32,000 nucleotides of DNA. Source: Thermofilum adornatum (lineage in GTDB: Archaea; Thermoproteota; Thermoprotei; Thermofilales; Thermofilaceae). The stretch spans positions 240,001 through 272,000 of the forward strand of contig NC_022093.1 of assembly GCF_000446015.1 (NCBI RefSeq), read 5' to 3'. Positions 1 to 32,000 of this stretch are shown here, piece after piece. Positions within the stretch are counted from its first letter, which is position 1. The number at the start of each line of letters is the position of its first letter. The notes under the pieces are model-generated. The model had not been told where the DNA came from. It worked only from the letters and a program-made list of their open reading frames with translations, and ran no database searches. The translations under genes and the position numbers were made by a program.

Positions 1-167
1 ATGTGGTTAAAGGCCGTCCTCGTGGCAAGTATTAGTTCCAGTCTATCTGAAGTTTCAAGGTCTTTTTCCATGCTTGTTACAGTGTCGAGGAACGTTTTCT
101 GCGCTTCTATCCAGTTTGTCAAGTTGTTTGCAAAGAGTTTTACGAATTCGCTCAAATAATTCACCAT
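1..167 (-). CDS. hypothetical protein, N-terminal part only (runs off window start)
   Basis: Minus-strand ATG at 167..165 opens a frame (MVNYLSEFVKLFANNLTNWIEAQKTFLDTVTSMEKDLETSDRLELILATRTAFNH...) with no stop before position 1. It lies 34 nt downstream of the AMP phosphorylase stop on the same strand. It is absent from the ORF track because it is open-ended. No family recognised. Confidence 0.4.
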   Translation of the reverse strand, partial: MVNYLSEFVKLFANNLTNWIEAQKTFLDTVTSMEKDLETSDRLELILATRTAFNH

Positions 168-200
168 GCTCTTTGTAGATTTTCTGTCTTAAAAGCTTGT

Positions 201-1736
201 TTATCTTTCGAGGGGCACTAGTCTGGTTGGCTGGTATTGTATTTTCTCTAATAGCATTCTTCTTCCAGCTGTTCTACCCACGAGGATGGGTGTGTTTTCT
301 TCTATGAGCTTCTCGACGAGTTGTAGCTTTGCACTGCTCGATGAATAGATAGTTATAAGTGGTTGTCCTTTCTTGACCTTCTCTCCGAGTTTTACGTGAA
401 TATATACTCCTGCCCCTTTGTCTATCGGCGCTCCAGCTGTTTTGCCAAGGGTTGCAAGGAAAGAGTTGTCAATATAGTAGACGAAGCCCGAGTCGTTTGC
501 ATGCAAGGTATATGTCTTGTCGCCGAGAGTTATGTCTTCTGGCTGTATGTTTGGATCCCCTCCTTGTGCCTCGATGATTTCGCGAAGCTTCTTTTCAGCT
601 TTTCCACTCTTCAAAGCCTCTATCGCCATCTCGTAGCCGTCTTTTTCGCCAACCATTTCCAAGAGTGTGCCTGCAAGGCTTGCAGCTTTGTCTACAAGAT
701 CTGGAGGGTTAAGAGTTTTTAATGCTTGAAGTGCTTCTCTTGCCTCCAAGGCTGGTCCTATCGCATGCCCAATGGGTTCCTCTGCATATGTGGCCACTGT
801 CTGGAGATTCATGTTTAGCATTTTCGCTATCTCGTGGAAGCTTTGTGAGATTCTTCGTGCCTCCTCGAGTGTCTTTACCTTTGTTCCTCTCCCAGTAGGG
901 ATGTCTAAAACAATGTGTGTAGACCCGACGGCTAGCTTTTTTGCAAGGATGGATGGTATAAAGAAGGGGTCTATTCCCAAAGGGTATTCAACCCTTATTA
1001 TGATGTCGTCTGCTGGCGCCAGATTCAGAGAACCACCCCACACGATGCACCCGTTAGTTTTGTGTATTATTTCCTCGATTTCCTCTATCGAGAAGGTCAC
1101 TGGTGCTAAAACCTCCATCCTGTCTGCTGTTCCAGCTGCCGAGGTTATTGCCCTTGAGGAAGTTTTTGGTATGGTGTATCCTAGAGAGGCAATTATTGGA
1201 ACAACTAAAAGACTGGTCTTGTCTCCTGGCACTCCTCCCAAACTATGCTTGTCAAGTATTGGCTTCTTTTTAAGGTTTAGTGTTTGCCCCGTATTTACCA
1301 TGGAGATTGTGAAGTCATAGATCTCGGAGGGAACCATTCCCTGGAAGTGAACTGCTGTAACGAATGCCGCTAGTTCTAGCTCGCTTAGTTTTCCCTCGAC
1401 AATATCTTTAACCAGGAGATAGATTTCGTCAGACTCAAGTTTTAGGCCTTGGAGTTTTTTCCTTATTATCTGGAGGGAAAGTGGTGGGCTTGTTGCCTCT
1501 ACCTCGACTTCGTCTCCTTCGGATATGCCTAAGACCCTCGCCAGGTTTGTATAAATTCCTATGGAGTCGATTGGGAAATCCTTTGCCGTATTGACGATCG
1601 CTGTTAATGAACGCCCGTTAAACCTGACAATTACGCGATCCCCTAGCTTGACGTCAAGCTTCTTTGCTACATTATGGTCAAGTATAACAGTAAAATTCGC
1701 CGATTCAAATGGAAGCAAGCGAGTTTTCAGCTTCAT
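201..1736 (-). CDS. AMP phosphorylase (archaeal thymidine-phosphorylase-family enzyme with N-terminal extension)
   Basis: Glycosyltransferase family 3 / pyrimidine-nucleoside phosphorylase motifs KHSLGGVPGDKTS and TSSRAITSAAGTADRMEVL. About 85 aa N-terminal extra domain and about 510 aa length, typical of archaeal AMPpase. The track start at 1751 is TTG; the ATG at 1736 (MKLKTRLL) is preferred. Confidence 0.85.
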   Translation of the reverse strand: MKLKTRLLPFESANFTVILDHNVAKKLDVKLGDRVIVRFNGRSLTAIVNTAKDFPIDSIGIYTNLARVLGISEGDEVEVEATSPPLSLQIIRKKLQGLKLESDEIYLLVKDIVEGKLSELELAAFVTAVHFQGMVPSEIYDFTISMVNTGQTLNLKKKPILDKHSLGGVPGDKTSLLVVPIIASLGYTIPKTSSRAITSAAGTADRMEVLAPVTFSIEEIEEIIHKTNGCIVWGGSLNLAPADDIIIRVEYPLGIDPFFIPSILAKKLAVGSTHIVLDIPTGRGTKVKTLEEARRISQSFHEIAKMLNMNLQTVATYAEEPIGHAIGPALEAREALQALKTLNPPDLVDKAASLAGTLLEMVGEKDGYEMAIEALKSGKAEKKLREIIEAQGGDPNIQPEDITLGDKTYTLHANDSGFVYYIDNSFLATLGKTAGAPIDKGAGVYIHVKLGEKVKKGQPLITIYSSSSAKLQLVEKLIEENTPILVGRTAGRRMLLEKIQYQPTRLVPLER

Positions 1737-1808
1737 GGGTAGCCACCGCAAGGAAAGGGAATTTTATTATCCACAAGGTAATATATTAACTTTTCCCTCT
1801 AAAAATAA

Positions 1809-1816
1809 TTTAAATA
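1809..1816 (+). promoter_or_regulatory. TATA-box-like element for aor (TTTAAATA)
   Basis: TTTAAATA lies 24-31 nt upstream of the aor ATG at 1840 in an AT-rich divergent spacer. The spacing fits an archaeal leaderless or short-leader promoter. Confidence 0.45.
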
Positions 1817-1839
1817 CAAGAGTTGCAAATTAGTAATGT

Positions 1840-3684
1840 ATGACAACAAAAGGTTGGTGGGGGAAGCTTTTATGGATTGACCTTTCCCGCAGAGAGGCGA
1901 AACAGGTAGAAATCGACAAAAACCTTCTATCAAGCTACGTTGGCGGGAGGGGGCTGGCTGTCAGGCTCCTATGGGACTATACGCGCCCCGGGATCGACCC
2001 ACTTTCACCCGAGAACCTCCTTATTGTAGCTATAGGACCCATTACTGGCTTGCCTGGACCCAGCACTGGAAAAGTTGTCGTTGCAGCGAAAAGCCCGTTG
2101 ACACATGGCTATGGCGATGGTAATCTAGGCTCAAGGACGGCTGTAATGCTCAAGAAGGCTGGGTTTGATGCAGTAGTTTTCTCTGGCAAATCCGAGAAGC
2201 CTTCCTATGTCTATATCGAGAACGAGAAAGTAGAAATAAACAATGCAGATGACTTATGGGGTCTAGATACATTTACTGCTGAGAAAAGGCTCCTGGAGAG
2301 ACATGGCAAGGATGCCGGCGTTCTCCTCATTGGCCCTTCGGGAGAGCGAAAGGTAAAGATGGCGACTATAATCTCTCAGATGGGTAGAAGCGGCGGCAGG
2401 CCGGGAATTGGAGCCGTAATGGGTAGCAAAAACTTGAAGGCGATAGTTGTACGTGGCACTAGAGACCCGCCAGTAGACGACCTCAAATCATTGAGGGAGA
2501 CAGCGGCCAAAGCCTATATTGAGGCCAAAAACAAGCCGGCATATCCCTTCTGGATAAGACAGGGAACGATGGCTACGATCCAATGGTCCCAAGAGAACAG
2601 CGTCCTGCCCACCTACAACTTTAGTGAGGGAGTCTTCGACGAGAGTAGCGGTATAGATGGCTTCACAATGGAAAAGATGAAAGTCTCGCAGAGGGGTTGC
2701 CCCAACTGTAACTCTATTTGTGGAAACGTTGTACTGGACGCTAGCGGCGAAGAGTCCGAGCTTGACTATGAAAACGTTGCAATGCTTGGCTCCAATATTG
2801 GGCTTGGAGATCTGAAAAAGGTAGCCCAGCTTAACAGGTTAGCCGATATGTGGGGTATAGACACGATTGGATTGGGTTCAGCCATCGGCTTTGCGATCGA
2901 GGCTTCTCAGAAGGGATTTATAAATGAAAAGATGGAATGGGGAGACTTTCCGAAAATTCTGGAACTAGCTGAGGACATAGCATTGAGGAGGACAAAGCTT
3001 GGTGACGACCTGGCAGAAGGACTGGTACATGCCTCCAGCGTTTATGGATGCGAGGAATGCGCTATTCACGTTAAGGGTCTAAGCGTCAGTGCATACGACT
3101 GCCACGCCGCTCCTGGTATGGCGCTTTCATATGGCGTTAGTAGCGTGGGTGCACATCATAAAGATGCATGGGTTATATCGTGGGAGGTCTCTCATGGAAG
3201 GTTTGCCTATTCTCCGGAAAAAGCCAAAAAGGTTCTTGAGTTGCAGAAGATACGAGGCGGATTTTTCGAGAACATAGTGGCATGCAGACTGCCCTGGGTA
3301 GAGCTCGGCCTAGAGCTGGACTGGTATGTAAAGCTGTTTAACTTTGCTACAGGCCTAAGGTGGAGGCTTGACGATCACATGGTAGTAGCCGAAAGGACTC
3401 TGACTCTTATAAGAAGCTACTGGGTACGAGAATACCACGCAGAAGGCAGGACATGGAATAGGAAAATGGATTATCCCCCAATCAAATGGTTCACAAGGCC
3501 TTACACGCGTGGACCACTTAAGGGGGCAAGGCTAGACCCACAAAAATACGACGAACTCTTAGGGTACTATTATGAGCTTCTGGGCTGGGACCATAGAGGT
3601 ATTCCTAGAGCCTCGACTCTGAGAAGGCTTGGGCTTGGCGACGTAGAGAGCACCCTTGGAAAAATAATTGAATTAACGAACTGA
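1840..3684 (+). CDS. aor: aldehyde:ferredoxin oxidoreductase family (tungstopterin enzyme)
   Basis: 614 aa. N-terminus GWWGKLLWIDLS...YVGGRGLA is typical of the AOR/FOR family. The [4Fe-4S] motif CPNCNSIC (CxxCxxxC) plus a distal Cys (NIVACRLPW) is present, and the length matches the family. Confidence 0.9.
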   Translation: MTTKGWWGKLLWIDLSRREAKQVEIDKNLLSSYVGGRGLAVRLLWDYTRPGIDPLSPENLLIVAIGPITGLPGPSTGKVVVAAKSPLTHGYGDGNLGSRTAVMLKKAGFDAVVFSGKSEKPSYVYIENEKVEINNADDLWGLDTFTAEKRLLERHGKDAGVLLIGPSGERKVKMATIISQMGRSGGRPGIGAVMGSKNLKAIVVRGTRDPPVDDLKSLRETAAKAYIEAKNKPAYPFWIRQGTMATIQWSQENSVLPTYNFSEGVFDESSGIDGFTMEKMKVSQRGCPNCNSICGNVVLDASGEESELDYENVAMLGSNIGLGDLKKVAQLNRLADMWGIDTIGLGSAIGFAIEASQKGFINEKMEWGDFPKILELAEDIALRRTKLGDDLAEGLVHASSVYGCEECAIHVKGLSVSAYDCHAAPGMALSYGVSSVGAHHKDAWVISWEVSHGRFAYSPEKAKKVLELQKIRGGFFENIVACRLPWVELGLELDWYVKLFNFATGLRWRLDDHMVVAERTLTLIRSYWVREYHAEGRTWNRKMDYPPIKWFTRPYTRGPLKGARLDPQKYDELLGYYYELLGWDHRGIPRASTLRRLGLGDVESTLGKIIELTN

Positions 3685-3689
3685 GTCAC

Positions 3690-3926
3690 ATGGGCTCTGG
3701 GCAAGTAAAAATAGTATTTTTTGGCTTTTTAATCGACTTTTTCAAGGGACGCGAACATATCTTTGAGGTAGATTCGCCCGTTAAAATAAGAGACCTGCTA
3801 AGAAAAATTTCTCCAAATTTTAATTTTGAAGTAGTTGTCGTCGTAAATGACTACCCAGCCACGATGGATTCTTATGCTAGACCAGGCGACATTGTAAAGG
3901 TTTTTCCACACATTGGTGGAGGGTAA
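3690..3926 (+). CDS. MoaD/ThiS-family small beta-grasp protein with C-terminal Gly-Gly
   Basis: 78 aa, starts 5 nt after the aor stop and ends ...VKVFPHIGGG. Size and terminal GG are characteristic of sulfur-carrier / ubiquitin-like MoaD-ThiS-SAMP proteins. Confidence 0.7.
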   Translation: MGSGQVKIVFFGFLIDFFKGREHIFEVDSPVKIRDLLRKISPNFNFEVVVVVNDYPATMDSYARPGDIVKVFPHIGGG

Positions 3927-3963
3927 CCGAAAACTTTACCTTTTTTACTCCGCTAAAAAAGTT

Positions 3964-4374
3964 ATGACATGCGTATCCGAGGATTTTTTGGCAAGAATCA
4001 TCAGCATCCTATATCAGAAACTAACTCTCTCAGCTGGCCAAATAGCGATTGCCAGTAGAGTCTTAGCTCAGGAAGCCTTTGAAGAAAAGGCAAAGGAAGG
4101 AAAAAGGAGCCTAGATGAAGCCATAAGGCTAGCTACCCATTATTTGGGTGTGTCAGCCGAGTACTCGAAGGAAAACGACGCGCTTAAAATATCGATAAGC
4201 CCAAAACAAAACGTTTGTCCCTTGCAAGAAATATGTCCACTGCCCTTCTTTTACTCGGAAGCCATAAATCTCTTGAGCGAGTGGAAAAGCTACCCGATTA
4301 GAAGTTCCAATAACAAGTTAGTGGAGACTTCAAGTGGCAAGTGCTTTTTCCAGCTGAGACTATATGGAGACTAG
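3964..4374 (+). CDS. hypothetical protein, possible V4R-like (4-vinyl reductase type) small-molecule-binding domain
   Basis: The ORF track starts at TTG 3913, overlapping the moaD-like gene; ATG 3964 (MTCVSEDF...) is preferred. The C-terminal half has a Cys pattern (NVCPLQEICP...SSGKCFFQL) reminiscent of V4R domains. Assignment is weak. Confidence 0.35.
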   Translation: MTCVSEDFLARIISILYQKLTLSAGQIAIASRVLAQEAFEEKAKEGKRSLDEAIRLATHYLGVSAEYSKENDALKISISPKQNVCPLQEICPLPFFYSEAINLLSEWKSYPIRSSNNKLVETSSGKCFFQLRLYGD

Positions 4375-4774
4375 CTCTAGAAAAACTCCTATCATTCACA
4401 GGCCTTGGCTTTACTGTTTCAAGTGTGGCTTATGTTGCCATTCTACAGAGATGATACTTTTAGAAAGTGATTTAAAACGCATATCCCAATATACTGGCCT
4501 AGATCCCGAAGAATTCAGTGTGAAGAAAGGCAGGTTCCGCGTCTTAAAAAATGTTGATGGAAGATGTTTCTTTTATGACCAAAAGAATGGAACATGTAGA
4601 ATTTATGCCGCGCGGCCTATAGGGTGTAGCCTCTATCCCTTGGTCTTATCGGAGGATGGCCATGTAGAGGTTGACGATTACTGTCCTCTCAGCAGACTTA
4701 TTCCTAGTTATGAAAAGAGAAAAGCAAAGTTATTAGGAGGTGAGATACTTAGGGAGCTATTCAGCCGAGGATAG
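4364..4774 (+). CDS. YkgJ/UPF0153-family Cys-cluster (Zn/Fe-chelating) protein
   Basis: CxxCxxCC signature (CFKCGLCC) followed by DGRCFFYD...GTCRIYAARPIGCSLYP, the typical second half of the family. It overlaps the previous gene by 11 nt. Confidence 0.7.
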   Translation: METSSRKTPIIHRPWLYCFKCGLCCHSTEMILLESDLKRISQYTGLDPEEFSVKKGRFRVLKNVDGRCFFYDQKNGTCRIYAARPIGCSLYPLVLSEDGHVEVDDYCPLSRLIPSYEKRKAKLLGGEILRELFSRG

Positions 4775-5441
4775 TAACCTCAACTGTGTCGCCATCTTTC
4801 AAGTGAAGCTCGTCACGGAGGCGTACAGGGGCAATTAATTCGAGTATTTCGTCTCCGTGCTTTGTTTTATCAATATCCAGGGCTCCGCCACTTATCGATA
4901 CTCCGTTCCCCATGATTATAGCCTTGTAGACTGTCACTCCTCCATATTCTTCCCTATTTGTTTTGTATGGATTAATCCTGAAACCAATTTTCTTTTCACG
5001 AAGAGTTTGCCTCAAAGGAATATCTTCCTCAACAAGCCTAATATTAAGCGTGCCTGGATATGGCTCAAATCCTAGTATCTCCTTAAATGCTTCAACATAC
5101 ATGGGTATGCTCATATAGATTGCTCCCTCCCCCAGACCTGGCACTACTTGTCCTCTAAGAACCGTTGCGTTCGCATAGTTAAGGACTCTTCTCAGGTCAT
5201 CGTAGACTCTCGAGAGGAGGTCGCGACCCCTCTGTGTTATAGCAAAGTATACTCGTCTGCCAAAATATTTTTTCTCAATGTAGCCCTCCTCTTCAGCAAT
5301 GTCGAGCAGTTTACGCAGTTTCCAAGGGGTAGTACCCATACTCTTAAGTATCTCCACCTTGCTTATCCTTTTTGGGCCTGACAAACAACTCCGCTTTGCG
5401 AGCTCGATTAAAAGGGGGAGCACTTCATACTCGTTAGACAT
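4761..5441 (-). CDS. ribK: CTP-dependent archaeal riboflavin kinase fused to N-terminal winged-HTH domain (RbkR-type bifunctional regulator/kinase)
   Basis: The C-terminal 130 aa carry MJ0056-type kinase motifs (PGLGEGAIYMS, PYPGTLNIRL, GGALDIDKTKHGDEILELIAP). The N-terminal 90 aa look like a wHTH (ISKVEILKSMGTTPWKLRKLLDIAEEEGYIEKK). Confidence 0.8.
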   Translation of the reverse strand: MSNEYEVLPLLIELAKRSCLSGPKRISKVEILKSMGTTPWKLRKLLDIAEEEGYIEKKYFGRRVYFAITQRGRDLLSRVYDDLRRVLNYANATVLRGQVVPGLGEGAIYMSIPMYVEAFKEILGFEPYPGTLNIRLVEEDIPLRQTLREKKIGFRINPYKTNREEYGGVTVYKAIIMGNGVSISGGALDIDKTKHGDEILELIAPVRLRDELHLKDGDTVEVTILG

Positions 5442-5496
5442 ATGGTGCTTTCGACGTCCATCTATAATAATTTTTTAGTTCAATAGGTAGAGAGCG

Positions 5497-5901
5497 CTAT
5501 TTCGGATATGCCATTAGAACGAGAAATTCTCGTTTGTCTGAGTATGTTTTTAGCAATAGTATTATTGTCAAGCATATAATCGTGTAAATTGTAATTATGA
5601 CCCAAGCATAATTCATTACGAGGTTTAGAAGGAAACTTACACTTGCGAATAAAGGTATAAAGCCTGCAATTTTTCCATTAGTTTTGCTTGAATCGTCCAG
5701 CACAATTTCTGCTACATAATACAGGGAAGATACCCCAAAGAATAGGGAGGCTATGACTGGTGGAAGGATTGCTAGAGTCGTGTTTCCCAGAAAAATAAAT
5801 GGCGAGAAAATAATGTAGCAAATTATCAACAAGTTGATGCTTTTCTCTGCTAGTATAATTGTTGTGTCAAGTATGTCGCTGAATCCTTCGAATGACATCA
5901 T
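5497..5901 (-). CDS. small integral membrane protein, unknown function
   Basis: 134 aa with about 4 hydrophobic segments (LLIICYIIFSPFIFL, ILPPVIASLFFGV, FIPLFASVSFLLNLV, VIITIYTIICLTIILLL). No family recognised. Confidence 0.5.
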   Translation of the reverse strand: MMSFEGFSDILDTTIILAEKSINLLIICYIIFSPFIFLGNTTLAILPPVIASLFFGVSSLYYVAEIVLDDSSKTNGKIAGFIPLFASVSFLLNLVMNYAWVIITIYTIICLTIILLLKTYSDKREFLVLMAYPK

Positions 5902-5989
5902 TTTTAGGAGAACGTAAGCATATTTCTTTTATATGGATAGAAATTTTAGATAATGACTTCTCTTATACAGATGTAGTACGGTGGTGTGA

Positions 5990-6556
5990 GTGGATGATTA
6001 TCATGTCAGGATATACGGGGTGAACATTGAAGAAGAAACATTGCTGTGGCTGAAGAGCCGAATCGAGAAAGTACTCAATGTCACAATAACAATAAATACA
6101 AAAGACGTAACCCCCGGCTTTGTCCTTAAATTTCTAGACGAGGAGCGGGACCAGATAGATGCCGAACTACTAATAGAGGCCTTAATGGAAAAGATTGGAG
6201 TTGCTCCAACCCAGCGTGTCCTGGTAATTATTGCGGCAGATGGCTACGTTGAGGGTTTGAACTTTGTTTTCGGGGTTGCCAAAAACGAGTGGGGAGGCAT
6301 TGTTTTTACCGAACGATTGAATCCTGCATTTTATGGAGAAGCATACTCGGAGGAGCTGTATAGAATGCGGATTTTAAAAGAAGTTCTCCATGAATTCGGG
6401 CACAGTCTGGGCCTGGAACACTGCAGAGAAAACTGCGTAATGAGGTTTAGCAATTCGGTCTACGATGTAGATGCCAAGCCTACTTTCTTTTGCAAAAAAT
6501 GCCTTGCAAAGCTAAACTTTTCCCATCCTGGGATCATCAGAGCAATTCAATCTTGA
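5990..6556 (+). CDS. amzA: archaemetzincin (Zn metallopeptidase)
   Basis: Signature HEFGHSLGLEHCRENCVM (HExxHxxGxxHCxxxxCxM) plus the C-terminal CKKC pair. GTG start, immediately preceded by an in-frame TGA. Confidence 0.85.
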   Translation: MDDYHVRIYGVNIEEETLLWLKSRIEKVLNVTITINTKDVTPGFVLKFLDEERDQIDAELLIEALMEKIGVAPTQRVLVIIAADGYVEGLNFVFGVAKNEWGGIVFTERLNPAFYGEAYSEELYRMRILKEVLHEFGHSLGLEHCRENCVMRFSNSVYDVDAKPTFFCKKCLAKLNFSHPGIIRAIQS

Positions 6557-6564
6557 TTCTTCCT

Positions 6565-7302
6565 TTAAGAGATTCCAAAAAGTTTTCTAAGTATACCCGT
6601 AGATTTTATAAAATCTATTGGTAACATTTCCCAGAAGATTCCAGGCGGTTTCTTATACTTGCCACTGCTGACCCTTATTAGTCCTGATGGAGAGGCTATC
6701 ATATCTACTGGGACATCGTGAATAAGCATAGGTATGGGCTCATTTATTATCTGGGTGTCGTGGACAAGAGTAACTATAGGTGTAGCCGCCGTTATTGAGT
6801 ATGTTTCTCGAAGAATAGCATATTCAAGGTCATACAAACCGTCTCCTCGGCCAAGACGAGCTCCATCATTATTAACAGCGACACTGCCTAAAACGACAAG
6901 GTCTATCTTTATGTTTTCGAGGAACGGTATTTTTTCTCCTCTCCTAACAGCCCCCTTCATTGAAGAGACATATCTAATTTCGGATGCCTTAAATACTGCT
7001 GGATCTAGCAGAATATATCCTCTTAGCCCCGGGATAGAGATAACTAGTTTTTTGCCATGCCTGAGTGCTTCTTCCCTGAGGAGTCTTGTTGAGACGTCTG
7101 GGGTCGTATATATCGTGGTTGCCGTCCTAAACGCCTCCGTCTTTATTATTCTCTGTGTGGCGCTGTGGAGACCTACGAATCCAGGTATTTTGCCGTAGCA
7201 GGGCCGAGGGGCAGTCACGACTTCCATAGATTCCATCTTGCTCCATATCATTCTTCTGAGAGCTGCTTTTTTCTCGAAAGCTTCCCTGTTCATGCTAGAC
7301 AT
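6565..7302 (-). CDS. 5-formyltetrahydrofolate cyclo-ligase family protein
   Basis: N-terminal KKAALRRMIWSKM helix and the C-terminal nucleotide-binding motif DGARLGRGDGLYDLEYAIL, typical of the MTHFS/5-FCL family. Confidence 0.65.
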   Translation of the reverse strand: MSSMNREAFEKKAALRRMIWSKMESMEVVTAPRPCYGKIPGFVGLHSATQRIIKTEAFRTATTIYTTPDVSTRLLREEALRHGKKLVISIPGLRGYILLDPAVFKASEIRYVSSMKGAVRRGEKIPFLENIKIDLVVLGSVAVNNDGARLGRGDGLYDLEYAILRETYSITAATPIVTLVHDTQIINEPIPMLIHDVPVDMIASPSGLIRVSSGKYKKPPGIFWEMLPIDFIKSTGILRKLFGIS

Positions 7303-7420
7303 TTTAATCCTCTATGTTTTTATGGAGATAGAAATTAACGTTTTTGTTTTGTTATTTTAATTTGTCCTACAAACATCATGCTGGCTTCATTTGAACAGGT
7401 TATTAACGTAGTAAGCTACA

Positions 7421-7678
7421 ATGATACTGATGACGCAAAGACCAGAAATGTCTAAAAGCTTCTATATAACGGAAAGAGGAGACTATACATCAATAACAAA
7501 GATAGTAAGCGTGAAGCTTCCAGTGGGCTTGATAGACGCTTTGGACGAGTTGATCCAGAGAGGATACTTCCAGAATAGGAGCGATGCAATAAGAGAAGCC
7601 ATTAGGAAACTTTTGACGAACTACCGTGAGCTCGACAGCCAAAAAATTAGTAGTGGCTTGATGATAGGCCTACGATAG
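7421..7678 (+). CDS. CopG/ribbon-helix-helix transcriptional regulator
   Basis: RHH pattern KIVSVKLPVGLIDALDELIQRGYFQNRSDAIREAIRKLL. The true start may be the internal Met at 7448. Confidence 0.7.
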   Translation: MILMTQRPEMSKSFYITERGDYTSITKIVSVKLPVGLIDALDELIQRGYFQNRSDAIREAIRKLLTNYRELDSQKISSGLMIGLR

Positions 7679-7711
7679 AAAAACAAGTTTTCTTTTTCTA
7701 TTTTGATCTTT

Positions 7712-8038
7712 TCATGATACTTTTGAGCCTACTTTTACTTCCTTGTCTGGTACAAGTAGCACTGGCTTGTCGTCTTCTACTGCAGCCAGCAACATTCCCT
7801 GCGAGATGAAGCCCATTATTGTCCTCGGCTGGAGGTTGGCTAGGACTACTACTTCTTTCCCTACAAGTTCTTCTGGCTTATAGTACTGTGCAATACCTGC
7901 GACGATTTGGCGTTGCTCTGTTCCAAGGTCCACCTTGAGGAGTAAAAGCTTGTCGCTACGCTTGATTGGTTCAGCGGATAGTATTTTTCCAACCCTGATG
8001 TCTAGTTTTTGAAAGTCGTTGATTGTTATTTGTGACAT
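7712..8038 (-). CDS. tRNA-binding domain protein (Trbp111/CsaA-like OB fold)
   Basis: 108 aa. FQKLDIRVGKILSAEPI...LLLLKVDLG...RQIVAGIAQYY.PEELVGK.VVVLANLQPR...G..SQGMLLAA matches the stand-alone tRNA-binding domain shared with the MetRS C-terminus. Confidence 0.8.
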   Translation of the reverse strand: MSQITINDFQKLDIRVGKILSAEPIKRSDKLLLLKVDLGTEQRQIVAGIAQYYKPEELVGKEVVVLANLQPRTIMGFISQGMLLAAVEDDKPVLLVPDKEVKVGSKVS

Positions 8039-8098
8039 ATTGTTTTAAGCGAGCTGGGGGTTAATTTTTATTTCTGGGGTTTTCGTATATATGTATAG

Positions 8099-8416
8099 GT
8101 GTTGGTCTTGAGTAGTAGTCAAGGCATTGACAGGGACAAGAGAATAATATTTACAGAGGCCGATTTGATCCTCCTATGTCTACTGGATGGGGAGAAAAAG
8201 ATAACTGATTTACGGCCGCAGACAGGTCTATCGACGACGTCTATCTATAACAACGTTAAAAGGTTGCTTGACTTGGGCCTGATAGAGGATGATAGGAAGG
8301 GAAGTCCAGGAAACAGAATACTCAAGCTGACGGACAAGGGTTATAGGGTGGCTAGGCTACTGAAGATCCTGAAAGACGAGCTAACTCCCAAAGAGGTTGA
8401 GTTAAGGCCAGAGTAG
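8099..8416 (+). CDS. winged-HTH DNA-binding protein
   Basis: 105 aa, GTG start and no internal Met. A TATA-like TTTTTATTT lies about 25-30 nt upstream. HTH region ITDLRPQTGLSTTSIYNNVKRLLDLGLIEDD. Confidence 0.55.
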   Translation: MLVLSSSQGIDRDKRIIFTEADLILLCLLDGEKKITDLRPQTGLSTTSIYNNVKRLLDLGLIEDDRKGSPGNRILKLTDKGYRVARLLKILKDELTPKEVELRPE

Positions 8417-8454
8417 AAAAGACATAAATAAGCCAAAGTTCAGAATTTCTATTG

Positions 8455-9030
8455 ATGCCGGAATATGCAGTTCTTGTAGTTGACATGTTAGAAGAGTTTG
8501 TTAGGGGCAGGTTGCGTGCTGAAAACGCTGAAAAAATTGTGGAACCCATTAGGAAACTTGTTGCATTTGCACGCGAAAAAGGCATACCAGTCATTTATAC
8601 TATTGATCAGCATTATCCCGAGATAGACTACGAGTTTAGGCTTTGGGGGCCGCATGCCGTGAGGGGTTCAGCAGAGGCAAAGATTATTTCGGAGCTCGCC
8701 CCTCGGGAAAACGAATACATTGTGGCTAAAAGGCGGTATGATGCTTTCATGTTTACAGACTTGGACATGTTGCTCAGAGAGCTAGGAGTCAAAAATCTTA
8801 TTGTTACAGGTATACATACTCATGTCTGTGTATTGCAGACTGTGATGGGGGCTTTCTATAGGGGATACACGGTGATTGTTCCAGAGGAATGTGTCGCCGC
8901 GTTCGATAGCTATTGGCATAAAGTGGGGCTTGAATACATGAAGAACTATGCAGGTGCACAGATTGTAAAACTGGGCGATTTGATTTCAAGGCTCAATAGC
9001 GAACTACAGGAAATGCCTTCAGCTGTATGA
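8455..9030 (+). CDS. isochorismatase-family cysteine hydrolase (nicotinamidase-like)
   Basis: Catalytic Asp/Lys/Cys context: VLVVDMLEEF, VAKRRYDAF, LIVTGIHTHVCVLQT. ATG at 8455 follows the TTG used by the track. Confidence 0.8.
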   Translation: MPEYAVLVVDMLEEFVRGRLRAENAEKIVEPIRKLVAFAREKGIPVIYTIDQHYPEIDYEFRLWGPHAVRGSAEAKIISELAPRENEYIVAKRRYDAFMFTDLDMLLRELGVKNLIVTGIHTHVCVLQTVMGAFYRGYTVIVPEECVAAFDSYWHKVGLEYMKNYAGAQIVKLGDLISRLNSELQEMPSAV

Positions 9031-9066
9031 GTAGATCCTCCAGTACATGTATAGAGGGTTCGGTTT

Positions 9067-9954
9067 TTACTCCTTATTTGTGTCTTTGAGTATTTTTTCC
9101 CAGATGCTTTCGTAGTCCTTTCTTAGTCTCTCTCTTGACACGTGTGTATAGATCTGTGTTGTATTCAGACTTGAATGTCCTAGAAGCTCCTGTATCTCCC
9201 TAATATCTAGACCTGAGGCCAGGCTTAGAGTTGCAAAGGTATGTCTCAGTACGTGTGGGGTAACACGCTTAGTTATGCCAGCCTTCTTCTTTAAACGTTT
9301 AAGGATTCTTTCCACAGTTGTATAGTGTATATGGTCGGACGCCTCAGAGGGAAAAAGCCACTCACTGTTTTTAATGCTTTCTAGGTGTTCCTTTAGTATT
9401 GGGAGGACAAACTCGGGAAAATAGACTATTCTTTCTTTTGCACCTTTGCCTCTAACCCTAATGGACCTTTTTTCGATGTCTATGTCCGTCAGTCTCAGCG
9501 AGACAAGCTCGTTAATTCTAAGACCTGTTGTGAAGAGTAGCAAGACGATTAATCGGTCCCTCGGATTTTCCGCTACATCGACTAGCTTAAATACTTCTTC
9601 TACTTCTAGGTATTTTGGCAACCTTTTTTCCCTCCTAGGAAGTTCGAAACCAGCCAAGTTATCACTCAAGCCTAAAAACTCTAGGAACCTCTTTACAGCA
9701 ACTGCCGCGGTGTAGATGCTGTCTTTTTTCCAACCCTTTGATCTTAGAGTTGCCAGGAAAAAGTCAATATCGTAAACAGTGACCTGGCTAACGTGCCTGT
9801 CACCTAGAAACTCGACAAATTCTTGTAGGATGCTTTTAAATGTTTTAATTGTTCTCTCGGATCTATTCCTAGCTATTAGGTGGGAAATGTAGAGCTCGAT
9901 TAGCTCCTTGTTGTCCCGAGCAAGGATAGAAGAATTTGTTTTTTCTGTTGGCAT
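9067..9954 (-). CDS. xerA: tyrosine site-specific recombinase XerA
   Basis: 295 aa with an N-terminal SAM-like core-binding domain. Full catalytic set present: TTGLRINEL (Arg), GKGAKER (Lys), HVLRHTFAT (HxxR), LLGHSSLNTTQIYTHV (His, Tyr). Confidence 0.85.
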   Translation of the reverse strand: MPTEKTNSSILARDNKELIELYISHLIARNRSERTIKTFKSILQEFVEFLGDRHVSQVTVYDIDFFLATLRSKGWKKDSIYTAAVAVKRFLEFLGLSDNLAGFELPRREKRLPKYLEVEEVFKLVDVAENPRDRLIVLLLFTTGLRINELVSLRLTDIDIEKRSIRVRGKGAKERIVYFPEFVLPILKEHLESIKNSEWLFPSEASDHIHYTTVERILKRLKKKAGITKRVTPHVLRHTFATLSLASGLDIREIQELLGHSSLNTTQIYTHVSRERLRKDYESIWEKILKDTNKE

Positions 9955-9955
9955 G

Positions 9956-10426
9956 TTATATTCCTATCTCCTCCATGCTTCTTGCATACTTCTCAAGATG
10001 CTCGGCGACAAATATGGGTGCGCCTGTCCTTACAGCTATTGCAATACCGTCGCTTGGTCGTGTGTCAATGTTTATTTCTTCTGTTTTGCCGTTTATCTCT
10101 CTTTTCAAGACAAGTGTTGCGGTATAAACTGAATTGTCTAGGAGAGCGTCGATAGAGACTTTTTCGACTTCGACTCCTAGTGCATCGAGAATAGAGACTA
10201 TTAGGTCATGTGTGAGTGGCCTCTCGTACTTGAGACCTGACAGTGCGCTCTGTATAGAAAAACCCTCACTCTCACCTATCACGATGGGTAGTGCTTTGTC
10301 TTTCCACTTGGGGGTTTCCAATAGAAGAAGAAAAACTGTTTGCTCTCCACCAGTCTCTGCGACCTTCACGGGGTAGATGCCTGCTATTTCAGCCTTGAGA
10401 TATCTGATTTCTTGTTTTTCACTCAA
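9956..10426 (-). CDS. bifunctional nuclease (BFN/DUF151) domain protein
   Basis: VFLLLLE....ALPIVIGESEGFSIQSAL.G...ERPLTHDLIVSILDALGVEVEKVSIDAL.DN.VYTATLVL is the typical BFN core. The stop lies 1 nt before the xerA start. Confidence 0.75.
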   Translation of the reverse strand: MSEKQEIRYLKAEIAGIYPVKVAETGGEQTVFLLLLETPKWKDKALPIVIGESEGFSIQSALSGLKYERPLTHDLIVSILDALGVEVEKVSIDALLDNSVYTATLVLKREINGKTEEINIDTRPSDGIAIAVRTGAPIFVAEHLEKYARSMEEIGI

Positions 10427-11082
10427 AATGGCTCCCCCCTCTGGCTTTCAAAAAACAATGGGTTTAGTCTAACAATCACGAGATTTCCCCTGTAAGCACT
10501 TAATTCCTTGACTTTTTTCGTTATCTCATTTAGAACAAAGGCGGGGTTCTCTTTCAAAAACCGGATTGCTTCTGCCGGATCCTGGGAGGAGAGTATTTTG
10601 AAGATAATCTCCTTTACAACTGTTTCTGCGAGTAGCCCAGTGAAACAAACCTCTCCATGCCTGATTAGCGATCCTATGGCATATCTTTTAAACCATTCAT
10701 ACAATTCGGGTATAGAGGGAAGCACGCCTTGAACCTTCTTCTCGACTTCTTCGTTTATCTTAGAGCTTTCGTCCTCCTTTACTGCTAGCTTTACTCGTTG
10801 TTTCCATTTCAAGGACCACACTTCGAGCCACTCGGAAAGCATGTCGTTTAAAACTAGTGGCTGGTTTTGATAGATATATTGTATCGCTACGAGTGTTTCT
10901 TCTTCATAGTTCTCGTCGAAGATAAAGTCTCTTGTAACTGCTACGTAATTAATAAAGTCGGAGTAAGCAATGCTGAATAAGTATTCCGCTTCTTGTTCAG
11001 ACAAATCAGTAAAATACTTGTAGAGGGAAGACTTAAGTATCGATTTGATCTCGTTTTCTGTATTTTCAGGGATCCAGTACAT
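10423..11082 (-). CDS. hypothetical acidic, probably all-helical protein
   Basis: 219 aa ORF with a 4-nt overlap onto the BFN gene start. No motif recognised. Confidence 0.55.
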   Translation of the reverse strand: MYWIPENTENEIKSILKSSLYKYFTDLSEQEAEYLFSIAYSDFINYVAVTRDFIFDENYEEETLVAIQYIYQNQPLVLNDMLSEWLEVWSLKWKQRVKLAVKEDESSKINEEVEKKVQGVLPSIPELYEWFKRYAIGSLIRHGEVCFTGLLAETVVKEIIFKILSSQDPAEAIRFLKENPAFVLNEITKKVKELSAYRGNLVIVRLNPLFFESQRGEPF

Positions 11083-11212
11083 TTAGACCCACTTTGAATA
11101 TCTCTGTATACTTAAGTCACATGCTTGATTTAAAGTTTAACCCTGCCTTTTCTGGCTCTTTCCTATTTCCTATATATAGAATCATGGATGGGGTTGTCAG
11201 GTTCTTGGATAG

Positions 11213-11270
11213 GGTTTCAGTCGCGAGAAGACTCTTCATATGTTCAAGAGACCGTCGTCTCATCACCGAT
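11213..11270 (-). ncRNA. C/D box sRNA (2'-O-methylation guide) candidate
   Basis: The minus strand reads GTGATGA(C)-GACGACGGTCTC(12 nt)-TTGA(D')-ACAT-ATGAAGA(C')-GTCTTCTCGCGA(12 nt)-CTGA(D). C and D boxes are perfect and both spacers are exactly 12 nt. C box = 11260..11266 and D box = 11217..11220 in plus coordinates. AAAATTAAAATA (11289..11300) lies about 22 nt upstream of the C box as a TATA candidate. No convincing terminal stem. Confidence 0.6.
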
Positions 11271-11353
11271 CTTGAAGCATAATTATCGTATTTTAATTTT
11301 TTCCTGGCAATTCAAAGAAGAGGAAAAATCTATAACAAATCATCCGAAGTAGC

Positions 11354-12046
11354 TTATTTTAATGCGAATCTGGCATCTGCAATTTTTACCCATTCAGACG
11401 ATACAAAGGTTGGATTTAGATCCATCTCTTTTATGTATTTAGCGTTTTCAGCAAACATTTGGGAGGCTTTGCTTAGGACTTCTGCCAATAGCTTTATGTT
11501 AGCCTTTGGGAGTCCCCGATAGCCTTCGAGTATCTGATATCCCTTTATCTTTAGAATTAGTTCTTGGGCTTGCGCTATGGTTATGGGGGCAATGTCAAAG
11601 ACCACGTCTTTTAGTATTTCGACAAATATTCCTCCTAGGCCGAATGCTACAACAGGACCAAATTGCTCATCATTTAATCCTCCGATAATTACCTCGTGCG
11701 CGTTTGAGACCTGTTCTTGTACTATGTATCCCCTGATCTTGACTGCTGGGTTCTTTTCCAGTATTTTTTGTCTCATTTGTGATATTGCAGTTTTGAGTTC
11801 ATCCAAGCTTCTTATGTTTGCTTTGACGGCTCCCAGCTCTGTCTTATGAACAATGTCGGGCGAGTCTGCCTTCAGAACTACTGGGAAAGACAAGTCTCTT
11901 ATGTCTTTGATTTCATCTCCTTCTTTGATATAAATATATCTTGCTAAAGGGAGACCATATGATTCAATGACTTCGAAGGCTTCGAGTAGAGACAAATGTT
12001 TTCTGTTTTCTGCAAGCGCCGCTTTAAAAATTTCTTCAGGGTTCAT
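11354..12046 (-). CDS. acdB: acetyl-CoA synthetase (ADP-forming) beta subunit / ATP-grasp acetate-CoA ligase subunit
   Basis: About 230 aa. LLEAFEVIESYGLP...FPVVLKADSPDIVHKTELGAVK...GYIVQEQV...EVIIGG..D.QFGPVVAFGLGGIFVEILKDV matches the archaeal ACD beta subunit. ATG at 12046 is preferred over the GTG at 12055. Confidence 0.8.
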   Translation of the reverse strand: MNPEEIFKAALAENRKHLSLLEAFEVIESYGLPLARYIYIKEGDEIKDIRDLSFPVVLKADSPDIVHKTELGAVKANIRSLDELKTAISQMRQKILEKNPAVKIRGYIVQEQVSNAHEVIIGGLNDEQFGPVVAFGLGGIFVEILKDVVFDIAPITIAQAQELILKIKGYQILEGYRGLPKANIKLLAEVLSKASQMFAENAKYIKEMDLNPTFVSSEWVKIADARFALK

Positions 12047-12051
12047 TTTTG

Positions 12052-13293
12052 TCACCGTTTATAATATGTCAAGACCTTTTTTATAGCATTTGCTGTGTCA
12101 ATGGCATCCTCTTCGGTCATGCCTGGAAGCGTTGGCAATGTAATAACACTTCGGGCTACCTGTTCGGCTATTGGAGAAGACCCCTTTTTGTAAGTGATTT
12201 GTTTCCCGTAGAAGGGACACAGCCATGGACAGCCTTTGCCATAACCTGTTAGCCTTTGGAAAAGTGGGTTCTCATAGATTACTCTTGGGTATACGACCTG
12301 CACCAAGACATTTTCAGCCTTGAGAGCTTCTATGATTCTGTCCCTGTTTACACGTAGCTTGTCCAGATTTAATAGAACTTGGAAAATGTGCCATGTATGC
12401 TTCACATAGGGTTTCAAGACCGGTAGCTTTAACAGGTCACCGTTTAAGCTTGAAAGCTCGTCCATGTATATTTGTGCTATTTTCTCCCTAGCGGCGTTCA
12501 ACTCGCCTATTCTCCTTAACTGGCCGAGGCCTAAAGCTGCTTGGAGCTCGGTCATGCGGTAGTTCCAGCCGAGAATAGTGTGATAGTATTTAGATTCTTG
12601 TCCTTGGTCGACAAACATCTTGGCGTAGCGATATAGTTCTTCTTTGTCTGTAGTTACCATGCCACCTTCTCCAGTAGTCATGTTCTTTGTCTGGTAAAAG
12701 CTAAATGCGTTTATGTCTCCAAAGGTTCCAACTTTTCTGCCTCTATATTCGCTTCCAATGGCTTGGGCACAGTCCTCTATGACATATAGGTTGTGTTCCC
12801 GAGCTATCTTCAGTATCTCATCCATCTCCGCGGGATAACCAGCTAAGTGGACTACGAGTATGGCTTTTGTCCTCGGTGTTATCTTCTCTTCTATTGTCGC
12901 GGGGTCTAGATTTAGGCTATCCTTTTCTATGTCGGCAAACACTGGGACAGCATTATTGTGCAGGATTGATGTGGCTGTAGCTATGAAGCTGAAGGGGGTC
13001 GTAATAACTTCGTCTCCTGGACCAATGTTAAGGCTTGCCACTGCAGTATGTAGCGAAGCAGTCCCATTAATCGTTGCAACGGCATGTCTTACGCCTAGGT
13101 ACCTAGCAAACTCTTCCTCGAAAAGTTTAACATATTTTCCAATGGAGGATACAAGTCTCCCTGAATCCAGCACGTCAAGAACTAGCTGTTTTTCTTCATC
13201 AGTTAATTTGGGAAAATACTCTTTAAAAGAAGGCCTTACCGGCTTGCCTCCTTCAATTGCTGGAAGCTCCATGTTTACCTCGCTAAAAAACAT
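12052..13293 (-). CDS. DegT/DnrJ/EryC1/StrS-family PLP-dependent (sugar) aminotransferase
   Basis: Family layout: FEEEFARYLGVRHAVATINGTASLHTA, FSFIATATSILHNNAVPVFADIE, and the PLP-Lys region FSFYQTKNMTTGEGGMV. Alternative start at 13272 (MELPAIEGG). Confidence 0.85.
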   Translation of the reverse strand: MFFSEVNMELPAIEGGKPVRPSFKEYFPKLTDEEKQLVLDVLDSGRLVSSIGKYVKLFEEEFARYLGVRHAVATINGTASLHTAVASLNIGPGDEVITTPFSFIATATSILHNNAVPVFADIEKDSLNLDPATIEEKITPRTKAILVVHLAGYPAEMDEILKIAREHNLYVIEDCAQAIGSEYRGRKVGTFGDINAFSFYQTKNMTTGEGGMVTTDKEELYRYAKMFVDQGQESKYYHTILGWNYRMTELQAALGLGQLRRIGELNAAREKIAQIYMDELSSLNGDLLKLPVLKPYVKHTWHIFQVLLNLDKLRVNRDRIIEALKAENVLVQVVYPRVIYENPLFQRLTGYGKGCPWLCPFYGKQITYKKGSSPIAEQVARSVITLPTLPGMTEEDAIDTANAIKKVLTYYKR

Positions 13294-13382
13294 GACACTC
13301 GTAATTAACTCTTTTTATGGTTCTTCCTAGAAGCGAAGCACAGAAAAGCGCGCGCTATGTCTGGCCCTAAATTGCAAAAAAT

Positions 13383-14183
13383 CTACGTAGCTACGCTGAA
13401 TACTTTGTTATTTTTGGAGTCAAAGATATCTATTCTAACCATTCCTTTCAGTTTACCGCTTTCAAGCTTGGGGAGAAGCACCCTCTCTACTTGGAAGAAT
13501 CCAGCCATGTCTCCCAGAAACACCTCTACAACGATTGGTACTGTTTCGTCGCAGGTTAGCTGGACACGTTTCACATTGAGAGCTGACAAGGAATGCATAT
13601 CTACCTTTCCCATTTTGTATGGAAGCCTTGCTCTGCCCTCAGACATGTCTAGACCGTCTGCTAGCTTTACGATGCTAGCCTCAAGGGTTAGAGGCTTAGT
13701 CTCCATTTCGGTGGAAAAAATTGCGGAGAGAATTTCTTGCCTTAGGAAGTAGCGCCGCGGGCCTATGTTTGGAAACATGCTTTGGATTATCCTGTCAACT
13801 ATGTCTTTTGCTAACAAGCTACCTATGGCTTCATGATACTCCCTGTGTATCGAGTTGCCTATGTCGTGCAGGTAGCTTGCCATTACGAGTATAAATTTTA
13901 CTTCGTCTAGATTTTTGGCTGTTCCCTGCTTTAGGGTTGTTAGCTCGACGTTTTTCTTCAAGAGGAGGCCTAGTATTTCTAGTGAGGTTCCAGCTACGAT
14001 TTTTGCGTGGACGGGTCCATGATCATTGTAGCCGAGTCTACCGACGGCATTTATATTACTCATTTCAAGGAGAGCTTTTACTTCCTCGTCTTTCTCAATT
14101 ATGTTTACAAGCTCACCTACAAAAGGGTCATATTGTTTCCATTTCTCAATCAATTCCTTCGAAATAACAGACACATTACACAT
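13383..14183 (-). CDS. HD-domain metal-dependent phosphohydrolase
   Basis: H...HD signature: HGPVHAKIV ... ASYLHDIGNSIHREYHE ... KLADGLD. Confidence 0.7.
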   Translation of the reverse strand: MCNVSVISKELIEKWKQYDPFVGELVNIIEKDEEVKALLEMSNINAVGRLGYNDHGPVHAKIVAGTSLEILGLLLKKNVELTTLKQGTAKNLDEVKFILVMASYLHDIGNSIHREYHEAIGSLLAKDIVDRIIQSMFPNIGPRRYFLRQEILSAIFSTEMETKPLTLEASIVKLADGLDMSEGRARLPYKMGKVDMHSLSALNVKRVQLTCDETVPIVVEVFLGDMAGFFQVERVLLPKLESGKLKGMVRIDIFDSKNNKVFSVAT

Positions 14184-14244
14184 AGCGTTCCAACTTCATC
14201 TTGGTACTAGCTAAAAAACTTTGTTTTAGGTTTACGAAAAGAGT

Positions 14245-15558
14245 CTAGCGTTTATAGTGTTTAAAGGCTCCTAGACCAGGATACTTGGCCCTTGTGCCGA
14301 GATATTCCTCTATCCTGAGAAGTTCATTGTATTTGGCTGTTCTCTCGCCTCTTGCTGGCGCACCTGTCTTGATCTGTCCAGTGTTCAATGCGACTGCGAT
14401 GTGGGAAATTGTCGTGTCTTCTGTTTCACCGCTCCTATGGCTAACGACGACAGAGTACCCGTTGCTTATTGCAAGCCTAGCAGCTTCAAGTGCTTCGGTC
14501 AATGTGCCAATCTGGTTTACCTTTAGTAGCAAGGCGTTGGCCGATTTGTTTTCTATTCCTCTACGTAGTCTCTCGACATTTGTTACGAAGATGTCGTCTC
14601 CTATAACTTGAGTCTTGAGGGTTCTTGTTATGATGGAGAAGCCTTCAAAGTCTTCTTCGTGTAATGGGTCTTCTATGGATACGATGGGATATTCTTCTAC
14701 AAGCTTTTCGTAGAGTTCAATCATTTTTTCCCTTGATAGTTCCTGGCCATCAATTATGTAAAGGCTTCTTTTTTCGTCGTAAAACTCTGAGGCAGCTGCG
14801 TCTATTGCAAGCGCTACGTCTTTTCCAGGCTCGTATCCTGCATTCCTAATAGCATTTATGAGGGCATCTAGCGCTTCGCGTGTATTCTTCATCGGGGGTG
14901 AAAAACCACCTTCGTCTCCAATGTTTATGGCTTGTGGACCATATTTGTCTTTTAGGTAAGCCTTGAGGGAGTGGTAGACTTCGCTTCCTATTCTTAGAGC
15001 TTCACTGAATGTTTTTGCGCCGACTGGTGCTATGAGAAACTCTTGTATCTTCAGCTCATTGCCGGCGTGTTTTCCTCCGTTAATAATGTTCATTAGTGGA
15101 ACAGGCATTGTATATGCATTCATTCCGCCTAGATACTGGAAGAGTGGAAGCGAATAAGTGTCTGCCGCTGCATGTGCCACTGCCAGCGACACGGATAAGA
15201 TTGCGTTTGCTCCTAGCCTAGACTTGTTTGGAGTGCCGTCCATCTGTAACATTTTCCCGTCAATGTCTTCTTGTCTCCTAGAATCCATGCCTAGCAGTTC
15301 AGGCGCGATGATCTTGTTGACGTTTTCTACTGCTTTTAGGACCCCTTTACCGTGGAAGGCTTTACCTCCGTCTCGAAGTTCTAGGGCTTCATGTGTTCCA
15401 GTCGACGCTCCAGAGGGGACTATGGCTTTGCCGTAGCCCCGGGCAATTGTCAGAACCTCTGTTTCGACCGTTGGGTTTCCCCTAGAGTCGAGGACCCACC
15501 TTGCTTTTATAGATGCAATCGAAAATTCGTCTTCCAAGTCGTACAACATAGCTATCAA
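14245..15558 (-). CDS. eno: enolase (phosphopyruvate hydratase)
   Basis: Canonical enolase blocks: [58 protein letters not shown]. Confidence 0.95.
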
Positions 15559-15678
15559 GAAGATAAGGCCTAACTTGTCTATTTATTAAGCCTATTACTG
15601 TCTCTTATTAATCTAGATGTTAGCCGGATTTTGAAAAACAGGGCAAAAAATAAAAATAAGAATAACCATGTTATATGT

Positions 15679-16443
15679 ATGAGCACCAAAGAAAAAACTG
15701 TTGGAGTTGTTCTTTGCGGAGGAGAGGGAAAGAGGCTTAGACCCTTAACATATTATTTTCAAAAAGCAATGATTCCCGTAGGAGCACAACAGAAGCCTCT
15801 TCTAGAATATATTGTGAGACTGCTTTCATATCACGGACTAAAGAAACTTGTCCTGCTTGTGGGCTATAAGGGTCAACAAATTGTGAACTATTTTGACAAT
15901 GGGGAGAGATATGGCGTAGAGATCTCATATGTATGGGACAACCCCGCATATGGCGGGAACGGCGGCGCCCTCTACAATGCTTATGAACAGGGACACTTCA
16001 ACAATGCAGAAAACGTACTCGTATATTATGGCGACATACTATCAGACATAAACATCGCGGATTTCTTGGCTTTCCACGAAAAAAATCAATTCACAGCAAC
16101 CCTCGCATTGTCTACTAATTACAGGGTTGCTGTCGGAGTAGCCGAAGTCAAGGGAGAAAGAGTAGTAAATCTAGTCGAGAAGCCCCCGCTTGGAAAGCCT
16201 GTCACAATTGGACTTGTCGTTTTCAGGAGAAACTCTTTTGAATATCTGAGAGAGCTTATAGAAACAAAGAAAGAAGTCGACATTATGGGCGACTTTATAA
16301 GAGTCCTATTAAATAGGGGCCTGAGCATTGGAGGATACATAACGGACGCCTTCTGGTTTGATCTCGGAACAACCGAGGCATACGAGAAACTTGACCCTAA
16401 CGAGGTTGATAGGAGGTTTTCCTTCCTTTTCCAGAAAAAATAA
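15679..16443 (+). CDS. sugar-1-phosphate nucleotidylyltransferase
   Basis: N-terminal signature VVLCGGEGKRLRPLT (GxGxRLxPLT). The track start (TTG 15631, MKNRAKNKNKNN...) lies in the A-rich promoter. ATG 15679 is preceded by AAAAATAAAAATAAG about 20-30 nt upstream. Confidence 0.85.
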   Translation: MSTKEKTVGVVLCGGEGKRLRPLTYYFQKAMIPVGAQQKPLLEYIVRLLSYHGLKKLVLLVGYKGQQIVNYFDNGERYGVEISYVWDNPAYGGNGGALYNAYEQGHFNNAENVLVYYGDILSDINIADFLAFHEKNQFTATLALSTNYRVAVGVAEVKGERVVNLVEKPPLGKPVTIGLVVFRRNSFEYLRELIETKKEVDIMGDFIRVLLNRGLSIGGYITDAFWFDLGTTEAYEKLDPNEVDRRFSFLFQKK

Positions 16444-17563
16444 TTTTTTCCATGAAGGTTTCTTCTCCCTTTATTATCTTCGTTAACAAATCCTCAGGGA
16501 AAAATCTCGTAGCCACGGGGGCTACCTCCCAGTGATCATACAGAAAGTCTACCAGTGCTCTGTATTTTCTCCCAATGGCCAGGATTTTTCCGATCTCATT
16601 CCATGCCCTTTCGCGGTAAACGTCTAGATTTTCAAGCCAGATGCTTTCAGCTGCCAATACGCCTAGAGCCATTGCCGTGAAAATCCCGCCGCCGTTGATG
16701 GGGTTTACGGCGCCCAACGCGTCTCCGACAAACAGTGTTCTGCCTATTACTGGAGTTGAATAGAACCCGGTAACTGGGATCCATCTGCTTCTTGGGGGTT
16801 CTAGGGGCTTTGCGTCTCTGAGGTAGCTACTGTTAAAAACCTTTATAAACTTCTCAAGGAAAACCACGGGAGTGATGTTTCCTTTTATATAGTTGCCCCT
16901 TATTCCTATGCCGACATTTGCCATACCATTGCCTATTGGAATAATCCATGCATATCCTCCTGGGGTATCCTTGGAAGAATACATGTAGATATCACTTTGG
17001 GGAAAATTTGGAACCTCCATTTTTAGGTTTATTCCCAGTGCATAGTCTATGGGGTCGAGTGCTGTATTGTCGCCTAGAAGCCTCCTAGTTAGCGAGGGGA
17101 AGCCATCAGCGGCAACTATGTAGTCTGCCTGGATCTCTCTGCCCTTGCGAGTCTTGACTAGGTAGCCTTTTTCAAGTTGTTTTATTGCTACGACGTCGTC
17201 TCCTGTTACAACGTTTGCGTTCTCTATGAGTTTGTTTACCATTTCTTTCCTGCTAATGGTAAAGCCGCCAATTTTGAGGTGGTATTTTCTGTAGCGTTCA
17301 AACTCTAGGAATATTCTTTTTATTATGTTTGTTTTCTCGGTGTAGCCTATATATTCAAACGCTTTTTTAACCGATGGGTATTTGGAAATAAAAGTTATTT
17401 CTGAGGGCTCGGGGAGGAATTCTCCGCATACTGCTGGTTCTTCTGGAGTTTTCTTTCTTTCGATGCCGATTGCACTTATCCCAAGCTCATTGAGCCTTTT
17501 AAGGGCGGCAGCTCCGGATGGGCCTAAGCCTATGACAACTGCCTTATAAGATTCATGAGACAT
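16397..17563 (-). CDS. geranylgeranyl-reductase-family FAD-dependent oxidoreductase
   Basis: Dinucleotide fold YKAVVIGLGPSGAAAL, ADYIVAADG, and C-terminal FVGDALGAVNPINGGGI, typical of the GGR family. ATG 17563 is preferred because the longer track start would overlap PadR. The 3' end overlaps the convergent nucleotidyltransferase gene by 47 nt. Confidence 0.8.
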   Translation of the reverse strand: MSHESYKAVVIGLGPSGAAALKRLNELGISAIGIERKKTPEEPAVCGEFLPEPSEITFISKYPSVKKAFEYIGYTEKTNIIKRIFLEFERYRKYHLKIGGFTISRKEMVNKLIENANVVTGDDVVAIKQLEKGYLVKTRKGREIQADYIVAADGFPSLTRRLLGDNTALDPIDYALGINLKMEVPNFPQSDIYMYSSKDTPGGYAWIIPIGNGMANVGIGIRGNYIKGNITPVVFLEKFIKVFNSSYLRDAKPLEPPRSRWIPVTGFYSTPVIGRTLFVGDALGAVNPINGGGIFTAMALGVLAAESIWLENLDVYRERAWNEIGKILAIGRKYRALVDFLYDHWEVAPVATRFFPEDLLTKIIKGEETFMEKIIFSGKGRKTSYQPR

Positions 17564-17591
17564 TTGCCGTGCCCTCTTCGGGGAGTAGGCT

Positions 17592-17957
17592 TTATGGCAG
17601 GCAGACTTTTTCTCTTCCAATTATCTTTATGGCTGTCTGTATAACGTTTAACGAGTTTTCTAGTACCTCTTTCAGGAATTCTAGCCCCTGCGGGGTTAAG
17701 GAGTATACTCTTTTGTCTCGTGATCCTGCTTCTTTTGAGACTAGGAAGCCTGCTTTCTCAAGGCTTTTAAGGAACGGATAGATCTGTGATGGACCGACGG
17801 GAACGCCTATCATTTGTTCAAGTCTCCGCATAAGCTCGTAGCCGTGTTTGTCGCCCTCGGCGAGAAGTATCAATGTGTACAGCTTTACAATGGTGTTTAC
17901 CCTTATTTTTTCACGGGTTGTTTGCATTTTTTTGTCCTGGGTAGGCTCTACACTCAT
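17592..17957 (-). CDS. PadR-family transcriptional regulator
   Basis: LILLAEGDKHGYELMRRLEQ...GPSQIYPFLKSLEKAGFLVSKE....KRVYSLTPQGLEFL is the PadR wHTH signature. Confidence 0.8.
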   Translation of the reverse strand: MSVEPTQDKKMQTTREKIRVNTIVKLYTLILLAEGDKHGYELMRRLEQMIGVPVGPSQIYPFLKSLEKAGFLVSKEAGSRDKRVYSLTPQGLEFLKEVLENSLNVIQTAIKIIGREKVCLP

Positions 17958-18018
17958 AATGAAGCCTAGGTTTTGTTTTTAAAAATTATATATAAAAATT
18001 TTTGCTAATTTTGTACTT

Positions 18019-18675
18019 TTAGGCTGGCAGATAGACTACGCCTAGAGACCCCAGTCCTACAGTGGCGAGAGTTTTTCCGCCTAACTTTTGGAAGAAAGAC
18101 AGCCTAGGCATGAGCCGTATGGTTGGCATAAGGAGCCGCCACCCTCTCCCTGATCCGCGTGAAGCTAGGTAGCCGAGTAGAGGCGCTATGGCTTGAACAT
18201 ATGCATATAGGAAAGGACGGAACAGAGCTGGTGGATTAAATATTTCAAGCAGTAATACCCCCCTCCTGGCTACCCTTTTCATCTCGCTTAGCCCCCTTGC
18301 TTTGTCAAGAAAGTCTCTAAAGCTAAACATTGCGGTGGCATAGTCGACAGATTTTTCTCTTAAGGGCAAATACTCTGCAACCCCGCTTATCCTGTGTAGA
18401 CGTGGATCGCTACTTTTCGAGGAAAACTTGTGGGCTAGTGGATCCACACATACTACTTCTTCTGCTCTTGTGAGAAATGGAAAAGAGTAGGTGCCGTCTC
18501 CACACCCAATGTCTACAATCTTGCCGCTAACACTTCTATAGATTATGTTTCTGAGCTTTTCGTCGAGCCCAAAGCTCATGGCGTGGTTTGCAGGTATATA
18601 GGCATTCGATGAAAATAATCTCTCAAGAGTTGTTACTACGTCGCTCCAAAAAGTAGGGTTAAGTCCACGTGTCAT
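18019..18675 (-). CDS. class I SAM-dependent methyltransferase, UbiE/MenG-like
   Basis: SAM motif I KIVDIGCGDGTYS and post-I VVCVD. The segment ATAMFSFRDFLDKARGLSEMKRVARRGVLLLEIFNP, followed by a hydrophobic tail (FLYAYVQAIAPLLGYL...LLMPTIRLMP), parallels UbiE/MenG organisation. ATGA start/stop overlap with the upstream polyprenyl synthase. Confidence 0.7.
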   Translation of the reverse strand: MTRGLNPTFWSDVVTTLERLFSSNAYIPANHAMSFGLDEKLRNIIYRSVSGKIVDIGCGDGTYSFPFLTRAEEVVCVDPLAHKFSSKSSDPRLHRISGVAEYLPLREKSVDYATAMFSFRDFLDKARGLSEMKRVARRGVLLLEIFNPPALFRPFLYAYVQAIAPLLGYLASRGSGRGWRLLMPTIRLMPRLSFFQKLGGKTLATVGLGSLGVVYLPA

Positions 18676-19550
18676 AATATCTTTTCCTCTACTTCTTGCA
18701 GGATATGCTGAACACTCTCGCCTGCCTCAGACGCAAATTTTTCCATGCTCATAACTGCGAAATCCATGAGTGAAGGGTGTAACTTAATAGAGGCGTCACG
18801 GATTTCTGTAAAATATTTTGATACAAGTTCTTTGACATATCTCTTGATTCCTTCTCTTTCTTTTACCTGCATTAAAAGAAGACGCGAGCTCCCACTATCT
18901 ACATTATTGTTGGCAATGTCAGCATAGTCATCAAGAACTTGGTAGAGCATCCCCAATGACTTGCCGTAAGTTTTCCCTGCCGAAATTAGATCCCTTTTGC
19001 CTAGTGCTATTAGTGGAAGGCTACATGAAGCTTCAAAGACAGATGCAGTCTTGTACTCGATTAGCTGTTCGTATGCTACCTGGACTTGTTTTCCTTCGAG
19101 TATTCTGGTGTCCCAGAGCTGTCCCAGTGCAGCTTTTCTCCATTGAAGCATGCTTTCGATGACGGCTTCGACTCCTGCCTCTGCCACGAGGGTTATTGCT
19201 ACTGGGATTATAATGTGAGGGAAAGTTACAGCGTCCTTCAAGCCATACTTTTTCCAGAAGCTCTGTCTGCCTCTCCGCGACTCAGACTCATCAGCTATGT
19301 CGTCATGTATTAGGCTGGCCGCGTGCATTAGCTCGATGGAAAAAGCGATTGGGAGAACCTTTTCTATGTCTGACGATAATATTCTTGCAATTAGTAAGGA
19401 GAGGCTTCCTCTAATTAGTTTCCCTCCTTGGATGGCGTAGCTTGCTTCTTCGTATACTTCTGGGAAATATCTTTTAATCATTTCAGCTGAGTATTTTGCA
19501 AGGGTTTCTCTAAGTGCTAAGTACTCGTCGGTTAGTGAGGCTTTCCACAT
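18672..19550 (-). CDS. polyprenyl diphosphate synthase (trans-isoprenyl diphosphate synthase family)
   Basis: First Asp-rich motif LIHDDIADESESRRG (DDxxD) and second motif YQVLDDYADI (DDxxD). Confidence 0.85.
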   Translation of the reverse strand: MWKASLTDEYLALRETLAKYSAEMIKRYFPEVYEEASYAIQGGKLIRGSLSLLIARILSSDIEKVLPIAFSIELMHAASLIHDDIADESESRRGRQSFWKKYGLKDAVTFPHIIIPVAITLVAEAGVEAVIESMLQWRKAALGQLWDTRILEGKQVQVAYEQLIEYKTASVFEASCSLPLIALGKRDLISAGKTYGKSLGMLYQVLDDYADIANNNVDSGSSRLLLMQVKEREGIKRYVKELVSKYFTEIRDASIKLHPSLMDFAVMSMEKFASEAGESVQHILQEVEEKIL

Positions 19551-19611
19551 TCGTGGTCTCTAGAAACATGGATTCGACAAAATTATAAGTTTTATTTTTT
19601 TCAAACTGTCT

Positions 19612-20406
19612 GTGATTGATTCGCATTGTCATTTAACTTATCCTGGACTCGTCGAGAAGTTAGACGAAGTAATTGAAAAAAGCAGAGAAACGTTAAAAGC
19701 AATTATAACTGTTGGCTTCCCATTTGAGGGGGAAAAGAGGGAGAGAAAAGAGGTTTTCGAGGGGGCGTTAGCTGCCCTAAGATTGTCTGAGAGGTTTCCC
19801 GGCTTCATATTTGTGACGCTTGGTTTGCATCCTACACAAGTCCCTGATATGACAGAGGAGGAAATAGAAGAATATATTGAATTCATTCGTAGAAACAAGG
19901 AGAGAATAGTCGGAGTCGGCGAGATAGGTCTTGACAGGTTCTGGATCAAGGACGAGGATACCTACAAGAGAACACTTGAGGTATTTCACAGAATGCTGGA
20001 GTTGGCAGAGGAGATAGGCAAGCCCGTTGTTATACATAGTAGGAAGGCTGAAGAAGACGCTGTCGAAGTATTGTTGAGCCACTCTCTTAAGAGTGGCGTT
20101 CTTATGCATTCATATACTGGAAACATGACGGCCGCAAAAAAGGCCCTTGACAATGGGTTCTTCTTTAGTGTCAACTACAAGCTTACAAACAATAAGAATA
20201 TGCGTAAAATAGCGAAAAACTTTCCACTCGAATACTTGCTCACAGAAACCGACTCCCCCTTCTTATCGGAGACAAACGAGGTAAATACCCCGCTCCAGAT
20301 AAAGTTGATTGTCGAAGAAATATCGAGGCTCCGCGGTTTGAGTTTCAGCGAAGTTGACGAAATTACAACGTCGAACGCTGTTAAATTTTACAAACTTCCC
20401 CTATAG
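19612..20406 (+). CDS. TatD-family metal-dependent hydrolase/deoxyribonuclease
   Basis: IDSHCHL at the N-terminus (GTG start), GVGEIGLD, VVIHSR, HSYTG, LLTETDSPFL: the TatD metal-ligand pattern. Confidence 0.85.
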   Translation: MIDSHCHLTYPGLVEKLDEVIEKSRETLKAIITVGFPFEGEKRERKEVFEGALAALRLSERFPGFIFVTLGLHPTQVPDMTEEEIEEYIEFIRRNKERIVGVGEIGLDRFWIKDEDTYKRTLEVFHRMLELAEEIGKPVVIHSRKAEEDAVEVLLSHSLKSGVLMHSYTGNMTAAKKALDNGFFFSVNYKLTNNKNMRKIAKNFPLEYLLTETDSPFLSETNEVNTPLQIKLIVEEISRLRGLSFSEVDEITTSNAVKFYKLPL

Positions 20407-20444
20407 CGTTAAGGTTTTTATCCCCAAAGATAAGAAAAGATTCT

Positions 20445-21956
20445 ATGTCTCTTGGTGAGCCCTTAGAAATAAAAAAGGTTCTCGTAGCTAACCGAGGAGA
20501 GATAGCTGTTAGGGTTTTCCGTACATGCCGAGACCTCGGTATAAAAACGGTTGCTTTATACAGCGATGCAGACAGGGACGCGCTTCACGTGAAACTTGCA
20601 GATGAAAGCTATTACTTGGGTCCGCCTGAGCCCCTTAAAAGCTACCTAGACGTCGAGAAAATAATTTCAGTCGCTAAGAGGGCGCGGGTAGACGCAATAC
20701 ATCCAGGATACGGATTCCTGTCTCAAAACCCTGTTTTCGCGGAGAGGATAATCGAGGAAGGATTTGTATGGATTGGCCCAGACCCAGAGACAATGAGACT
20801 AGTCGGCGACAAGCTTGGCGCACGGAGGCTCTTTTCAGGAAAGGGGATCCCAGTTGTTCCAGGAACCCTTGAGCCCGTCAATGATAGAGACGCTGTAAGC
20901 ATAGCTGAAGAAATAGGCTTCCCGGTAATTGTCAAGCCAGCTGGGGGTGGGGGCGGCATAGGGATGTTTGTTGCCACCTCTCCAGAAAAATTAGACGAGT
21001 ATCTGAAGCGAGCAGTAGAGCTTGCAAAGTCCTCCTTTGGAAAATACGAAGTCTATATCGAGAAGTATTTTCCCTTGTCTAAGCATATTGAGGTTCAAAT
21101 CATCGGCGACAAGAATGGACACATTCTTCATTTGCATGAGAGAGAGTGTAGCGTGCAGAGAAGGTACCAGAAAGTCATAGAGGAGGCGCCATCGCCCTCG
21201 CTTGATCCACAGGAAAAAGAAAAAATCCTAAAAACAGCACTGGAAGCGGCAAAAGTAGCTAAATACACCAACGCTGGCACCTTTGAGTTTCTCTTCGATA
21301 CTCAGAGCAGAGGCTTTTTCCTGTTAGAAGTAAACTCTAGAATCCAGGTTGAACATCCCGTGACAGAGCTAATTACAGGTCTAGATATTGTTGAGCTACA
21401 GTTACGGGTTGCAAGCGGAGAATCATTAAGCTTGAAGCAGGAGGAAATAGTCGTTAGGGGACATGCAATAGAGGCACGTATATATGCAGAAGACCCCTCT
21501 GCAGGCTTTGTCCCTTCACCTGGGAAAATAGAGCACCTGTCTTTGCCCAGCGGTCCATGGATCCGCGTGGATAATGGCATTTATGAGGGCTACGAAGTGC
21601 CACCCTACTATGATCCTCTCCTAATGAAGGTTGTATCGTTTGGACTGACCCGTGGACAGGCTATAGCTAGACTAAGAAGGGGGCTCTCCGAGCTTAAAAT
21701 CTCTGGAATAAAACATAACAAGTTCCTAGTTCTTAGAGTTCTAGAAGACCAGAGATTCCTTGATGCATCTTATACTACAAGGCTCCTAGAGGACCAAAAG
21801 TTCTACGAAAACCTACAGAACGAGGATCCACTACCTCCGATTCCTGGAAAATCAAGGACAGAAACTGTTGAAGAAAGGAAAGAGCCAAAAACGAAGGTCG
21901 AAAAAGAAAAAGTGAATTTATGGCGTGTAGCCTCGAGAGTAAGATATGAATCCTAG
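20445..21956 (+). CDS. accC: biotin carboxylase (subunit of acyl-CoA or pyruvate carboxylase)
   Basis: KVLVANRGEIAVRV, HPGYGFLSQN, glycine loop KPAGGGGGIGM, HIEVQIIGD, ERECSVQRRYQKVIEEAP, EVNSRIQVEHPVTE. Carries about 50 aa of Lys/Glu-rich C-terminal tail and no biotinyl (EAMKM) domain. Confidence 0.9.
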   Translation: MSLGEPLEIKKVLVANRGEIAVRVFRTCRDLGIKTVALYSDADRDALHVKLADESYYLGPPEPLKSYLDVEKIISVAKRARVDAIHPGYGFLSQNPVFAERIIEEGFVWIGPDPETMRLVGDKLGARRLFSGKGIPVVPGTLEPVNDRDAVSIAEEIGFPVIVKPAGGGGGIGMFVATSPEKLDEYLKRAVELAKSSFGKYEVYIEKYFPLSKHIEVQIIGDKNGHILHLHERECSVQRRYQKVIEEAPSPSLDPQEKEKILKTALEAAKVAKYTNAGTFEFLFDTQSRGFFLLEVNSRIQVEHPVTELITGLDIVELQLRVASGESLSLKQEEIVVRGHAIEARIYAEDPSAGFVPSPGKIEHLSLPSGPWIRVDNGIYEGYEVPPYYDPLLMKVVSFGLTRGQAIARLRRGLSELKISGIKHNKFLVLRVLEDQRFLDASYTTRLLEDQKFYENLQNEDPLPPIPGKSRTETVEERKEPKTKVEKEKVNLWRVASRVRYES

Positions 21957-22880
21957 TCAGAGCTCTATCTGGAATGGCTGAGCAACAGTAGATATCTGCT
22001 TGTATTGTTGCATCTTTTCTTTCAAGTACCTTGGAAAATGGAACAAGTGATAAAATATTTCTTCGTCTAGGAATTTGAGCCCGAGCCTACCGAGTCTCTC
22101 GCTAAGCTCGTTTCTAGGTATGCCGAGGGGATCTCTTGATTTTGAACCCAAGGCGAACCCCCACTCACTGTAAAATGTTGCTACGTGTGCCTTGTATGGC
22201 CTCTCAACTGGGAAGACAGAGGCTACAGTGTTATTGATTACTGAAAAAGCATCTATGTTGTATCTTGTAGACGTAGCCTGAGTCACCATGACCCCGTCCT
22301 TGGATAGCTTGTCATATATCTCCTCATAGAACTCCTTAGTGTATAGTTGCACGCCTGGCGTTCCTTTAGTGGGGTCAGTCAAGTCTAAAATAATAACATC
22401 GAAAGTTTCGGAGGTTTCTTCTAGGTATTTTTTCCCGTCTGCTACTACAACTTCAGCCCTCGGGTCATTGAAACAGTTCTGGTGCCATTTTACCATATAC
22501 TTTTTAACTATTTCCAGGAGCTCCCCGTCAATGTCTACCATTACAGCTCTTTTAACTGTGGGGTGCTTGAGGACCTCCCGTAGTGTTGCACCTTCTCCGC
22601 CACCAATTATCAAGACTTTTTCGGGTTTTGGATGAGTAAGCATTGCTGGGTGTACGAGTGCCTCGTGGTAGACAAATTCGTCGTACTCTGAGCTCTGTGC
22701 ATAGCCATCTAGGAATAGTGTCAAACCAAAGGAGCCTGTCTCTGCCAAAGTTACACGCTGATATTTTGTGTATCCGTCAAAAATTATTCTTTTGATAGCG
22801 TGTATGTGTGCTTCTTGTGAGCTAAGCCACTCAGTGTACCATAAGACCCTGTATCCCTGGGATTCTGCCACAACTAACAA
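21957..22880 (-). CDS. speE: polyamine aminopropyltransferase (spermidine-synthase family)
   Basis: YQRVTL......G..LFLDG..Q.SE.DE..YHEALVHP, KVLIIGGGEGATLREVLKH, MVDIDGELL, DVIILDLTDP. TTG or GTG start. TTTAAAAA (minus strand, about 22893..22900) lies about 15-20 nt upstream. Confidence 0.9.
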   Translation of the reverse strand: MLVVAESQGYRVLWYTEWLSSQEAHIHAIKRIIFDGYTKYQRVTLAETGSFGLTLFLDGYAQSSEYDEFVYHEALVHPAMLTHPKPEKVLIIGGGEGATLREVLKHPTVKRAVMVDIDGELLEIVKKYMVKWHQNCFNDPRAEVVVADGKKYLEETSETFDVIILDLTDPTKGTPGVQLYTKEFYEEIYDKLSKDGVMVTQATSTRYNIDAFSVINNTVASVFPVERPYKAHVATFYSEWGFALGSKSRDPLGIPRNELSERLGRLGLKFLDEEIFYHLFHFPRYLKEKMQQYKQISTVAQPFQIEL

Positions 22881-22910
22881 TTCTACGTGGAGTTTTTAAA
22901 CAATGCGTTC

Positions 22911-22971
22911 GCGGGTCAGATGTCCCAATGCCTTCAGCACCTGCTAAGCAGTTCCAGCGGTCTTCATCCCC
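22911..22971 (-). ncRNA. possible atypical C/D-box-like small RNA
   Basis: The minus strand reads GUGGG-GAUGA-AGACCGCUGGAA-CUGC-UUAGCAG-GUGCUGA-AGGCAUUGGGACAU-CUGA-CCCGC. Supporting points: a GAUGA core near the 5' end, a perfect CUGA near the 3' end, 5-bp terminal complementarity (GUGGG/CCCGC with one GU), and AAATTTAT about 21-28 nt upstream. Weak points: internal boxes are degenerate, the second spacer is 14 nt, and the terminal stem competes with the 5' part of the C box. It sits between the SBP gene stop and the speE promoter. Confidence 0.3.
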
Positions 22972-23012
22972 ACTAATAAAAACATTCAACTGATAAATTT
23001 AGTTTTCCAGGG

Positions 23013-23930
23013 CTATGCTCTTATCTGTGAAATACTGTCGACTACCGTCTTGATTTTCTGGAGAGTACTTTCAGGACTTGTTGGACTAGGTACAAGTAGT
23101 AGTGGTATATTGGTTTGAGACGAAAGCTCCTTGAGCTTCTCACCTAGGCTGGAAGCTAAGACATCGTCAGTGGCCACGATGAAAGAGGCCTTCCCTTTGT
23201 CTAATAGGTCCTTTGCTTGTGCAATGTCCTGGGGGGTTGCAGGGAGATCATGCTCCTTTATTAGGAGAAAAGATACGTTGATCCCCATCCAGTTTACCGC
23301 GTATTGGACAACTGGCGACGCGCCGATGGCATTGACTTTTAGTCTAGGAGCCTTCTGTATGATTGCCGTAATGTTGCTTTCCAAGATAGATTCCTTGGTT
23401 TTGTAAGTGTCCCTACATTCTGGCCTAAGATTAGCGAAAACGTTGCTTAGAGTCTTTATGTAGATGAGGTAGTTTGCGGGGTCATAGATTGGCCAATGAT
23501 AGTTTGGGTTTCCCGTGGCGGGATTCCTGAGAATTTTTATACCATCTATGCTTGGTATCTCCACTAGTTTGGCCTTTATCTCCCCATTCCTTACAAGTTC
23601 AGCTATTTTCGTTTCAAAGGGTGCATGAGCTGTTGAAATGATAATGTCTGCTTCCTTCAATTTAGCTACATCTGCAGGTGTTAACTGGTATTCGTGGGGG
23701 TCGACACCAGAAGGCGTAATTGAAAATACCACGTCGCCTGTGCAGGTCAGTAGATCTATATCTGGCTTCAAGGAGTAAAACGTTACAGCTATTTTTAAAC
23801 CATGAGTAGGAGCTGTCGTTGGATTATTCATATACAGATATGCTAGGAGGCCCGCGACTATGACTATTGCTATAACTACTAACAAGATTGATTTAGATGT
23901 GTGCACATTTTTAGTATTGTCTCTGCTCAT
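23013..23930 (-). CDS. metal ABC transporter substrate-binding protein, TroA/ZnuA (cluster A-I) type, N-terminally membrane-anchored
   Basis: N-terminal TM helix (ILLVVIAIVIVAGLLAYL), then IAVTFYSLKPDI..., the metal-site motif GVDPHEYQLTP, and ADIIISTAHAPFE, typical of the periplasmic solute-binding family 9. Confidence 0.8.
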   Translation of the reverse strand: MSRDNTKNVHTSKSILLVVIAIVIVAGLLAYLYMNNPTTAPTHGLKIAVTFYSLKPDIDLLTCTGDVVFSITPSGVDPHEYQLTPADVAKLKEADIIISTAHAPFETKIAELVRNGEIKAKLVEIPSIDGIKILRNPATGNPNYHWPIYDPANYLIYIKTLSNVFANLRPECRDTYKTKESILESNITAIIQKAPRLKVNAIGASPVVQYAVNWMGINVSFLLIKEHDLPATPQDIAQAKDLLDKGKASFIVATDDVLASSLGEKLKELSSQTNIPLLLVPSPTSPESTLQKIKTVVDSISQIRA

Positions 23931-24046
23931 ATGTGCACAATTAGAAAACCTCCATATAAATATTTCCTCTTTTCTCGCATGTGTTCCGCAAAATTAATAT
24001 AATTGTGCATAGTAATTAAGGTGGTACTCTATGAGTAATGTGCACA
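23900..24046. promoter_or_regulatory. divergent promoter region with four copies of palindromic TGTGCACA (candidate operator array)
   Basis: Perfect TGTGCACA at 23900..23907, 23932..23939 and 24039..24046, and 7/8 (TGTGCATA) at 24004..24011. Read outward from the centre, each side shows AATTGTGCA(C/T)A followed 32-35 bp later by AATGTGCACA. TATA-like AAATATTTATAT (minus) and AAAATTAATATAAT (plus) lie between the inner copies. Confidence 0.65.
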
Positions 24047-24792
24047 GCCCATCGCTAGTAGTAGAAAATGTGACTTTTCACTATGACGAAGATGACAAAA
24101 TCCTCGAAAATGAAAATCTAGCAGTCCACGGCCCAGGGCTTGTTACAATACTGGGACCTAATGGTTCAGGCAAAACAACATTTTTCAAAGTCATACTAGG
24201 ACTTCTTAAACCACAGACGGGAAAAATCTTTCTCAATGGAGAAGAAGTGACAGGAAACCCAGTGAAAGCCGGAAGACACGCAGCATTGGTTCCGCAGTTG
24301 ACAGCAGTGAGGAGAGACTTGCCTGTTACAGGTGCAGAGATAATCGAGTTTGTTCTCAGAAGTAGGAGGCAGTGTTCAGGTAAGTCTTGCAAGGAGAAAC
24401 TTAGAGAACTTGTGGAAATTGTAGGAGCTGAGAACTATTATAAAAAGAAGTTAAGCGAAATGAGCGGAGGCCAGTTGCAGAGAATACTGATTGCAAGGGC
24501 CCTTGCAACTGGTTCAAGCATACTGTTATTGGATGAGCCTTTTTCTGGTATCGATCCAGGCGGCAGGGAATATATCGTGGATTTTTTAAGGAAGACTTCT
24601 AGAGAAAAACTGATTCTCCTAACCACTCATGATCCGGTATTGACTATTAACTCTAGCAAAATGATAGTGATATTTAATAAGGGGGTCAAGGCTTATGGCT
24701 CTCCCGACCAAATATTCACTTTAGACTTATTGAGAAAGGCCTATGGTTCAAGTGTCCTGATGATCGAGAGATGCCTCCATGTCGTGGGCTGA
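24031..24792 (+). CDS. metal ABC transporter ATP-binding protein (ZnuC/TroB-like)
   Basis: Walker A GPNGSGKTT, signature LSEMSGGQLQR, Walker B ILLLDEPFSGID, H-loop TTHD. Confidence 0.9.
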   Translation: MSNVHSPSLVVENVTFHYDEDDKILENENLAVHGPGLVTILGPNGSGKTTFFKVILGLLKPQTGKIFLNGEEVTGNPVKAGRHAALVPQLTAVRRDLPVTGAEIIEFVLRSRRQCSGKSCKEKLRELVEIVGAENYYKKKLSEMSGGQLQRILIARALATGSSILLLDEPFSGIDPGGREYIVDFLRKTSREKLILLTTHDPVLTINSSKMIVIFNKGVKAYGSPDQIFTLDLLRKAYGSSVLMIERCLHVVG

Positions 24793-25603
24793 GGTGGTCT
24801 GGATGTACTTTGACCCACGTTGGCTTATAGTGATACTTGGTAGCGCCATATCTTTCAGCGTTCTTAGTCCAATTATCTATGCCAGGAAACTCAACTTTTT
24901 TGCTTCCACGCTTCCTCATTCCTCGCTTTTAGCCGTTACAATCGGCTATATGCTTGGCTTTTTGACTGGAACCCATCCGGTCTTGTGGGCAGTGCCTGTA
25001 AGCATTGTTCTGTCTCTGTTCCTTGTTGCCATTATTCATCGGGGTGTAAGCGAAGATAGTGCAACTTCGGTCTTTGTCGGTTTCTCTGTCTCTGCAAGCG
25101 TTGCGGCAATGTATTATATCTTAACAAATTTTCCTGCACAGACTAGTCTATGGTCCTATATCCTAGGCGACCCTCTGCTTGTCTCCTGGGAGGATACACT
25201 TCTCACTCTAGCAGTATGCATTCTAATAATCTTGATAGTGCTACCTATTTACATGAAGGAGATAGTTATTGGGCAGGACAGGGACGTGGCCCAAGTGCTA
25301 GGAATAAACGTCAAGCTTCACGATTACCTAGTCATCTTAACCCTAACCGTTGCATCAGTCACCATGCTTAAAACAGTTGGATTTGTAATTGAACACGTTG
25401 CTTTCCTAATGCCGGCGGTCATTGCCGCTGGTATCGCAAAGGACGCAAAAATGTTCCTAGTATACAGTGTCCTTGTCTCCGCTTTTGCTGGAATACTTTC
25501 TTTACTTTTGTCTATCTGGCTTAATCTAGCTCCATCAGCAGTATATGGCCTCCTCCTGGTAGGAATTTACTCAATCCTGCTTATGAGAAGGGGGTCAGAA
25601 TGA
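24779..25603 (+). CDS. metal ABC transporter permease (ABC-3 / ZnuB-TroC-like)
   Basis: 274 aa with about 8 hydrophobic helices. It overlaps the ATPase gene by 14 nt, and its position and size fit the ABC-3 permease family. Confidence 0.8.
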   Translation: MSWAEVVWMYFDPRWLIVILGSAISFSVLSPIIYARKLNFFASTLPHSSLLAVTIGYMLGFLTGTHPVLWAVPVSIVLSLFLVAIIHRGVSEDSATSVFVGFSVSASVAAMYYILTNFPAQTSLWSYILGDPLLVSWEDTLLTLAVCILIILIVLPIYMKEIVIGQDRDVAQVLGINVKLHDYLVILTLTVASVTMLKTVGFVIEHVAFLMPAVIAAGIAKDAKMFLVYSVLVSAFAGILSLLLSIWLNLAPSAVYGLLLVGIYSILLMRRGSE

Positions 25604-25989
25604 GCAGAAAGGAAAGGTTTGGAGTCTCTATGGATAAAGAACTCTTCGAGGAGTTGACAGATCTTTGCAGAGCCCTCAAAACTGACCGTTCACACATTGT
25701 GAACATGGCTACAAGGTACTTTATCCTTGAGAAGTTTCACTATGCGAAGCCGCATCAATGCGAGGGCGTAATGATTATGGGTTATCACCATGAAAAAGGC
25801 GAGGAGGTCAATAGCATAGTAGAAAAATACAGAGAGTTAATTCTCGGCAGGAGCCATTTCCACACTATGGACGATAATTGCTTGGAGGTTCTCTTTGTAC
25901 GAGGGGATTCTGAAAGAATTTTCTCGCTTGAAAAAGAGGTCGAGAATTATTGTGTAATGTGTAGATATATTCCTAGCCACAAACCATAA
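25600..25989 (+). CDS. nikR: NikR-family nickel-responsive ribbon-helix-helix regulator
   Basis: N-terminal RHH (RFGVSMDKELFEELTDL...RSHIVNMATRYFI). C-terminal ACT-like domain with SHFHTMDDNCLEVLFVRGD (HxHx5C, as in the E. coli NikR high-affinity Ni site) and upstream GYHHEKG. ATGA overlap with the permease stop. Confidence 0.8.
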   Translation: MSRKERFGVSMDKELFEELTDLCRALKTDRSHIVNMATRYFILEKFHYAKPHQCEGVMIMGYHHEKGEEVNSIVEKYRELILGRSHFHTMDDNCLEVLFVRGDSERIFSLEKEVENYCVMCRYIPSHKP

Positions 25990-25992
25990 CTA

Positions 25993-26586
25993 TTATTTGC
26001 AGACATCCATTAATTCCTTTTCTAGCCTGTGAAGCCTCTCCTTGCCCCTTGTAAGCATGAAGTTAGCTATATCTACGAGCGTCGGAAGCTTCTCGAGGTC
26101 GATTATGTTCTCGCCCTGGTATCTTAGCGGAACTTCCAGCTTCTCCATGGACATTATTTCCACTACTATTCTCTTGCCGAGACCCTGTATGCCGCTATGC
26201 TTAAATCCAGTGTTCCGTGCGGTAACTACCAGCTTCCAGGCAACCTTCAGGTTTTTTGCTACAATGTGGAAGATCGGTGGATGAACCGAGAGCCAGAGAG
26301 ATGGATAGTCACAATTTGCGAGGACAAAGTTTAGCTCCTCTGTGCTTATTGTCCTGTGCCATTTAGCTATCACCAATATTTCTCCTTTTGCTCCTGGATA
26401 CTGACCAGCTGACAATTGTATTCTCCCGCTACAACTGGACGTCGTATAACAGTTGCTAGTGGAGTTGACTTTTTTCAAGAAGTCTACTATGTCTTGATCT
26501 ACGCGTCCCTCCTGAAGATGTATCTCAAATTGCTTCAGTGCTTTGGAGCGATAATATTCCCACTTATCATCCAGTCTGGTTTTCAT
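25993..26586 (-). CDS. taw3: tRNA wyosine-derivative methyltransferase Taw3 (TYW3 homologue)
   Basis: TYW3 signature VDQDIVDFLKKVNS..NCYTTSSCSGRIQL. About 197 aa, as in archaeal Taw3. Confidence 0.8.
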   Translation of the reverse strand: MKTRLDDKWEYYRSKALKQFEIHLQEGRVDQDIVDFLKKVNSTSNCYTTSSCSGRIQLSAGQYPGAKGEILVIAKWHRTISTEELNFVLANCDYPSLWLSVHPPIFHIVAKNLKVAWKLVVTARNTGFKHSGIQGLGKRIVVEIMSMEKLEVPLRYQGENIIDLEKLPTLVDIANFMLTRGKERLHRLEKELMDVCK

Positions 26587-27314
26587 ATTTGTAGCCTTCT
26601 TAGAGCCTCCAGCCCAGCTTTCATCATTTTTAGCTCTAGTTCTTCTCTGCCTTCGGTCAGTTCGCTACCACTAATCATGTTGTCAACGATTAGGGCCATT
26701 GCCCCCGTCTTTAAGCCGCGATACCTTCCAATCGTAAACAGTGCCGCAGACTCCATCTCCAAAAAATCTATGCCGAGCTTTCCCCATCTGGATGCGTTTT
26801 CCTCGACTTTGTGAAAGGCATCATGCGACAATGCAACTCCCCTATGATACTCGAGGCCCATTTCTCCCAAAACCTCAACTATCTTTAGTGTGACCTCTGG
26901 CGTGGCGTAGGCAGGCATAGAGACCTCTCCAAAATATTGCCTTAAAGTGCCACTATTCTCATATGCTGAAGCCTCTATCACTGCTATTTTTCCAGACTCG
27001 GCTTCAGGCGACAACCCGCCACACGTGCCAGCCCTTATAACAATCTTTGCACCCAACATTGCAAGCTCTTCAAAAACGATGGCGGCCGAGGGGGCGCCTA
27101 TACCGTGGCATGCTAGAGTTATTTTTTCTCCCTTATATGTTCCAGTGATTACTGGGAAACCTCTATGCCTGCTTACGAGTACGGGATCTTCTAGTAGCGA
27201 GGACGCGATCTCTATGCGGTCGGGGTCTCCAGCTACAAGCACTTTAGGAGAGAGTTGTTCAGGCCTGGCCTTCAAGTGATAAACTCGTTTCGAAAGCGGA
27301 TTCCTAAAACTCAT
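26583..27314 (-). CDS. nucleoside phosphorylase, NP-I (hexameric DeoD/uridine phosphorylase/crenarchaeal MTAP-I like) family
   Basis: VLVAGDPDRIEIASSLL, GFPVITGTYKGEKITLACHGIGAPSAAIVFEELAMLGAKIVIRAGTCGGL and FLEMESAALFT are the NP-I family blocks. 4-nt overlaps with both neighbours. Confidence 0.8.
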   Translation of the reverse strand: MSFRNPLSKRVYHLKARPEQLSPKVLVAGDPDRIEIASSLLEDPVLVSRHRGFPVITGTYKGEKITLACHGIGAPSAAIVFEELAMLGAKIVIRAGTCGGLSPEAESGKIAVIEASAYENSGTLRQYFGEVSMPAYATPEVTLKIVEVLGEMGLEYHRGVALSHDAFHKVEENASRWGKLGIDFLEMESAALFTIGRYRGLKTGAMALIVDNMISGSELTEGREELELKMMKAGLEALRRLQI

Positions 27315-28033
27315 AAGTAGTCAACCACATGGAGCTTTAAACCCTTTTCGCCAATGACTAAGACCACAGGTTTAGATCTACGCCAGTAAGGCAGATTTTT
27401 AAACCAATGTTTTTTCCACGAGCCAAGATTTACTATTTTTTCCTTGTCATCCACACCATATATATGCGTATGACCAGCCACAAGCCACCCTGATTCAAGC
27501 CTAATTTTTTCTCGGAACTTCCTCTCTAGGAATAGGTTTTGACCGAGAATCTTTGCAAGATAATTTATGATGAATGCGAGTGCGCCACTCCTGATAATTA
27601 TATCGCCATGGATGACTACGACTTTACCTTTAGAGGTATAGAGCGGAGTTATTTGTCTAGCTACAAACAAGGTTTTTCCGCTAGTGGTCTTCACAATTAA
27701 TTTGTCAAGTATCGGGTCGTGTGAGCTCCCACTTAGAACTATTATTGTTTTCGCGGGTAGACTCTCGATGCTACAAATTTTGCCAAACTCTTTGAAAAAA
27801 AGTTCAGCATCGGCCGCCTCGTGGAAATCGTCGAAAAGGTCCCCGGCAACAACTAGGCATTCGGTGCCTAGCTTAGAGGCAGTCCTAGCTATGGCTTCTA
27901 GCTGGGGACACTTTGAGCCTTTTTTACAATGCATATCAGAAGTCATAAGGGCACTTCTACATGAAATTAGGTCTCCTGTCTTTCTATGGTTGTCACCTTC
28001 CATATTAACAGCCTCTATAGGAATGCGTGACAT
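27311..28033 (-). CDS. calcineurin-like metallophosphoesterase
   Basis: Motifs SDMH (DxH), VVAGDLFDD (GDxxD), GSSHD, VVIHGD, AGHTH. The true start may be an internal Met (M11 or M30). Confidence 0.7.
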   Translation of the reverse strand: MSRIPIEAVNMEGDNHRKTGDLISCRSALMTSDMHCKKGSKCPQLEAIARTASKLGTECLVVAGDLFDDFHEAADAELFFKEFGKICSIESLPAKTIIVLSGSSHDPILDKLIVKTTSGKTLFVARQITPLYTSKGKVVVIHGDIIIRSGALAFIINYLAKILGQNLFLERKFREKIRLESGWLVAGHTHIYGVDDKEKIVNLGSWKKHWFKNLPYWRRSKPVVLVIGEKGLKLHVVDYL

Positions 28034-28072
28034 TTATTATGCGAGGCTGTCTTTTAAAATCTTAGATGAGAC

Positions 28073-29567
28073 ATGAAGGCAAAAATTAGCATATTCATTA
28101 TTGCACTCTTTGCCTTCGCTTTCCTCGAACCGCTACTCACTGCTCAGCCAGCAGGAAACAAGGTAGAGCTGTCTGCATACATAGATGTTTCAAGCGATGG
28201 CAATGCAACTGTAAAGATAGCAATACAATACAAGGGCAGAGCCACATTTTTCATGACTTTGCCAAAGTTTCAGCCAGTATACCTCTGCAACGAGACAGGT
28301 ATTGGCAAGCTTAATATACAGAACGAAACCTCCTCGGCCTATTTCTACTACAACTCAACAATTACAATAAACGACGATAACCCTGGACGACTCGTATTAT
28401 GCTATTCATTCCCAAGCGCCGTTCTAATGGCCGGCACGCGTGGCTGGTTTATGTCTCCTCTCTTGTGGACCAACCTCGACAAAGTAAGCGTCTACGTTAG
28501 TTTGCCCATGGCAAAGAAAATCACATATGAAAGCCCAGTTTCGACATCAATTTCGGGAAATTATAGGGTTTTATACCCTTTCGGCCGGGATTCCTCAAGA
28601 CATAGGAAACAGGGTGACAATAGAGTTCGACCTCAAGGAAAACGTCAAGGAAAACATATTGCAGGAAAAGACCCCGCAGACAATTATAACTGTGAGGTAT
28701 CCAGTCTTCTACAGGAACATTGCTGAAAACACGCTGAAAACTGCTATAAAAAGTATCCAGTACTTAAACAACTTGACGGGAGTCACGCCGAGAAACGTCA
28801 CACTTGTATTTTATCTTCCAGAGAAAAAGATGGGCGGCATATATGCACTGGGCTTCGTACTTGGCGAGGACGTGAATGCTGGTGGTAAGGGCCCAATATA
28901 TCTGAATCTTGCATTGACAAGGTATGCGCCCGGGTATATGGAGACAACAATTATACACGAGCTTGTACATGTTTACCTTGGGATAGTTGGAGTAGAAGCT
29001 AACGATGCTACAAGGTGGTTCCATGAGGGCATGGCACAGTACCTCTCAATAAAGATAGCAGAAGCCATCGGAATAAACGTGTCTGAATATAAGAACGACA
29101 TGTACAATTCTTCTAAAGCGTTATACTACTATACAGGAGGAAAATTTGGATTCATCCAGAAGTGGCCTTCAGACGACGTAAGTGAGCAGGAAGCCTATCT
29201 CGCAAGCTTTTACATCATAGCCAATATCTCAGACAGCCATGGAGGATTATCCTACGCTCAGAGAGTATTCTCAGAATTAAGAAAACACCCCGTATCTACG
29301 AGTAGCGATATTGTAATTGTCCTAAGCCAAGCAGCAGGAAGAAACCTAGCGCCATTTTTCAGAAGCCTAGGTTTCAGCAACATCCAAGACTGGTCACCTA
29401 CGCCAAGTGCTGGAAACACCGTGACAACAAAGGATACACCCACACTGAGTAGCTACATGTCTCTTATAGTAGCCCTAGGGCTCAGCCTCTTAATATTTCT
29501 CGTCGTATACTACGGGAATTTTGAAATCAACCAGAAACTGAAAATGGGCATCTTTGAGATGCTTTAA
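28073..29567 (+). pseudogene. surface-anchored gluzincin (HEXXH-X18-E) metallopeptidase-like glycoprotein gene, interrupted by a +1 frame change
   Basis: Frame A (28073..) encodes a signal peptide (MKAKISIFIIALFAFAFL) and an N-glycosylation-sequon-rich domain, and reads sensibly to ...STSISGNYRV (about 28570) before degenerating into basic junk. Frame B (+1) reads sensibly from ...FYTLSAGIPQDIGNRVTIEF onward. It contains HELVHVYLGIVGVEANDATRWFHE (HEXXH, 18 residues, E), a Thr/Ser-rich linker and a C-terminal TM anchor. The switch maps to GGGTTTT at 28566..28572. Confidence 0.7.
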
Positions 29568-29590
29568 AAAAGAAAACAAAAGAGAAAATA
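29566..29590 (-). terminator. oligo-T archaeal terminator region downstream of ferredoxin gene
   Basis: Immediately after the ferredoxin stop, the minus strand reads ATATTTTCTCTTTTGTTTTCTTTTTTA, with several T4-T6 tracts. This is the usual intrinsic termination signal for archaeal RNAP. Confidence 0.5.
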
Positions 29591-29591
29591 T

Positions 29592-29831
29592 TTATTCGAC
29601 TTTTTCTACCTTTATAATTGAGACTGGGCAGGCTTCTGCCGCGCTTTTGACACAGTCTTCTAGTTCTACGGGTACTTCTCCCTCGCCGAGGTTTCCGCCC
29701 ACACGGTATTTGGCAACAATGGCACTTTTTCCATCGTTTTCGTTCATTTCGAAGACTTCTGGGCAAAGAGAAACACAGGCCATGTCGCTTATGCATTGAT
29801 CCCTATCAATTGTTACCTTTAATTTGGCCAT
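29592..29831 (-). CDS. single-cluster [4Fe-4S] ferredoxin, Pyrococcus furiosus type with Asp ligand
   Basis: DQCISDMACVSLCPEVFEMN...EDCVKSAAEACPVS gives CxxDxxC...CP cluster ligands plus the extra Cys pair (CP...C) seen in P. furiosus Fd. 79 aa. Confidence 0.85.
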   Translation of the reverse strand: MAKLKVTIDRDQCISDMACVSLCPEVFEMNENDGKSAIVAKYRVGGNLGEGEVPVELEDCVKSAAEACPVSIIKVEKVE

Positions 29832-29850
29832 TTTTGTTCGCCGATAGATT

Positions 29851-29860
29851 CTTTTTTAAA
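29851..29860 (-). promoter_or_regulatory. TATA-box-like element for ferredoxin gene (TTTAAAAAAG on minus strand)
   Basis: Located 20-29 nt upstream of the minus-strand ATG at 29831, consistent with a leaderless transcript. Confidence 0.5.
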
Positions 29861-29914
29861 GAAATATAAAATTTTTGCATATATCTCCTATGGGATAAAG
29901 TCTTGTAGAAAAGA

Positions 29915-29924
29915 TTTATAAAAA
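29915..29924 (+). promoter_or_regulatory. TATA-box-like element (TTTATAAAAA), putative ileS promoter
   Basis: Strongest TATA-like sequence on the plus strand in the 221-nt spacer. It predicts a start near 29945-29950, giving a leader of about 105 nt before the ileS ATG at 30053. A purine-rich GGGGTGGAG lies 5-13 nt before the ATG as an SD-like element. Confidence 0.35.
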
Positions 29925-30052
29925 TGTACCTAAGTTGAGGAATGGGGGTGAATTTGCACCGCCAAATTATGTAATTCCCTGGAAGGGCGGATCCCCAACT
30001 AGACATTCTTTAGGCGAAAACATTTTGTATTCATTTTGTGGGGTGGAGTTGT

Positions 30053-32000
30053 ATGATAAAAAGCTTAGAGCAGAAGTTTGATCCTAAAAGGTATGAAGAA
30101 GAGATACTTAGATTCTGGGACGAGAATAAAGTCTACAAGCAAATAAAAGAGAAAAACATGTCTTCGCCCAGAAAGTTCTATTTCCTTGACGGTCCCCCGT
30201 ATCCATCGAGTAATGTTCCACATGTTGGAACGCTCTGGAACAAGATACTTAAAGACTCCATTGTCAGATATTATAGGGCGAGAGGCTATCGGGTTAACGA
30301 CCAGCCCGGGTACGATTGTCACGGCCTGCCCATAGAGGTTCAGATAGAAAAGAGACTTGGATTTAAGACAAAAAAGGAAATAGAAGACTACGGCGTTGAA
30401 AGGTTCATCGAGGAGTGTAAGAATTTTGCAAAGAGAAACCTCGAAGAAATGAACCTGCACTTCAAGAATTTCGGAGTTTCTATGGACTGGGATAATCCCT
30501 ACCTTACAATGAACAATGAATACATAGAGAGCGCGTGGTGGCTAGTCAAGAAGGCAGAAGAAAAGGGGTTACTCGACTATGGTTTAAAGGTTGTTCATTG
30601 GTGCCCAAGATGTGAAACCACTCTAGCAGACTACGAGGTGACCGAATACAAGGAGCTTGAAGATCCATCGATCTACGTAAAGTTCCCAGTTGCCGGCGAG
30701 AAAAACAAGTATCTCTTGATATGGACTACCACGCCTTGGACTCTGCCCGCAAACGTAGCAGTAATGGCTCATCCGGACCTGGAATACGTTTGGGTAGAAG
30801 TCAACGGCGAAGAATTGCTCATGCTATCTACACGGGTCAGTGAAGTGATGAAGGAAGCCGGGATTCAAAACTACAGAGTTGTGAAAAGCGTCAAGGGAAA
30901 AGACCTCGAGGGGTTAAAATATATTCATCCCCTAGAGGAGGAAGTAACAATACAGAAATTACTGAGAGACTACCATAGGGTAGTTCTGTCAAGCGAATAT
31001 GTGACTTCTGAAGAGGGTACAGGGCTAGTTCATATGGCGACTGGCCATGGAGAAGAAGACTACAAGGTTGGAGTTGATCATGGATTTCCCGTTTTCTCTA
31101 TTCTTGATGATAAAGGCGTAATGGTGAAGGATGCAGGAAAGTATGCTGGAATCTATCATCGAGACGCCAACAGCCTCATAGTGGAGGATCTAAAGAAGAA
31201 GGGTTACTTGTTCCATTATGGAACAATCAAGCACAGGTATCCCGTCTGTTGGAGATGCAAGACTCCGCTGGTTCTCAGAGCTACCCGGCAATGGTACATT
31301 AGGGTAACACAGCTTAAAGAAAAGTTCCTAGAGGAGGCATACAACGTTGACTGGGTTCCAAAGTGGGCTGGTTATTCGAGGTTTAAGAACTGGTTGCAGG
31401 GGCTCAGAGACTGGATTATCTCTAGGCAGAGGTATTGGGGGACACCTGCCCCTATATGGATATGTGATAAGTGCGGGCATAGGGTTGTAGTTGGCTCTAG
31501 GAAAGAGCTGGAGGGGCTTGCCGGCCAAAAGCTGGAGCTGAAGGATCTCCACAAGCCATGGGTTGACAGAATAACATTGAAGTGTCCCAAGTGTGGAGGA
31601 GAGATGCACAGGGTACCAGATGTCCTTGATGTTTGGCTCGACAGTGGAGTCGCTTTTTATGCGTCGCTGGGCTACCCTCGGAGACGCGAGCTTTTCGATT
31701 CATTAATGCCTGTAGACCTCATAATAGAGGGGCACGACCAGATAGCTGGATGGTTCTTCTCGACGCTTAGAAGTGGTCTGATAACTATTGACAAATGTCC
31801 CTACAAGAGAGTCTTGATGCATGGATTCGCGCTGGACGAGCAGGGTAGAGAGATGCATAAGTCGCTGGGAAACTATGTGGAGCCCCGGCAGATACTGGAA
31901 TATGAATACGGCTCTAGAGACGTATTTAGATGGTTTGTACTGAAGAACACTATATGGGAAGACCTGAGGTTCTCTTGGGCTGGACTACAGGAGACATATT
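30053..32000 (+). CDS. ileS: isoleucyl-tRNA synthetase, N-terminal about 649 aa (continues past window end)
   Basis: My own translation from ATG 30053: [30 protein letters not shown]...[27 protein letters not shown]...[16 protein letters not shown]...[16 protein letters not shown]...ICDKCGH...CPKCGG...EMHKSLGN (KMSKS-type). The frame stays open to 32000, so it is not in the ORF track. The [10 protein letters not shown] and WCPRCET blocks are IleRS-typical. Confidence 0.85.

Follow-up and report, generated by a model that had tools for sequence, protein, structure and literature searches.

Four copies of a short palindromic box surround the divergent promoters of a metal-transporter locus in the window (the whole 32-kb stretch of DNA analysed here), and we consider it likely, with a probability of roughly 0.78, that they serve as operator for the NikR-fold regulator whose gene lies at 25600-25989. 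The same box is found in the control region of the same operon, which comprises a ZnuA-like binding protein, an ABC ATPase, a permease and a 130-aa NikR-fold regulator, at more than 100 related loci spanning Thermofilaceae, Korarchaeota, Desulfurococcales, Pyrodictiaceae, Acidilobaceae and Ignisphaera. Comparison of these loci shows that what is conserved is two boxes whose centres are 32-33 bp apart, and not the mirror array of four, which is an elaboration of Thermofilaceae; other lineages have two or three boxes. The features of the locus are as follows:

23013..23930, minus strand: substrate-binding protein, ZnuA family (cluster A-I); Pfam ZnuA, 71 bits
23900..23907, unstranded: box 1, TGTGCACA, in codons 8-11 of the binding-protein gene; centre +26.5 from the ATG
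23932..23939, unstranded: box 2, TGTGCACA, between the TATA box and the start of the binding-protein gene; centre -5.5 from the ATG
23953..23960, minus strand: putative TATA box TTTATATG of the binding-protein promoter, read from the sequence with the spacing of the archaeal promoter rule
23994..24001, plus strand: putative TATA box TTAATATA of the ATPase-permease-regulator operon, directly 5' of box 3
24004..24011, unstranded: box 3, TGTGCATA, a 7/8 match, just 3' of the TATA box; centre -23.5 from the ATPase ATG
24031..24792, plus strand: ABC transporter ATPase, first gene of the rightward operon; Pfam ABC_tran, 94 bits
24039..24046, unstranded: box 4, TGTGCACA, in codons 3-6 of the ATPase gene
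24779..25603, plus strand: ABC-3 family permease; Pfam ABC-3, 91 bits
25600..25989, plus strand: NikR-fold regulator, 130 aa, 15 kDa, ribbon-helix-helix (RHH) plus NikR_C; Pfam NikR_C, 34.8 bits

The preliminary description of this DNA reported three perfect copies and one 7/8 copy of the box within 147 bp, and we found them again at 23900, 23932, 24039 and, for the imperfect copy, 24004. Boxes 1-2, 2-3 and 3-4 are separated by 32, 72 and 35 bp, so that the inner-to-outer spacings of 32 and 35 bp given earlier were measured at the same values. Box 2 is 1 nt from the CAT (minus-strand ATG) of the binding-protein gene. The outer boxes had been placed inside the first codons of both divergent genes, and rereading the sequence puts box 1 in MSRDNTKNVHT of the binding protein and box 4 in MSNVHS of the ATPase, where its GTG-CAC is translated as Val-His. 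The box signal is one of local clustering, far above chance. Beyond these three copies the 32 kb hold no perfect TGTGCACA, against an expectation of 0.27 from an order-1 Markov model, and matches with at most one mismatch are not enriched across the window (10 found, 8 expected). Under the same model an analytic estimate gives ~2e-7 clusters of three within 147 bp, and the earlier estimate of ~1e-4 for three copies was therefore conservative.

The TATA box of archaeal promoters is centred near -26. The ATG of the binding-protein gene, at 23930, follows the putative TATA box by ~30 bp, as would be expected of a leaderless mRNA. On the other side, transcription of the ATPase-permease-regulator operon is predicted to start near 24024, and the order of TATA box followed by box is also present in T. 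pendens, I. lucidum and Infirmifilum sp. NZ. The start of the regulator gene overlaps the stop of the permease gene by 4 bp and the two are therefore expected to be co-transcribed; the regulator is probably autoregulated. The binding protein belongs to an atypical ZnuA subfamily without two C-lobe metal ligands: its closest solved structures are the Mn/Fe proteins YfeA and MntC, and YfeA E207 and D282 are replaced by Ser and Pro in the aligned sequence, while the two N-lobe histidines are retained.

Alignment of orthologous control regions, which had been proposed as a check, showed that both the box and the pair spacing are kept in relatives. A sister species (locus L001), whose regulator is 66% identical, retains all four boxes, with boxes 1 and 2 exactly 32 bp apart. 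The counterpart of box 1 is TGTGCATA at the same offset (L001 8292), where the encoded residues are I-M-H-K versus N-V-H-T here, and that of box 3 is CGTGCACA (L001 8406). Box 2 has identical sequence and offset in L001-L006, and the box in the ATPase N-terminus recurs, as Val-His or Met-His, in L001 and L011-L015. In the sister-species comparison the flanks, the inter-pair distances (72, 79 and 82 bp) and the encoded residues vary while the boxes persist. The mirrored flanks described earlier, AATTGTGCA for the inner pair and AATGTGCACA for the outer pair, are present in the window, but their AAT/AATT is not conserved: a strain of the same species (L009) has ATACTGTGCATA, and the flanks of the sister species have diverged as well. 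The boxes, which survive where flanks have diverged, are under selection.

Boxes with a GTGCAC core occupy the same control region in T. pendens, two Infirmifilum species, Thermofilaceae MAGs, Korarchaeota, Zestosphaera and two deep-branching relatives. Across ~156 kb from 11 lineages, all but one of the pairs no more than 120 bp apart lie in that region, and 34 boxes give the consensus (T/c)GTGCAC(A/g), with a weak preference for A/T in the flanks. The pairs flank the TATA box or the transcription start; their spacing is rarely 34-35 or 42 bp, and nearest boxes are at least 31 bp apart in every lineage. The intergenic region of Korarchaeota is only 52 bp long: a box comes after 13 bp, then 24 bp that include the TATA box, then a second box, an arrangement that leaves no room for another operator. 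In 80 metagenomic loci retrieved by alignment of the binding protein, the spacing is 32 bp in 55-56 cases and 33 bp in 17-21, with 31, 34 and 35 bp also found, and no strict pair was detected outside the control region in ~0.47 Mb of metagenomic loci. Pairs at 32 bp are present in the control regions of L211, L216 and L218, and 42-bp variants in L172, L186 and L207. All loci with a regulator in cis and a complete control region carry the pair (50/50), and all three complete loci that have no regulator are without boxes (3/3). The proposal of a four-site operator over both divergent promoters is borne out as far as conservation of the sites is concerned, but what is conserved is the pair at 32-33 bp. 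The relatives had been taken to be Desulfurococcales; the window comes from Thermofilaceae, although Desulfurococcales do carry the same system.

A blind DNA pattern scan with TGTGCACA-N24-TGTGCACA against 596 Gb of genomes gave at least 120 matches. Among the 120 matches listed, 19 have the pair at this operon, in the stretch that separates the genes for the binding protein and the ATPase; they come from Hyperthermus, Pyrodictiaceae, Acidilobaceae, Ignisphaera, Desulfurococcales and Thermofilum. Four further loci have the arrangement TATA-box-N24-box/ATG 5' of a conserved 305-aa membrane protein. This protein has a sub-threshold LysE-type match and no NCBIfam or PDB match, and no regulator gene was found near the four loci. 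A lineage in which the binding protein and permease are fused (L182, L195, L197, L209) likewise has a perfect pair and no regulator in cis; for these and the membrane-protein loci, a regulator encoded elsewhere must be assumed. In DPANN archaea the same 8-mer pair, at 32 bp, lies upstream of a Fic-family gene, with no NikR-like regulator in the 8 kb retrieved. With the exception of these Fic-gene pairs, the boxes appear to be tied to this operon and one further membrane-protein gene.

The clustering could in principle reflect chance, a coding constraint for Val-His or the distribution of GTGCAC restriction sites: two of the four boxes are in coding sequence, and GTGCAC is somewhat rare elsewhere in these loci. 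However, boxes 2 and 3 lie outside coding sequence, box 1 persists even where the residues it encodes change, the expected number of such clusters is minute (see above), and a scan using DNA alone finds the pair at the same operon in about 20 distant genomes. We give this explanation next to no weight, and the comparative data refute it for practical purposes.

The regulator has the two-domain fold of NikR, with an N-terminal RHH domain and a C-terminal, ACT-like NikR_C domain. Its Pfam score for NikR_C exceeds the cut-off of 22 bits and that for RHH_3 is just below threshold (20.4 vs 21.6), and phmmer aligns residues 6-110 with P. horikoshii NikR (E 3e-8). The AlphaFold monomer model (pLDDT 92) displays a beta-alpha-alpha unit followed by beta-alpha-beta-beta-alpha-beta, and its best 45 Foldseek matches are all NikR (TM up to 0.76; P. 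horikoshii NikR 0.76). The protein misses the curated NCBIfam thresholds for NikR (NF003381, 52.3 vs 105 bits; TIGR02793, 31 vs 175), and in a profile search members of its subfamily score 204-79 bits, with canonical NikRs following, after a clear gap, from 68 bits down. Residues H86, H88 and C94 align with NikR H87, H89 and C95 and are kept in most members, all three having been lost in the L019/L020 clade. The position of NikR H76 falls in a 3-residue deletion and the fourth nickel ligand is gone. Because the NikR thresholds were not reached and one nickel ligand is missing, nickel is not to be assumed as the effector. The subfamily has an added motif, H47-x4-H52-x-C54, of which H47 and C54 are invariant and H52 nearly so, and the DNA-reading strand K4-x-R6-F7-G8-x-S10 (the second x = V/I) and R30-S31 are invariant or nearly so, as judged from 33 members with 26-65% identity. 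The linker between the domains is no longer than in NikR, and the position of the gene in the operon is conserved in more than 60 loci.

The loci with boxes and no regulator bear on whether the operator is real but read by another transcription factor encoded elsewhere (e.g. of the Fur/Zur, DtxR, ArsR or TrmB type), with the NikR-like protein acting at other sites. This would account for the pairs in the fused-gene lineage, at the membrane-protein loci and in DPANN archaea, and for a three-turn spacing that misfits known NikR geometry. Nevertheless, of all regulator genes only the NikR-like one accompanies the boxes consistently, and it does so in at least six lineages and two gene orders; its invariant DNA-reading strand is in step with the invariant core of the box. 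Complete loci without the regulator have no boxes, and the short Korarchaeota region leaves the regulator encoded in cis no alternative site. Abutting 4-bp half-sites in an 8-bp palindrome are suited to an RHH dimer over a helix-turn-helix dimer, and the box has this form. No Fur- or DtxR-family gene lies in or adjoins the operon in the window or in any related locus fetched, and among promoter motifs besides the TATA box the TGTGCACA box is the only conserved one, with no AT-rich 15-19 bp Fur/DtxR box. Reading by another factor is thus improbable in our estimation. The NikR-type protein at the operon end, named as the binder in the preliminary description, is favoured by the consistent presence of the pair at loci that encode it and by its invariant DNA-reading strand.

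If the NikR-fold regulator is the binder, each 8-bp palindrome (core GTGCAC) would dock one two-fold-symmetric RHH dimer. By homology to NikR, the regulator would be expected to form a tetramer with two DNA-binding dimers, and one tetramer would hold two boxes on the same DNA face, three helical turns (32-33 bp) apart; that boxes are conserved in pairs would fit a complex with two DNA-binding units. In the window, the pair formed by boxes 1 and 2 would cover the start of the leaderless binding-protein gene, and that formed by boxes 3 and 4 would bracket the predicted start of the ATPase-permease-regulator operon, just 3' of its TATA box. In the two-box versions of Korarchaeota and Desulfurococcales, a single pair would clamp the TATA element common to both divergent promoters. 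With enough of the transported metal at hand, the regulator would be loaded with metal and bind the boxes, and occupied boxes would block TBP/TFB or RNA polymerase and so turn off both the uptake system and the regulator gene. The analysis shows the boxes, with their spacing, placement at promoter elements, conservation and association with this operon and one membrane-protein gene, as well as the fold and the invariant DNA-reading residues of the regulator. We infer direct binding, the tetramer stoichiometry, repression and not activation, metal dependence and the identity of the metal. Since the spacing is one turn beyond the NikR span and the linker is not longer, one tetramer per pair would need an extended conformation or bent DNA, and the 42-bp variants together with the 35-bp spacing here would imply unusual flexibility, or one tetramer per box.

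In archaeal promoters, sites over or flanking the TATA box or the start are repressor positions, and the boxes overlap or flank both elements; uptake systems, in addition, are normally repressed by the metal-loaded sensor. Both points speak against the opposite of the classical NikR mode, in which the regulator would bind the boxes as an activator or in a metal-free form and be released by the metal. We judge that mode unlikely, even though NikR from H. pylori both activates and represses (PMC7949043) and the NikR-type His/Cys site is gone from the clade of L019 and L020.

Each box is self-complementary, so boxes 3 and 4 could also act in RNA, by pairing in the mRNA as a hairpin around the ribosome-binding region and the ATPase start codon. 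Such pairing of box 3 with box 4 is seen in the minimum-energy fold of 24000-24060, but at 37 C this fold, at -11.4 kcal/mol, is no more stable than shuffled sequence (mean -11.8 kcal/mol, z = 0.17), and the organisms are hyperthermophiles. There is no match to an Rfam family. Box 3 directly follows the TATA box and so lies upstream of the likely transcription start, which counts against such a hairpin, and where a lineage has only two boxes, these stand on either side of the TATA box and fall into separate transcripts. No compensatory changes are visible between the paired boxes, because both keep the same palindrome. Overall, action through RNA is very improbable.

The operator predicted for the NikR-fold regulator can be compared with known systems. 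NikR tetramers bind two hemi-operators on one DNA face, with the hemi-sites ~20-22 bp, or two helical turns, apart for one tetramer (PMC5385501, PMC7055735), and their square-planar high-affinity Ni site is built from His87, His89, Cys95 and His76 of the neighbouring chain (PMC7055735). The regulator has its fold in common with NikR from E. coli, H. pylori and P. horikoshii (TM 0.73-0.76), and most members of its subfamily have equivalents of H87, H89 and C95. As with NikR, its gene adjoins a metal-uptake ABC transporter, the presumed target of repression, and the candidate operator consists of two symmetric elements on one DNA face. It differs in that each element is itself an 8-bp palindrome, unlike the NikR operators GTATGA-N16-TCATAC and TRTTA-N15-TAWTA, and in that the centres are 32-33 bp (three turns) apart rather than 20-22 bp (two turns). 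The subfamily has also lost the H76 ligand and gained the invariant H47-x4-H52-x-C54, and the target is a ZnuA-family (cluster A-I) transporter instead of NikABCDE, NikMNQO or NiCoT. The predicted NikR signal of delta-proteobacteria, GTGTTAC-N13/14-GTAACAC (Rodionov et al. 2004, PMC545781), is alike in coming from comparative genomics of nikR-adjacent promoters and in being a dyad pair with an outermost GTG...CAC. That signal, however, spans 27-28 bp as an inverted repeat whose 7-bp halves are not palindromic and have two-turn spacing, whereas here the GTG and CAC halves abut within a box and whole boxes are 32 bp apart.

The met-box of MetJ is 8 bp long (AGACGTCT) and takes one RHH dimer per box, and met-boxes form contiguous tandem repeats; Arc and CopG have further operators of the RHH type. 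The system described here would resemble these in using a short palindromic box per RHH dimer and in several boxes being read cooperatively. It would differ from MetJ in that 24 bp of AT-rich promoter DNA separate the boxes, which are not adjacent or within one turn, and in that the dimers would join through a NikR-type tetramerisation domain. MDR1 of Archaeoglobus fulgidus is a metal-dependent repressor of the DtxR family, with a helix-turn-helix, that acts on its own ABC-transporter operon; it is one of the archaeal repressors whose sites lie on the TATA box or directly 3' of it. Here, too, a metal-uptake ABC operon encodes its own predicted repressor, the operators overlap the core promoter and start, and repression would probably work by keeping RNA polymerase or TBP/TFB off the DNA; the fold and operator are different, namely a NikR-fold RHH protein and a box pair flanking the TATA box.

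Full-text literature searches for the TGTGCACA motif returned only primers and unrelated eukaryotic motifs. None of the literature found links NikR to Thermofilum (the 2006 Rodionov paper on nickel/cobalt transporters being outside that scope), and we found no paper that describes the box motif or the regulator subfamily. The earlier view that the operator is undescribed and unlike that of E. coli NikR agrees with this and with the difference in geometry.

It is possible, though we would not count on it, that the subfamily is a separate NikR-fold branch that no longer senses nickel and instead responds to another metal via H-x4-H-x-C, acts as a TATA-flanking clamp and controls a small metal regulon. 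Zn, Mn, Fe or a chelate would then be read where the DNA-binding and regulatory domains meet. The clamp on two palindromes three turns apart would hold the DNA against the sharp bend imposed by TBP, and one tetramer would silence two divergent leaderless promoters. The regulon, common to Thermoproteota and Korarchaeota, would comprise the ABC transporter and the new membrane transporter.

NikR has been treated as a narrow nickel specialist and as the only metal-regulated ribbon-helix-helix protein (PMC7055735), and a 2026 survey placed 86.5% of the NikR family in one cluster, presumed to be nickel-responsive. The regulator described here represents a distinct archaeal branch of the NikR fold, with another ligand set, another transporter target and a predicted operator one helical turn longer. 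Its boxes provide a well-supported predicted operator in hyperthermophilic archaea; its core is invariant, its spacing is fixed and nature supplies more than 100 variants of it, which would suit the study of how an archaeal repressor shuts a bidirectional leaderless promoter. The box pair also serves as an annotation marker for the operon, and it points to the 305-aa membrane protein as a likely second metal-homeostasis gene.

The palindrome TGTGCACA occurs perfectly at 23900, 23932 and 24039, and TGTGCATA lies at 24004; this cluster (23900-24046) bears out the preliminary description of three perfect copies and one variant copy in 147 bp. Promoters were read with the general archaeal rule for the spacing from TATA box to start site, which assigns TATA and start-site positions from sequence, so both are predictions.

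Features of the divergent operon and its control region
23013-23930, leftward: substrate-binding protein gene, ZnuA family
23900: box 1, inside the first codons of the binding-protein gene, covering +24 to +31
23932: box 2, one base from the leftward gene's start codon, covering -2 to -9 of the predicted leaderless binding-protein gene
24004: box 3, directly downstream of TTAATATA, the putative TATA box
24039-24046: box 4, in the first codons of the ATPase gene, about 15-22 bp into the predicted transcript
24031-24792, rightward: ABC ATPase gene, followed by the ABC-3 permease gene
25600-25989, rightward: gene for the regulator (129 aa, NikR C-terminal domain)

The rest of the 32-kb window holds no further perfect copy of TGTGCACA. 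An order-1 Markov model of the window predicts 0.27 copies per 32 kb; for clusters of three copies within 147 bp, the expected number is about 2e-7. Sites with at most one mismatch are not enriched across the window (10 found against 8 expected), and the signal is therefore local clustering, for which chance was rejected as the source.

The boxes persist where their surroundings do not. The sister species retains all four (TGTGCATA, TGTGCACA, CGTGCACA and TGTGCACA), although the sequence around them has mostly diverged, so the motif is indeed conserved in orthologous control regions. Boxes 1 and 2 keep identical offsets from the start codon and a spacing of exactly 32 bp; for boxes 3 and 4 the spacing is 33 bp (35 in the window). 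As previously described, boxes 1 and 4 lie in first codons and give Asn-Val-His in both divergent proteins; box 1 is kept in the sister species despite a change of the encoded N-V-H-T to I-M-H-K. Protein-coding constraint was rejected as the source of the boxes, as was RNA structure as their role. The distance between pairs varies: the window has 72 bp, the sister species 82 bp and strains of the window's species (L009 and L010) 79 bp; in these strains a TA-repeat expansion, TATATATATATAC, separates TATA box and box 3 (L009 820-830, L010 521-531; window 23994-24003). This expansion alters the AATT flank of box 3 and leaves both intra-pair spacings unaffected; the mirrored AATT/AAT flanks noted earlier are not conserved, even within the species (L009). 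The sister species (L001) also carries a perfect TGTGCACA at 8131, about 190 bp inside its binding-protein gene, and, close to where a metallophosphoesterase-like gene begins, two GTGCAC-core boxes (12418 and 12535) separated by 117 bp; none of these is paired with another box at 32 bp.

Through homologues of the binding protein, ten more loci with this divergent operon came to light: Thermofilum pendens Hrk5, Infirmifilum lucidum, Infirmifilum sp. NZ and a Thermofilaceae MAG (L014); two metagenome contigs, L015, which shares its gene neighbourhood with the operon loci, and L016 (JGI); one Korarchaeota MAG, one Zestosphaera MAG and two deep-branching relatives. All ten have GTGCAC-core boxes in the control region. 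There are four in Thermofilum and Infirmifilum, at relative positions 0/32/74/105 or 0/41/73/115, near whole helical turns, three in L014 and L015, and two in the Korarchaeota, Zestosphaera and deep-branch loci (spacings 32, 32, 34 and 35 bp). Across about 156 kb from 11 lineages, every box pair within 120 bp falls in the operon control region bar one at 117 bp. The two Korarchaeota boxes are the only GTGCAC hexamers in 11 kb, and their intergenic region measures 52 bp in all: 13 bp precede the first box, 24 bp with TTTATATT separate it from the second, and the ATG follows directly. The box in the ATPase gene is always framed GTG-CAC (window 24039-24046; ATPase starts in loci L011, L012, L013, L014 and L015), so that an N-terminus with no other conservation has to read Val-His (Met-His in T. 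pendens); the ATPase of Infirmifilum sp. NZ has its start codon called at the box's GTG.

The start of the regulator gene overlaps the permease gene by 4 bp, so the regulator gene belongs to the operon. The protein falls far short of the NCBI NikR thresholds (52 against 105 bits) and matches Pyrococcus horikoshii NikR at E 3e-8. An AlphaFold model built with 33 relatives has a pLDDT of 92; full-length NikRs are the structures it matches best (TM up to 0.76). For both regulator and binding protein, the nearest relatives are in Thermofilum and Infirmifilum, which places the window in the Thermofilaceae and not in the Desulfurococcales. Only one other regulator cluster was in easy reach (66% identity), from a Thermofilum MAG, the sister species, whose contigs are syntenic with the window. 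Across 33 members of 26-65% identity, R6, G8, S10, S31, H47, C54 and G56 are invariant and K4, F7, R30, H52 and P125 nearly so. R6, G8 and S10 occupy the aligned positions of R3, T5 and T7 in E. coli NikR, its base-contacting strand residues, so an invariant predicted DNA-reading strand accompanies the invariant box core. Compared with the NikR nickel ligands H87, H89, C95 and H76 (PMC7055735), H86, H88 and C94 align with the first three, whereas a deletion takes in the position of H76. H86, H88 and C94 are all missing from one clade, which keeps the H-x4-H-x-C region. A profile search gave about 50 subfamily clusters, all from thermophilic archaea and named only "CopG family" or "hypothetical", with a score gap that sets them apart from true NikRs.

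A metagenome scan with the alignment of binding-protein homologues (A3) returned 80 loci, with control-region pairs spaced at 32 (55-56), 33 (17-21), 31 (1), 34 (1) and 35 bp (2), and no strict pair outside the control region in about 0.47 Mb. Of the loci that encode the regulator in cis and have their control region complete, 50 of 50 contain a box pair; three of these have one degenerate box (CATGCACA or TATGCATA), one pair is at 74 bp and three are at 42 bp, or four turns, with both boxes perfect (L172 3291/3333, L186 3976/4018, L207 1466/1508). A spacing of 41-42 bp also separates neighbouring boxes in T. pendens and Infirmifilum. It is possible that a different transcription factor, encoded elsewhere, binds the boxes, as box pairs also occur without the regulator in cis: a lineage in which one 627-aa fusion protein comprises binding protein and permease (L195 3304-5187, L197 3920-5803; also L182 and L209) has a perfect 32-bp pair and no regulator gene in cis. 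We nevertheless disfavour this, given the linkage of regulator gene to boxes, the invariance of the reading strand, and three complete regulator-less loci (L154, L174, L180) which have a TATA box and lack boxes. The next genes in the fused-gene lineage are 2-oxoacid:ferredoxin oxidoreductase-like, on the opposite strand.

A DNA-only scan of 596 Gb of genomes for TGTGCACA-N24-TGTGCACA, using no protein information, gave at least 120 matches. Among the matches listed, at least 19 lie between the binding-protein and ATPase genes of the operon, in MAGs of Hyperthermus, Pyrodictium/Pyrodictiaceae, Acidilobaceae, Ignisphaera, Desulfurococcales/-ceae and Thermofilum, and the regulator was found in every such locus whose 8-kb stretch extends to the operon end. 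At least four more of those listed (Desulfurococcales, Acidilobaceae) form a TATA-box-N24-box/ATG arrangement, with a perfect pair directly ahead of a gene for a membrane protein of about 305 aa (L136 5137-6087, L032 34-1008, L125 3455-4416, L133 6213-7181). This protein is polytopic and conserved, with the motif HGATPDEH (GLLHGATPDEHTWPITFSY) and a sub-threshold LysE-type hit as its sole database match; it looks like a candidate second regulon member and is possibly a metal transporter.

The other matches listed are unrelated: about 14 from Saccharopolyspora, 6-7 archaeal (six DPANN), one Cenarchaeum tandem repeat, and scattered bacterial matches in a number of the order expected by chance. 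The Saccharopolyspora copies of the 40-bp pattern (L024 1335, L026 6397, L027 7281, L037 2910, L041 354, L051 748 and about eight more) carry DnaA-box-like spacer sequences of the TGTGGATAA/TTGTCCACA type, so the locus is probably a replication origin; it has no relation to the archaeal operator. The Cenarchaeum MAG match (L112 4029-4560) is likewise unrelated, a repeat region in which TTGTGCACA/TTGTGCTC-like units stand in long tandem succession. GTA-TGTGCACA-N24-TGTGCACA-TAC surrounds a TATA box in DPANN archaea (Woesearchaeota, Nanoarchaeota, one unclassified) and one MAG labelled Methanosarcinales (L063 7857-7896, L069 254-293, L077 6540-6579, L081 3906-3945, L099 220-259, L048 5244-5283, L097 3771-3810). 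Box and spacing are those of the archaeal operon and the gene context is different: in the six DPANN loci a Fic/DOC-family gene of 312 aa begins about 15 bp downstream of the pair, and the 8 kb retrieved hold no NikR-like gene near any of these pairs. The DPANN pairs are a further point in favour of a different factor.

For the NikR-fold regulator as the binder, an 8-bp palindrome would fit the two-fold axis of one ribbon-helix-helix dimer per box. NikR-type tetramers comprise two dimers, and the two hemi-operators they bind lie on the same face of the DNA; because box pairing is conserved, one tetramer may occupy each pair. Geometry is the chief obstacle: the NikRs characterised so far reach across two turns (20-22 bp), whereas the pairs here span three and occasionally four, and the regulator's linker is no longer. 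This span could be accommodated if the protein adopts an extended conformation, if the AT-rich spacer bends, or if each box takes its own tetramer.

Where lineages have two boxes, these enclose an AT-rich spacer, and in it lies the putative TATA element of the two divergent promoters, both of them apparently leaderless. As the boxes thus occupy what are, by sequence, repressor positions at predicted promoters, we propose that the regulator would repress the uptake system and its own gene in a metal-dependent manner. Nickel is a possible sensed or transported metal. YfeA and MntC, which are Mn/Fe proteins, come closest to the binding protein, but it has Ser for E207 and Pro for D282 of YfeA, both canonical C-lobe ligands. 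Its subfamily (A3) keeps the two N-lobe histidines, H78 and H144, and shows an invariant STAH-APFE motif (H101, E105) of its own; with the C-lobe ligands replaced and H101 and E105 invariant, the predicted metal site is unusual. The literature covered, which leaves out one key 2006 paper, held no description of the motif, the regulator subfamily or a NikR in Thermofilum. We read the system as a regulator of the NikR fold whose ligand set is altered, whose probable operator has a new architecture and whose target is of the ZnuA type.
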